From positions 6,076,001-6,140,000 of the forward strand of contig OX597828.1 in NCBI GenBank assembly GCA_951406725.2: 64,000 nt of DNA. Reading direction: 5' to 3'. Made by a program: the position numbers and the translations under genes. The stretch's first letter is position 1. Every line of letters starts with the position of its first letter. This stretch comes from Octopus vulgaris. Lineage: Eukaryota. Shown piece after piece: positions 1-64,000 of the stretch. Under the pieces are notes generated by a model. That model had not been told where the DNA came from. It worked only from the letters and a program-made list of their open reading frames with translations, and ran no database searches.

Positions 1-187
1 CACCAATCTTCTCAGCATATATTGGTTTCCAAACTAAACGAGAAAGAGGAGTCTTATCTCACTAATGTCTTTGATGTCTCAAAGACATTCAGTAATGTAA
101 AATAATCTTAGTTGAATCATTACCGCTAGTCTACTAACTCATTTATCATACACTAACGAAATTGCTGATGCAGAAGCATTGTAATTC

Positions 188-241
<54 letters not shown>

Positions 242-287
242 GTGCGCGCGCGCATGTGTGTGTGTGTGTAAGTGTGTGCGTGTGCGC

Positions 288-348
<61 letters not shown>

Positions 349-362
349 CATGTATATGTACG

Positions 363-393
<31 letters not shown>

Positions 394-489
394 ATGTGTG
401 TGTGTGTTAGTGGGTGAGTGAATCTGTTATACATATTTACTAGTATGCGTATAAATATAAATGCACATATACATATATAAATGCAAGGC

Positions 490-529
<40 letters not shown>

Positions 530-571
530 TATATACATACATATATACATCCATACATACACACATATATT

Positions 572-602
<31 letters not shown>

Positions 603-650
603 CTTTATGTATGTATGTTTCATTGCCGCTGTGTATATATATATATATGC
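188..650. repeat. Compound (TA)n/(TG)n microsatellite block; similar blocks recur throughout the window
   Basis: Directly visible dinucleotide runs; they explain the YI/CV/HT-repeat ORFs. Confidence 0.97.
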
Positions 651-1080
651 GCAGAGGCGTTCGTCTTCAAAATCGTCGTTTATTTCCTTAGCCATATCTG
701 TCCAAATCTATTATTTTTAATTAGCTAAAGGAAGACATTTACTTTATTCTAATGACTTGTTTGTTTTACAGGGCATTGGAAACTGCTGCGACAGTTGAAT
801 TGTGGAACATATTTTTATTCTTCTACTTTAACAGGTTTGCTACTTAAAATGTTAGCGAATTGCCCTCATTCATACGAGATTTGCTACAATCCTTAATAAT
901 ATTGCGTCCTCTTGAGAGTATTGATATTTCTCTATTCAAAAGCAATTATGCCTGTATATGCGTATGTACTTGTATATCACTATATATATATATATATATA
1001 ACTATATATGATTGTGTGTGTATGAGTGTGAGTATGTATGTGTGTGTGTCTATTTATGCATATATGTAAATATATGTGCG

Positions 1081-1111
<31 letters not shown>

Positions 1112-1241
1112 CTATCTATTTATCTCTCTATCTTTGTAAATATATTTATATATAATAAATTTTGTATATCTCAGTTTCCTTAGCAAAGGCCTATGTTCGT
1201 TGTATAAATCGCTGTATAGCTCAGCTGGAACACACGCACAG

Positions 1242-1314
<73 letters not shown>

Positions 1315-1364
1315 CATACATTCATGGATATATAAATATATACATATGTATACATGCATACATC

Positions 1365-1492
1365 CAGGCTTCTTTTACTTTCCCTCTACCAAATCCACTC
1401 ACAAGTCTTTTCCTAAAATTCTACGCTTTGGAACTGAACCAGAAAGCATATGCTACAGTAGCAGGCTTCTTACCACATAGCCATGCCTGCAC
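1365..1492 (-). mobile_element. Degraded 5' part of SINE family B
   Basis: CTACCAAATCCACTCACAAG and CTTACCACATAGCCATGCCTGCAC match the full copies at 29380 and 57577. Confidence 0.7.
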
Positions 1493-1942
1493 ATGTATAT
1501 ATGTATATATATGTATATATACATATACACACATGTTATATGTATATATATATACATGCAAACACGCATAAACACACATGTTTCTTGCATCGTATGACTA
1601 TCACCAATGGTAAAAGGGAAAGGCATTATAATGTGTTACTGGATTTCGCCTTGCTCTGTCTGAGTGCATTGATGGTCTGGGAAATGTAGACTTATAACAG
1701 TGTAACTCTGTCGAAAGTTATTCTATAACATATATCCTGTCTTCATTATCTACTAGCGTTTAAAAATATGTGCTTACACACACACACACACACTCATATA
1801 CATACGTATGTATATATATATATATATGAATGTATGTTTTTGTGCGTTTATATACATACATCTGTGTACATGTGTGTATATATATATTCAAAAGGCGTAT
1901 TCAAATAGAAACTGTCCCAAATCCTTCACAGTAAATAATATT

Positions 1943-2160
1943 ATTTTCAAATTTTGGCAAAAAGCCATCAATTTCGGGGGTGAGGCTAAGTTGATTATGC
2001 ATTCCCCACCCCCGTGTTCGACGGGTATATATTTTATCGCCCATGAAATGTTAAAATGCAAGCTCGACCGCGGCGGAATTTGAACTCAGTTCGTAAAGAC
2101 CAACGAAATGTCGTAAAACATTTTGCCCGGCGTGCTTACCATTCTGACAACTCATCTTCT
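1943..2160 (-). mobile_element. tRNA-derived SINE family A, old copy
   Basis: Minus strand shows B-box GAGTTCAAATTCC, CGCGGTCGA core and the GCCAAAATTTGAAA tail shared with other A copies. Confidence 0.8.
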
Positions 2161-2584
2161 TGAAGAAATAGCGGAAAGCACTATTTTATTTCGAGGTGGT
2201 AATTATTCTGCCAGTCCACCGCGCTTCACATTGAGTAATATTAGTCTGACATGACGCTCGAAGGAAAATTAGCAAAGTGAAAGTTAAGTGAGCAAGTATT
2301 ATGTTTCAGGCATACCTCATTCGTCGCATATATAGAGAAAAGTGTTCCATCACTTATTAAACCGGACGTTTCAGAGAAAAATGCGTCGTTTCTAATGCCA
2401 AAAAACTGGTTACTTGTGTGTGCATTTACTGGTATGTGCACTTACTGGTATGTGCATGAGTATGTGTGCATGTCGGGTTAGTAATGTGTGACCGTATTTG
2501 TGTGAGAGTGCACGTATATATATATATATATATATATATATCTTTCTATCAATAATGTGTGCATTATAAATATATGTATATACA

Positions 2585-2665
<81 letters not shown>

Positions 2666-2801
2666 ATATCTATCTATGTCTATCTATCTATAATACGTGC
2701 ATTTGTGTACATATATGTATGTATTCTACTGAAAATGAACCTTATTGTTTGCTATTTATTGCAGTACTAATTCAGTAGAAATTATTATTGTTAAATATCG
2801 C

Positions 2802-3010
2802 TTTCAAGTTTTTGCAGAAGGCTAGCAATTTAGAGGCAGGGAGTAAATCCATTGTATCCACCCACCCCCAGTACTTAACTGGTAATTATTTTATGGACAC
2901 CGAAAGTATCAAAAGCAAATTCAATCTCGGTGTCATATAAACTCAGAAAGTGAAGATGGAGGAAACATATTTTCCTCTCGTGCTAACAATTTTGCCAACT
3001 CACCAGGCAA
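2802..3010 (-). mobile_element. SINE family A, old copy
   Basis: CCCCAGTACTTAACTGGTA...CCGAAAG...CTCAGAA...GTGCTAACAATT motif order of family A. Confidence 0.75.
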
Positions 3011-3595
3011 GACATTGTTAACTATTTAGATATCACATTATTGATTGTCGCGTTTAATTTGTGTAATCAATAAGTAAATGTTCGATTTCAGACATTTACT
3101 TTTTGAGGGCATCCCTGGATGTTACCTCGCACCCAGTTACTTAGGTAACCATTCAAATATCAATCTGCATATTTGCGTATTAATCACCGTTACATCAAAT
3201 TGATTGGTGACACTGACACCAGTGTTTAATTAAATGCATTTCTATTATTGATAACGGAATTAGATACCAGTACAAATAAATGTTCGTAAAAGATAATACT
3301 GGGGCAGAGAAAGAAGAGCAGCCTTCCACATTTTCTGTCGAATAATTGCATGCTTTTATATATAGTTTTATCTGCTTCAAAATCAACAGTTACAAAATGA
3401 TAATTACAAAATTTTTATAATAATAACACTATGTAACAAATTTTAAACTTTTGTTTGTCTTTGGTCTAGAAAGCAAAGAATATTATTGCTAGACCCTTCA
3501 AACTTTAGTTCTGTGGCCAGAACATTGACGTTTTAAAAATGATATTTATTTATGAAGTTGTAATCTGAACTAATGTTTTTAAGGTAATTATACTA

Positions 3596-3673
<78 letters not shown>

Positions 3674-3743
3674 CAAGGAGGTGAACCAACAAAGCAGCAT
3701 ATAAACCTATCTCTATATTTATTTCTAGAACATTCTGGTAACA

Positions 3744-4392
3744 CACTGAATGTACCATAAATAAAACGATTCAGGAAACATTGTCTCTTTAGTTCAGTGA
3801 ACTTCTAGCTGTCAAAGTGGACACACAGCGTTATTGATGGCTGTATTCGTCACAAATGTCATCAAGAGGTTGTAAGCATCCGGCAGATGGATTTTGTTAT
3901 ATCTGCGGTTAATTTATCAAGAGAAGAACAAAAAGGTACTCTTTAACATCTGCTAAAATATGTGAGGCCTACAAGGCATATTTTGGCGTGGTTGTCGGGG
4001 ATCAAGATGAACTCTGAGCACCTTATTTCACCTGTGAACTCTGCAAAAGAATTCAAGAAGTTATGATGGAAAATCTTGCTTAGGTAAATTGTGGAATTTT
4101 TAAATGTAAAAATTTTTTTTTTCTCCCTTTTTTCCCTCTTTTTTAACCTGTGTTATAGAAAATATGTATACTGTATTTAATGAAAATATAATATACATAA
4201 TCAAAAACCATACAATGACTAATGTAAATATGTCTGTAATTGTAAATATTTCTTTATTGGGGGAGGGGGGAATTGACGAATGATTGGGAAAGCAATTTAA
4301 ATATATTTGTATATTTATATACATTTTTATTTTGCTATTTTGCAGGATGGTACAGGGGGGAAAACAGCTATGAAATTCGCAGTCCTACGATA
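3744..4392 (+). mobile_element. 5' stub of an intron-containing DNA-transposon transposase, Chapaev3/CMC-like zinc-finger N-terminus (pseudogenised)
   Basis: From ATG 3856: MSSRGCKHPADGFCYICG*FIK...EAYKAYFGVVVGDQDEL*APYFTCELCKR; intron ~4060-4345 ending ttttgcag; then WYRGE/AMKFAV; candidate CACTG terminus at 3744. Family assignment from recalled motifs. Confidence 0.65.
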
Positions 4393-4469
4393 AAGAGTGT
4401 GTGTGTATCTTCATTTGTTCTTTAAATGATTTTTAATTTACCTACACTTCTCAAGGTGTACCCCAGTGC

Positions 4470-4646
4470 CACAATCCGTGGAATCGTATGAAGGGTATAA
4501 CACAAATCATACGAAAGGTCACAATTACTCTCCGAAATAATGAAAGGCAGAGTCTACCTAACCAGAATTTGAACTCGGAATGTAAAACGGGCGAAATGCC
4601 GCTAAGCATTTACCCGGCGTACTAACAATTCTCTCAGCTCACCGCC

Positions 4647-4648
<2 letters not shown>
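4470..4648 (-). mobile_element. SINE family A copy abutting a (TAA)n array
   Basis: GAATTTGAACTC...GCCGCTAAGCATT...CAGCTCACCGCCTT is the reverse complement of the A head. Confidence 0.8.
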
Positions 4649-4716
<68 letters not shown>

Positions 4717-4747
4717 TAATAATAATAATAATGATAATAATAATAAT

Positions 4748-6754
<2,007 letters not shown>

Positions 6755-6784
6755 CAACAACATCAACAACTTGTCTGTTAAACT

Positions 6785-7115
6785 TGTCTGTCCCACAATA
6801 TCCAAATGTCTCATGAAAGGAATACGAAAAGACTTCTCACTAATAATATCTGTAAATTGAAATCCAAAATGGATAGTACTACGATAATCACAGCAGTAAT
6901 TGGTGCGTTGGGATTGATAAAGGAGGGAGATGAAAAATATATTAAACAACTCCCCGGGAACTCCAATCTCCGTGAACTATATAAGATAACCTTGGTGGGT
7001 ACAGCTGCTCAAATGGAATAAATGTGGTGATGTTTGCATGCATAGCAAAGCTAAAGTGGCCTTGCTGTTGTTGGCCTTCGGAGGATGACCGCTACTATGG
7101 CAGCTGAAACAAAGT
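6785..7115 (+). mobile_element. 3' end fragment of a second R4/Dong-like LINE
   Basis: AVIGALGLIKEG...LPGNSNLRELYKITLVGTA matches the RLE C-terminal pattern (PVVIGALG...QKIALLGTA). Confidence 0.75.
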
Positions 7116-7137
7116 TATAAAGAAAGGAAACCATAAA

Positions 7138-7212
7138 TGATGAGAATAATAACAATAATTATAATAATAATAATAATGATAATGATGATGATGATGATGA
7201 TGATGATGATTG

Positions 7213-7291
<79 letters not shown>

Positions 7292-7529
7292 TAAAATGAT
7301 AATCATAATAATAATAATAACGATGATGATGGTAATAATAATAATAATGATAATAATAATAAGAACAAGAAGAACAAGAAGTAAAAGAAAAAGAACATAA
7401 AGTAGAATAATAATATTAATTGTAATAATAATAAATTATTATTATTATTATTATTATATTATAATAATATTAATAATAATAATAATAAAAATAATAACAA
7501 TAATAATAATAATAATAACAATAATAATA

Positions 7530-7577
<48 letters not shown>

Positions 7578-7580
7578 GAA

Positions 7581-7657
<77 letters not shown>

Positions 7658-7800
7658 AGAAGAAGAAGCAGAAGAAGAAGAAGAGCAGGCAACAGTAACA
7701 CAAATGTGTAGCAGGTGATGTAGCCGTGATTTGACTGTAACTACAAAAGTTGAACAACAACAACAACAACAAAAGCAGCAACAACAACAATAATAATAAT
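7138..7800. repeat. Compound trinucleotide array (GAT/AAT/TTA/GAA/CAA)
   Basis: Direct observation. Confidence 0.95.
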
Positions 7801-8166
7801 TTAAAACATTAATAAATGAAAATTATTTCCTCTTGACGTTCATAAATTACTATGGCATCAGTAGCATCCAATTCTCACGGACAAGAATAAATGTTTATGA
7901 CATCAGTAAAGATACTCGAAGGATTGCTTTGCTCCAGTGATAAAAGTCTCATGCCTATCGATATGTGGTTGCGGACTGCGGTAAGCGTTCGACTACTTCA
8001 TTTCGAAGGATACTTTAACCCATTATTTATACGCTGTTACATATAGCTATACGTGCTTCGAAAGCCAACGTTCTCAAAAAGATTTTCTAAGGTCTATATC
8101 GCTATCGAAATGAATTCAAGGTTAAATGGCAGTACATTTTTATCGGAAATATCGTTTAAAGTCATA

Positions 8167-8229
<63 letters not shown>

Positions 8230-8297
8230 GGTCCCGGGTTGAGTCGGGGTTAACCACAGTAAATAAGGTACTCAATACATAGCAGAGTAAATTAATT

Positions 8298-8342
<45 letters not shown>

Positions 8343-8361
8343 CGTGTGTGTGTGAGTGTGA

Positions 8362-8418
<57 letters not shown>

Positions 8419-8425
<7 letters not shown>

Positions 8426-8722
8426 ATCACGTGACCGACCAGACCATCAAATGTTTTTACACATCGCTGGTCACAATGCGTTCGCATTGTTTTAGCCTTT
8501 GAATGACGCCACCCCGCTGGCTAAGCGAGCAGGCCAACAGAAGAAAGAGTGGGAGAAAGAGTGGTGAAAGAGTACAGCAGGGATCACCACACCCTGCCGG
8601 AGCATCGTGGAGCTTTTATGTGTTTTCGCTCAATAAACACTCACAACGCCCGGTCTGGGAATCGAAACCGCGATCCTACGACCGCGAGTTCGATGCCCTG
8701 ACCAGTGGGCCATTGCGCCTCC
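8419..8722 (-). mobile_element. tRNA-derived SINE family D, full length, inside (TA)n
   Basis: Minus strand starts GGAGGCGCAATGGCCCACTGG (A box), GGTTTCGATTCC (B box), ends GGTCACGTGATCACGTGA; head is related to family C. Confidence 0.85.
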
Positions 8723-8824
8723 ATATATATATATATTATACATACAATCATATATGTATGCATATACGTGTACATATGCGTGCATATATATATATATATA
8801 CATGCATATATATATATATATATG

Positions 8825-8884
<60 letters not shown>

Positions 8885-9941
8885 TCTAGTTTCAGCTCAG
8901 AGCTGCGGCCATGCTGATGCACCGCCGTTATATATATATAAGTTATTACTTGCGTAAGGGTACACCGATGAATCAGCTAGACAAAATTTGTTGATTTACT
9001 ACAGTTAGCTTTTAGTAATCTAACATTAGATTTCACCACCTTCTTTTGCATCTAAGAAATGTTTGGCTTCTGTTCCTAACTCTCTTAGTTCCTGTTAATT
9101 TATTTATCTTGAAAATTATTTCTTCTTTTAAGTTAGGTACCCTGTACACGAAACAAATCTAAACCAAGTAAGGGCTTCTCCGACTACCAAGTGTTTTCTT
9201 TTCCTTTTCGTCTTTCAATATTTCTCAAATAACATATGACTTCCATAAGGGTACTCGGAAGAACTACTTATACTATAATTGTAGATTTATCGTAGCTAGA
9301 TTATAATAATCTACCTATAGCCTCTGCGCCTTTCAATTTTCATTTCATCTTAATTTCAGTTCTTAACTCTCTTAATTTTTCTTAAACTATGAATATATTT
9401 TTAAGGTTTTTTTTCTGCATCTTATATCGCCTCTGAGGGAAACGCATCTTGCCCTAGACAGGGCATCTCTAACTGCTTATTTTAACTTCGTGCTACTTCT
9501 TTTAAATTCTTAAGAGTCACACCAAACAGATTTTATTGCCATATCATATTTCACAGCAAACATCAAACTCTGCTATCTTCGACACTGAAAAAAGAAACAA
9601 AAACAATTCCCCCCACATAATTTCTACTTAAAATAAGACTGTCAAGCACTGAACTGTCCAGTTTGCTTCAAAACCATGCAGCTGTAATAACATTAATAAA
9701 GCTGCATGGATATATATACCCTGGATGAACATATAATGCAAATGAACCCACAGGATGGAATTAAATGCCTGATCTTTGGAGGTCTATGCAGCAGAAACAA
9801 GTGTCGGACTGAGATTTAAAGTGAATGAATCGTATATAATACTGTAATAAACACGTGTTTTTGCGGATATATAATGTATCATACATATACATATATGTGT
9901 GAGTGTACATGGATATGTATATGTATGCCTACATATGTAGC

Positions 9942-9975
<34 letters not shown>

Positions 9976-10559
9976 GTGTGTGTGCGTGTGTTTGTGTGTG
10001 TATTACATTTGCTTCTATTAACTGTTTGTATTTCTTATTGGTATTGTTTATATTTTAGACTAATGCCACACTCATTTCTGCCTTTTTGTAGTATGTGAGC
10101 AGTGTTTATGGTTGTTATTGTTAGTTTTCTCTTTCTTAAGGAAACTTCTGAAGAATTGCTTTTTGCGCAATCAGCGACCGCTCCATTAGACCCTTCTGAT
10201 ATGATATATATCCAATTACCCGAATAGTAGATACGTGCTAGACGACTAATATAATAGACTGCCTCCTGGCTAGATGGTAATAAATATTTGGCATATGAAA
10301 TTGGAAACCAAGTTACTATGCATCGTTTAATGATGTTGACTTTGAGAAGGGTGGAGGTGTATTGGTTTAGCAACAGTACAGTGGACAGTGTTGGCTTTGT
10401 GATTACATTCAGGAAGATTAGTGAATTGCTACTTCACGTAATATCCTAATAATTTCCACAGATTGTCAATTAGTGTCTATACACACACGTGCGCGCGCAA
10501 AATCACACGCGCGCACATACACATACACACACATCTATATCGCTTATCTTTTATCTTGC

Positions 10560-10790
10560 ATCTTTTAGTTCTTTCAGCCACTAGACTGTGGAGAGCACTG
10601 GGGCACCGACTTGAAGAATTGTAGGCGATCGAACCGACAAAAGTTCCTATCTTTTTCTAGAGTCTGGTACTTTTTCTCATCGATCTGATGTGTCGGAATG
10701 CTAAGGTCCAGAACTGTAAACACCCCAACATCGGTTGTCATATGTTGGTTGGTGATAAACACAGACACAAAGATACCAACACATACACAC
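10560..10790 (-). mobile_element. Degraded 3' half of SINE family B
   Basis: GTAAACACCCCAACATCGGTTGTC and AAACACAGACAC match the B copies. Confidence 0.7.
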
Positions 10791-10816
10791 TCAGACACAC
10801 ATACGCAAACACACAC

Positions 10817-10880
<64 letters not shown>

Positions 10881-10939
10881 ATATATAAACAATATATGTG
10901 TATATAAATATACAAACAATATATATGTATATATATATA

Positions 10940-12192
10940 CTAGCAGTATAGCCCGGCTTTGCTCGGTATTAAGTTAGGATTATTAAGCTAATCAAGTCCT
11001 TTATTTCAAAGCAAAGTGACATCGACGTCAAATTTGAGTGGAATCCGTTAAAATTGGTAAATTTTGGCTGCAATTTTGCAGACAATTTGATTGGTATATC
11101 CCATAAGGAATCGGTTTATCGATTTTTTCCACTCATCGATTGTTTTTCTTTTCATGTAACCCCACTTTGCCCAAGGGTTGAGAACCCTTCCAGCAAGGAA
11201 AATAGAACGCCCAAAAGGGCCCCCGATCCTCTGTGTGAGAAGCGGTTATGTTCAGATCACAACTAAGTATATATATATGGGCAACACACACAAACACAAA
11301 CATATACGTGCATACACCTATTGCATACATGTTTTTGCACGCCTTTGCCCCTGCCACTGTCCCACCACTACCTCGTACTCGATTAATACTATCAATTGAA
11401 GCAAATTTGGCACCCGGAAGTAAGTTCTTTAACAGGAATAGAAAAGCCTACTTTCTCCCGCAGAGATGTGAAAGTCATATCTCTCCTTTCGAAAACATGA
11501 ACGGTTTTGAAACATTGTTTACAAAATAATAGCTGATCGTTTTCGAAGGAACATGTCTACAGTCATCACGTAGGTCTTTTGCTCTGGTAACCTTTGTTAT
11601 CCCCAATGTTCACGCTAGACCAGCTATATATCGCTATGAGTAGAGCAACGGATTCAGCTACTTTGGAAATTAGCTGTGGAAAAAACGGAGAGTATCATTT
11701 ATGTTACCCGTATATATACATATATATGGACATCACACACACACACACACGCACATTGAATACATGTGTTTTGTACGCATACATGCTCGTGTGTGTGTAT
11801 GTGTGACTGGAGCCATTCACACATACATACGTAACAACACCTGTCTGTGTGTTATTGCCAGTAAAAAGACGAAATTATAAAAATCTGTTTACTCCCTCTC
11901 ACTCTCCCTCTCCCACCTCTCTTTACACCGTCGCTAGGAGAGGACTTAACTCATGTTTGTTTTGTAAAGAATGGTAGGTTTCGCCGCTGTAAAAATTTAG
12001 AGGTTATGGCTCAAAATTATTTACCACTATTCGCGGGTGTCTCGGGGGAAAATAATTTGACGAAAATATAGCGAGGATCGTGACGAATGTCCTCCTAAAA
12101 GATGAGCGACATGCGTGCTAATTTGTGCATGTGCATAAACTACAATCTCCTACACACACACACACACACATCCTGCTTTATATACATACAGA
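10940..12192 (-). mobile_element. Non-autonomous Helitron carrying a Pif1/RepHel helicase motif-VI fragment
   Basis: Minus strand A|TC start (12192), degenerate CCG...CGGG hairpin then CTAG|T end (10940); + strand 11594-11670 reads SPMFTLDQLYIAMSRATDS, like the F.HGQLYVA.SR helicase motif. Confidence 0.7.
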
Positions 12193-12274
12193 TATATATA
12201 TATATGAACACAAATTTAATGCTGACTTATTATTATTGTTATTATCATTACTATTATTATTATTATTATTATTG

Positions 12275-13440
12275 TTTCATGTTTGGCTTTTGCATTGTAT
12301 TTGTACAAGTTGGCTCCAAATCTGACACAGAGACATTAAGAGACAACAATTTAGAAGTTCATGTTGGTGTTATGCCTAGGATGTCATGTATTTGATTTTG
12401 TACATAGTATTCTTCTAGAGAATGATTAAGAAAACATAAGAAAATTATGTGTTTAGTTTAAAATTTGAGATTACAGAGACAGTATCTTATGTAGGATATA
12501 AGCAGTTCCCATGAGCACTATCTTTTGAATTTCTACCATTTTGGTGGTTCCTGTATCTGAGCTAGGTAGTAATCAGCCCCTTTTGATATCATTCCTAGGG
12601 CATATATGACAACAGGTATTGCTATAGTCTTCAGGTTCCACTTTTTGCCAATTTCTATTTCGAGATCTTTATACTTGCTCAGTTTTTGGTAGGTCTTTAC
12701 AGATTCATTTATATCGATTGGGACAGTCATTTCAATGAGGAGGCATGATTTTTGTCTGAAGTAATTCAATAAAATATCTGGCATATTGTCATTTAACTTT
12801 CTGTCAGTTTAAATGATGAAGTTCCAGAGCAATGGGGTGTGATCATTTTCAAGCACTGGAGGTGGCTTGTGTTCCTACCAGTTTTTATCATGGGTCAGGT
12901 CCAGAATTTAGCAAATTACCCAGTGAATATATTGTGCTGCTCTATCATGCCTGATGAGACACATTGTAGGCGTAAGAAGACTGCACGTGGAGACAATATG
13001 ATCGATGGTTTCCTTTTCTTGTTGATATACATGACATGTTGTGCAGCTGCCGTTCTCTAATATATTGGCCTGGTAGTTTCTTGGAGGCAGGCATTGATCT
13101 TTGGCAGCTATGATAACCCTTCTGTTACTGCTTTAAGGCAGAAGCCATTAATCATTGATGGGTAACGGCTTTGTCAACATCGGCATTATTGCCTCTCTTT
13201 GGGTATTTACCATTGAGAGGTATTTCTTGCTATTTATCAGTCAGAATATCTAAGGCAGCAGTTTTAGCACGGGTTTTCATACGCTTAGCTTTTTCTGTGA
13301 TTGTTTCTAGTATATCTAATTCTGGAATTTGTTGTATTTGGAATTCACTTAGATATTCATTTGCCTGTTTTCTTACTAGGTGTGATACTTGTTTTCATAT
13401 TTTGTGACAAGTTTTAACATTTAATCATCAGAGGTTTTCA
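12275..13440 (-). mobile_element. R4/Dong-like LINE 3' portion (zinc knuckle region, RLE, 3' UTR)
   Basis: PDILL...LIEMTVP...KLSKYKDLEIEIGKKWNLKTIAIPVVIYALG...QKIVLMGTA; 3' end runs into (TAA)n on its sense strand. Confidence 0.88.
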
Positions 13441-13544
13441 GGTATGTGTCTAGGCCAATTGTGGCGATCTTCGTTGTTAATTACAGTTGTAAACGTCTAT
13501 AGCTTCCCTCTTTTCATGGTAGATAAATTAGTTGTATATCGGCC

Positions 13545-13659
13545 TTCTTCTTCTTCTTCTTCTTCTTCTTCTTCTTCTTCTTCTTCTTCTTCTTCTTCTT
13601 CTTCTTCTTCTTCTTCTTCTTCTTCTTCTTCTTCTTCTTCTTCTTCTTCTTCTTCTTCT

Positions 13660-13752
<93 letters not shown>

Positions 13753-13767
13753 TTATTATTATTATTA

Positions 13768-13808
<41 letters not shown>
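13545..13808. repeat. (TTC)n followed by (TTA)n
   Basis: Direct observation. Confidence 0.97.
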
Positions 13809-13809
13809 G

Positions 13810-14310
13810 CAGACGTCGCACAGTATCACAGTATACAATATCGTGAGGTTGTTGATTGAAAATATTGTGTCCAGCTTTTCCTCTTTCTCTCATGATGATA
13901 TTTGGTTCTCCTGGCACTGATACGCCGATTATTAGGCATTGTTGTTTGTCCCCTACTAAATGTTACTATACCCGGTCTTTCGTGCTCTATCGCTTTATCT
14001 GTCTGGAAATCAAAGTCCCAGGGGATTTTTCCTTCCCCTTTTCGTCCATTAATTTTACCGGTGTTTGTTGGTACCAAGCACCCATAACCTCATATCCATA
14101 CTTACGGTATAGTAGCCAGGGGAGGGTTTGGACTACCTTGTCGTGTCTACGCTTGTACTCTTTTTGCGCAAGATTTTTCACAAACAGAAACAATGTGAGT
14201 CATACTGTTGACCTTCTTCCTTCAGTGGAGGTCCGGAATATATTATATTTTACTGTGTCGGTATTCAACGCCTGGTCATGGGCTGCGATGATTAGGCTTT
14301 CAGTAATCTT
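13810..14310 (-). mobile_element. Internal fragment of an R4/Dong-like LINE between two (TTA)n arrays
   Basis: ESLIIAAHDQALNT, LAQKEYKRRHDKV, WYQQTP, WDFDFQTDKAIEHERP. Confidence 0.85.
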
Positions 14311-14365
14311 TTATTATTATTATCATTATTATTATTATATATATTATTATTACTATTATTATTAC

Positions 14366-14434
<69 letters not shown>

Positions 14435-14462
14435 CATTATTATTATTATTATTATTATTATT

Positions 14463-14729
14463 GAGTGAGAGAGCAGTTCATGCCATCAAAGTGACACTGG
14501 GGTAAAATATACGAAGCCCAATATACCCATCATGACTACCCGTCTGATAAGAGTACACCAGGCACATGCATCACAACCATGTGTGCGCGACATGGTGAAC
14601 TCATATCAAGATAAACAGCACATGACCTTGCAGGTGGGGCCCAGTTAGAATTTTCTTCACGTTGAGTAGCCCATCCCGCTCAAACGGTCCCTGAATAATG
14701 GTTGTTTAAGGATGTTGAAAGAACTACCC
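14463..14729 (-). mobile_element. Non-coding (TAA)n-inserted retro-sequence, family E, 5'-truncated copy
   Basis: Reverse complement matches about 31565-31832; 3' end ...CTCTCTCACTC followed by (AAT)n. Confidence 0.85.
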
Positions 14730-14761
14730 TATTATTATTATTTATTTATTTATTTATTTAT

Positions 14762-16370
14762 TTTACTTATAATCTGCATGTTTGTTACACTCACTTGTCG
14801 AGACAAATCCAGCGGACTAGAGTGAGTGTGGAATAAGCGATGTTACGGTATGACTGAAAGCTTGGGGAGGGCAAGTGGCAGGGGAAATAGCGAAATACCT
14901 TCATGTGATACAGCACAGACATTTAAATTGTTAAGGTTTTTTTAAGGATTTCTCTGAGATATGATTTCCTGGGGTCTTATGTAGGTGTTTCTGACATCTC
15001 TTTTTTATCACACCTAGGGCATCTACAATAACAGGAACAGTTCTCGCTTTAAGATACTACATCTTTTGTATTTCTTTTTCTAGGTCCTTATATTTACTTA
15101 ATTTGTCAAATTCCTTTACACATTTTTTATCAGTGGGAACACTGACATGTATTAGTATTTTCTTTTTCATGATTATGTCTGGTCTATTAGCGTGGATCGT
15201 TCCGTCAGTTTTGACTGGAAAATCCCAGAGGATAGAGACATTTTTACCTTCAACGACGGACTCAGGATGATGTTCATGCTAGTAAGCAGGAGTGCTGATT
15301 TCGCAGTGTTTACATATTTTCCAATGTAAATACTCCTCCCCTATCTTGGCGATGTTTGTATTCGTTTGGTGTATTCGTCAAATGTGTCGTAGAAATTACA
15401 TATAGGATCAGAACCGTTTTGAAGAACGCTAGCCTGGTAGTTTTTAATAAGATAGCTTCCTTCACTCCTGATTTTATCAGCCACTGATGGGTTGTTGCTT
15501 GGTCCACGTCAGCATTTTAACTTCGAAATATATGCTGTCCATGCAGAGGATTCTGGCTCCACAGCTCCTCAATTTGTTTCAGCCAGTTGTATTTTGCAAG
15601 CCTACTTAATCGGTTTTGCTTCCTTGGTGGCTGTGGTTTCAGATTCCTCCTCTAATTCTGGGTTAATGCCAAGTTCCCTTGCGAATTTACAAGTTCCTTG
15701 ACAATAGAATGTGAGGCTTTGCAGCTTCCGTGCTTTCACACAAGACGGGTAAGCTAAGGTAACTACTTGTTCATTGCTGTTGTGAAGGTGTTATAACAGT
15801 TCTACCCATATCATTTCACCTCCTCCATTACTTCTAGGTAGGTAGAGACGCTCAACGTCTGCTTTTGGGTAGTAATTGTTCTTAGATGTTAATTTTTCTT
15901 TCTGTCCAGGCGTTGGAACTCTGTAAAATTCCAGTTAACGATGTTAAAACTATATTGGACAACTAGAAGTGCCAAGGTGTTAATGGCTACGATGCGACTT
16001 TTGGATTTCAGTTCAGGTTCTAGTATGTGGTTCTTTCTTACTCCTTTCTTATTTTCCCTTCATAATAGCATATTGTATGTCATCTCCTTTGTTTGTATCC
16101 AGGTATCTCTAGCCTTCATGTGGGTCAAGATACTTGATGTTAACGTCGGTATCTGTTTAATGGAAACCCTTTGTCTGAGCTTGCCTCCTACAAAATTTCT
16201 TTAGCACACTTATGAAGACCAAAATCCATCCCGGTATCATTGCTGAAATCTTTGACAGCTGTTAGCAAACCTACTAGCTCTTCATCATTTCTAGCAAACA
16301 ACTTCAATTCTTCCATATAAAACAGATGCTTTATTGTCATATTATATGCATTGAGCCCATACCTAGTGTA
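14762..16370 (-). mobile_element. R4/Dong-like LINE, RT C-terminal half to 3' UTR, degraded
   Basis: IKHLFYMEELKLFARND, GMDFGL, PKADVERLYLPRSNGG, QATTHQWL, SILWDFPVKTD, RPDII, KEFDKLSKYKDLEKEI, VPVIVDALG. Confidence 0.88.
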
Positions 16371-17484
16371 TTTCGTCGAGATTCTCAGGGTTATTCACGT
16401 TATGTATAAAGTTGTCACAAGTAAAGTCTGCAAAGTTCTTTCGATCCTATTTTGAGGTATTTCAGTTAATTTTGTCTTCTTATCACGATTTGCAAACATT
16501 TGTGCATCTGGTGTATCTGGACATCTACACTTTACATAATATCCTTTTCAAGGTTCTGCGACCTAACAGAGAGCATTGGAGTTGCCCTTGCTGCGGAAAC
16601 ATAACCACAATGTTATTAATAGACTAAATATTCCCAAGAACTCTGTGGAAGATGTTAAATAGACCGACAGAATTATTCGCCTATTTAAGGAGAAAATGGC
16701 TCGTTCCATGTACTTCCGCATTGTTTCCTGTCGCGAAGTCTTTGTTTCAACGCTTTAAACACCACGTGGCTTTGGTTAGAAACATTTACACATGTCACTG
16801 CCATGCAGAGGGTCAAACTTCAATACTTGTTGTTGCAAAACGATCTCATTAGCACATAGAATGTATGTGCGAACTTGCAATAGCGATTTAACGATCGACA
16901 CATTGTACAAAATATCGAACTACTTATTCCAAAACCCTGTTAATGGCGATTAACTGTAACACCTCTTTCGTTGATCATACCAATGTTTGATTGATATTCA
17001 TCAAAGGTACTTTATGATCTCCCTTAAATTTGTCTACGCTACCGATGCTAAAGTAATGTATGCTGACTCAAAATAGATACAGAATTATGTTGTTTTGTTG
17101 TATTAAATATTTACCAAAATATGACTTATTAATATAACAAATATATTATATATCGTTGCGCAAATATATGTTTATATATGAATGTGATTGTTTCCTCAAA
17201 TATTCTCCATCTTCGGTTACAGTGTGTTTTCGCGGAAGACCATAGAAAGTTAATACATAAGTAGAGGTAAAGTACACAAGATGTTCTATATACATAAAGT
17301 AACACAAAAGTCATGATATCCAGACTCACCTTCAAATACAAAGAAGACATCTTTGTGCCATTCCCTGAGCAAGACATTGTAAAAAATATTTACCTATTAA
17401 TATACAAGTTGATCTATCTATCAGTCTGTCTGCCTCTCTGTATCTCTCTGTCGTTTTGTATATACGTACTCTTTTGTTGTATTA

Positions 17485-17676
17485 TTTATTTCAGTTATTT
17501 GATTGCGGTCATGCTGGAGCACAGCCTTGAAGGGTTTTAGTCGAATAAATCGATCCCGGGATTTATTTTTTTGAAAGCCTAGTACTTATGTTTTGGTCGC
17601 TTTAACCGAGCCGCTAGGTTACTGAGACATAGATACACTAGCTGCGGTTGTCGCAGATACAAAATCATACACATAC

Positions 17677-17758
<82 letters not shown>

Positions 17759-17923
17759 CGACGAGTTTCTTTCAGTTTCCGTCTACTAAATCCACTCACA
17801 ACGCTTTGGTCGGTCAGAGCGTATAATAGAGAATACTTACTCAAGATGTCACGCAGGGGGACTGGACTTGGGACTAATGTGGGTGAGAAGTAAACTTCTT
17901 ACGACTCATTCACGTCTGCGCCT
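17485..17923 (-). mobile_element. SINE family B with an expanded internal (TA)n
   Basis: Colinear with the 29380 and 57577 copies. Confidence 0.85.
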
Positions 17924-17969
17924 GAGTATGTGCAAATATATAGGGGTGTTGCGGATTCGAGGAGTCGTT

Positions 17970-18019
<50 letters not shown>

Positions 18020-19212
18020 TGTTGTTGTTCTGCTGTCAAAATGAATAAATTCTAAATGCGCTAGATAAAACCGAATAACGTAAAGGATTATTTATATATT
18101 AAACAGAAATTTGAGTAACCAAGAATAAAGTTAAAATAAAAAGCTAAAATGGCGATTACGTAGGAAGACAAAAATAGGTCAACGGAACAATAAACTGAGA
18201 TCTCACTTCTTTGCAAAGCACTTCTTTGTAAATATTTGTAAAGAAATTTCTTGTGCCTTCTGCAAAATGAATTTTTCATATTCAAGTTAAAAAGTCTTAA
18301 AATGTTTCATTAGTTCTGTCTTAAATTCAGTGAGAAATGCAATCGAGAGTGACTATAGTAATATAAGCGAATAAAAGGAAATATATTAAAAAGAGATATG
18401 ATGAAATACACTTTGGATGAAACATAATGCTACATAATGTGTAAAATGTAAAGATAGCCGGATAGAAACTTACCTCTTAAGATAGGACTAGTATAAATTT
18501 TTCGATTTCAAATATGATAGCGTTAGTGCGTCTGAAAAGATAAAAATGCCTGATGTGATAAATTCGTAACCCAAAGAGAATAGTATATACTTTTGGATCC
18601 TCATACATTTCGTGCCAGAAATATCCCTTTCTTCCTTACAATATTTACAAAGGCATTAATTTACACGCTAAAATTTACACCCATAAAATTATCTGGTAAA
18701 TTTGCATGCTAAATCGCCAGAAATCTTCTTTCCCAATGCATAAATTTTGTATTAGAGAATTTTCGAACAGAATTTTTCGATTGAGCTACTAAAGCCCTAT
18801 AATATTTCAAGCCTATTTAATTTACATACCCAGACTAACACCTACCCCAAATATTTATAGATCACAAAGATGGCACATGATTTCTACCTATATACATTTG
18901 AAAATATAAGCTAGTGTATAATTCACAGTAAATATCATTTGTATGTATAATTTTTACATGCATGCCACCATACTAATCTGTGATATTTATTAATAACGTC
19001 TTGCATACTGAGTTTCTTGGATTTTATAAGCAGCTACACAATATTACTTCAATGCGACATATTCATGCACACAGTCACATACACGCACTGACGCAAACAC
19101 ACACACAGGAAGGAAATATACACACACAGAAACCCATACATTCCGAAGGTATATACCAGTTATTGCGTATAAAAATATGCGATTGTGAGAAAGAGAAAGA
19201 GAGAGAAAGAAA

Positions 19213-19252
<40 letters not shown>

Positions 19253-19721
19253 GAGCGAGAAAGAAGGACATATAATTAAATATGATTGCAATGTAGAGAA
19301 TATGAAGATAAGCGAATGTAGAACGTAATAGAAGCAATGTAGAAAAGGAAAACGAAAGAGATAGACCCAAAGGATGAAATATATGCAAGAAAACGAACAG
19401 AAGGGAAGTAAATGTTACGGGTTTAAAGCGTTTATCGAAGACAAGTAAAAGACATCAGACAGGGGAAAACAGTAAAAAAGCCAAATTTTCGACATCTGTT
19501 TACAGTGCAGGTTTTGTGTAAAAAGGAAGTTGGAAAATAAGGTATTAGTGCAATTGGTGGACACACAGCCTGGGACATGTTGAGTACATGTATAGCAAGA
19601 AGTAGAGAGAGAATAAGGAAGACATATTGAAAGGAAGACATCAAAAAGTAAAAGAGTAAGTGTGTATATATCTGTATATGTGTGTTGGATTAAAGCATTG
19701 AATATTTATGTTATTCTGGGT

Positions 19722-19882
19722 ATTAAGGGGTGTCAAAAAGTTTCTGGCTTTGGGTTAAAAAAATACAGGAGTAGTCAATTATATTCAGCATATTCCCCTC
19801 CCAGATCCACAAACTTATTGCAGCAGTCTTTCAGTTTCTCCAAGAGCTGTAAAAGAACTTGGAAGTTTGGTGCTCCAGCACC
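19722..19882 (-). mobile_element. 3' terminal fragment of a second mariner-type element
   Basis: Minus strand encodes EKLKDCCNKFVDLGGEYAEYN* (mariner C-terminus ..KCV..GEYVE); TIR-like TATTAAGGGGTGTCAAAAAGTTTC. Confidence 0.65.
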
Positions 19883-21159
19883 TCCTCGTATATCACAGTA
19901 CAAGAATAACTTTTTCTTGTTTTACGCATGTATGTTTTTTCCTTTTTATCCCCTTCATCCGACTGTTTCTCGAATATCATATTACATTGCATTCATCCTA
20001 CCAATTTTGATTCATTTTATCTTTGTTTTATTTCACTTGCTATATTAAATTCCTCGTTGACTTCCTTTTCCACATATAAATTAACTACATTTTATAAATT
20101 AACAAACTATTAGTTTTCCAAAGCTGCAGGAAATCCAATATTTACAAACCATTGCAGCATTTAGTGTCACTTAGACAAAAACATCAAACAACACAATGCC
20201 CAGAACCTAGTTGCATTCAAAGTCAACTCTATTCAAGTCTAGCCATACTGAAACTTTCCTTATTGTTATTGATAGCATAAGTATAATTTACTAACAGATT
20301 AAGATTAAAATAATATTATAGCAGTACCAACTGACACAAGGTCTAAAACTAAAAGTCATCTCTATTTTTAACGTTTATACAATTGTTTTTATTTGTACTG
20401 AATCCAGTAAACAAGTTTTAAGATTTGTTCCGTTAACTTATTTAAACTATCAGGTTAAATAAAAGAAAACCTACCACGATTCTGTTACTATTTGACACTT
20501 GTTAACCGAATCATCCATTAACATGTACTTTCTTTAGCAGTACTGGCATATATGTTTTAATGGTAATGGCACCTGTGGAATTAGCTAAATAATACGCTAA
20601 TGCTCATGCATCTTTTAACAATGAACTATGAAATCAGATAATAGCTCGATACCTAAAGCCATATCGAAAATCTAATTTAATTTTAAGACGACCAAGTTTA
20701 ATTTCAATATAATGAAAATCATGAAATGGTCCTTATATATTGGTTACGTAGAAATACGTTACTACCGAATAGATTGGGACACCCACTATCTACTCTGGAC
20801 TATAAAAATTCATCTGTACTTTAGATGTTAATTTTAGCAATGTATTTTCATTATTACTAATTCCAGCGTTTCCTATGATCTTACGAAAAACAATTTAATT
20901 GCCATATCCTTGCAGTGTGATGAACACAGAACTTCCTGATTTCGCCCCAATTGAAGCTTATACGTCATTCTTTCGAGTACAGTCGCGCTCAATTCTATCC
21001 CGTTTGTCTTCTTCGCCAGCTTTTGCTAAGCTTCTATATTTTTAACATTACAACTTCCTCGGTTCCGTTTGATATATTAATAAACAAACGAACGAATTCT
21101 TTAACCCAGCCAAGCCAAACTACTATCACCACCACCACCGCCACTACTACTACTACTAT

Positions 21160-21215
<56 letters not shown>

Positions 21216-21396
21216 TTAACTTTGTGGTTTCAAACTTTGGCACAATTCTTACGAATTGTTTATTAATAACCAGGTTCAACGAGATTTTTAGTATACAATA
21301 TAGGTTTTATTAAAAATAAATATTTGACTATACACTATGATTGCATTGACTATTTATTTACGTCATGTGTGTGCGTGTGTGTATTTGTTATATTAA

Positions 21397-21758
21397 GGGC
21401 TATTACTACATGTAAATTCCTCACGCTGTAAAGACTCTGAAAGTCGGATCTACTTTAATAAATATACACGGTACCGAAATTGAGAGCTTTTGTATATGCA
21501 ATGTTGGATACGTTTACTGATTCGCCTGGTATGTACATGTGTTTCATTTTATGTATTCTGAATATGTCTGCGCTGATGAGTAGAGAGTGCATTATGTGCA
21601 CTGACTATGACATCATATGTGATTTGCGGCTAAGTCTGTTTTTGAGAGGCGACTACCTAGTTACGTCCACCCGCTTTCGCTACCGTGTATATTTATTAAA
21701 GTAGTTTTGACTTTAAGAGTCCCTTATAGCGTGAGGAATTTACGTGTAGTAACAGCCC
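21397..21758. mobile_element. MITE/foldback with ~85-bp terminal inverted repeats
   Basis: GGGCTATTACTACATGTAAATTCCTCACGCT...ACGGTACCGAAA versus TTTCGCTACCGT...AGCGTGAGGAATTTACGTGTAGTAACAGCCC; TTAA on both flanks. Confidence 0.85.
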
Positions 21759-21837
21759 TTAATATAATGAATGGATTGATATTTATATTTAAAGGAAATA
21801 ATTAAATATTTTGTATAAATCTTTCTCTTAACTTGTT

Positions 21838-21973
21838 TATCACGCTAGCTACTTGATAAATTCTTATATAGATTTTATCCTTATATTTAATTTATATATA
21901 TATATATATATTTATATATATTAAATATAAGGATAAAATCTATATAAGAATTTATCAAGTAGCTGGCGTGATA
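21838..21973. repeat. Near-perfect inverted repeat (~55-bp arms) around a (TA)n spacer
   Basis: CACGCTAGCTACTTGATAAATTCTTATATAGATTTTATCCTTATATTTAAT / ATTAAATATAAGGATAAAATCTATATAAGAATTTATCAAGTAGCTGGCGTG. Confidence 0.9.
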
Positions 21974-22176
21974 TATAATATATATATTTCACAGCATCGG
22001 TATACTTCACCAGTAACTAAGTGTTTGGGAAGCAAGCCTCTAACCACAGAGCCACTTCTGCGCCTAGCGCACATACACACACATACACACATATATATGT
22101 ATGCATAAACACATGTGTGTAAGAATCAGACACACATCACAATTTTATATCAAATATATAGAAATATATAGATGTA

Positions 22177-23451
22177 TTGTGTTGTCCCGAAAGTCCGTGC
22201 CGATTTATAGTAGCTTACCTTTCGACTTATTTTAGAACATGGTTTTAGTCCATAAAATACGATTTAATTACACCTCCATTTAGAGCACATTTTAAGCAAT
22301 CTTTTCGCGGAGGAAGGTTTATGTTACTATAATCTCTGTTAATTCTGTAAACCTTTCAAATGGAAGATAAGAAAGTTCATTTTCGGAAATTGATGCTTTT
22401 CTTTTACGGTAAAGGGGAAAATGCCTCACAAGCAACCAAAGAAATATGTGCTGTTTACGGTGATGTTTCTTTAACCGAAAGAACTGTACCGACGTGGTTC
22501 GCAAGGTTCCGAGCTGGAGATTGTAGCCTTATTGATAAAGAGCGATCAGGCAGACCATCCACTACTGATGATGACCAAATCAAGTCATTAATTGAGAATA
22601 ATCCACATTGCACAACCCAAGAATGGGCAAAAAACCTTAGCCTATCCGTCGTTCACGAGCCCCTTGTAAAGCTTGGGTAGGCAAATCGCTACGATGTTTG
22701 GATACCACATATGTTGAGTGAGAAGAAACTTTTGGATAGCATTTCCATCTGTGATTCGCTTTATAAACGGAATGAAAATGCGCCTTTTTTAAAGCAAATT
22801 ATGACAGGTAATGAGAAATGGACTATCTACCTAAATGTTCAGAGAAAGCGATCCTGGAGTAAGCAAAATGAGCCACCCTTAGCCACGCCAAAAGCAGGTC
22901 TTCACACCCTAAAAAAGGCTTACTTTGTGTCTAGTGGGATTGGAAAGGAATTCTGTACTATGAGCTTCTCCCAAGCAACCACTCAATTAATTCTGAGAAA
23001 TTTTGCATACAACTGGAAGAGTTAAAAGCAGCAATTCAAGAGAAACGTCCAGAATTAACCAATAGGAAGGGTGTTGTTTTCCAACATGATAATGCAAGAC
23101 CGCACGTTTCTTTGGGAACCAGACAAAAATTGCTGCAGCTCAGCTGGGATGTGTTACCCACCCTCCATATTCACGAGATATTGCTCCTTCAGATTTCTAC
23201 TTATTCAGATCTCTGCATAATAGCCTTATTGGTAAAAATTTCATTTCCTTGGATGAAACCACCTCAATTTCATTTCCTTGCAATGAAACCACATCAATTC
23301 TGGGAAGAGGGTATTTTCAAGTTAAAGGAAAGATGGAGACGCATCGTGCAACAAAATGGTTGATATTTGGTTGATTAAAAATGTAATGGCAAGTATTTAT
23401 TGACCTTTCTCTTTCCTTTAAAAATCATCGAGAACTTTCCGGACAACCCAA
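22177..23451 (+). mobile_element. Full-length (1275 bp) defective mariner transposon, DD34D, mellifera-subfamily-like
   Basis: TA TSDs (22175-76, 23452-53); TIRs TTGTGTTGTCCCGAAAGT / ACTTTCCGGACAACCCAA; transposase motifs inside. Confidence 0.95.
22360..23363 (+). pseudogene. Mariner transposase pseudogene
   Basis: MEDKKVHFR...KGENASQA...WFARFRAGD...RSGRP, WIPHML, TGNEKW (catalytic D to N), HDNARPH, YSRDIAPSDFYLF; stop at 22678 and frameshifts. Confidence 0.93.
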
Positions 23452-24719
23452 TATTACACTACATATTTCTGGAATAATTATATTTTGCCCATTCTGCTGC
23501 CGTTGTATTTCATCTTATGCGATCTCTGGTTAAGTAAAACTAAGATAAAAGGCATTCCACCTACGAACATCCTTTCACGTATAGCTTATCTACGATTCCA
23601 TAATCCAAAATGTCATTCCTTTCTTAAGGCGCTAGACAATGCCATTTAGACCAAATTTGTTTTGTATTTCTAGCACTTCACATGACCTCACTAGTGACTC
23701 TGTTATCTTTACTCTTCTTGTGTATCTTGAAGTAAAACCTAATCACAAAATCCGTTGGTTAAAAATCCTTCCGGCAGTGATCCACTTGTCCAGTGAAAAC
23801 ATTTTAATTTCACTTGTTAAATTGCATGAGTTGTTAGGAATTTGGCTATTCTGCTTAGTAGTTAGTTTCATCTTGCATTGGAACTCTGCTAGTGCCATAA
23901 TAGAGAAACTTTTTTTAATGTAACTAATAAAGAAAATCAATAAAATTGAAAATACTGACAATGGAACTGGCAAAGAATTTATATAAGCAACAGAAAGTAA
24001 TGTATAAGAAATATTTCCAATATGTCTAAAACAGGATCATGAAAAAAGTGTACTGACACATATGATCTTCGTTGAAGTGAAAATTGTATTTTTCACATTT
24101 TCATTTCAATTAATTAGTGAAGGTATCTAAATCAACATGGTGCAAACGAAAAGGAAAACCTTTTATTGGGGAAGAAATGAGAGAAATTTGTGAAGTCAAA
24201 AATAGAAGCCACATTACGGTCAACTCACAGCTTGGTGTCTTAAAAATGGATGGCAGTAGATTTGAAAATTGAGATACTATTACCCAATTCGGTTTGATTA
24301 TAGGTCCGCTCATTCAGACACGAACTGAAATTAAGCAATAGCATCAACAACGACAATGCTCTTTGGTCTAAGTTTAGTTCAGTTTATTTAACGATCACGA
24401 AACGATGAATTCAGTAATAAACAATTCGATAGAAAAGAAATGATCGTTATCACCGATAAATTATTTTCATTGGCGCCACTGGGACAAATGTAGTTGAAGC
24501 GTCAACTTAAACATCCACCGCTGTGGTTGTGGCAAAGAATAGATTTCGAATCTTTGGAAGCAATGTTTCCCTTATGTGGGCGCTGTTCGAATATTATTAA
24601 GCTTCCGCTACAGCCTTTCAATTTATATGACCCACTGGTTTCTCATTTGGCTTTCAGCAAAGAGTTCTTACATAACTAGAACATAGCCAAACTTCTCTCT
24701 ATGTGCTACGATATTTTCA

Positions 24720-25147
24720 GGCGGTGAGATGTCAGAATCGTTAGCACGCCGGAATGCTATACAGTAATCCAGCGCCGTATTGCAGTTCACTTATCGCGGT
24801 TTATTATTTAAGCTTACATCGAATCCTCTGTGGTCTTGTTTTGCATTTATAATAAAATAAATATATATAAATTATAAAGATAATTTTTAAAAATATACAG
24901 TACAGTACTGTTTCTACTTCACGGATTTTCACCTGTCCGGGTGGGGTTTGAAGCGTAACATCGGTGATAGTCGAGGAACGACTGTACAGCATTTTGTCCC
25001 TCTTAAAGTTCCCCAGAAGTCGACTTTGCTTATATCGATTCCGAAGGGAGTCGATAAGATAAGTATGAGTTAAGTATTGGAGTCGATGTAATCGACTTAC
25101 CCCCTCCTACGAACTTGCTGGCTTTGTGCCAAAATTTGAAACCAATA
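24720..25147 (+). mobile_element. SINE family A interrupted by a MITE
   Basis: Head GGCGGTGAGATGTCAGAATCGTTAGCACGCCGG to 24759, resumes about 24987 with GTCGACTTTGC...GTCGATGTAATCGACTTA...GTGCCAAAATTTGAAACC. Confidence 0.8.
24762..24984. mobile_element. pogo/Tigger-like MITE (223 bp)
   Basis: TA|CAGTAATCC...GGAACGACTG|TA degenerate TIRs with TA duplication; splits the SINE cleanly. Confidence 0.7.
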
Positions 25148-25979
25148 TAAATTACGATATTTAAATATATATCATTATACTTTCCAACTAGGTGTTTTTA
25201 ATATCAACTGTATGAAATATGTTAACCTTAACTAAATATTATTTGACATGTTGATCACATCGCTAAGTAATTTTGCAGCATAATTTAGTCATGAAAATTT
25301 TCAAATTTCCACGCCGAAAATACAGAATATAACATTCTATATTACGTTACTTGTAATGAATATTTCGTCAAGTTAATGAGCTGCAGTGATGTAATGATTA
25401 TTTCCTGATACACCATGATATGTGAATAAGTATATATCATTTAGGTTAGTATTAACATATTTAATTAAAGTTAATGAGAAATACCAATGTCATAATGATA
25501 ATAGTAGTCAATAACTAACGTCATTTTAATTAATCCATCAATTAGCGAAGGCAGTCACAGGCAGGGTTCGGTCTAATTAGATATGCTCAACAAAACAACC
25601 ACACGACCGTACTTCTCTGATAGTGATGAGAGAATAAATATTTAAATGTATTATTGCGTACAATTATTGGCGTGAAGACGGCACAAATTAAGATAGGTGT
25701 GTAAATATGTATATGTGTGTGTATATATTTGGATGTATATATATATATGCATACACATACCTATATGCATATATACTTGTATATTAGTTCTTCAAATCCC
25801 GAGTGTCAACATAATTCCGTGCATAATGTATGGGGTATATGTTCCTATTTTATGATTCGTTTAAATGCTTGTGCGTGTGAGTCTATGTAATTATAACCCT
25901 ATTTCACGAAACCTATTTTCGCTATCAACATGAATGTGTCAAATATTCGAAAAGAAACGTTGTGTGCGTGTATGTATGC

Positions 25980-26019
<40 letters not shown>

Positions 26020-26243
26020 ATGTGTGTATATGCATATGTATATATATATATGTATGTATGTAGGTATACATATATATAGATAGATAGAGATAGAGATATA
26101 TATGTACTTATGTGTATATACACGCAACATACACACAAACATATACATACAAAATACGCACACTGATATACAACTATATATTTATATAAGAATCCACATA
26201 TATGATATATATGTAGACAAATCATTATGTATACATATATATT

Positions 26244-26298
<55 letters not shown>

Positions 26299-27215
26299 TC
26301 ACACTTATATATACATAATTATATACTTATATTCTTATGTGCACGCAAGTGCGTGTATATATGTGTATGTATGTATAAGATAGAATGTTCACAGAGTAAA
26401 TGAGAGAGCTGTGTGAAGTGAAAGTGTCGTAAAATCTATAATAAACGCATCAATAACCATGACAGGTAATCATAATGTATTTTGTAATTTATTATCAAAT
26501 ACGATTATAAATTATCTATCGTGTATAGATTTTATAACTATAACTACTTTTAATCTGACACTGTGATAGATGGCATGCTTGATAGAAAAAGGAACTGGAG
26601 ATAAATTAATCACAATCATCCTACAATGACATTATACGCTGTCTTTCAAACTACTGATTTACTATCAGTCAAACAAATATTTTATACGTGTGTGATATAT
26701 TTTACAACGATTTTAAGCTAACTTAAAGGAGAGATAGAGGAGCAATTACAGGGAAGAAATCATATGCTAACATGCAGGCTAAGTGTAGTTTACTAAAACC
26801 AAGTGCATTCCGAATTTAAGCGATTACACTATTTGAATAGTACAAAATTTATTAAATCATGAAATCATAAAAAGAAAATCAGCTGAGCGAGATTTGAACT
26901 CTGAGCATAGTCAAATCTATATAATCGACTTCTAGACTGAATCACGTCAAATGTTCTAGTAACAATTACTATGAACCAGAACATGATTTTTTAGAGATTA
27001 AACAATTCTGTTTTGTGGAATAGTGGATCTAAAAGCAAACAAAACGTCGAGGTCCATCATTCTAAGAATTGTTCTTGTTCTCTCGATGTGTATAAATCCT
27101 TGTCAGGGCAGCCAAATTTAGTGGTTGCTTTTATGTTCGGTGTAAAACGTATATTACTTTATATAGCCTGTTGTTCAAAACACGTTTACTCACACCAGAA
27201 TTGTTGCAAGATTTA

Positions 27216-27476
27216 AAAATAGAATATAAATGCGCCTTTTTAAAGCCTAACGAGGCTAATGGGCCCGGTTTCCAGGTTACAATGGCGAATGTGTTCCCCA
27301 GCTGGACGGGACGCTAGTCCATCGCAGTGTTACTCATTTTGGCCAGCTGAGTGGACTGGAGCAACGTGAAATGAAGTGTTTTGCTCAAGAACACAACGCG
27401 TTGCCTGGTCTAGGAATCGGAACCACAATCTTACGATCCTGTTGCTGACACCCTAACCACTACGCCACGCGCCTCC
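27216..27476 (-). mobile_element. tRNA-derived SINE family C, full length with 16-bp TSD
   Basis: TSD ATTGTTGCAAGATTTA at 27200-27215 and 27477-27492; A box TGGCGTAGTGG, B box-like GGTTCCGATTCC; GTTCTTGAGCAAAACACTT and TGCGATGGACTAGCGTCCCGTCCAG internal motifs. Confidence 0.92.
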
Positions 27477-28029
27477 ATTGTTGCAAGATTTACATGTATA
27501 AATTAGTACAGTTATATAAAGAGCGAGACTAATATCTGTCCATTGGGTCTGTATTATTATTTTTTTTACCTGTGCATTATCACGACTGATGGCTTCAAAA
27601 AGTGTGCGATTGTGAAAGCCTTTCTACTCCAGTGAAACTTGTAACTTCTCCTTACAATATCATTTTAAGTCAAAAGTAAGAAAGCGGAAATAATTGTAAT
27701 TTCCAGAATTTCTCATGATCGTGAAATTGTCGAGTATCGAGGCAGGGTTCAGGAGAATACATTCGAAAATCGAGAGAAGGAAGAAAGCTTTTGCTATTCA
27801 GTGACAGCCATGTTTATTCCTTCACAAGTTTATTCTTTTTGGTGAAATCATTATATGTTATATATATATCACATAAGTATGTAATATTGAGTTATAACAC
27901 TTGAAAATTTATATATTCTTCAGTAGCTGGGGTTTTCTAGTATCGTAATCCTCATCATAATCATAATTTTCATAATCATCTTCATTGTCATCATCGTTGT
28001 CATTATACTACTACAAATAATAATAATTC

Positions 28030-28541
28030 AGGAACAAGGCCTGAAATTTGGGGGAAGGTGATAGTCGATTACATCGACCCCAGTACTCAACTGATAGTTG
28101 AATTATCGGTCCCGAAAGGATAAAAGGCAAAGTTGACCTCGTCGGATTTGAATTCACAACGTAAGGGCAGAAGAAATACCTATTCCTTTACTACCCACAA
28201 GGGGCTAAACACAGAGGGGACCCCAGTGCGTAACTGGTACTTAATTAATCGACCCCGAAAGGATGAGAGGCAAATTCGACCTCGGCGGAATTTGAACTCA
28301 GAACGTAACGGCAGACGAAATACCCCTAAGCATTTCACCCGGCGTGCTAAAGTTTCTGCCAGCTCGCCGCCTTATAAATACCTATTTCTTTACTACCCAC
28401 AAGGGGATAAACACAGAGAGGACAAACAAGGTCAGACAAACGGATTTAGTCGATTACATCGACACCAGTGCGTAACTGGTACTTAATTTTTCGACCCCGG
28501 AAGGATGAAAGGCAAAATCGACCTCGGCGGAATTTGAACTC
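28030..28541 (-). mobile_element. Head-to-tail trimer of SINE family A units
   Basis: The GAGTTCAAATTCCGCCGAGGTCGA...TCATCC core occurs three times (the oldest degenerate); junctions read AATAGGTATTT on the minus strand. Confidence 0.85.
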
Positions 28542-29379
28542 TAATAATAATAATAATAATAATATTTTTTAAAGATTAACGTAAAAGTTTTCACGATGGT
28601 ATATAGACAATGGAGAGAGGGCGACGCGACTTATAATAGACAGTTTATTTAACTGTTAGAATGATATTTCGTCTGATAGCTTGTCCTCTTCACGTTCAAA
28701 ATATAACATGAAAGCAACTGCAGAAATTCAAAATATAACCGAGGAGATCCTGCGTTCCTGTTTTAATAAAATATTTACTCAAACAGTTTTGCTTTATTGT
28801 GATGAAATTTACCTATCATTTATTAATTCCTCCAGGACGTGATATTAGTTATTCACAAATATATGTGTCCTCATAAACTTTGAGAACGGAAAGTGTTGTA
28901 AATTCAGAATAATTTCTGAGAATCTGCACCTTCAAATGGTCTTCGAAATTGCAGCCGCTTGTAAAATGTTCAGCAAATTGTGTCGAACTACTGTTATTGT
29001 ACTGTTCTATATTTAAGAACTGTTATTGTGCTATTACTTTTATCGTGTCTGATGTCATATCAGTGACTATTGAACCTTTTATTCAATTGTTCTGAGGAGC
29101 CAACATAAATCAAGTTGTATCTTGTGTATTTTGCTGCGTATACCAAATGGGAAACTTTACATCTCCCACCTTAACGTATAAATCATCATATTTCTCTTAC
29201 GATTCATGACTGAATTGACTTGATTCATGTTGTTGCACGATTCACACAGCTTACTTCTCTTGCAGCTGTTTTTACAAGGTACAGCGTTCAGAAACTCCAA
29301 TTGCATTTTTCTTTGAGGTAGAGGTTGTGGTTAATATTTCTCTTATATTTTTATTCCATCTAAAAGCTACAATAAGCGA

Positions 29380-29785
29380 CTCTCTCTTTACTTGTTTCAG
29401 TCATTTGACTGCGGCCATGCTGGAGCACCGCCTTTAGTTGAGCAAATCGACCCCAGGACTTATTCTTTGTAAGCCCAGTACTTATTCTATCGGTCTCTTT
29501 TGCCGAACCGCTAAGTGACGGGGACGTAAACACACCAGCATCGGTTGTCAAGCAATGCTAGGGGGACAAACACAGACACACAAACATATACACACACACA
29601 CTTATATATATAAATACATATATACGACAGGCTTCTTTCAGTTTCCGTCTACTAAATCCACTCACAAGGCATTGGTCGGCCCGGGGCTATAGTAGAAAAC
29701 ACTTGCCCAAGATGCCACGCAGTGGGACTGAACCCGGAACCATGTGGTTGGTTAGCAAGCTACTTACCACACAGCCACTCCTGCG
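29380..29785 (-). mobile_element. tRNA-derived SINE family B, full length (CORE-like CTTGGGCAAGT motif)
   Basis: Minus: CGCAGGAGTGGCTGTGTGGTAAG (A box), GGGTTCAGTCCC (B box), internal TA/TG tract, tail CAAATGACTGAAACAAGTAAAAGAG. Confidence 0.93.
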
Positions 29786-30253
29786 ACTGAGGAATTTTTT
29801 TTTTTTAAACAAGGATATGTTTCTGCAATATGTTGGTAACTTTCATGAAACCCTTTTGAAATGCCAGTGAAGATTCGGTGCCAGTTAATGACTAAAGGAA
29901 TTCTATCAGAACTTTTAGTTTGATTGTTAAAATTATGTGGGGAATTTTGACTTACCTTGCTTATTTTAGTTATGTCATTTGCGATTTTCTTTAATCGTGA
30001 TTCACAGTAACCGTGTTTAACATAACTGTGTACAAAAGCATTTGCATGTCTCCAGTAAAATTGTGACAGAGTTATTTTGCAATCCTATGTCAACCCACAT
30101 TTACCTTCACTGCCTCTTCGATCAATCACATTATATCATTCGGTGAAATCCGAATTCTCAGTTTTTGAGGGTAAAACGAATTTGTTCTAATAAAGAGGAA
30201 ATACTGGAAACATGCAAATATTTCTGCCAAATCTCCGCCTTAATTAATTCATT

Positions 30254-30255
<2 letters not shown>

Positions 30256-30319
<64 letters not shown>

Positions 30320-30393
30320 CAACAGCAACAATAATAATAATAATAGTATTAAACATAATAATGATAAAATAATAATAATAATAATAATAATAA

Positions 30394-30446
<53 letters not shown>
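30256..30446. repeat. (TAA)n array
   Basis: Direct observation. Confidence 0.95.
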
Positions 30447-30448
<2 letters not shown>

Positions 30449-30488
30449 TCTTTAAAGGAATGATGTACCTTTTTACAAAGGTGAACAT

Positions 30489-30701
30489 TCAAGACAAAGA
30501 GCGCAATTCGATTGTAATAGATATTTTATTAGTTGAACGATATTTCGACAGTAAGTCTGTCTTTATACTTTAAATTTGAATTTCTATAATTTTGAATTTT
30601 TATCACTTCTTATTTTGAAATCGACAAAGGCAGACTTACTGTCGAAATATCGTTCAACTAATAGAATATCGATTACGATCGAATCACGCTCTTCGTCTTG
30701 A
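30489..30701. repeat. Inverted repeat (~76-bp arms, ~60-bp spacer) with a hammerhead-like, Penelope-type terminal motif
   Basis: Arms 30489-30564 and 30626-30701 are reverse complements with few mismatches. Confidence 0.88.
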
Positions 30702-30773
30702 CTAATAATAATAATGATGATGATGATAATGATGATTTTGATAAAAATAATAACAATAATAATAATAATAATG

Positions 30774-30840
<67 letters not shown>

Positions 30841-30870
30841 TAATAACAACAACAACAACAAAACAACAAC

Positions 30871-30900
<30 letters not shown>

Positions 30901-30904
<4 letters not shown>

Positions 30905-31199
30905 GACCTGGAAATAGAGGTAACTAGAATGTGGAACCTGAAAACAGAAACAATTCCTATCATAGTAGGTGCATTAGGCATGATAAAAAAATATTCAGAC
31001 AAATACATAACAAAAACACCAGGACTTACAAACACATATAACATACAGAAAATTGCACTACTAGGCACTGCACACATCCTACGCAGAACACTTTCCATAC
31101 AATAACCATCAGAGCATCACAACAAATCACAGCACATACCCAAGGCACACAGAGCTGCGCTCGGTAGTGAAGTGAAAGCACACTATAAAAATAAAACTA

Positions 31200-31202
<3 letters not shown>
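30901..31202 (+). mobile_element. Young, heavily 5'-truncated R4/Dong-like LINE 3' end in (TAA)n
   Basis: Intact KDLEIEVTRMWNLKTETIPIIVGALG...QKIALLGTAHILRRTLSIQ* (stop 31105), ~95-nt 3' UTR, (TAA)n on both sides. Confidence 0.92.
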
Positions 31203-31268
<66 letters not shown>

Positions 31269-31275
31269 AATAATA

Positions 31276-31832
31276 AATGCCCTGATGCAGTACTAGGCAG
31301 TGGCTCACATGGCTTCTGATCTTAACTGGTTGGAAGCATTATCATGTACATTGTTTTGTCTTGGTATAAAAGATGGGCTATAGCAAATATTCTGCTCAAT
31401 ACCACAGATTTGCTTGTCAGTTGTTTGACCATAACCATTTGAGCATGTCCCTTAGTGGCTGACGGTATGTGCATCTCTGATCACGAGCAGATATACTGGG
31501 GGAGTATCATAGCCATGTGTTGCGAGGGATTCTTTGGGGTTTGAATAATTCACGTCCTGAAACATGGATGTTTCGTTCAACATCCTTAAACAACCCTTAT
31601 GCAGGGACCTTTTGAGTGGGATGGGCTACTCGACCAGACGAAAATTCTAACAGGGCCCCACCTGCAAGGTCATGTGCTGTTTATCTGGATATGAGCTCAT
31701 CTTGTCGCGCACATATGGTTGTGATGCATGTGCCTGGTGTACCCTTATCAGACGGGTAGTCATGATGGTTATACTGGGTTTCGTATATTTCACCCTAGTG
31801 TCAATTTGATGGCATGCACTGCTCTCTCACTC
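31276..31832 (+). mobile_element. Family E non-coding retro-sequence, longest copy (~557 bp), in (TAA)n
   Basis: Shares its 3' end with the 14463 and 31894 copies; no recognisable coding motif or Pol III boxes. Confidence 0.85.
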
Positions 31833-31851
31833 AATAATAATAATAATAATG

Positions 31852-31893
<42 letters not shown>

Positions 31894-31967
31894 TTCATGA
31901 TATGTATACTGGGCTTCGTATAATTTACCCCAGTGTCACTTTGGTGGCATGCACTTTTCTTTCACTC
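31894..31967 (+). mobile_element. Family E, 75-bp 3' stub
   Basis: TATACTGGGCTTCGTATA...GGCATGCACTTTTCTTTCACTC plus (AAT)n. Confidence 0.8.
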
Positions 31968-31991
31968 AATAATAATAATAATGATAATATT

Positions 31992-33448
31992 TGATTTTCC
32001 TCTAGCATACTGTTACTCAAGCGGTTCTTAATAAATTTTCTCCACTGTTACTCATATAGGAGGTTATATCTATCCTAGCCAACTCCAAGCACTCTTCTAC
32101 TGATATTAACCCTTTTCCACCTTCCTTTCTATGTAAGTATAATCTTGCTAATCCTGCTCTTGGGCGAAGTCCTCTAGTCCTATTGAAGTCCTTCCTAGTT
32201 CTGCTTAGATCTTCTAAATCAGATTTTGTCCAGTCTACAAAATCTACTGCATATCTAATTAACAATACTGCCCAAGTATTTACAGCCTTCACTAGATTCG
32301 GACCATTTATCTTTCACTTCATTAACTCTTTACCCGTCTGATGTACTCCTTAATGTTCTCTTTCATTTCTGTAGTTAGAGCTCTGTCAGATTCTAATACT
32401 CGTAGATGCTTATAATTTTCTTCTTCCGCAGTAATTGTAATGTATGGCCGTCTAGTAGTAGAATGCCTTCCCTGCTGACTATTTCTCTCTTTATGACTAA
32501 TGTTGCGTAATTAACGATGCCAAATTCCATACCTGCATCCTTGATGAAGTGTCTTACATTTTGTATCAAAGAATCTACCTCAGCTTATTCTGAAGTGATA
32601 CTTCTCGCCTTTGCGCTTCTTAATACTAAACCCTGGGCGATAAAACATAACACAAATATCAAAGATTATAACGAGTCTTCTGAAAACGTTCCTCTCTTCA
32701 TATCAACTATCCCTAAGGCTGTATCACCTGAGTAGAGATCTACTTTCCATGTCTTCATTTTATAGCTGATTGACTTTCTTATGTTGTCTGCAATACTAAA
32801 TATTCTCAAACATTCACTTATACAAGCGTGTAGAATCATACCATAGGCTTTCTTATAATGTATCCATACTGTTACTAATTTTTATTTCTATATTTCACTG
32901 CTTTTATAGCTGCTTTGTCTATGTACATAGATCATGAGTTCATCTGGCATTTTTCTTGCAACCTTTCTCTTCTTCTAGAAGTAAATTCTGGCTATCAAGC
33001 TGCTCGTAAATGCTTTCTTAGAGCAGCTTCCACGCTGATGGTAAGCAATTGATTGGTCTACAATTGCTGGCTATATTAAACTTGCTTTTGTCTTTCATAT
33101 GGGATGCTTTTCCCCTTCTAGTCATCCAATTAGGTATGGCTCCATCATTCAGGCAAACCTAAAGTTGGTTTCTCAGTCTCCCATGTAAGCAATTAAATTT
33201 CTTTTGGTCATGGGCCCTTCCAATTTGACGGATTGCGTAACACTTTTTTCCTAACACTTTACTCATTAATGCACTTGTAAGTTTTAGATGTCTTCTACCC
33301 ACTACCTACTTCTTCCGTCCCTTTTTTTAACTGTGGTGCATCCCCATATGGTCAGCTGGTTTATATGAAGTGTCACTTCGGGACTTTCTAGATTTTTCAA
33401 TAGTAGTTCCTTTGTAGCTCATCCGCAGGGTCTTTCAAAGTAGCAACG

Positions 33449-33450
<2 letters not shown>
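31992..33450 (-). mobile_element. R4/Dong-like LINE RT domain, degraded
   Basis: SNCRPINCLPSAWKL, EEKGCKK, VWIHYKKAYGMI, KRGTFSEDSL, AVNTWAV, PRAGLARLYLHRKEGGKGLISVE. Confidence 0.88.
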
Positions 33451-33495
<45 letters not shown>

Positions 33496-33500
33496 TTAAT

Positions 33501-33543
<43 letters not shown>

Positions 33544-33548
33544 GTAGC

Positions 33549-33607
<59 letters not shown>

Positions 33608-33664
33608 TTGCAGTAGTAGTAGTAGTAGTGGTAGTTGCAGTAGTAGTAGTAGTAGTAATAGTAA

Positions 33665-33760
<96 letters not shown>
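33451..33760. repeat. (TAA)n-(TAG)n-(TAC)n-(TAA)n compound array
   Basis: Direct observation. Confidence 0.95.
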
Positions 33761-33761
<1 letters not shown>

Positions 33762-35519
33762 TGACGGACCGAGACGTACACGATCTGAGCTATTCCAGGC
33801 AGATGTATGAGGCCTTTCGCCAGCACTTTACTCGGTTGTTCGGAGAGAGTGACTGGGTGAAGATGGTGGAAGACTTCAATCCCTACCTCGAAAGCTTGCT
33901 GCGTCTCTCGACGGCTGAGTAGGGCGCTTTGAAAGACAGATAACATCAGCAGAAATTCAGGATAGCATGGTCCGCTGCACGAGCTGCAAGTCACCCAGTT
34001 TAGATGGTCTGCCCAATGAACTCTACGATAATATGCCAGGCTTGTTCTTCGATCTTCTGGAAACGCTCTACTGCAACTGGCAGCAGAGCAGGAATATTCC
34101 CAGTTCTGTGAATCAGGGCATAGTGATACTAATTAGGAAAGACGAAAATAAGATAACTTCAGACCCATAGCTCTCCTTAACTCAGAGTTTAGGATTTTGG
34201 CCAAGGTATTAGCAAAGAGTTGGTTCTTGTCATCGAGGATTTGGTTGGGGTAGCCCAAACCTGCGCAATCCCGACTAGGTCCATACACGAAAGCCTCCTC
34301 TTCATGCAATACATCATAGAACGGGTAGGGTCCAAACCTGGTTTCGGTAGGGCGCTGATCAATATAGATCAATCGAAAACATTCCTTGGGGTCGACTATC
34401 TATATCTAGAGGCTGTCCTCAAAACGACTGGCTTCGGCCCCGTCTTCAGAGTATAGATCGCTGCAATGCACACCGGCATCTGCTCGGTGGTGAAAGTTAA
34501 TGGCCACCTCTCGGAACCGTTTCAGATTTCCCGATCGGTCCGTCAAGAGTGCCTCCTCACCTCACTTTTGTACGTATTGACACTTGAGCCTTTACTGTCG
34601 AAAGCAGTCTCCCTGTGTTGGCATATGCAGACGACATCACCGTGATGTTGTCGGACACCTCAGAAATCGAGGTAGTCGGCAAATCATTAGAGGAATATGA
34701 GGATTTGGCAGAAGCAAAACTTAACCCGGAAAAGTCGGTGGGCTTGCAAATCGGCATCTGGAGAGGCAAGTCTATACCATCCAATAGCGTCGTTAGACGC
34801 TGGACGGACGGACCGGTAAAGCTGCTTGAGGTTTGGTTTAGACCAGACTTCCAGGTGGATAAGAATTGGGGCGAGGTGACTAGCGTTGTAGTCAGTCTCA
34901 TCCATGAACGGGCTGGGAGGAAGCTATCACTGAATGGTTGGGCGGAGGTGACAAATGCTTACATCGCGTCCGTCATCTACAACTACTTAACCGTCGTGCC
35001 TTGCCCATGATCGCGCCTCGCCAAGTTGGATACCCCTCCTATTCAAATTCTTGTGCAGGGGACAGGCTCCATTGGTGAGGTTGTCCATCTGCTGCCATCT
35101 GCTTAACGCGGAGGGCTGGGCATGCCGTGGCTTATAATGCGCAGACATACGCTGAGGCTGCAGCCTCTCCAGATATAAACAGTGAACAGGTGTGGTCACC
35201 GTTTATCAGACAGGCCTTTCCAGAGCTCGTCTCCTTCACTGAGCTAGGTCAAGGAGAGGCCGAGGCAGGGTAACTGGCATCTGGAATATTGCCAGGAACT
35301 CACTGTCCTCTACCAATCGATCAGGTAATGCGATCAGTGGAACATCCATCTCCGGGTGGTTACTCCCCACCTTGGATAATTTTCATTGTTATATTCCAAA
35401 AGCTGGATGTCATTGCTATTGTTTTAATTGTGTACTCGTTGTTTGTGTAAAATTCCCACTGTCTACGTCTACTGTATTGTCCCCTATATGTCGGCCCTAC
35501 TGGCCAATAAAGGAAATAG
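33762..35519 (+). mobile_element. Tx1/L1-clade LINE ORF2 RT region with a probable 3' UTR, degraded
   Basis: KSPSLDGLPNELY, NFRPIALLNSEFRILAKVLA, QTCAIPTRSI, IDQSKTF, VNGHLSEPF.ISRSVRQ, AYADDITV, KLNPEKS, RKLSLNG; GC-richer than the flanks; ends AATAAAGGAAATAG then (TAA)n. Confidence 0.9.
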
Positions 35520-35539
35520 TAATAATAATAATAATAATA

Positions 35540-35629
<90 letters not shown>

Positions 35630-36796
35630 ATTATTATCATCATCATCATTATTATTATCTGCTGTCTATGTTTGATGTGTTATTTGAATTACTTACCGGC
35701 CTGAAGTATTTTACTACTGGAAAAAGTGTTTTCTAAGACTTGCTAGTATACATATAACTTTGGATAATTTGGCGTTTATCCATACAGGCTTTGGACAAAG
35801 AAACATAAGATTTGCCATCTTTTTCATACATATCTTTTTTTCTTCCTCACCTTGCATAGCGTTGAAAATGGCTCTCGAAAATATCGAGCAACTGAACCAA
35901 AAGGAAATTCACAATGAAGAAAATGACGCCGTTTCTAAACAGAAACAAACAAATATAAGGAGAGTAATTTAATTGTAGGCCAAGATATTAGTGTTGAACA
36001 TGAACTAAACAAAAACATTTTGAAGAGACAAAAATATTAGCTCAAGTGGAATGTTATCCACATCATAAGCGACACTAACACAACCACACTATGCAGAAGG
36101 AGAACATTATCCTTGTTAATGGCCTCTTCGCTAGCGTAGTAAAAACCATGAAACGTTTCAATATGAATGTTTTCCTCGGTGTAAAATTTGATAATGTGGG
36201 GAGATGGCACGAAGAACAGTTTCTATTTCTCTTTGTCTATATACATATATATCTTTATCGGTCTCTGGCTCTACTTCACGCATGCATCCAGGAGTGAGGA
36301 AAATACTTTTCTATCTCTTTCTTCAAAATAAAAGCGGAATTCAAATACCATCGAAACAATAGCTGAGAGACTCTCTATCCGATGTGTGGGAAACATCGTC
36401 ACTTCTGAACCAGCTGCAGCAGCTGCAACAACAGCACCATCAGCTACAGCAGCAACAACAACATCAACAACAGCAACTGTAACAAAGGCAAGAAAATGTA
36501 AAAAGTTGGCAGTGTCACATCCACTATTACCACCACTGCAAACCGAACAACCATCACTAAAATATGCAATGTTGACAAAAATAAGAACAAGAAGCACACC
36601 AACCACAAGAGCAGCAGCAGCAGCAGAACCAGCAGAAACAAGAACAAAGCTATCAATAAAATAAATAAAAGGTAGGGAAGGCAGCAGCAACACTGATAAT
36701 GAAAAAGGTGAATACAATAAAATTCAGACCAACAACAATAAGACCCACTCAATACTACAAGCACTATCAGTTTTAACATTAAAACATTTGTTTAAT

Positions 36797-36967
36797 AATC
36801 CTTTCTTCTATAGGCACAAGGCTTTCCATTTGGCGGGATGGGGCAAGTCGATTATATCGAGCCCCTCGACCACGAAAAGATAAAAGGCGGAGTCGACCTC
36901 GCCCCTGTTCGAAATCACAACGTAAAGGCGGCCGAAATGCTAATGATTATGTCAGCTCGCTGCCCCT
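36797..36967 (-). mobile_element. SINE family A, degraded (GTGCCTATAGAAGAAAGGATT tail type)
   Basis: ATAGGCACAAGGC...GTCGATTATATCGA...GTCGACCTC...CAGCTCGC. Confidence 0.75.
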
Positions 36968-38002
36968 CATCAATAAAATTTAACAGGTGAAACTATGATC
37001 ATGATGTTGATAATAGTAATAATGATTATATTAATAGCAATATCGGTTTTATTGTTACCAATGAGACTACGATTAACAATGTTATTTCGCAGGTATGTCA
37101 TTTCAGGTCAGTGTATTAGTGCAATGACAGTAAATTTAACACCTGCACAAGAATTCGACAAGAGTTTGAAGCAGGTGATCAAGAAGAAACTAACGATGTT
37201 ACTGCGAGAGCATCTTACTTACAACACACTCAAATGACTACTATGAATTGTAGGTATAAATTTATGTGACAGCCACTAATGTACTAACATGGATTGAGAG
37301 ACACTATCGCCACCTAACATAGAAAAGGAAATAGCAAAAATACATTTTGTAACAGATTAATATTACTCAGATACACGTTGTCCTACACGATAGCACACTG
37401 AAAACAACAGTCACTTCGATAATATGTAATATATTGTTGTAAAAGACAAGCAAAAGATAGAAAATTCCTGCAGAATATTAATAGACTAATAAAAGTATAT
37501 AATCCTTATAGAAAAATTAACAAAAGTATTACAGTTTTATGATTTAAGACAACATAAACGATGAACAACCATGAGTGAAAATACATGAATGTATCAAACA
37601 AAAGAGATCTGCTGAAAATTATATATTAGAAAGATATCTCAATAAAAATTAGAAGAAAGCAATACAGTGAAAACAACTCAGAAATATTCTGTATGACAAA
37701 AGGTGGTTACAAGAGAGAATTTAAGAAGATTCCGACTAAAGAAACATTAGCAACAATAAAGGCTTTTAAAATGCAACACCAATAGAAACTGAAACATTTC
37801 GCCGAAACATTTGAGTTTTGCTTAAACCTGTTTCGGCAGCTGGCCTTGAAACACCCCTTGGGGCTATCGTTTCGCATACTCACACGGCTCTGCGAGGTTA
37901 TAGCTATCTTCAAAACAATCTTCAGCAATATAGGCCAAACGCCTAGATACCTACTTACTGGCAGCACAAAACAAATTATCCTCAACAATCTAACCACTAA
38001 AT

Positions 38003-38217
38003 ATTGGTTTCAAATTGTGGCACAGGGTCAGCAATTTCAAGGGTGGAGTAAGTCGATTACATCGACCCCAGTGCTAGGCTGGTAATTATTTTACTGACTC
38101 CAAAAGGATGGAAGGTAAAGTCGACCTCAGTTGAATTTCAACTCAGAACCTGAAGACAGACGAAATGTCGCTAAGCATTTTGTCTGGCTTGCTAACAATT
38201 CTACTACCACGCCGTTT
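38003..38217 (-). mobile_element. SINE family A
   Basis: AAGTCGATTACATCGACCCCAGT...AAAGTCGACCTC...CTCAGAAC...GCTAAGCATT. Confidence 0.85.
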
Positions 38218-38580
38218 CTTTTATCCGGTAAATATTGGCACAATTCTTGTCCACCTGTAATTTATAAATCACTGATCTGAGGCTCCGTTCACTGATCTGA
38301 ACCTCGTCTACTGGATTGAATATGTAGTATACGATCATAAGTCCTTCATCGCAGAATCATCAGCAAGCGTTAGGATAGTGGGGTCATAGAGGTCTGACTT
38401 GCCATATAGGCAAACAGGCATGTTTCACAGCTATACATCACTTCTCAATTTCACGACAGAATGGACTTCGTTAAAACAACAATAAAGAATTATTAGACAG
38501 TTTTACAGTTACTAACATGCCAAGGACTCACACATTTCAGTTCTTTGTGTGCTTGGCTCCTAGCTGTTAATTAATAAAAA

Positions 38581-39080
38581 CTAGCACTATGACCCGGCGT
38601 TGCCGGGTCTAGTGCTGGTGCTTGTTGTTCGTTGCCGGGTCGCAGTTAAAATTTCTCACTAAAATCAAGGGCTAAGTTTCTTATCGCATTTCAGTCTGGG
38701 CCAGTTTTGTTGTTTATGAGCTAGTTGGAGCTTTTTATGCGAGTAATTAATATTCATTGGACTTCGGTTTTCACACCTGGTACGGCATAATCATGGAAAA
38801 TTAGCGGGACTGTGCACATGCCATTAGTCGGACAAAAAAGGAGGCAGAAGAAAGCGAAAAACTCGAATTTAGCCGCAAAATAACATATGGGCATAAGGGG
38901 TCGGTTTATCGATTTTTCAATGGCTTTCTGTGGTGACTGGGAAAATGAAAAGATCTTCACGACCACCCTCAGACGGTTTTGAAAGCCCATAGAAAATGCG
39001 AGCGTTTTACGTGAAGAACTGTGAATTTGTATAAAGGACACACAGATACTCAGACATTTTGCCGCTTATAGATATAGAGA
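38581..39080 (-). mobile_element. Non-autonomous Helitron (500 bp)
   Basis: Minus strand A|TCTCTATATC ... GACCCGG-CAACG-CCGGGTC hairpin ... GCTAG|T: canonical TC/CTRR ends, AT target, no TSD. Confidence 0.88.
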
Positions 39081-40179
39081 TATTCCTAATTTAAATACAA
39101 AGGAGGAGAATCAACAGTATTTACTAACTTGTCTATAGGGAATACCTATACTCAGTAACCTCAGTATTAAAAGCAACTAAGCATGCATATTACGATTTAT
39201 TTTGGATGATAGAAATAACGGAAACTGACAATAAAACAAAGCAGATTGTTTAAAATTCTAGAGAGAGAGCGTGTATTCCACATTATTTTTGCTACGAAAT
39301 GTTTAACAGATGCGCTTTCTTAACTGTACTATCAGTCTCTTGGCCCGTATATCTGCAGCTACAATAGATCACTGCTCCTGAATTATCATGTGACTTTGAA
39401 GGGTGAATATGATCCGCAATCCATCAGAAGTCATTCGTCTTTCCCCGTGTTATATCTTGCTCTTGTATCGAACTGAAACGAATTACAAAATATAAACGAG
39501 TATTTATCTCTCGAAAACTCTCCTTGGAATTTTATCACCTAATCCAAATGACACTACCATACACCGTGCTTTGCTCGATCTATAAGATTCTTCCGTTTAT
39601 ACTTGATGGATGCTTCTTTAGTTAATTTTTTAATGCATACATAATACATCTTTTTTATGAGGCTGGGCTATATCAATCCCCTCATTGTCCACCTCATTGT
39701 TCAATTTGAGGAATGTTACGTGTACAAGGTATCTGAATCCCATATTTGTCTTGCTCCATTGACCACGAATATAATTATAATGGTCATTTTGGCAGCAACA
39801 TTTTTAATGCTGGTCACTGCTGTAATCAATCTTGCTGGTAAGCACGTCGTCAAAATCATATAAAAGCTTAATAAACATCATTAATATTTGTTTCGAAATG
39901 TTACACATTCTTTTATAATGATTTTCTCTATTGTAATTACCCGTGCATTTGTGCGCACGCGAGTATTTTCTGTACTTTCCGTGCCGTTAAAAAGGTTTTG
40001 TTTGTTTCAGGAGGCATTTCTCTAACTTGTACGTTGAATATCAACAAGCAAGCGCATGTGCAAACAATTTTTTTTTCTGTCAACGAATCACAAAATATAA
40101 GCTACGTTAATGCAGATACACTAATTTCATTCGTTTCCAATATGCTGACAAAGAAAATTTAATTCTGGAAAAGACCGCA

Positions 40180-40830
40180 AAAATTTATCAGCGCCTCTGT
40201 TCTCCCTCACTTGATCTCCTTCTGCTCTAGAATTCTTCTTCGCTATATCTTGACTTAGCGTTATTGACACTTGCCCTTTCCAAGACTAGCCACAATCGGT
40301 TGTTGAGGTTATCCTCGTCAACCTCCTTATCACAATGAACTTGGCACGCTGAGGAAGACAAGTTCGGCTTCCAGCAACCGGGATCCTGCCTATTCACCCT
40401 AACTTGGTCGACAAATCACAAATTTTGTTTGGTGTAGTCGACCGATTGCAATTGTGGGCACTCAAGGCTATTCTTATCTGCTGATCTAGAGAATACTCTT
40501 TCACCTAGACCCACACATTCCAAACGTGCGTCGAAGGCAGGCTTCTAATCGCCTACTAATACTAAAGAGCAGTACGTTTAAAGGGAAACCTTTTGACGAC
40601 TGAAGAAATTTGACATGAAAGTACTCCCTTTACAGCCGTACACATCCAGGATAAATGTACCGTCGAGAGTACCCCAGTTCATAATCCTCTAACACTGCCA
40701 CTCTGTCTTTCATTCTAGGTTGGCTCAAAGCTGTGTAAAGCTCAAAGCATTCAGAAATGGATTTTCTGATCGTTATCACACGCATAGCTAGTGACCTCAT
40801 GCCATTGAGCAGGTATCTCTGCATCCAGAG
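40180..40830 (-). mobile_element. Highly degraded Tx1/L1-type apurinic-endonuclease region
   Basis: LVLVGD*KPAFDARLECVG (GDxN motif), ECPQLQSVDYT, RQDPGCWKPN (G.WKLN motif), NNRLW. Confidence 0.65.
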
Positions 40831-41287
40831 TTACTCAAGGTCATATTCATTTTGATAACCCTCTCTTAAAGCGGCAATATTGTTAGGAAAGAACAGAAGA
40901 AAATGATATCACCTATCTTGATGAATTTTCTTTGTGTCAAACTCACTTCTCAGTGTGGTTTTCAATAGGAAAACAATGAGGTAGACTGTTCCAGGCTGAA
41001 ATGATGGGGTTCACAGCGTCATGTTGTAAACTTATTTTCCTTCCTCGGTTAATTCGCAGTAAATACGAATTTCACTTCTCAAGAACCTCCACTCTGCTTT
41101 CATTGAAAGTCCTTACCTCTGTCCTCGTCTTCACTCTGTGCTATGTAAGGTAGTATTTCTTTGTTCATTATTTTTAATATCACAAAGTTCAAAGGAAGCC
41201 CAATTTGTTGTTGCTATTGTGGGTGGAGTGTATTTAGATGTTGTTGTTTTGTGCTTAGTTCCTTTACATTATTTATTTATCTTACTT

Positions 41288-41497
41288 GTTAGCACGCCGG
41301 GCGAAATGCGTAGCCGTATATCGTCTGCCGTTACGTTTTGAGTTCAAATTCCGCCGAGGTCGACTTTGCCTTTCATCCTTTTGGGGTCGATAAATTAAGT
41401 ACCAGTTACGCACTGGGGTCGATGTAATCGATTTAATCTGTTTGTCTGTCCTTGTTTGTCCCCTCTGTGTTTAGCCCATTGTGGGTAGTAAAGAGAT
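41288..41497 (+). mobile_element. SINE family A, A2 tail subfamily
   Basis: GAGTTCAAATTCCGCCGAGGTCGACTTTGCCTTTCATCC...TGTCCCCTCTGTGTTTAGCCCATTGTGGGTAGTAAAG; imperfect TSD TATCTTACTT/TATCTTGCTT. Confidence 0.9.
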
Positions 41498-41635
41498 ATA
41501 TAGATATATCTTGCTTTCCGTGGCCCTTTACCTCATTACCAGAGGTATGTTCGAAAATTTCGGAGTCAGGCAAGAGAAAGAGCATCTCTTTTGCGTGTGT
41601 AAAAGAGTTCTTGCACTAGTAGGGAATAAAGACCG

Positions 41636-41681
<46 letters not shown>

Positions 41682-41989
41682 TGCTGGGTTGGAATACCAT
41701 CTACGTGGGGATTTTTGTCAGTCATTATTTTTGCCGCATCAGCTGTCATTAGTGGCGAATTGAATATCCATGTTATTATTGTTGCTGCTCTTACTGTTTA
41801 CAAAGAGTATGATACGGTTATAGGATATAAATTGTTATGATTATTTTGTTGCTGAGATTGTTAATGTTGGTCAGAAGCTATTACTATTGCTATTGCTTCT
41901 GTTTTTGTACAATTTTGCCGTTGTTGGAGAGATGGTATCTTTTCTTATTTTTGCTTGTGGGTGCAGAAAAGGTCTGAAATTATCTATTG

Positions 41990-42640
41990 AGCCACAGATG
42001 TTGTATCAAGGTCAACTGTTCTACACTATTCCCCTTAGTACCGTTCCATTCAGTTGGGAGTTATGTGGTCCTTTCTTGATGATCAGCCTTTACGAAGAAA
42101 AAAATATAATCTGTGATCCAAGCTCGTTCTTCCTCCTTTTCTTCACATTAAGTAAAGTTTCTTTATCATCCAATAAAATGCATGCCAATATCTATGAGTG
42201 ACAGCTCTAGTGGGACCTGTGGTAGTGTTATATTTCTTCGTAAATACATGAAGATAGTGAAGTCCTCAGTATGGTAGGCGAACGCTGAAATTTACAAACA
42301 CCGGAGCTCCAACCTTAAATCATGCCGCTAAACCCCGCTAAGCCTCTATGCCGCTAAACTACCTTGTTTAGATATATGTTTGATATCAGTCCTTACTTCA
42401 GGAGGAAACCACTTTACTTAAGTGTTAGTGTCTGTTATGCGGCGAGAAGGCTTTAAACTCTTTCGGCGATATATAACAGCCTTTCTAGCATCTACAGCTA
42501 GAGATCCTGCCGTTTAACCGTTAATTTTCCCAAATCCAACGGCTCGTTGTAATGTATCCCTTTTATCTTTTAGGGATATATTGTATTATTCCCCTGTGGA
42601 GACTACTTCGGCAAAAGAAGCCATGATATTGTTGCTGCTT
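41990..42640 (-). mobile_element. Possible ORF1 remnant of the same Tx1-like LINE
   Basis: Starts MASFAEVV; VKWFPPEV; correct strand and position upstream of the APE remnant; otherwise too decayed. Confidence 0.3.
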
Positions 42641-44307
42641 TCGCTAACGTTGCAAATATCCCACAAATCCCACCTTATAATCTTTGTAAGAAGCAGAACA
42701 TTGAATAATATACGCTGAACCCGACAAATGAACGGTATTGTAACAGCTGGTTTGCCTTTGATCCCATTGTTCTTTATCAGAGCTGATCTGAGAAACAATA
42801 AAAATAAAAAAAATAAAGTGATTGGGTTAGTGATAGCAAAAAATTAATGCAAACTAGATGTTATTCACAAACGTGAAAAAGTTGTCTCCAAACTATATCA
42901 ATCCCTTCTGAACAACAGTACATTGTTCGGAAAAAATAAAAGGAAGAGCAATCAAGTTATGAAAAGCTATGGAATCTTGTAAAAATCATATGTGAATATG
43001 TGATACAGAGCTATTAACTATTCACATAATAACAGTAAGATTACGAGAGCAAATAGTAATATAAAGTAATACATCTAGCAAATATTCAAGCCCACACATC
43101 TCACACAGAAGTAAATAAAGAGATGTACAGCAGTAGAAGCGTTGAATAATAGTAATAATAATAACAACAACAACAACAACAACAGCTGCAACAGCAGAAA
43201 TAGAAGTAAATACAACGACAACAACAACAATATTAATAATAATAATAATGATAATAATAAAAATAACGATAATAATAATAATAATAATAACGAAATATAA
43301 AAAAAAAACATGACAAATAGATGAGGACACATTAATAAAGATAAAAAGAGCCCAGGCGATGCATTTCAGCACTTTTAGATATTTAAGAAAATAGCAATAC
43401 AAGTTCCCTCGTGCAATCAGCGTAGCTCCCTTTATATGAATTGAACACATCAAACAAACGCAAAAAACAGTGCGTGCATAAATGGCGTATGTAGATGAGA
43501 TTTGTGCTGTACTGCATAAGAAGCAGCACATTGAAAGGAGATTTTAAAAAATAATACAATAATGCCCGTTTCAACTACACATCTGACAAAATATATCTAA
43601 TGGAAAGCTGGAAAGCAGTAGCGTTTCTATACTTAGTTGCTTGTTTGGTTATTTCACTCATTTTATTTTTCACTCCATCCACAAGACAGCTTCTTTACAT
43701 ATGTGTGTATGTGTGCGTGTGTTTATGTGTTTGGATGTGTGTATGGATGCGGCTTGGTCTCATGCCTGTGTGTGTGTCTGTGTGCGCGTACGCATTTGTA
43801 TGTGTGTAGGGGTGGGATGGTGTTTGTGTGTGCGTGTGCGTACGTGTGTGTGAGAGTGTGCGTGTGTGTGTGTGTGTGTGTGTGCGTGCGTGTGTGCGCG
43901 TGTGTGTGCGTATGTGTGCGTGTGTGTGTGTCTGTGTGCGCGTACGCATTTGAATGGGGTGGGATGGTGTTTGTGTGTGTGTATGTGTGTGTGTGTGTGT
44001 GTGTGTGCATTTTATTAAATACGTTTCCACGTCAAGATCTCTGCTGTCAAAGTGAAATTCTGATCGTTTGACAGATATTTTAGTGTTAACACATTTCCGC
44101 CGGAAATTCGGGATTAATCGCGATCACTGTGAACATGTTTTTCTTACTGTATATCCTCACTATACTCGATCTCTCCTTCTCTCTCTCTCACTCACTCTCC
44201 CACTCTCTCCATCTCATTACCTCTTCATTTCTCTATATATCCATCTATCTGTCTGCCTATCTATCTATCTATATATATATCTAATTATCTATCTATATAT
44301 TCTTCAT

Positions 44308-44345
<38 letters not shown>

Positions 44346-44411
44346 GCACACACACACACACACACACATAGTCTTTCAGTGAAACATTTAGACCAACGTG
44401 TGTGTATATAT

Positions 44412-44792
44412 GGGTGCAGGCGTGGCTGTGCAGTAAGCTTGCTTCTCAACCTCATGGTTTTGCAGGCGTGACAGTTTCTCAGCCTCATGGTTTTGAGTTC
44501 AGTCCCACTGCGTGGCTCCTTGGGTTAGTGTCTTCTACTATAACCACGGACGGACAAAAGCCTAGTGAGTGGATTTAGTAGACGGAAACTGAAAGAAGCC
44601 CATCGCATATATATATATATATATATGTATATATCTATGTGTGTGTTTTTTGTCTCTGTTTGTCCCCTCGTCATCGCTAGCTAACCAGTGTTGGTGTGTT
44701 TATAACGCTTATATAATAGCGGTTCGGCAAAGTGACTGATAGTATAAGAACTATGTTTCAAAAATGATTCCTGGGCGCGACTGGTTCGACTA
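44412..44792 (+). mobile_element. SINE family B with a short duplication in the head
   Basis: TTCTCAACCTCATGGTTTTG and TTCTCAGCCTCATGGTTTTG; GAGTTCAGTCCCACTGCGTGG; GACGGAAACTGAAAGAAGCC. Confidence 0.85.
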
Positions 44793-45264
44793 AATCTCTT
44801 GGATGACTGTCTTAATTTCGTTCCCTTATGATAGAGACAAGGAATTTTGTCTTCTTTGTAATTCTGAACCATTTTTATACTTTTTTCTAAACATCCCCTT
44901 GTAAACGCGGTTATATAGCGTTCATATGGATGTAAGCATTGGCAGAAACACACCTTTAGTTCATATAAGTGAAATCTATCACTATATATAATTTAAACAT
45001 TGATTTTCTTCTTACATGTCACTTTCACTAGTTATATCTTTTCCCAAGAGTTTAGGGTTTTATTCAATTTCCATATCGTTCTATACTTCTTATTTAAATA
45101 GGTTTTTGATTTTTTCTTTCCTTTATACCTCCAATTTCTATAGGCTACCTTTGACGTTATATCCTCTAACGTGTTATTTTAAAAAAATTAATAGCGTTCA
45201 GATCTTCAATTTACATATCTATCATATTCTGTTAAAATGTCTCACTGACGAGTTTTATTTCTTC

Positions 45265-45349
45265 ATTTCCATGAAGAGATTACATTGTTTTACACCATTT
45301 TATTCCTTTGGGTAATACCAATGATATCTTCGAAACATGTGTCGGAAGT
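45265..45349 (+). ncRNA. Degenerate minimal type I hammerhead motif (Penelope-like)
   Basis: Stem I ATTTCC/GGAAGT; core ATGAAGA (C3 mutated); long imperfect stem II; GAAA-C-ATGT-G-TC minimal stem III with palindromic ACATGT. Confidence 0.5.
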
Positions 45350-45457
45350 AAAAGAATTTGAATAGCAACTACATTTAACTCCGTTAATATATATATATGT
45401 AGATATATGTGTGTGCGTGTGTGTGTGCGTGCGTGTGTGCGGGCGTGTGCGTGTGTG

Positions 45458-45522
<65 letters not shown>

Positions 45523-45934
45523 AAGCGCGCTTTAACAGTGGACATAGATGAGTGGTTGAGAATTTTGCTTGTCATCAATGTGATTTCGGTTTAAATGACA
45601 AGGTACGCCTCAATGGACGAGTGCCTTCAACGAAAGCTTAGGGTTGAACAAAATAAAAAAATCCAAGCCAATGATTGTGGCACATGCATATGTTCGCGTC
45701 CGCTTTTCATTATGTCTAATACCTATATGTCCCAGCAATGCAGAGGTTCCACAAAGATATACATTGTCTTTATATTCTAAATGAATGAATGAATATTCTA
45801 CTATGAGCATCCCATGCATTGCTGCAGTCCTGAAGCAAGGGAGTATATATTTGCATATATAATATGCATACATTCAAATATGAGTGTCTGTGTAGATTAC
45901 ACATACTAGCCAATATATATATATATATATATAT

Positions 45935-46927
45935 GTACATACTTACATCTGTACGTATATACATATGCATATGTGGGAACAGGACGTCTGAGAATGTAAA
46001 CAACATAAAAACACGTAAACATGATTACCAAATACAAATATAAAGAATATGGACTTCTTTTTCCAACAACGAAAGAAACAAATGGAAAACAAGACAAGTA
46101 ACATAACGAAGGACCCTTCATCAGCTGTCGGCTGTTTTTCTAATTCGTATTTCGAGCAATTCAACGGCAAGACACGCCTTCGATAAAACAGTTGCTCTCA
46201 CAAAGCAAATTAAATAAAATTTGGGATTTTGCAGAGCGTCAAAAGTTTCACCAAAACAGGATAATAAAACAAAAAGGAGGGGTGCTAACCCTAAACGAAG
46301 TGAGGTGGCGAACGCAGAGAAACAAGCTTGGACAGACGACAAATAAGAATGGGTCTGATTCATCCAGCTACAACAGAAAAAAGAAAGAAACACAAGTTAG
46401 GAAAAGAAAGAAAGAAAGATAGCCGATGGTCACGTGGGAGCAACATGAGCAAAGGAGGAAGAGTGAGGAAGAGAGAGTGGGAGACAGAGAACTGTGAAGA
46501 GGAGAGAAAAAGATCTGGAGAAAGGATTAGAGGGAAAAACAAGAGGGGGAGAATCTGAGGTAAAAGAATAAGAAAAAGGAAGAGAGAAAACGAAAGAGTA
46601 CTAGGATAAAATAGAGTGATGCATCAGAATTATTAAGATAAAACTTACTTGGAAAAGGATGCCTAGCGTTTAATCATATAATAATATAAATAATATATAT
46701 ATGCATATATATACATATATATATCTACATACATCTATACGTATATACATATGCAGATGTGGGTACAGGACATTATGGAATGTAAACAACATAAAAAAAA
46801 AACATGAAATACGAAATACGAATACATGGAATATGAAACTTTTTTGCAACAACAAAAGAAACAAATGGAAAACAAGACAAGTAACATAACGAACGACCCT
46901 TCACCAGCTGTCGGCTGTTTTTCTAAT
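45935..46927 (-). mobile_element. Non-autonomous repeat family F with ~200-bp direct terminal repeats (pseudo-LTR or partial tandem, Penelope/retrozyme-like)
   Basis: 45935-46145 and 46725-46927 are direct repeats around a purine-rich middle; flanked by (TA)n; homologous to 51971-52290 and 52960-53405 on the other strand; no ORF. Confidence 0.75.
46113..46176 (-). ncRNA. Hammerhead ribozyme core with non-canonical strand order, copy 1
   Basis: CGTGTC|TTGCCGTTG-AATT-GCTC GAAA TACG-11 nt-CAGCCGACAG CTGATGA A GGGT; all three stems can pair (one mismatch and one bulge in stem I). Confidence 0.6.
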
Positions 46928-49900
46928 CTGTATATATGCATAAAAATATGCCACAGGACCTCCCACAATTAAACACAATATCTATGCATTGTTCAAGCCA
47001 AATCAGGTTACCTGTGAAGAAAACCAAGAAAATCAAACAATACCAAAGTAAGTGATCCCCACGATCTACGCATCCACAAATATAGTCCACTTTACAATAA
47101 TGGAAGGCAACCCAGAATAACGAGACTAGGATGTAAAAAATTCCCAATCGAGAATAATATATATATTCTCATCATCAGCTGACAAAACGGATATCACTAT
47201 GCTTGTGACACCTGTCCGATACAATTCAATCCGGTGGTGTCTTCAGCATTAAAAACATAAATGTCGCTTGGCAATCCACCAGATGGTTACTACAAGTAAC
47301 AGCATTATGTTAAACAAAAATAGTGATAATTTATAGCTAGAAAATAGTACTTTTGACAAAGACCTAATTCAGACAATACAACAAACATTGACAGCTAGAT
47401 ACGTTGTTCCTCACTCAACATCACATAACGATATATATGGATTCTTTTATGGAACTTTAGGCCTCGAAGAACGTTACATAAAGCTATAAATAATAGCATG
47501 TCAATAGTCGAGGGATAATTTGGTTGATGTGTCTCGAGAGCCAATCTTGAAAGAACAAACAAAAGAAAAAAGACAATCATTTCATGTCTCAAAAGTTTTT
47601 AAAATACTTATGACATCGAGAGTATATATAGTTATGTGTGTGTGTTTGTATGTGTGTGTGTATTGTCTGTGTCTGTGTGAGAGAGAGAGAGAGTGAGAAA
47701 GACAGACAGACAAATACAGAGACAGTGAGATAAGTGATGGAGTTACAATACAACACCCTCATACACTGTACCCCATTCACTTCTCTCTAGCTTTACACTT
47801 TCATTACCTTAGTGTGAGCGTATGCACATTTGGCTAGAAACAGGTTTGTATATTTAACAGTTATAATATATGAATAAGGTCTTGCACACGTCTGTACATA
47901 AATATATAGACATGGCATTCACTATATGAGCGTGTGTATGTGTGTACTTTGTGTCTTTGTGTGCGTGTATGCACGCGTGTGTGTGTGTGTGTTCGTGTTA
48001 CAATTATGTATATCGATGTTTTATCCAGTAAATATACTCGCGAACCACAGCCTGACACATTGATATGTTCACAATGACACATACATATGTGTAAGTTTGT
48101 GAATGAAGATATGCGCAATCACTGTTGCTACATGTATTTACATATATTGGTATAATGAATGAATATATATGTATATGTATGTGTCTGTGTGTGCGTGTAC
48201 ATTTGAACATATAGATATTTATATGCTTGTAGATGTATGTATATGTGTGTGTATATTTATGTATTTATGAATGCACTTATGTATGTTACGCATACATACA
48301 TATATACATAATACGCACAGAAATGCATGTTTACTTTAAAAGAAAGCTAAATCCACTGGATTGTCAGGAGAGTATTTAAATATAAAACAAATAGAATTTG
48401 AAAGTGGGTTACGTCTGAAAATCACTCGCTTCAACTAAATAATATTGATTTAGAAGCTTTTCATGGAATGATATTTGTAGTTGGCTTAATCCAATAAATA
48501 AACACGTCAGAAGAACAAGTATTTATTTCACAGTTTTGCTTTTTTGGCTTTTACTTATTTGACACAAAATCGTGGAAGAAAGAGAAAGCTCTATGATTGA
48601 TGAAAGCAGGAGCGAAAATCCGAACCAAAAAGCAGAAAAATATGTATACACAAGAAAGCGTTATATTAAATTTCGCTGGAGATATTTTTTTAGGAATCAA
48701 TATTAAACAGAGAATGAGAGACTGAAAGAGAGTATAAGAAAGATAGAGAGAGAGACTGAGAGAGATATAGCAAGTGAAGAGCGAGGAATGAAAAGAGAGA
48801 AAGGGAGAAGAAAGGCAGGAATAAATGCAGAAAGTTTGCGTAAGAAAGAAAATATGAAATGGTAAGTTCTTTGATAAGGGCGAAACTGAACCAGATTTCT
48901 GTAATGATATATTTTATTAACGCATCAATCAAATGTTTGGATCAAACTGGTTGAAGCCGATTTAATCAATGCTAGTTATATTACATTACTTCTAATATCG
49001 ATTCTATATTCTTGAAATCATCAATTCTGCTGCTGTGTATTACGATTGCGTAAAAAGTGAAAGCTGGTGCCCTGATACTGCAAAGCAAATAATCCAGATT
49101 CCATAATATATTTAAAAAGTAATTCCATGAAATACATATAGAGCTAAAATCAAATGCCTTGTTATTACTCGAATTGGTAGTGCATGAAATCTTCTCTTGA
49201 ATGCGACATTTCAGGATGTTGTCTGTGATATATGTTGCAGTGATTTAATCACAAAACCGCTTACTCTCTTTGTTTTCCGCTAAAGCTGGTGTTTATATGC
49301 CTCTTAATGATAATCGCTCATGTATACTACAAAAGGTCCGTGATTTTATGAACTAACATCGTCCGAATTATTTACTTTCGCTGAAATAAGGTAAATATAT
49401 CGGGGCTGCATATATCATAAGGATAGTCTCATTGGAGTTTTGCACATGTTCATTGCATCGAAGTGATCTATCGGTTGAAGCTACCCATTTCTTCATGATC
49501 ACACACGGGAGTTTGTATCAGCATAAATAGATGAATACATGCATCCTTGCATTCCAGGTTTTCGTTAAATTCGAAGACATTAGCCTATCTTTCTTTGATT
49601 TTCGAAGGACTCCTAGTATCTTATTCTATGTAATTTAATATATCTATGTTGATAGGCAATGTTCACTTCGGCATTGAGCATGTCGATATCTCTTATGCAG
49701 AGTGTACTAAGTTCATGGTATTTTTATTAAACAACTGGTAGTTTAAATACATTTTAGGTAAGCGTTATGTTCTCAAATATGGTGTAAACAGTTAGCTTGT
49801 ACTTTTCGCTGGAATCAATTTATACTAATCATGAAAGATCTTTTTTTCAAAATAACACTTATGACTAAGCTTTTATTCACAAGTGCTTCATTTTTAGCGC

Positions 49901-51622
49901 TAGTGTTGATCGCCAGCTACCAGTGCCTCTTCTCATTGGTTTATTTACTGTTTTGTTGTTATATGATGGACTAGAGGGCTTCAGAAATCAATTTAAAGAA
50001 ACGTTGGCATATATATGTTACATTTCAATCCACAATATATGCGCATAGATTTTATATTTTCAAGTATCTTCTTACATTGTTTTTTTTTATTTATTACGTT
50101 GGGTGTCGCATTTAATTCCATAGATTTTAGTTGCTAAAGATGTAGGTTGTGTTTAAATGTGTAGAAATATATTTCATTCGTATATATTTTAGAAAATTAT
50201 ATTTTGATGATGACTATTTGAGATATAATAATTCAGCATGTAATAGGTTATTGGTTTCCTCTTGCTTATAAGTTACATATAAACTATATAATGCCAACTG
50301 TGCCTAAGTACTGTGTGCCAGATTCATATACATTGACTATTCCATCTCATTTTACTGTTGTCGTATTATTTTCTATGCTTACATAATTTAGCATTGAAAC
50401 TCCTTGAGCTAAACACAAACTAAATTACAGACTCAGACCTCAAGCGTTTGCTTTTTAAAATTTTCGAATATCATCCGTTTTAGACGGATTACCTAAATCG
50501 TATGAGAGTACAAAGAAACTTTTCGCCTCTTCATGGCCAGTAAAGTCCTAAAGAAACAAATTTTCTTCAGCTGAATAATATAAAAATAATTTTCGCCATC
50601 TTGGTTTAGAGAAATTTAGGAATAACTGAACACTTTTTTAATTCTATGTTTATAATGATATAGGGATATCATATCTAAGTTAATAAGCCCCAGTATATTT
50701 CTAAGGATTATTTTCTTGACGAAAGCTCAATCAGAACATAGAATATTCTATTTAAATAATGTAGTGCATTCAGTCGATCGTTCAGAACTTTCATTACCTA
50801 ATCATACTTAACGAATGCTATATTGATTTTTTTGGATTTTTTTACTAGGAACTCCGGTCTTTCAAGTTAATGACTTTCATATCCTAAATATATTATCGCG
50901 TTGTAATTGATCGAGATTGAATCTATATTATTCGGGAGCCAACATCGATTTGTAACGTTGACTGCACCGACTTTTCATAACTTAGAAAACGTCGATTCAT
51001 ATTTCATAAGCATAAGATCCATATTTTGCAGAAATAGGTGTGGATCCAATTTAATCGAAACTAGTTCCATTCATATAGATATTAGTTTAATAGTGATAAA
51101 GAAGACAGATATTGCTTCATAGTATTTGATCTCAGTGAATTTATGAACAAACTGACTTATGTGATATTGAAATATTCCAAATTGCTACAGGAATAACTGT
51201 ATTTCATTTACTTTATTCTTCAAAACACCAGATTATGTTAAAACACAACTGACTATTCGATTATTTGCTGTTGGTTCGCTTGTTTTTGTCATTGATTTTT
51301 TTTAGGGGAAGGGTTATTGTCCTGTTCGCCTTTCGTTCTAGCTCCAATGTAAAGCTTTCCCATAAAATGAAAAAGCATAACAACAACCAGTAATTTAATG
51401 TCATTGATGTATATACAATGATTTATAGATTTCTGATTTCATAGCCCACTTTGAAACGCTAAAGAACAAAGTTCTATAATGATTTTAGAAAGCATAAATG
51501 TGTTTAATATCGGTTAACTATGTAAATAGAGAAGCATCCTACTTCCAAACATAGAAGGGCCAAAACAGCAGACACACACACAAACACACACGCACACAAA
51601 CACACACAAACACACGCACACG

Positions 51623-51710
<88 letters not shown>

Positions 51711-51711
51711 T

Positions 51712-51950
51712 GGAGGCGCGTGGCTTAGTGGTTAGTGTGTCAACACCATGATCGTAAGATTGGGGTTTCGATTCTTGGACCGGGCGACGCGTTGCGTTCT
51801 TGAGCAAGACACTTCATTTCACGTTGCTCCAGTCCACTCAGCTGGCGAAGATGAGTAACGCTGCGATGGACTGGCGTCCCGTCCAGTTGGGGGAACACAT
51901 GCGCTATAGAAACCGGGAAACCGGGCCCATGAACCTAGGGCGTATTTATT
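51712..51950 (+). mobile_element. SINE family C
   Basis: GGAGGCGCGTGGCTTAGTGGTTAG...GGTTTCGATTC...GCTCCAGTCCACTCAGCTGG; matches the 27216 copy. Confidence 0.9.
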
Positions 51951-51970
51951 ATATATATATATATATATAT

Positions 51971-52290
51971 ACCCCTCCGCAAAGAAATCTCAAATATTAT
52001 TTAATTTGCTTTTCGCGGGAAGAAATGTTTCATTAAAGTCATGTATCGCCTTGACCTTCGAAATGTGGAGTAGATGAAACAAAGGCGACTGAAGAAGGGG
52101 AATTTTTCTTGTATTGTATGTCCTGTAGTCTATTTTTCCGTTGTTTAAGAAAAATGTCCATTTACTTGGTTTTGTGTTTATGATTTCGTTTCTCATTGTG
52201 TTCGACGTTTTTTTTGTTTGGTGTCCTGTACCCATATATGCATGTATATATACATGTAGAGGTAGGTACGTACATATATGTATGTATATA
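51971..52290 (+). mobile_element. Family F copy (divergent)
   Basis: TTATTTAATTTGCTTT, CTGAAGAAGGG and TCCTGTACCCATATATGCAT are colinear with the reverse complement of 45935-46240. Confidence 0.75.
52040..52100 (+). ncRNA. Hammerhead ribozyme core with non-canonical strand order, copy 2
   Basis: CATGTA|TCGCCTTG-AC-CTTC GAAA TGTG-12 nt-CAAAGGCGA CTGAAGA A GGGG; stems pair despite a different sequence from copy 1. Confidence 0.6.
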
Positions 52291-52314
52291 TGCATATGTT
52301 TTATTTATTTATTA

Positions 52315-52385
<71 letters not shown>

Positions 52386-52959
52386 TACATATCAGGCAAA
52401 AATAAAAACACGAAAATGACGTTAAACTAGCAACCAGGGTGTAACACTGGAAAAAAGACTAATGTATCGAGCTTAAGCTCATCAATGGAATGTGAAAAGC
52501 TAAAAACCAGAATCATCTCTCAATTAAACGATATGGCCTGAAAAGGAAGAAGTTGGCTTAAATCATCTTTGCTAAATCGGGTACAATAACTTGGTTTATG
52601 TGTGTATGTGACCAAGCGTATGCTTATCTGAAGCTAGTGTGCGTGTATGTAGGGTTATGCATGGGGGCACGTTTTCTATGTGAAAACAAGTACGTGTGTG
52701 TTTGTATGAGGCAATGTGTACTTGTATACCCTCTATGTTTATGCTTGTGTATACGTGTGTTGAGTCGTGTGTATATGTGTGACAGGTTATCTGATGTATG
52801 TAAGCACTAAACGAGTGTCTGTATACGTTTGTGATATTAATTTTTGGTTGTGTGTGTGTATATCTTTTATTTATTTATAATCGAACGCCACGCAGCCTTC
52901 TCCACAGTAAGTTCTTATGTTTAATTATACTTTCTGCGACTGCACACAGTTTTCTATTT

Positions 52960-53405
52960 TTCTCTCTATCCCTCTATAATCCTCTTATTTTCCGTTTCTC
53001 CCCTTCATTCTTTGATGTCCTCTGTCTTTCTTCCACTCCCTACTATCTTTCGTTCCTTCTCCCTTCTACTCAATCCCCTTGTTTCTTTCCCTCATCATCG
53101 CTCTTGTCTACCTTCCCCTCTGCCTGTTTGCTCACACGTGACTACAGGCCATTTCTCACCTCTGTCAGTTTTGAACGCGACCCCTACCTAACTAGACGTC
53201 ATTTCTCTCGCCTCCGGACATTTTTTCTTCTACTATCTTCGTCTCTTCTTGTTATTCTATATCCTTTCAAAGTTTCTTCCAGGCGTTACCCATTACAATG
53301 AGTCTTGGCCCAACGGCCCTTAATGTTTGTCTTCGTCGATTGTTTTTTCTGTACGTCCACTCTGCTGCTGTTTGTTTGTTCGAAGCCCTAACTCTCCCCA
53401 AATTT
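52960..53405 (+). mobile_element. Family F-related pyrimidine-rich middle segment
   Basis: CTCACACGTGACTA and CCCAAATTTTA correspond to the reverse complement of 46215-46600. Confidence 0.5.
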
Positions 53406-53414
53406 TACATTTGT

Positions 53415-53715
53415 TTTATATTTCTGGATACTGCAGCCATGCTGGGGCACATCCTTAAACCTGGTACTAATACTATCGATCTATTTTGCCGAGCAACTAA
53501 GTTACGGGACATAAACACACCAACACCTGTTGTCAAGTGGTAGTAGAGGACAAGCATACACATGCCACACACACATACCGATCCTCCACGCTCACACAAA
53601 CATATTTCCGTCTACCAAATCCACTCATAAGTCTTTGGTCGGCTCGTGGTTATAGTAAAAGACATTTGCCCGAAGTGCCGCCTAGTAGGAGTGAACCCGG
53701 AAGCCGTGTTTGGCT
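53415..53715 (-). mobile_element. SINE family B, degraded
   Basis: CTGCAGCCATGCTGGGGCAC, TAAACACACCAACACC, TTCCGTCTACCAAATCCACTCA, GAACCCGGAA. Confidence 0.8.
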
Positions 53716-54267
53716 ACTTCAATTTAATATATATATCTTTTTGGAAGAAAGGTACAATTTTACTCTTAATGTGGAAAGTAAGAATTGTTTAACTTTGACA
53801 TTTCGGTCAACGGAGTCCATCAAATTTTGATTGATTTGAAAGTTTTCAAGTGTACTTAAAACATTTAAACACTAGAATTCTTATCCTGTGGATTATGGGG
53901 AGATTAGAAATTTATTGCAATTCATAAAGTATTCAAAGTCGAACACGGCAAAAATGGTGAATCTCATTTTCATCAGTAAATGTACCAACAACGCGGATTT
54001 AATTTACAGCATTAACTATCAACCGCATTCGAATGTAGAACCAGTGGCAACTATATACATCAAAATGTAACAATGGAAATTATCATCTACGATAACCAGC
54101 ATCTTCAAGCGTGATAGCACCACCACCAGTCCCAACTATACCAGCAGCACCAGCATTAGCAGTGGAAGCAGTTACAGCAGCAGCGACAGTAGCAGCATCG
54201 ACAACAGCTGCAGTTGTAGTAATACTAATAATAAAAGGTGTTGCAAGCTTTTATGAGAGAAATATAA

Positions 54268-54721
54268 ATCTTTTCTACTATAGGCACAAGGCTTGAAATT
54301 TAGAGGAGAGGATAATCAAATACATCGACGCTAGTACTTAGCTGGTACTTATCATATTGACACCGAAAGGATAAAATGCAAAATCGACCTCGGCGGGAGT
54401 ACGTGGAAACGGACAAAATACCGCTAAGCATTTCACCCAGCTCGTTAACGATTTTTTTCTTTACTACCCACAGGGGGAGGGGGGCTAAACACAGAGAAGA
54501 CAAACAAGGACAGATAAACGGATTAAGTCGATTATATCGACCCCAGTGCGTAACTGGTACATATTTAATCGACCCCGAAAAGATGAAATGCAAAGCCGAC
54601 CGCAGGCGGTATTTGAACTCAGAACGTAACGGCAGACGAAATACGGCTACGCATTTCGCCCGGCGTGCTAACGATTCTGCCAGCTCGCCAGCTCGTTAAC
54701 GATTGTATCAGTTTGCCGCCT
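54268..54721 (-). mobile_element. Older SINE A containing a nested younger A2 copy (54454-54687) with 17-bp TSD
   Basis: CCAGCTCGTTAACGATT duplicated at 54437-54453 and 54688-54704. Confidence 0.88.
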
Positions 54722-54751
54722 CTGGGAGAAATATGAGCAACTGCAGTGTTC

Positions 54752-54952
54752 AAGGCGTGAAGCTAGCGGAATCGTTAGTACGCCGGTTAAAATGCTTAGC
54801 AGCATTTCGTCCGTTTTTACGTTCTAAGTATAGATTCTGCACAAGTCGTCTTTGACTTTTTATCATTACGGAATTGATCAAATAAGTACAAGTTGATCGA
54901 ATCGACTTACCGGCTCCACAAATTGCTGGCCTTGTGCCAGAAGTTGAAATCA
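54752..54952 (+). mobile_element. SINE family A, head-to-head with the preceding copy
   Basis: AAGGCGTGAAGCTAGCGGAATCGTTAG...GCTGGCCTTGTGCCAGAAGTTGAAATC. Confidence 0.82.
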
Positions 54953-55114
54953 GTTACAGTTCTGTTCAGTACTACTATCAAAACTACTATTATCATCTCT
55001 CATGGAATTGTAGTTAGCCTTCTATCATTTCACATTTGATTAAGAAAGCCACCATACGGATTACATTACAAGTTTAGGAAGATATTGTACATTTACTGCA
55101 AAAAGGTAAAGATA

Positions 55115-55511
55115 GGCGTAGGAGTGGCTGTGTGGTAAGTAGCTTGCTTACCAGCCACATGGTTCCGGGTTCAGTCCCACTGCGTGGCATCTTGGGCAAG
55201 TGTCTTCTGCTATAGCCTCGGACCGACAAAAGCCTTGTGAGTGAATTTCGTAGACGGAAACTGAAAGAAGCCTGTCGTATATATGTATATATATATATGT
55301 ATGTGTGTGTGTGTTTGTGTATCTGTGTTTGTCCCCCTAGCATTGCTTGACAACCGATGCTGGTGTGTTTACGTCCCCGTAGCTTAGCGGTTCGGCAAGA
55401 GAGACCGATAGAAAAGTACTGGGCTTGCAAAAGAATAAGTCCCGGGGTCGATTTGCTCGATTAAGGCGGTGCTCCAGCATGGCCGCAGTCAAATGACTGA
55501 AACAAGTAAAA
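55115..55511 (+). mobile_element. SINE family B, full length
   Basis: GGCGTAGGAGTGGCTGTGTGG...GGGTTCAGTCCC...CAAATGACTGAAACAAGTAAAA. Confidence 0.93.
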
Positions 55512-55924
55512 ACAAAAAACAAAACATAGCATTTCAAAATATCCAAAAACGATTTGCCGCATTCTGAATGAGTTTATTAAGTCATGTTTCCCCCTCATGA
55601 AAATAATGTCACTTCACCAGTTAATACTGTATTCTGCGTAAATTGTTATAATACACTAAACGCACCGTACAGAGAAGGATATGCGTATGCTTTCTCTGAC
55701 GAAGACATGAGAAAACTAGAAACTGGTATAATATATTTCATTCCTTGCTCACAGAGATGAAATTGTAGCGTAACCATCCATTTTATATAACGTTTCAGGG
55801 TGATATTAAAACAGAATGCTAATTTAAAATAACATTACTTGAATTTCAGATCGTTCGACCATTGTGTATAGTGCATTACAACTTTGAGTGCGCATGCGCG
55901 TGTATATATATGTGTGTATATATA

Positions 55925-56026
<102 letters not shown>

Positions 56027-56195
56027 GCACATATATGTATATTTTATATCTGTGTGCATATATGTCTACCAACATATATAAATATTGATACACATATCAA
56101 CATATGTACACATATATATTTACGGACATATAAACATATATATAACAAACAATACATCCATAAACACACAGAAAAGCGCATACATTTACACGTGA

Positions 56196-56250
<55 letters not shown>

Positions 56251-56372
56251 TTTGATTATAAACATGTGCGAGTGTATGGGAGGGTGTCTGAACGTATCAT
56301 CCATATGTAAATATATTCATATTTATTTATACACATTTTATATGTGCACATATATATGTTTATATATGAACA

Positions 56373-56416
<44 letters not shown>

Positions 56417-57576
56417 CCAAGCATGCATACGTAAATAGATATACATTTATGTATATTTATATTCATGTATATTTAATGGATTATTTCCAGTTGAGAGAAA
56501 ATTAAAGACCACCATAGTTATCTATATTCTGCATTTTCTTCCAAAGAATTTTCTTGGAATGTTTTCTATGGAAGTCGTGTTCTTTATATTTCGACAATAA
56601 ATACATTATTTAATAGAATAGCTTTGGTACTATCGGGGAAATCGTGCCATTCCCGAATTCTTATCAGAGATCGAATTACATCGAATACTGTTCCTATATA
56701 ATACGCCACGGTATTCTTAGTAGCCGAATAAGAATTGTAAATCTTTATCACGTTCCATGATATCGGACCGACTATAAAAGAAACTGAAGTCGATATCTTA
56801 TGATATTTTATACAAACAGCGTTTGCTATTTGCAAATGTTACTACTACTGCTACTGCTACTGCTTCTCCTAATACTGCGTAGACAACCGCCACTACCACC
56901 ATCATCCACCACTATCGCAACAACAACAATGACAATAGCAATTACTACTACTACTACTACTACTACTAGTATAATATTTTATATTTTTGTATTTGTGAAT
57001 ATATATTTCGTAAAAACGTTTGCTTTTTATATTTTGTTTTTGCTTCTGTTTCTGCTTCATCCTACTATACCACGAAATAAAAGCATCAGCTAGCTAAGCA
57101 GAAGTAAAAATCTATCACGAATGGCACTTTCCATTTTCGTACACATTGAATACTATGGTCCTCTTTCCTTTGTCTGCGGGTAAAAATAAGAAAGGCTGTA
57201 GTACATCATGCTTTTAATCACAAGTTTAGGATGACCTGGAGTTAACCTCTGCAATAACATCGGTTACCTAATACGTACCTTAACAAAACTCTATATATTG
57301 CTTGGCTCTGAAATCCTAAAATCCCAAAATAAGTTTAAGTAGAATGCTCTTAAAGCAGTCATGCCTTTCCTGTATTTCAGTACTTCAAACAAGTGAACTA
57401 TTTTCAACACGGAGATGAAAACTGAGTTTCGTTACGAGCTATTGGGAATGCATTTGATACTTTCAGCTAGTGAAAGAGAATTTCTGGGAAAAAAATGTAT
57501 ACCGACTCTTCTTCATACTCTTCGCAAGCCCTCACTTATAGCTTACCGTTAATGTTCCCATAATATAGTTCCATTA

Positions 57577-57789
57577 TACTCTCTTTACTCTTTTACTCTT
57601 TTACTTGTTTCAGTCATTTGACTGCGGCCATGCTTGAGCACCGCCTTTAGTCGAGCAAATCGACCCCGGGACTTATTCTTTGTAAGCCCAGTACTTATTC
57701 TATCGGTTCTCTTTTGCCGAACCGCTAGGTGACGGGGACGTAAACCCACCAGCATCGGTTGTCAAGCAATGCTAGGGGGACAAACACAG

Positions 57790-57820
<31 letters not shown>

Positions 57821-58007
57821 TATATATATATATAAACATATATACGACAGGCTTCTTTCAGTTTCCGTCTACCAAATCCACTCACAAGGCATTGGTCGGC
57901 TCGGTGCTATAGCAGAAGACACTTGCCCTAGATGTAACGCGGTGGGACTGAACCCGGAACCATGTGGTTGGTAAGCAAGCTACTTACCACACAGCCACTC
58001 CTGCACC
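57577..58007 (-). mobile_element. SINE family B, full length, with (TAAAAGAG)n tail
   Basis: Near-identical reverse complement of 55115-55511. Confidence 0.93.
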
Positions 58008-58799
58008 TATAAGTTTCTTTTATTTTATTTCTTTGGATCTAGTTTTTATTTGATGCGCAAAATATGCATTTTTTAAAAGGGAGTATAGAATCGGCTATAA
58101 TAATGTAGCATTTCAGTCTCATTGCTTTGAAGGTATAATGTGGTAGAGAAAAAATTGGAGTAAAAAGTTACAGAGGTGTAAAAATCGAAACCCTGAGTAT
58201 TTTTAGCCAGTAGCAAGCCAGAAATTTTCTGCATTTAGCAGAACGGTGTCAACTTTGAGGCTGTACACTGTGAAATTTATAGTTTAGCGTCTGACAGAAA
58301 TACCCAATTAAACCAACATGTATCATCTTACTGTTTCTTTTGTCTCTTCATTGACAGTATGTTTTTTATCATTTAAAAACATTGTCATATTACTATATTT
58401 GTCTTCATGTGTTTACTATATGCGTACTTCAGTATTATGTATACCTGCCATGTATTTTCTACATCATAAATATATAAGTGTAATTGTGTGTGTTTGCATG
58501 TGTGTAAATAGGAGCGCCTGTCTCCAAAACTCCAAAGTTGAGTAACGTTTTCAGGCTTGGATTTGTAAACTACAATACAAAAATAGCACTGGTCAACAAA
58601 GAATTTGTCCCAACGAAGAGAATACATGCATCTCAATTTTTTGGCATGCAGAATTCAAAAGTAATGTCAAATTATTTGTATCACCTACAGTTTCTCTGTT
58701 CCATGATATCTCTCGCAGTTCCTGTTACTTGTGCTAAATTTCAGTTAAGCTGCTGAAATGTGAATACTCATAATTAATTTTTTTGTGAATAGAATTAAC

Positions 58800-59224
58800 C
58801 TAGTGAAATCACAAATCCAGCTATCTGAGTCATTGTGTCCCAAAGATATATGAAATGAAAAATATGTCGAAATACTAACACACAGGAAAAGCACAGAAAA
58901 ATATGTGATATACTAATACACTGAAAAATTAAAACACACGGGTAAAATCAACATAGACAACAGCGGCACAGACAACAGTGAACCACAACACAGCGTGCGG
59001 TTGTCATGGTAACAAGCTACTAATGCCACGCAGTCTGTTGATTGGTTAAAATTACCCAAATTTCCCAAATTTAATTCCAAATAACATCAGATTCTTTAAT
59101 TTACACGATAAAGTAATTGGTTGATCGCAATCAAAATTCAGAGTTGCATCGACACACCAAAATTGAAAGCAATCTGTGTAAAATTAAGGGGGCAGTGCAC
59201 ATGTTGCGCATTAGAAAGACTAGA
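58800..59224 (-). mobile_element. Probable non-autonomous Helitron
   Basis: Minus strand A|TCTAGTCTTTCTAATGCG start; degenerate hairpin (ATCCAG-CTAT-CTGAGT) about 15 nt from the terminal CTAG at 58800-58803; the flanking base is not the canonical T. Confidence 0.55.
59000..59013. promoter_or_regulatory. RFX X-box-like palindrome
   Basis: GTTGTCATGGTAAC fits the GTNRYC/ATRGYAAC pattern; inverted CCAAT (ATTGG) at 59041. Function untested. Confidence 0.3.
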
Positions 59225-59621
59225 TCCGTTTCTTTTTTAAACAAGCTGAGATGATATTGGAATAATGAGGCTTGAAATTTCAGCAGTTTGAAATTTCTTT
59301 CTTTAAATTGCCTATCCTTTCAAAGGTTTTTGTAGACGATTTGCTATTGCCCATACATGGAAATCTCTCCTCTTATCAATGCAAGGAAAAATACAGTTGA
59401 CACAGCTGGAAGCCGTGTCGTTGCGTGCCTTCTCCATTTATCGAAAATAGTGGAAACAGATATCGCAAGCCACATCTTTCAACCAACAGACCACACAAGA
59501 CTAGTGTTTCTGTTATCGACTCAGAAATGATGTAATATGAAAAGCAATGCAGATGGGAGGTTAGTATGTGGAACTAATAAATTTCTACCAACACTACGAT
59601 CATTAATATTTTGAAGTTGAC

Positions 59622-59805
59622 AACCTGGCAGAATCATTAACACGTCAGCAAAATGGTTCGCGGCATTTAGTCCGTCTTTATGTTCTACGTTCGAATTCCG
59701 ATGAGGTCGACTTTGCATTTCATCCTTGCAGGATCGATAAAATAAGTAACAGTTGACTCTTTCTCTTAACTTGCTGGCCTTGTGCCAAATTTTGAAATCA
59801 ATATT
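59622..59805 (+). mobile_element. SINE family A
   Basis: CTGGCAGAATCATTAACACG...GAGGTCGACTTTGCATTTCATCC...GCTGGCCTTGTGCCAAATTTTGAAATC. Confidence 0.82.
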
Positions 59806-60315
59806 TCTCTAAACGAAAATAAGAAAATACTACAACTACTGTTGCTGCTGCTGCTGTTACCGTGCTGTTGTTGTTGTTCTGCTACTTCTACAAATGTCAA
59901 GGCTAGATGTGCTGCCACCAGAGATGAATGCTTTCATTGTTTTATGATCATTCTCATAGCAGGACGTGTTGGTGGGTTCGTAGGATAGGGTGAGCAGCAC
60001 CGTTAGTTCTTTGAGATGTATGAATATGTCTAATACACTAAAATAATCAACCAGTGAGATAGAAGGTACCCTATGTAGTTGTTTGGCTTGCTAGGAACAG
60101 CAATCATATCTCATTCAAATTACGCTGTGCTTTCTCTAAGAAAGTGGGGCAATTTAAATATCGCGGTGAAATATAACCTTGGATACGTTATTCGAAAAAG
60201 CTATAAATGGTTAACTATTGTTTGAGAATGTTCTTTATACTTGTAAATTAACTAAAACTTATATATATACAGATAGATAGGTAGATAGATATTATATATG
60301 CATATTATACATATA

Positions 60316-60316
<1 letters not shown>

Positions 60317-60404
<88 letters not shown>
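60317..60404. repeat. Pure (TG)n
   Basis: Direct observation. Confidence 0.97.
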
Positions 60405-60408
<4 letters not shown>

Positions 60409-61072
60409 TGGTTCAGTTAATATAGAATTCTGTGAAAGATTGTCGTGTTTCAGAGACTACCACTCTGCGTGTGTTTACGTCAGAGCCTGAATTATCTTTT
60501 CAAAATTAAACAGACATTTTTCTTGGTGATTTCAAAGCGATAACACTGCAAAAAAAAAAAAAAAAAAACAGAAAAAAATTATTAATATACACTGATGCGT
60601 CAGTGAAATCTAAACTGATAGCTACAAGTAAACAAAAACTTGAAACCATGGATTTAATTAATTCATTTATTGTTCATAGAAAAACGATTTTCTTTGTATA
60701 ACGTATTATCCTTTATTATAGTTCTATTGATTTTATCTGACTGGCATATGATCTTAAGGAAAGAACAAATATTTTCTATAGCAGAAATTTGGGTTATTCA
60801 ATCTCAAGTAAAAGGTTTCTATTCCGTTAGATTAAACCATTACACAATTTCTATTAATTTCTAGTTAATTGAGAGTTTTGTCATTAAACTCTCATATATA
60901 ACGAATCGCTCTGCCTGGGACAAGTCTAATTTTTCTAAAGTACGTGTAAAATAAATTCAAGAATTACAGTTAATTGTAAAAGTTCAAACGTTGCAGTAAT
61001 CATTTAAAGGTAAATAAATATTTTAGAGTCAGTCACCTGTTTAATCGGTCAGATTTATTTATTTGGGGGATG

Positions 61073-61139
61073 TCTTATATTAAGAGGTCGATAAATGTCC
61101 TCTCTTATATTAAGAGGTCGATAAATGTCCTCTCTTATA
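61073..61139. repeat. Exact 30-bp tandem duplication
   Basis: TCTTATATTAAGAGGTCGATAAATGTCCTC twice plus a partial third unit. Confidence 0.9.
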
Positions 61140-62955
61140 AAAATCCATGTAGAGACTTTTCGTAAATGAATTCTGAAATGCTCCTTTGATAGGATATATG
61201 GAATTTTCACACTAATTTTGATACTCATCGCGAGAATAGAAATAGCGATATATTCATTAATTTCTCAATGCTGTCTCCTTTAACAATATTTAAGTCAGCT
61301 TATAATTATTTGCTGCAAGAAGCTGAGTGTTGATAATGCACCAAATTAATGTCTTTCAAGTAGAATAAATTTTAATAATTCATGTATTACATTACAGATA
61401 TTAAGTTATAACTGAGAGAAATGTTTTGTTGAGATGATCTAATATGGTTTAGTGATAATGAATGACCACAACTCCCAACCAAATGAAACGGCTGGTGTCT
61501 CCGCTTAAAAAAACAATACATAAACATCATAGAAACACAGAAAACACTGTAGTAATGTTGAAATTCCTATTCGATACTCAGTAAATAGCTGTAAACTTTA
61601 AGCCTCACGTATAAGGATACAATTTTATGTATCTTGTCTATGCTGCTAAAATGAAAAGAGTTAAAATTTACGTCAGTGTTCTTCTACACTCCTAAGGCAA
61701 TTATGTTATTGATTGGTCAATTTGACTTTGAAATATTTGTGCCAATAAATTACCAAGAGGTTATAATTAATCTAGTGATATTCAGTGGAAGTAGAGACGA
61801 CAAAAGAAGGTGCCCAAGACAGAAAAAAAATCTTTATTCGTGGAGAATTCTTAGGACAATGCATATTTTTATGATTTATTAATTGTTAGTCTGAGGGAGA
61901 ACGGATAGCCGCAGCTAATTTAGGACTAACCTCACTGCTGGGAGCAAAGAATTATTCTTTTCTGAGCAAACTGGAGACCCGGCCCAAATACTTGCATCAG
62001 TCTGCCAAACATTGGAAAGGAGTGAGATGGTACTGGAAACTAAAGACGTTTTAAGGAAGTTAATTGTTCGCCTAATTTTGTTTATATTTTGTGGCGTAAA
62101 TTAACTCTACAGTTGTAAAGTGGAAGCAATTTAATTAGTTTAACGAAAGCAGTTTTAGATCATTGATGATTTAGGAAAATACAATAACCCGATCATTCTA
62201 CTTCGTGTGGGTTTGAAACACTGCACCAATGTTGCAAATCCATTGTTTTGCGGGGAAAAAAAAGTATCGATTCGTTTATCAAATCATAATACACCTACCA
62301 GTGTGTGCTGAAACAATATATTCTCACGTGCAGACACACGAGGTTTATTTTCTTTCAAATTCACCCACTTTATTTCATTCTTTATCATTTTCTTCCTCTT
62401 TTTATCTTATGTTCTATGAAATCTTGCATTATAGCAAATTACAGAGAATAACTTCGTTGTTTAGATCCACTTTCACTAATGGACATGTCTTGTTACCATT
62501 CCAGAATGCAGAGAGAAAAAGAAAAGCTGCAAACCTTATAGTATACACTGACAGTTGCGATAGCTTGTTACATTTAAATTCAGGCAGTTCAGATTGGGCA
62601 TATATTAAGTATGCTAATAAAACACTTCTACATCTTCTGCATTATTTCTATTTAGCACATAAAACTCATAGAATATTCCCATTCAGATATAAAGCATTTG
62701 ATTTTAAAATGTTGTTCAATTTGACGCCTTTACAAAAAGTTTAATTTAAATTCATTCTCGTTGTATCAGTACATATACCACAAGTTTATTGTTCATAAAT
62801 ATCCACTCTCCTTATCCATTATGCAATGAGTTCAACTACAGTACAGCTATATACTGTGACAATATAATATATAGAAGAATATGTCCTCATATTACTTATA
62901 TTACCTATCAATATAACATCCAAAATATATTTAATCTGCCTAACTCAACATTTTT

Positions 62956-63180
<225 letters not shown>

Positions 63181-63519
63181 CGTACATGCGTATTTGTATG
63201 CATGAATGTATTCACAGATACACACACATATACACGCATAATATATACAGTTACATATGCGTTGTAGGCGCGCTGACAAACGATAAACAGTGGTAATTCG
63301 TACTTTACACACTTGCCTCACTCTTTTAATCTCAAATCCAAGAGAGCACCCTTCATATAAACAACCTAAATGAATGTGTTATTCTCATTTTACTATAACA
63401 TTTATATATACATATACAAATACACATGTATATATGTACCAAAACATACATACATTGCAGGTAGCTTGTTTGTAAGTGTGATTATGCACGCTGTAATAGA
63501 TTTCAACAGTCTCAGTGAA

Positions 63520-63553
<34 letters not shown>

Positions 63554-63720
63554 CGCACTAACTTATATAAGATAAAGGATTAATATATACTATAGGATTA
63601 TAGTTCCACCTAATAATAATTTGTTGCTCAAAGTTTCATGTCCCTATTCTTCGATATTCCTCAAATCTGGTTGGCTGATTGGTAGAACTAACACTGATTT
63701 TACAATATTTCCTTCAACCC

Positions 63721-63935
63721 AAGGCGGCTAGCTGGTAGAAACGTTAGCACGCTGGGCGAAATACTTAGCAGTATTTCGTCTGTCTTCATGTTCTGAGTTC
63801 AAATTCTGCTGAGGTCGACTTTGCCTTTCACAATTTCGGAATCGATAAATTAAGTCGCAGTTGTGTACTGGGGTCGATCTAATCAACTGGCCTCCTCCCC
63901 AACAGTTTCTGGACTTGTTCTTAGAGTAGAAAAGG
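63721..63935 (+). mobile_element. SINE family A, full length
   Basis: AAGGCGGCTAGCTGGTAGAAACGTTAG (A box), GAGTTCAAATTC (B box); imperfect TSD ATTTCCTTCAACC/ATTTCCTTGAAACC. Confidence 0.88.
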
Positions 63936-64000
63936 CATTTCCTTGAAACCGGTTAGTAAATAATATAGAGAATAAAAGAACGCTTTCGACAAGTGGCAAA

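Follow-up and report, generated by a model that had tools for sequence, protein, structure and literature searches.

Reverse-order hammerheads with a predicted upstream stem II strand in Penelope-type repeats of Octopus vulgaris and in Naiad retroelements

Introduction

In the genome of Octopus vulgaris, a hammerhead motif with reversed strand order is present in thousands of copies. It occurs in non-coding Penelope-type repeats that target (TA)n (family F), of which 15 subfamilies were sampled, and at the 3' ends of Naiad retroelements. This occurrence is new; the reversed order itself is already known as type SGC (PMC10085705). From the sequence comparisons presented below, the balance leans towards a broader reading: (i) the motif would add a seventh topology to the natural hammerheads, with its backbone open between A9 and G10.1 and its stem II strand upstream, and would be active in thousands of animal retroelement copies; (ii) reverse-order hammerheads, i.e., the split form and type CSG, would be the ribozyme that a large part of the Naiad clade seemed to lack, in corals and nematodes as well as in octopus; (iii) the 5' edges of truncated copies would be a genomic record of the cut site.

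Hammerheads were described by blocks S, G and C by Eckert et al. 2023 (PMC10085705), and types SGC and CSG were validated in vitro, the latter being published from only two sequences. Type SGC was shown there to require a fourth helix, which joins stem I and stem II strands. The paper also assumes that CUGAnGA is never separated from its stem II strand, i.e., that the block is indivisible. Both types are known from metatranscriptomes or metagenomes, and the genomes of known organisms are represented in that paper by one GCS candidate only. The initial annotation of the window had tentatively taken the reversed topology as undescribed, which is corrected by this description and validation of the S-G-C order. 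In the open-licence literature of PMC and bioRxiv, no report was found of reverse-order hammerheads in animal genomes or Naiads, nor any precedent for a break between A9 and G10.1. The available part of Perreault 2011 likewise gives no precedent for that break, and the available part of PMC13725137 only cites Eckert et al.

Naiads were reported without canonical hammerheads, some of them being flagged 'core' or 'half core' (Craig et al. 2021, PMC8557442). The same paper describes the insertion anatomy of Penelope-like elements and Naiads, i.e., (TA)n targeting, partial tandems, inverted 5'-truncated copies and 3' tails, and calls the function of Penelope-type RNA cutting unclear. Animal non-LTR retrozymes are non-coding tandem units with one hammerhead each and are thought to come from Penelope-like pseudo-LTRs; type I descriptors were the only ones used to define and search for them (Li, Clavereau and Pollet 2026, 10.64898/2026.07.22.740005).

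Results

The motif in the window

The window, i.e., the whole stretch of 64,000 nucleotides that was analysed, is (TA)n-rich animal DNA from a genome of 2.8 Gb. The hammerhead motif that it contains is real: on the minus strand, from 46176 to 46113, every core element named in the initial annotation is found at its place and in the named reverse cyclic order (Table 1). That extent is incomplete, two helices using 21 nt upstream of its start (46197-46185) having been missed. The statement that the motif escapes type I-III descriptors agrees with the reversed order and with the Rfam scan of the window (0 matches).

Table 1. Features of the window and of the young family (positions are those of the window unless loci are given)
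Feature	Position	Strand	Remarks
Full family F unit, subfamily F1, 785 bp	45913-46697	-	non-coding, ends in (TA)n
5'-truncated tandem F1 copy	46697-46933	-	begins some 20 nt beyond the cut site on its 3' side; mutated core; pseudo-LTR-like partial tandem
Decayed 3' end of octopus-type Naiad	46946-47430	-	abuts the family F insertion
Stem II 5' strand (G10.1 side)	46197-46192	-	upstream of the cut site; 6 Watson-Crick pairs with 46159-46154
P0 5' strand (fourth helix, stem I-II clamp)	46191-46185	-	7 Watson-Crick pairs with 46138-46132
Stem III' and cleavage triplet GUC	46176-46171	-	predicted cut 3' of 46171, between 46171 and 46170
Stem I' strand	46170-46165	-	one C.A mismatch in the window copy
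Block G: stem II 3' strand (II'), GAAA, stem III strand	46159-46146	-	
Block G, detail	II' ends at 46154; GAAA 46153-46150; III 46149-46146	-	
P0 3' strand	46138-46132	-	1 nt before the 6-bp stem I strand
Stem I strand and CUGAUGA core	I 46130-46125; CUGAUGA 46124-46118	-	
Extra A and G-rich strand	46117-46113	-	stem II partner of the initial annotation; weaker alternative; kept in all F subfamilies
Second member, subfamily F7	52019-52095	+	same layout, other stem sequences; GUA site, predicted cut 52045/52046
Young 777-bp family	loci L251-L270, motif near 1600-1690 in oriented loci; also L010, L038, L094		

The window copy is slightly decayed: besides the C.A mismatch of stem I, it has G.U where the subfamily majority has a Watson-Crick pair. 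Its cleavage triplet is GUC vs. AUC in the subfamily majority. The core (CUGANGA, GAAA and UH site) is present in the window copy and in all 15 subfamily majorities, CUGANGA and GAAA being demanded by the search pattern and UH not being fixed in place.

Nested MFE folding gave z of about 0, i.e., no unusual stability; pseudoknots cannot be drawn by nested folding. The folding of both window copies exposed a further helix (P0), in which the 5' flank pairs with the G-C linker. Two other candidates were rejected, i.e., a closing hairpin round the window copy and a self-complementary stretch after CUGAUGA, each of which hangs on a base private to that copy. The F7 copy on the plus strand is joined to (TA)n at about 51971. 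An unrelated dispersed repeat of 400 bp has at least 5 copies in the window (29382-29788, 55112-55511, 57596-58010, 17467-17926 and 44480-44794), and a SINE-like repeat of 150-200 bp has more than 10 (e.g., 28219-28541, 41288-41494, 54458-54689, 63721-63888 and 38046-38213).

Family F and its copy number

Units of family F are 770-836 bp long, non-coding and ended by (TA)n; they occur also as solo truncated copies, partial tandems and inverted pairs, with short 3' tails. Of the traits of Penelope-like and Naiad-type elements, (TA)n insertion, partial tandems, an inverted truncated copy and a 3' tail are thus all found. Tandem arrays were met, e.g., at L091, which has three motifs 832 bp apart that are 100% identical over 500 nt, and at L256 and L259. 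A young tandem family of 777 bp (97-99% identity, 3095 candidates) has the same split layout. An 80-codon ORF running into the core was rejected as coding: it has no Pfam match and is open in only 4 of 20 copies. Intron-like GT..AG signals (donor, branch point, pyrimidine tract and acceptor) lie in the window unit near 46652 and 46368 on the minus strand, with similar ones in the F9b and young-family units; no splice joint was seen in the RNA contigs. Family fragments are present in the contigs of all runs, which show neither RNA ends nor strand, and were not used as evidence.

A 301-nt query gave 4281 candidates in the genome; 40 of them were scored, and copies other than that of the window have 83-87% identity. 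A pattern with GAAA before CUGANGA gave 6398+4330 matches (10,728) in the genome vs. 112+260 (372) for the reversed control. Among the 100 matches listed, about 85 belong by eye to the family F group (some appearing twice), 11 come from a Penelope family with an ordinary type I hammerhead, and the other 4 are spurious. The excess over the control and this share of the listed matches lead to the conclusion that the copies of the group number in the thousands. In the fetched loci, 111 of 131 pattern matches were classified into the 15 subfamilies, and 20 were left unclassified and unaligned. More old repeats with GAAA before CUGANGA were seen at L131-L134, L140, L147 and L153; these may belong to the group as more diverged copies. 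The genome also has ordinary type I hammerheads of the Penelope style, often as inverted pairs (L035, L046, L047, L058 and L096).

Subfamily F1, judged from its sequences, is old. Among 30 BLAST-chosen copies, 20 have an intact core, and 6 have the core with three fully paired stems. Core identity in these copies is barely higher than that of the rest (0.964 vs. 0.939), as expected from neutral decay after insertion; the subfamily majorities keep the full core. Most genomic copies, the window copy probably included, would be decaying passengers.

An autonomous partner of family F was not found in GIY-YIG and Naiad thumb searches of the genome. The GIY-YIG search, in which 150 of 6136 candidates were scored and 30 loci were read, led to a Penelope-like element with an ORF of 781 aa, a C-terminal GIY-YIG, many intact copies of the ORF and a (TA)n end (L107, 1-1791 on the plus strand; L112 and L130). 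These are the only intact Penelope-type ORFs seen; the element is apparently active and could act in trans. It was rejected as the partner proper, no family F end being found on it, and no intact hammerhead matched the filter in the 1.5 kb after its ORF.

Covariation of stems I and III

Two alignments were used. Outside the 'Split' group there are 104 copies; 19 were removed by hand (5' truncation or block S deletion), and the other 85 form A1. A2 contains 72 F-group copies, 11 Naiad rows misaligned by MAFFT in A1 and 2 rows with no upstream homology having been dropped. In both, core invariance is partly built in by the search pattern.

With the three stems of the initial annotation, A1 is 89% paired and has 187 two-sided changes vs. 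72±12 in shuffled alignments; pairing falls to 35-55% when the stems are slid. A2, scored for the upstream stem II and for stems III and I, is 93.6% paired and has 241 two-sided changes vs. 85±16 (27-43% paired when slid). Partners were also permuted among subfamilies, identical stem pairs being collapsed: stem III gives 36/40 (p=1e-5) and stem I 29/30 (p=0.0015). All permutation p-values are optimistic, as the subfamilies are kin and their independence is overstated. The stems that flank the core, i.e., I, II and III, are kept by compensatory change in A1, A2 and the subfamily tests, and four helices covary (stem I, upstream stem II, stem III and P0). The stem covariation proposed as a check is therefore obtained for stems I and III, and for the stem II then drawn it is obtained at the copy level, where shuffles are exceeded, and not at the subfamily level.

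Stem II and the fourth helix

A strand directly before P0 is complementary to II', with 5-6 Watson-Crick pairs in 13 of the 15 subfamily consensuses, and begins 22-29 nt before the cut in those 13; the two exceptions are consensuses from 2 and 3 decayed copies. Its duplex energies in the 13 consensuses are -5.7 to -8.8 kcal/mol vs. -0.7 to -4.6 kcal/mol for the downstream strand, i.e., the G-run after the extra A, drawn as stem II by the initial annotation, whose pairing is mostly G.U. The upstream subfamily permutation gives 22/24 (p=0.011, from six combinations, two of them taken from poor small-sample consensuses), and the downstream one 18/20 (p=0.17; p=0.21 in a second run), or 8/20 with Watson-Crick pairs only (p=0.57). 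At the copy level, upstream stem II alone has 58 two-sided cells on A2 vs. 27 shuffled; downstream stem II is 93% paired, with 29 two-sided cells vs. 16 shuffled. The four deep groups have four different upstream sequences, each of them strongest with its own II'. The pairing with the G-run is thus, on these comparisons, probably a minor one. In the young family, an additional downstream alternative for stem II follows an insert of 4-5 nt; a switch between two partners is thus possible there.

P0 was judged by duplex energies and left uncounted on A2, because its register is inconsistent there. The energy of cognate P0 duplexes is -123 kcal/mol vs. -84 kcal/mol for permuted ones (p=7e-5 for the 15 subfamilies, p=0.0012 for the 9 deep groups). 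In the F subfamilies, 0-3 nt separate the stem II strand from the start of P0, and 1-4 nt separate the end of P0 from the five counted pairs of stem I, which is the geometry of the I-II clamp of Eckert et al.

Naiad retroelements

In the Naiad remnant of the window, the same ribozyme fold is present as a dead copy at about 47240-47172, with GAAA mutated. This repeat is near-identical to the published 3' end of Naiad_Ovul, and its relatives carry RT remnants upstream. Of 20 loci obtained with a Naiad RT fragment (RVT_1, E=2e-4, below the Pfam cut-off), 6 show the same fold 3' of the ORF. The thumb search gave remnants only (longest open frame, 292 aa) and no intact Naiad ORF. The 3' ends of the Naiad_Obim and Naiad_Ovul consensuses show the same fold, and stem I of the octopus Naiad is nearly the same as that of subfamily F4.

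The 54 Naiad consensuses of the supplement to PMC8557442 contain, among the CUGANGA passages listed there, at least 14 reverse-order motifs by eye. Their names were deduced from adjacent headers and from the order of the file. The split order is seen in eight of them, i.e., three from Acropora, one from part 9, two from part 12 and the two octopus elements; the other six, in the nematode section (consensus file parts 13-16), read as clean CSG-order hammerheads with a flanking clamp. By eye, the Acropora and part-9 motifs have the upstream stem II partner only, the downstream one being absent. In several arthropod passages of the same file, CUGANGA fits neither order by eye.

Three observations count against the Naiad link: no intact Naiad ORF was met, the only intact Penelope-type ORFs are those of the 781-aa family with the C-terminal endonuclease, and family F has no detectable sequence similarity to Naiad 3' UTRs outside the ribozyme. 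With F1 and F9b units as queries, nhmmer found in 15 Naiad loci only an inserted F copy and (TA)-rich ends, with a best co-linear E of 0.29.

5' junctions of truncated copies

Cleavage of the RNA before reverse transcription should leave truncated copies that begin at or just after the cut. Copies joined to (TA)n within 28 nt before GAAA gave 719 and 427 matches with two complementary patterns, and 0 with the controls. Junctions were placed by a script in 40 loci, i.e., the first 20 new rows from each of the two match lists: 35 lie downstream of the predicted site, 2 at the site and 3 upstream (one of these calls being an internal TA run), so that 37 of 40 are at or 3' of the predicted cut, with a mode at +7. 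By eye, the 200 matches listed correspond to 190 distinct family loci, 174 of them at or after the site; 16 junctions are upstream, where they spread over about 17 positions, 15 fall on the site itself, and 159 are downstream, within about 12 positions. These calls are approximate, the script having exposed at least one miscall.

Searched with the first pattern type, the adjoining 22 nt towards the 3' end gave 231 matches, and a 29-nt interval further 5' gave 81, a count that covers F3-F9 only. Junctions per base, from 5' to 3', are thus roughly 3, then 55, then 10, given that the patterns differ in strictness, that only (TA)n junctions are counted and that TA microhomology shapes the peak. 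The peak is at +6 to +9 and not at 0, and the step follows the predicted site in subfamilies of differing sequence. Such a step is the footprint expected of in vivo cleavage and constitutes indirect evidence for it.

Discussion

Proposed fold and its alternatives

The strand order predicted is 5'-II-P0 ... III'-NUH-I' ... II'-GAAA-III ... P0'-I-CUGANGA-3'. With an upstream stem II strand, the backbone would be opened between A9 and G10.1, and the order would be a circular permutation of the SGC/CSG/GCS cycle opened at that point. Folding likely takes place within one RNA molecule, stem II being formed by the strand upstream of the cut. Each of the two crossing linkers would match a validated form, i.e., III to P0 in SGC and P0 to III' in CSG. 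The element transcript would likely be cut after 46171, and cleavage would release unit-length or 3' RNAs, which a Penelope-like reverse transcriptase would copy into (TA)n sites as far as the cleaved end, where it would run off. The family itself may descend from a Naiad pseudo-LTR. That a reverse-order hammerhead was active in the source lineages is, from the sequences, very likely. It is also probable that the motif is a cis fold with the upstream stem II, in a non-coding Penelope-type repeat whose RNA it cuts; within this full explanation, there are good reasons to take the split stem II as the main active form. The cis pseudoknotted fold with a site after GUC, one of the two possibilities of the initial annotation, is supported by the same comparisons.

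The motif could also be a plain type SGC, in which the active stem II is formed by the G-rich strand after CUGANGA and its extra nucleotide, the upstream strand being competing or regulatory. Validated SGC ribozymes also carry one extra nucleotide at that place, and the S-G linker is within the published range of 0-8 nt (PMC10085705); the G-run is kept, with one two-sided change. The weakness of its mostly G.U pairing, its subfamily permutation (p=0.17-0.21), the absence by eye of a downstream partner in the Acropora and part-9 Naiad motifs and the position of P0, which adjoins the upstream strand, make this reading unlikely. The other possibility of the initial annotation, a strand-swapped dimer between tandem units, has a parallel in the minimal hammerheads of Penelope elements, which act as dimers, and the tandem arrays of 770-836 bp units would provide the material for it. 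Nothing requires such a dimer: the strands needed for the cis fold all fall within about 80 nt, counterparts of both crossing linkers occur in cis-cleaving SGC and CSG ribozymes (PMC10085705), and stem III is not palindromic in most subfamilies, so that it is very improbable.

It may further be considered that the fold is kept for recognition by the reverse transcriptase or endonuclease, as a pause signal for the former, or as a ribozyme relic, the 5' step then coming from RT stalling. The junction mode at +7 and the weak core conservation within the family would fit. On the other hand, all subfamily majorities keep the full core and the UH site while the stems turn over, and the step tracks the predicted site across subfamilies of differing sequence. 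Moreover, little structure would be left when the RT reaches I', because the downstream partners of I' have already been copied. This explanation is judged quite improbable.

Comparison with known hammerheads

Hammerhead types I-III are three-way junctions in circular permutations of the C-G-S order, and the order of family F is reversed. With types SGC and CSG (HRIMA-1), family F has in common the reverse cyclic block order, the short I'-II' linker, a helix between stems I and II and an intact core. As in type SGC, S and G are followed by I-CUGANGA, with an I'-II' linker of at most 8 nt, and the extra helix of stems I and II is present; here P0 adjoins the upstream stem II strand and not the downstream one. 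In type SGC the stem II strand comes directly after CUGANGA; in family F a weak, G.U-rich pairing may form there, and a stronger, covarying partner lies upstream. The published RNAMotif descriptor of type SGC, as it reads, has no insert or U after CUGAUGA, where family F has A. Compared with the six types of Eckert et al., a stem II strand upstream of block S splits block C, which is excluded there by assumption.

The octopus Naiad has the same 3' ribozyme layout as family F, which has no ORF. Non-LTR retrozymes are, like family F, tandem non-coding units with a hammerhead in each; they have type I, whereas family F units (about 780-830 bp) are often 5'-truncated and carry a non-circularly permuted form. 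Minimal type I hammerheads were reportedly described in canonical Penelope-like elements by Cervera and de la Pena in 2014. They share with family F the position near the element 3' end and the extra nucleotide after CUGANGA; they have the opposite cyclic order, whereas family F has four helices and no palindromic stem III.

Significance

If the proposed reading is true, non-circularly permuted ribozymes move from anonymous metatranscriptome contigs to animal genomes, in high copy number, and the added layout breaks a block held indivisible in the published scheme. The break between A9 and G10.1 would be a structural surprise, because it lies at the edge of the catalytic core. The 5'-junction step would provide genome-scale evidence on where Penelope-type RNA is cut. 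Since the whole class is missed by standard descriptors and Rfam, the counts of animal ribozymes are likely too low. Reverse-order hammerheads would also explain the proliferation of Naiads with no canonical hammerhead, a large group of animal retroelements that seemed to lack a ribozyme.

Follow-up and report, generated by a model that had tools for sequence, protein, structure and literature searches.

What fold is encoded by a repeated element of the Octopus vulgaris genome in which the conserved bases of a hammerhead ribozyme occur in permuted order, and could such an RNA cleave itself? Two copies of the element lie in the window (the whole 64,000-nt stretch of contig OX597828.1, assembly GCA_951406725.2, that was analysed), the DNA of which is AT-rich and rich in microsatellites. 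A first-pass annotation described copy 2 as a hammerhead core of the non-circularly permuted kind, kept by compensatory change in a repeat family, and this description is upheld, as are its letters and segments, stems I and III, the site and the predicted cut after A52045. The same annotation built stem II from CUUC and the GGGG that follows the core and filed the motif under the published S-G-C order; CUUC (52056-52059) is instead paired with 52019-52023 and GGGG closes an outer helix (P0). P0 and two further helices, P5 and Px, had been overlooked, hence the S-G-C assignment, which does not hold. The reading that we favour, with a probability of roughly 0.78, is that the RNA has a full hammerhead core in a fold opened between A9 and G10.1, is likely to cleave itself after A52045 and belongs to a probable non-autonomous Naiad-type repeat.

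The motif of copy 2 and the tail of its element are made up as follows.

51972..52100 (+): whole six-helix hammerhead-like motif of copy 2, starting right after a (TA)n run
51972..51976 (+): 5' strand of P0, 5/5 pairs with 52096-52100, the bases directly 3' of A9; pair probability 0.72-0.99
51977..52018 (+): P5 hairpin, outer pairs 51977-51980/52015-52018, four G-C/C-G; probability 0.91-0.92
52019..52023 (+): 5' strand of stem II, with G10.1 at 52019; partner 52055-52059
52026..52033 (+): 5' strand of Px, 8/8 pairs with 52074-52081; counterpart of the stem I-II interaction helix
52040..52045 (+): 5' strand of stem III (52040-52044) and the GUA site, predicted cut after A52045
52046..52052 (+): strand of stem I 3' of the site, 7/7 Watson-Crick pairs with 52082-52088
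52055..52067 (+): 3' strand of stem II, GAAA (52060-52063) and 3' strand of stem III
52074..52100 (+): 3' strand of Px, strand of stem I, CUGAAGA (52089-52095) and 3' strand of P0
52101..52375 (+): T-rich 3' tail of the element, with a (TA)n tract at its end

Read along the chain, the order is P0 5' strand, P5 hairpin, stem II 5' strand, Px 5' strand, stem III 5' strand, site, stem I, stem II 3' strand, GAAA, stem III 3' strand, Px 3' strand, stem I, CUGAnGA and P0 3' strand; the 12-nt spacer of copy 2 spans 52068-52079, and CUGAAGA is followed by one A and then GGGG. Both sets of core bases, CUGAnGA and GAAA, are present in copy 2, as is an NUH site with the U16.1-A15.1 pair (GUA in copy 2, GUC in copy 1), and in both copies stems I, II and III adjoin the core and G10.1-C11.1 is present. 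A9 has no covalent link to the stem II strand, the stem II partner lying upstream. P5 adjoins P0 at one end and G10.1 at the other, such that P0, P5 and stem II succeed one another with zero unpaired bases between them. The blocks run site, GAAA, CUGAnGA, as in type SGC, and an intact type-SGC block C (with the stem II strand 3' of CUGAnGA) is absent. Judged from its sequence, copy 2 has exactly the layout of type CSG, circularly permuted so that the chain ends fall within the catalytic core, and the predicted six-helix layout is that of a pseudoknotted hammerhead variant whose A9-G10.1 link is broken.

SGC and CSG hammerheads (Eckert et al. 2023, PMC10085705) have the core bases, the cyclic block order, a short link between stems I and II and a joining helix in common with the octopus motif. 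They differ in that CUGAnGA and the stem II strand are assumed to be contiguous, whereas here the two stand at opposite ends of the motif and are bridged by P0 and P5; the six-permutation scheme of that study likewise assumes an uninterrupted block C. In the parts of the paper covered, SGC and CSG are placed only in metatranscriptomes and metagenomes and in no genome of a known organism, with only two examples of CSG, both metagenomic, and its supplement contains no match for Octopus, Acropora or two Naiad motifs. Hammerheads bearing added helices or insertions in the core (Perreault 2011, PMC3088659; the PK hammerhead of PMC11300833) likewise tolerate additions around an intact core, but in the portions of these papers covered their chain ends are not inside the core, nor are the additions combined with the pseudoknotted order. 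The core-opened layout is undescribed in a literature search that left aside subscription papers, bioRxiv supplements and Weinberg 2015 (the last of which is cited in PMC13725137, in the part covered, as one of the papers on variants that have extra helices or are permuted in other ways), and does not appear in the covered parts of PMC6962438, PMC10162972, PMC13725137, PMC6765202, PMC12192606 and PMC6154101. The motif is best regarded as hammerhead-like, its apparent novelty being a chain opened within the core and combined with the pseudoknotted order.

The layout was scored with a six-helix descriptor for the order site-GAAA-CUGAnGA, which was devised after copies 1 and 2 were known. Copy 2 scores 83 with six helices; of 40 whole-window dinucleotide shuffles, 4 gave any six-helix parse, the best scoring 49. 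When the core of the first-pass annotation was kept fixed and only the flanks were shuffled, 0 of 2000 shuffles reached the copy 2 score for stem II, Px, P0 and P5, and 8 of 2000 reached that of copy 1, for which the descriptor parses five of the six helices. By both shuffles the motif of copy 2 exceeds chance (best 49 against 83; flank shuffles 0/2000). Folding of copy 2 with ViennaRNA without constraints forms P0, P5, Px and stem III, most pairs with probabilities of 0.7-0.99, with GGGG taken up in P0. The upstream stem II (52055-52059/52019-52023) has Watson-Crick pairs at four of five positions, the mismatch being at A52023. When the same logic was applied to ordinary phage hammerheads (64 cores in 126 loci, in a sample of about 3 of the 64 parts of the phage collection), no core was called opened, and the S-G-C pattern gave 12 loci in viral contigs, 0 of them with six helices. 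We regard it as very likely that the six-helix fold is real.

Copy 1, its surroundings and the sequence that follows copy 2 comprise these features.

46112..46240 (-): motif of copy 1, site GUC; stem II 6/6, Px 7/8, stem III 5/5, stem I 5/6, P0 5/6, P5 decayed
46253..46690 (-): non-coding 5' part of the copy 1 unit; GTAAGT at 46648
46700..46935 (-): partial unit upstream of copy 1; 203/235 bases match the 3' part of copy 1
47172..47241 (-): decayed motif of a different family; stem II 6/6 and Px 5/5 kept, GAAA and stems I and III decayed
52866..53346 (+): 5' part of the unit following copy 2; 291/419 aligned bases agree with the sequence upstream of copy 1

Identity between the two elements is 68% over 315 nt, and the differences recorded between them at first reading (GUA versus GUC, A versus U at core position 7, and A-U versus G-C in stem III) all hold. 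The stem I drawn for both is complete in copy 2 (7/7) and carries one mismatch in six pairs in copy 1. Pairs 3-5 of the upstream stem II show double changes between copy 1 and the copy 2 family, with the downstream AGGG identical. The 47.2-kb remnant and the metagenome families described below likewise have every pair of the upstream stem II, formed by other sequences. All six helices are intact in copy 2, which may still be functional; P5 has been lost from copy 1. An extra helix of copy 1 (46182-46177/46112-46107, 6/6) is weak in copy 2 and was left out of the model.

Copy 1 forms a partial tandem with a period of about 785 nt, (TA)n tracts flank the elements of both copies, and the 5' part that precedes copy 1 aligns to the one that follows copy 2 with a score of 193 against a shuffle maximum of 138. 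Within these diverged 5' parts a possible 5' splice donor, GTAAGT, occurs in both (46648 on the reverse strand, 52907 on the forward strand), as does the motif CACGTGAC (46436 and 53135). The start of the partial unit 46935-46700 (-) is some 18 nt 3' of the position that corresponds to the cut site; this single example could mark the 5' end of a template made by cleavage.

Contigs that match 281 nt of the copy 2 family number about 6000 each in runs X1 and X4, 2029 in X13 and 1063 in X20, which makes the family high-copy; that X20 is RNA is only a guess, and its contigs were excluded as expression evidence. In this comparison, which mostly lacks the 5' strand of P0, G replaces A52023 in 99-100% of depth in the three runs spanning the position, restoring the stem II pair. 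The proposed check of whether G-U pairs revert in the family is passed in part by stem III: C replaces 52064 U in 93-97% of depth in three of the four runs and in 44% in the remaining, thinly covered one, so that G-U becomes G-C; the other U-G stays. Positions 52041/52066 of the same stem alternate between A-U and G-C, and the site is GUC in 15-69% of depth in three of four runs. No variant of at least 8% touches the CUGAnGA and GAAA core bases in the four runs, an invariance that is modest evidence (p about 0.05). Stem I varies at 52082, 52083, 52085 and 52087, with no matching partner changes listed. A rise in depth 3' of the cut site was set aside as a signal, contig depth being unfit to rank parts and 5' truncation yielding an equal slope.

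Relatives were sought in metagenomes with a pattern that fixed only the site, GAAA and CUGAUGA, so that the core is set by the search and the outer helices are not used by it. At least 120 loci match, 59 of which fall in two related families from five assemblies; the other 61 of the 120 listed lie outside these families and were set aside as probable chance matches. Under the strict descriptor, 25 of the 120 listed loci have six helices with a score of at least 60, and the best non-family locus among those listed scores 48 with six helices. An alignment of 46 of the 59 family loci (13 were excluded for contig ends or indels) pairs the six helices in 91.9% of cells, compared with 26-45% in slid controls; Px pairs in 95.5% of cells and G10.1-C11.1 is G-C in 41 of the 46. 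Double changes occur in P0, Px and stem I, with one doubly changed cell each in stem II and P5, although these copies, from two families and five assemblies, represent only a handful of independent changes.

Both metagenome families are, by eye, nearly identical to Acropora Naiad consensuses. At one locus (L024) the C-terminus of a Naiad reverse transcriptase (RT), with an E value of 6e-20 to the full-length relative P0023, lies 325 nt upstream of the motif on the same strand, and at another (L050) an RT end is also found upstream. P0023 itself has an N-terminal GIY-YIG match (E 7e-4, below the Pfam cut-off) and, by eye, the CxC and DKA motifs named for Naiads in PMC8557442; its RT relatives give weak RVT_1 matches. 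Naiad protein scans of genome and viral contigs found no relatives.

The published Naiad consensuses (Craig et al. 2021, PMC8557442) were parsed by eye, over the 3' ends or CUGAnGA contexts of about 47 of the 54 records in the supplement, with CUGAnGA as the sole search term. Nine records (Naiad_Bfor, Amil, Aacu, Anas, Plae, EuTe, Obim, Ovul and Esco) show the six-helix layout with differing stem sequences, and these core-opened consensuses span ctenophores, corals, an acanthocephalan, a crustacean and cephalopods; in Bfor stem I has only 2 bp and P0 has two U-U beside the junction, in Ovul P0 is short, and Esco is degenerate. Six nematode records (Naiad-1/2/3_Nbra, Hcon, Hpol and Asuum) are by eye clean type CSG, with A9 linked to stem II. 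Asuum carries one extra base between A9 and G10.1. The remaining records show neither layout in the stretch covered, where motifs further upstream could be missed. Bivalve and hemichordate Naiad 3' ends have a different conserved motif in common and no hammerhead layout in that stretch. In the parts of PMC8557442 covered, no canonical hammerhead is reported in Naiads, 'HHR_half_core' is flagged in Naiad_Ovul and Naiad_Esco, and a fold is not proposed.

Is the window repeat itself a Naiad? Naiads (PMC8557442) and the window repeats are alike in having the motif near the 3' end, (TA)n insertion sites and partial tandems (the pseudo-LTR arrangement), all present here, and differ in that Naiads encode an ORF, which the window's element does not. 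The Naiad ORF (N-terminal GIY-YIG and C-terminal RT) has no tblastn match below E 0.8 in the window, copies 1 and 2 have no detectable similarity to the Naiad-like remnant at 47.2 kb, and four short motifs from the two copies are absent from the Naiad consensuses covered in the PMC8557442 supplement. Because of the layout, the (TA)n flanks and the partial tandems, we consider a Naiad origin of the copy 1/2 family likely, and its anatomy fits the reading of the window's ORF-less repeat as probably a non-autonomous Naiad-type Penelope-like element. By eye, the remnant at 47241-47172 (-) corresponds to the 3' end of the Naiad_Obim/Naiad_Ovul consensuses. Between this decayed octopus Naiad end and the partial tandem of copy 1, which is downstream of it and shares its strand, there are 240 nt, as if one element had inserted beside another.

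The type I and minimal hammerheads of canonical Penelope-like elements and non-LTR retrozymes (PMC4209133; bioRxiv 10.64898/2026.07.22.740005) likewise sit as ribozymes in terminal repeats or in non-autonomous tandem derivatives. According to the parts of these sources covered, they are of type I, often with a weak stem III that needs dimers, whereas the present motif is pseudoknotted and has full stems, and unlike them it could act as a monomer. Non-LTR retrozymes consist of tandem units each with a type I hammerhead; the window contains a partial tandem only, and its motif is not type I.

How might a core with an interrupted chain be held together? In hammerhead structures A9 pairs with G12, adjacent to G10.1-C11.1 (PMC11300833), and in the octopus motif P0 and P5 would stack end to end, with the nick in the stack setting A9 beside G10.1 in place of the covalent link, while Px would dock stems I and II. 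Self-cleavage after A52045 is expected by analogy with type-CSG RNAs, which are reported to cleave in vitro at 0.004-0.03 per min (PMC10085705), and we hold cleavage in active members to be highly probable. After the cut the products would still be held by four helices (P0, II, Px and III; about 22 bp), and re-joining would therefore be favoured. A unit cut from a tandem transcript might then circularise or be copied through the nick, and the cutting and circularising of tandem precursors is the role proposed for other Penelope-like hammerheads (PMC4209133). The genomic copies of the relatives run across the cut site, so template RNA would have been uncut, re-joined or copied across the nick. 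In 42 relatives that are not contig-limited, the 5' ends are scattered over distances of 7 to 383 nt from the site, on its upstream side, and do not cluster at P0; the start of copy 2 at P0 may therefore be chance.

A broader proposal, which we put only slightly ahead of its negation, is that Naiads are the missing animal home of pseudoknotted hammerheads. Nematodes would have CSG, and a core-opened form, the seventh permutation, would occur in ctenophores, corals, an acanthocephalan, a crustacean and cephalopods, with two stacked helices standing in for the A9-G10.1 bond; this RNA would cleave and, because its products stay paired, re-ligate tandem transcripts into circles that template retrotransposition. 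If true, this would overturn the assumption on which the list of six hammerhead permutations rests, give non-circular permutations a high-copy presence in named animal genomes and account for the Naiad 'half cores'. The pairing of CSG and core-opened forms within one tandem-forming clade would offer a natural model for the rewiring of an RNA fold. Hammerhead models of Rfam match nothing in the whole window at the gathering score and nothing in 45800-52400 at E<=10; descriptor and Rfam searches miss the layout, and animal ribozyme counts would therefore be too low.

The alternative that survives best, although we think it unlikely, is that the six-helix fold is under selection and non-catalytic, serving as an RT-bound 3'-end signal descended from a ribozyme. 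Copies that span the cut site are in keeping with such a signal, the broken A9-G10.1 link has no tested precedent in the portions of the literature covered, and Naiads are reported to thrive without canonical hammerheads (PMC8557442). Against this, GAAA, the NUH site, A15.1-U16.1 and G10.1-C11.1 are kept in the window copies and, by eye, in five animal groups, and nematode Naiads, in the records covered, have the intact-link CSG form in the same place.

An ordinary type-SGC hammerhead, in which GGGG after CUGAAGA forms stem II with one extra A, is in our judgement very improbable. The block order is indeed S-G-C, single-base insertions at the position after CUGAnGA have been reported (PMC4209133, as far as covered), and a downstream stem II of four pairs, two of them G-U, can be drawn in copies 1 and 2 with a duplex energy equal to that of the window's upstream one (-2.8 kcal/mol). 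The check for reversion of G-U pairs goes against this stem, since both stay in the family contigs, with no variant of at least 8% at 52056-52059 or 52096-52100; moreover, GGGG is used by P0, the upstream strand covaries, and the downstream strand pairs in only 28.3% of the 46 aligned Naiad-tail copies and cannot pair in the consensuses parsed by eye. The availability of both partners at similar energies in copies 1 and 2 could also be taken for an on/off switch between the upstream and downstream stem II, but the downstream option is absent from the metagenome families, so a switch is not general and the option may only reflect the G-rich strand of P0, which leaves this idea a shade less credible still. 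Chance pairing in a decayed repeat, for which one may point to a descriptor devised after the copies were known, several G-U pairs and the five of six helices of copy 1, is the least credible of all given the shuffle tests, the recovery of the layout in unrelated sequences by a search that used no outer helices, the score of only 48 with six helices for the best listed non-family metagenome locus and the 0/64 of the phage control.

The core-opened, probably self-cleaving hammerhead of a Naiad-type repeat is thus the reading that we retain, and a few observations stand beside it. Several type II hammerhead-like cores occur within about 2 kb in each of the phage contigs L183, L211, L215, L219 and L242. 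Elsewhere in the window, short ORF pieces at 29764-30400 (-) resemble the thumb region of a canonical Penelope-like RT. A SINE-like repeat is present in two copies that are 89% identical (51711-51907 and 27282-27477), the first of which lies just upstream of copy 2, beyond the (TA)n run.
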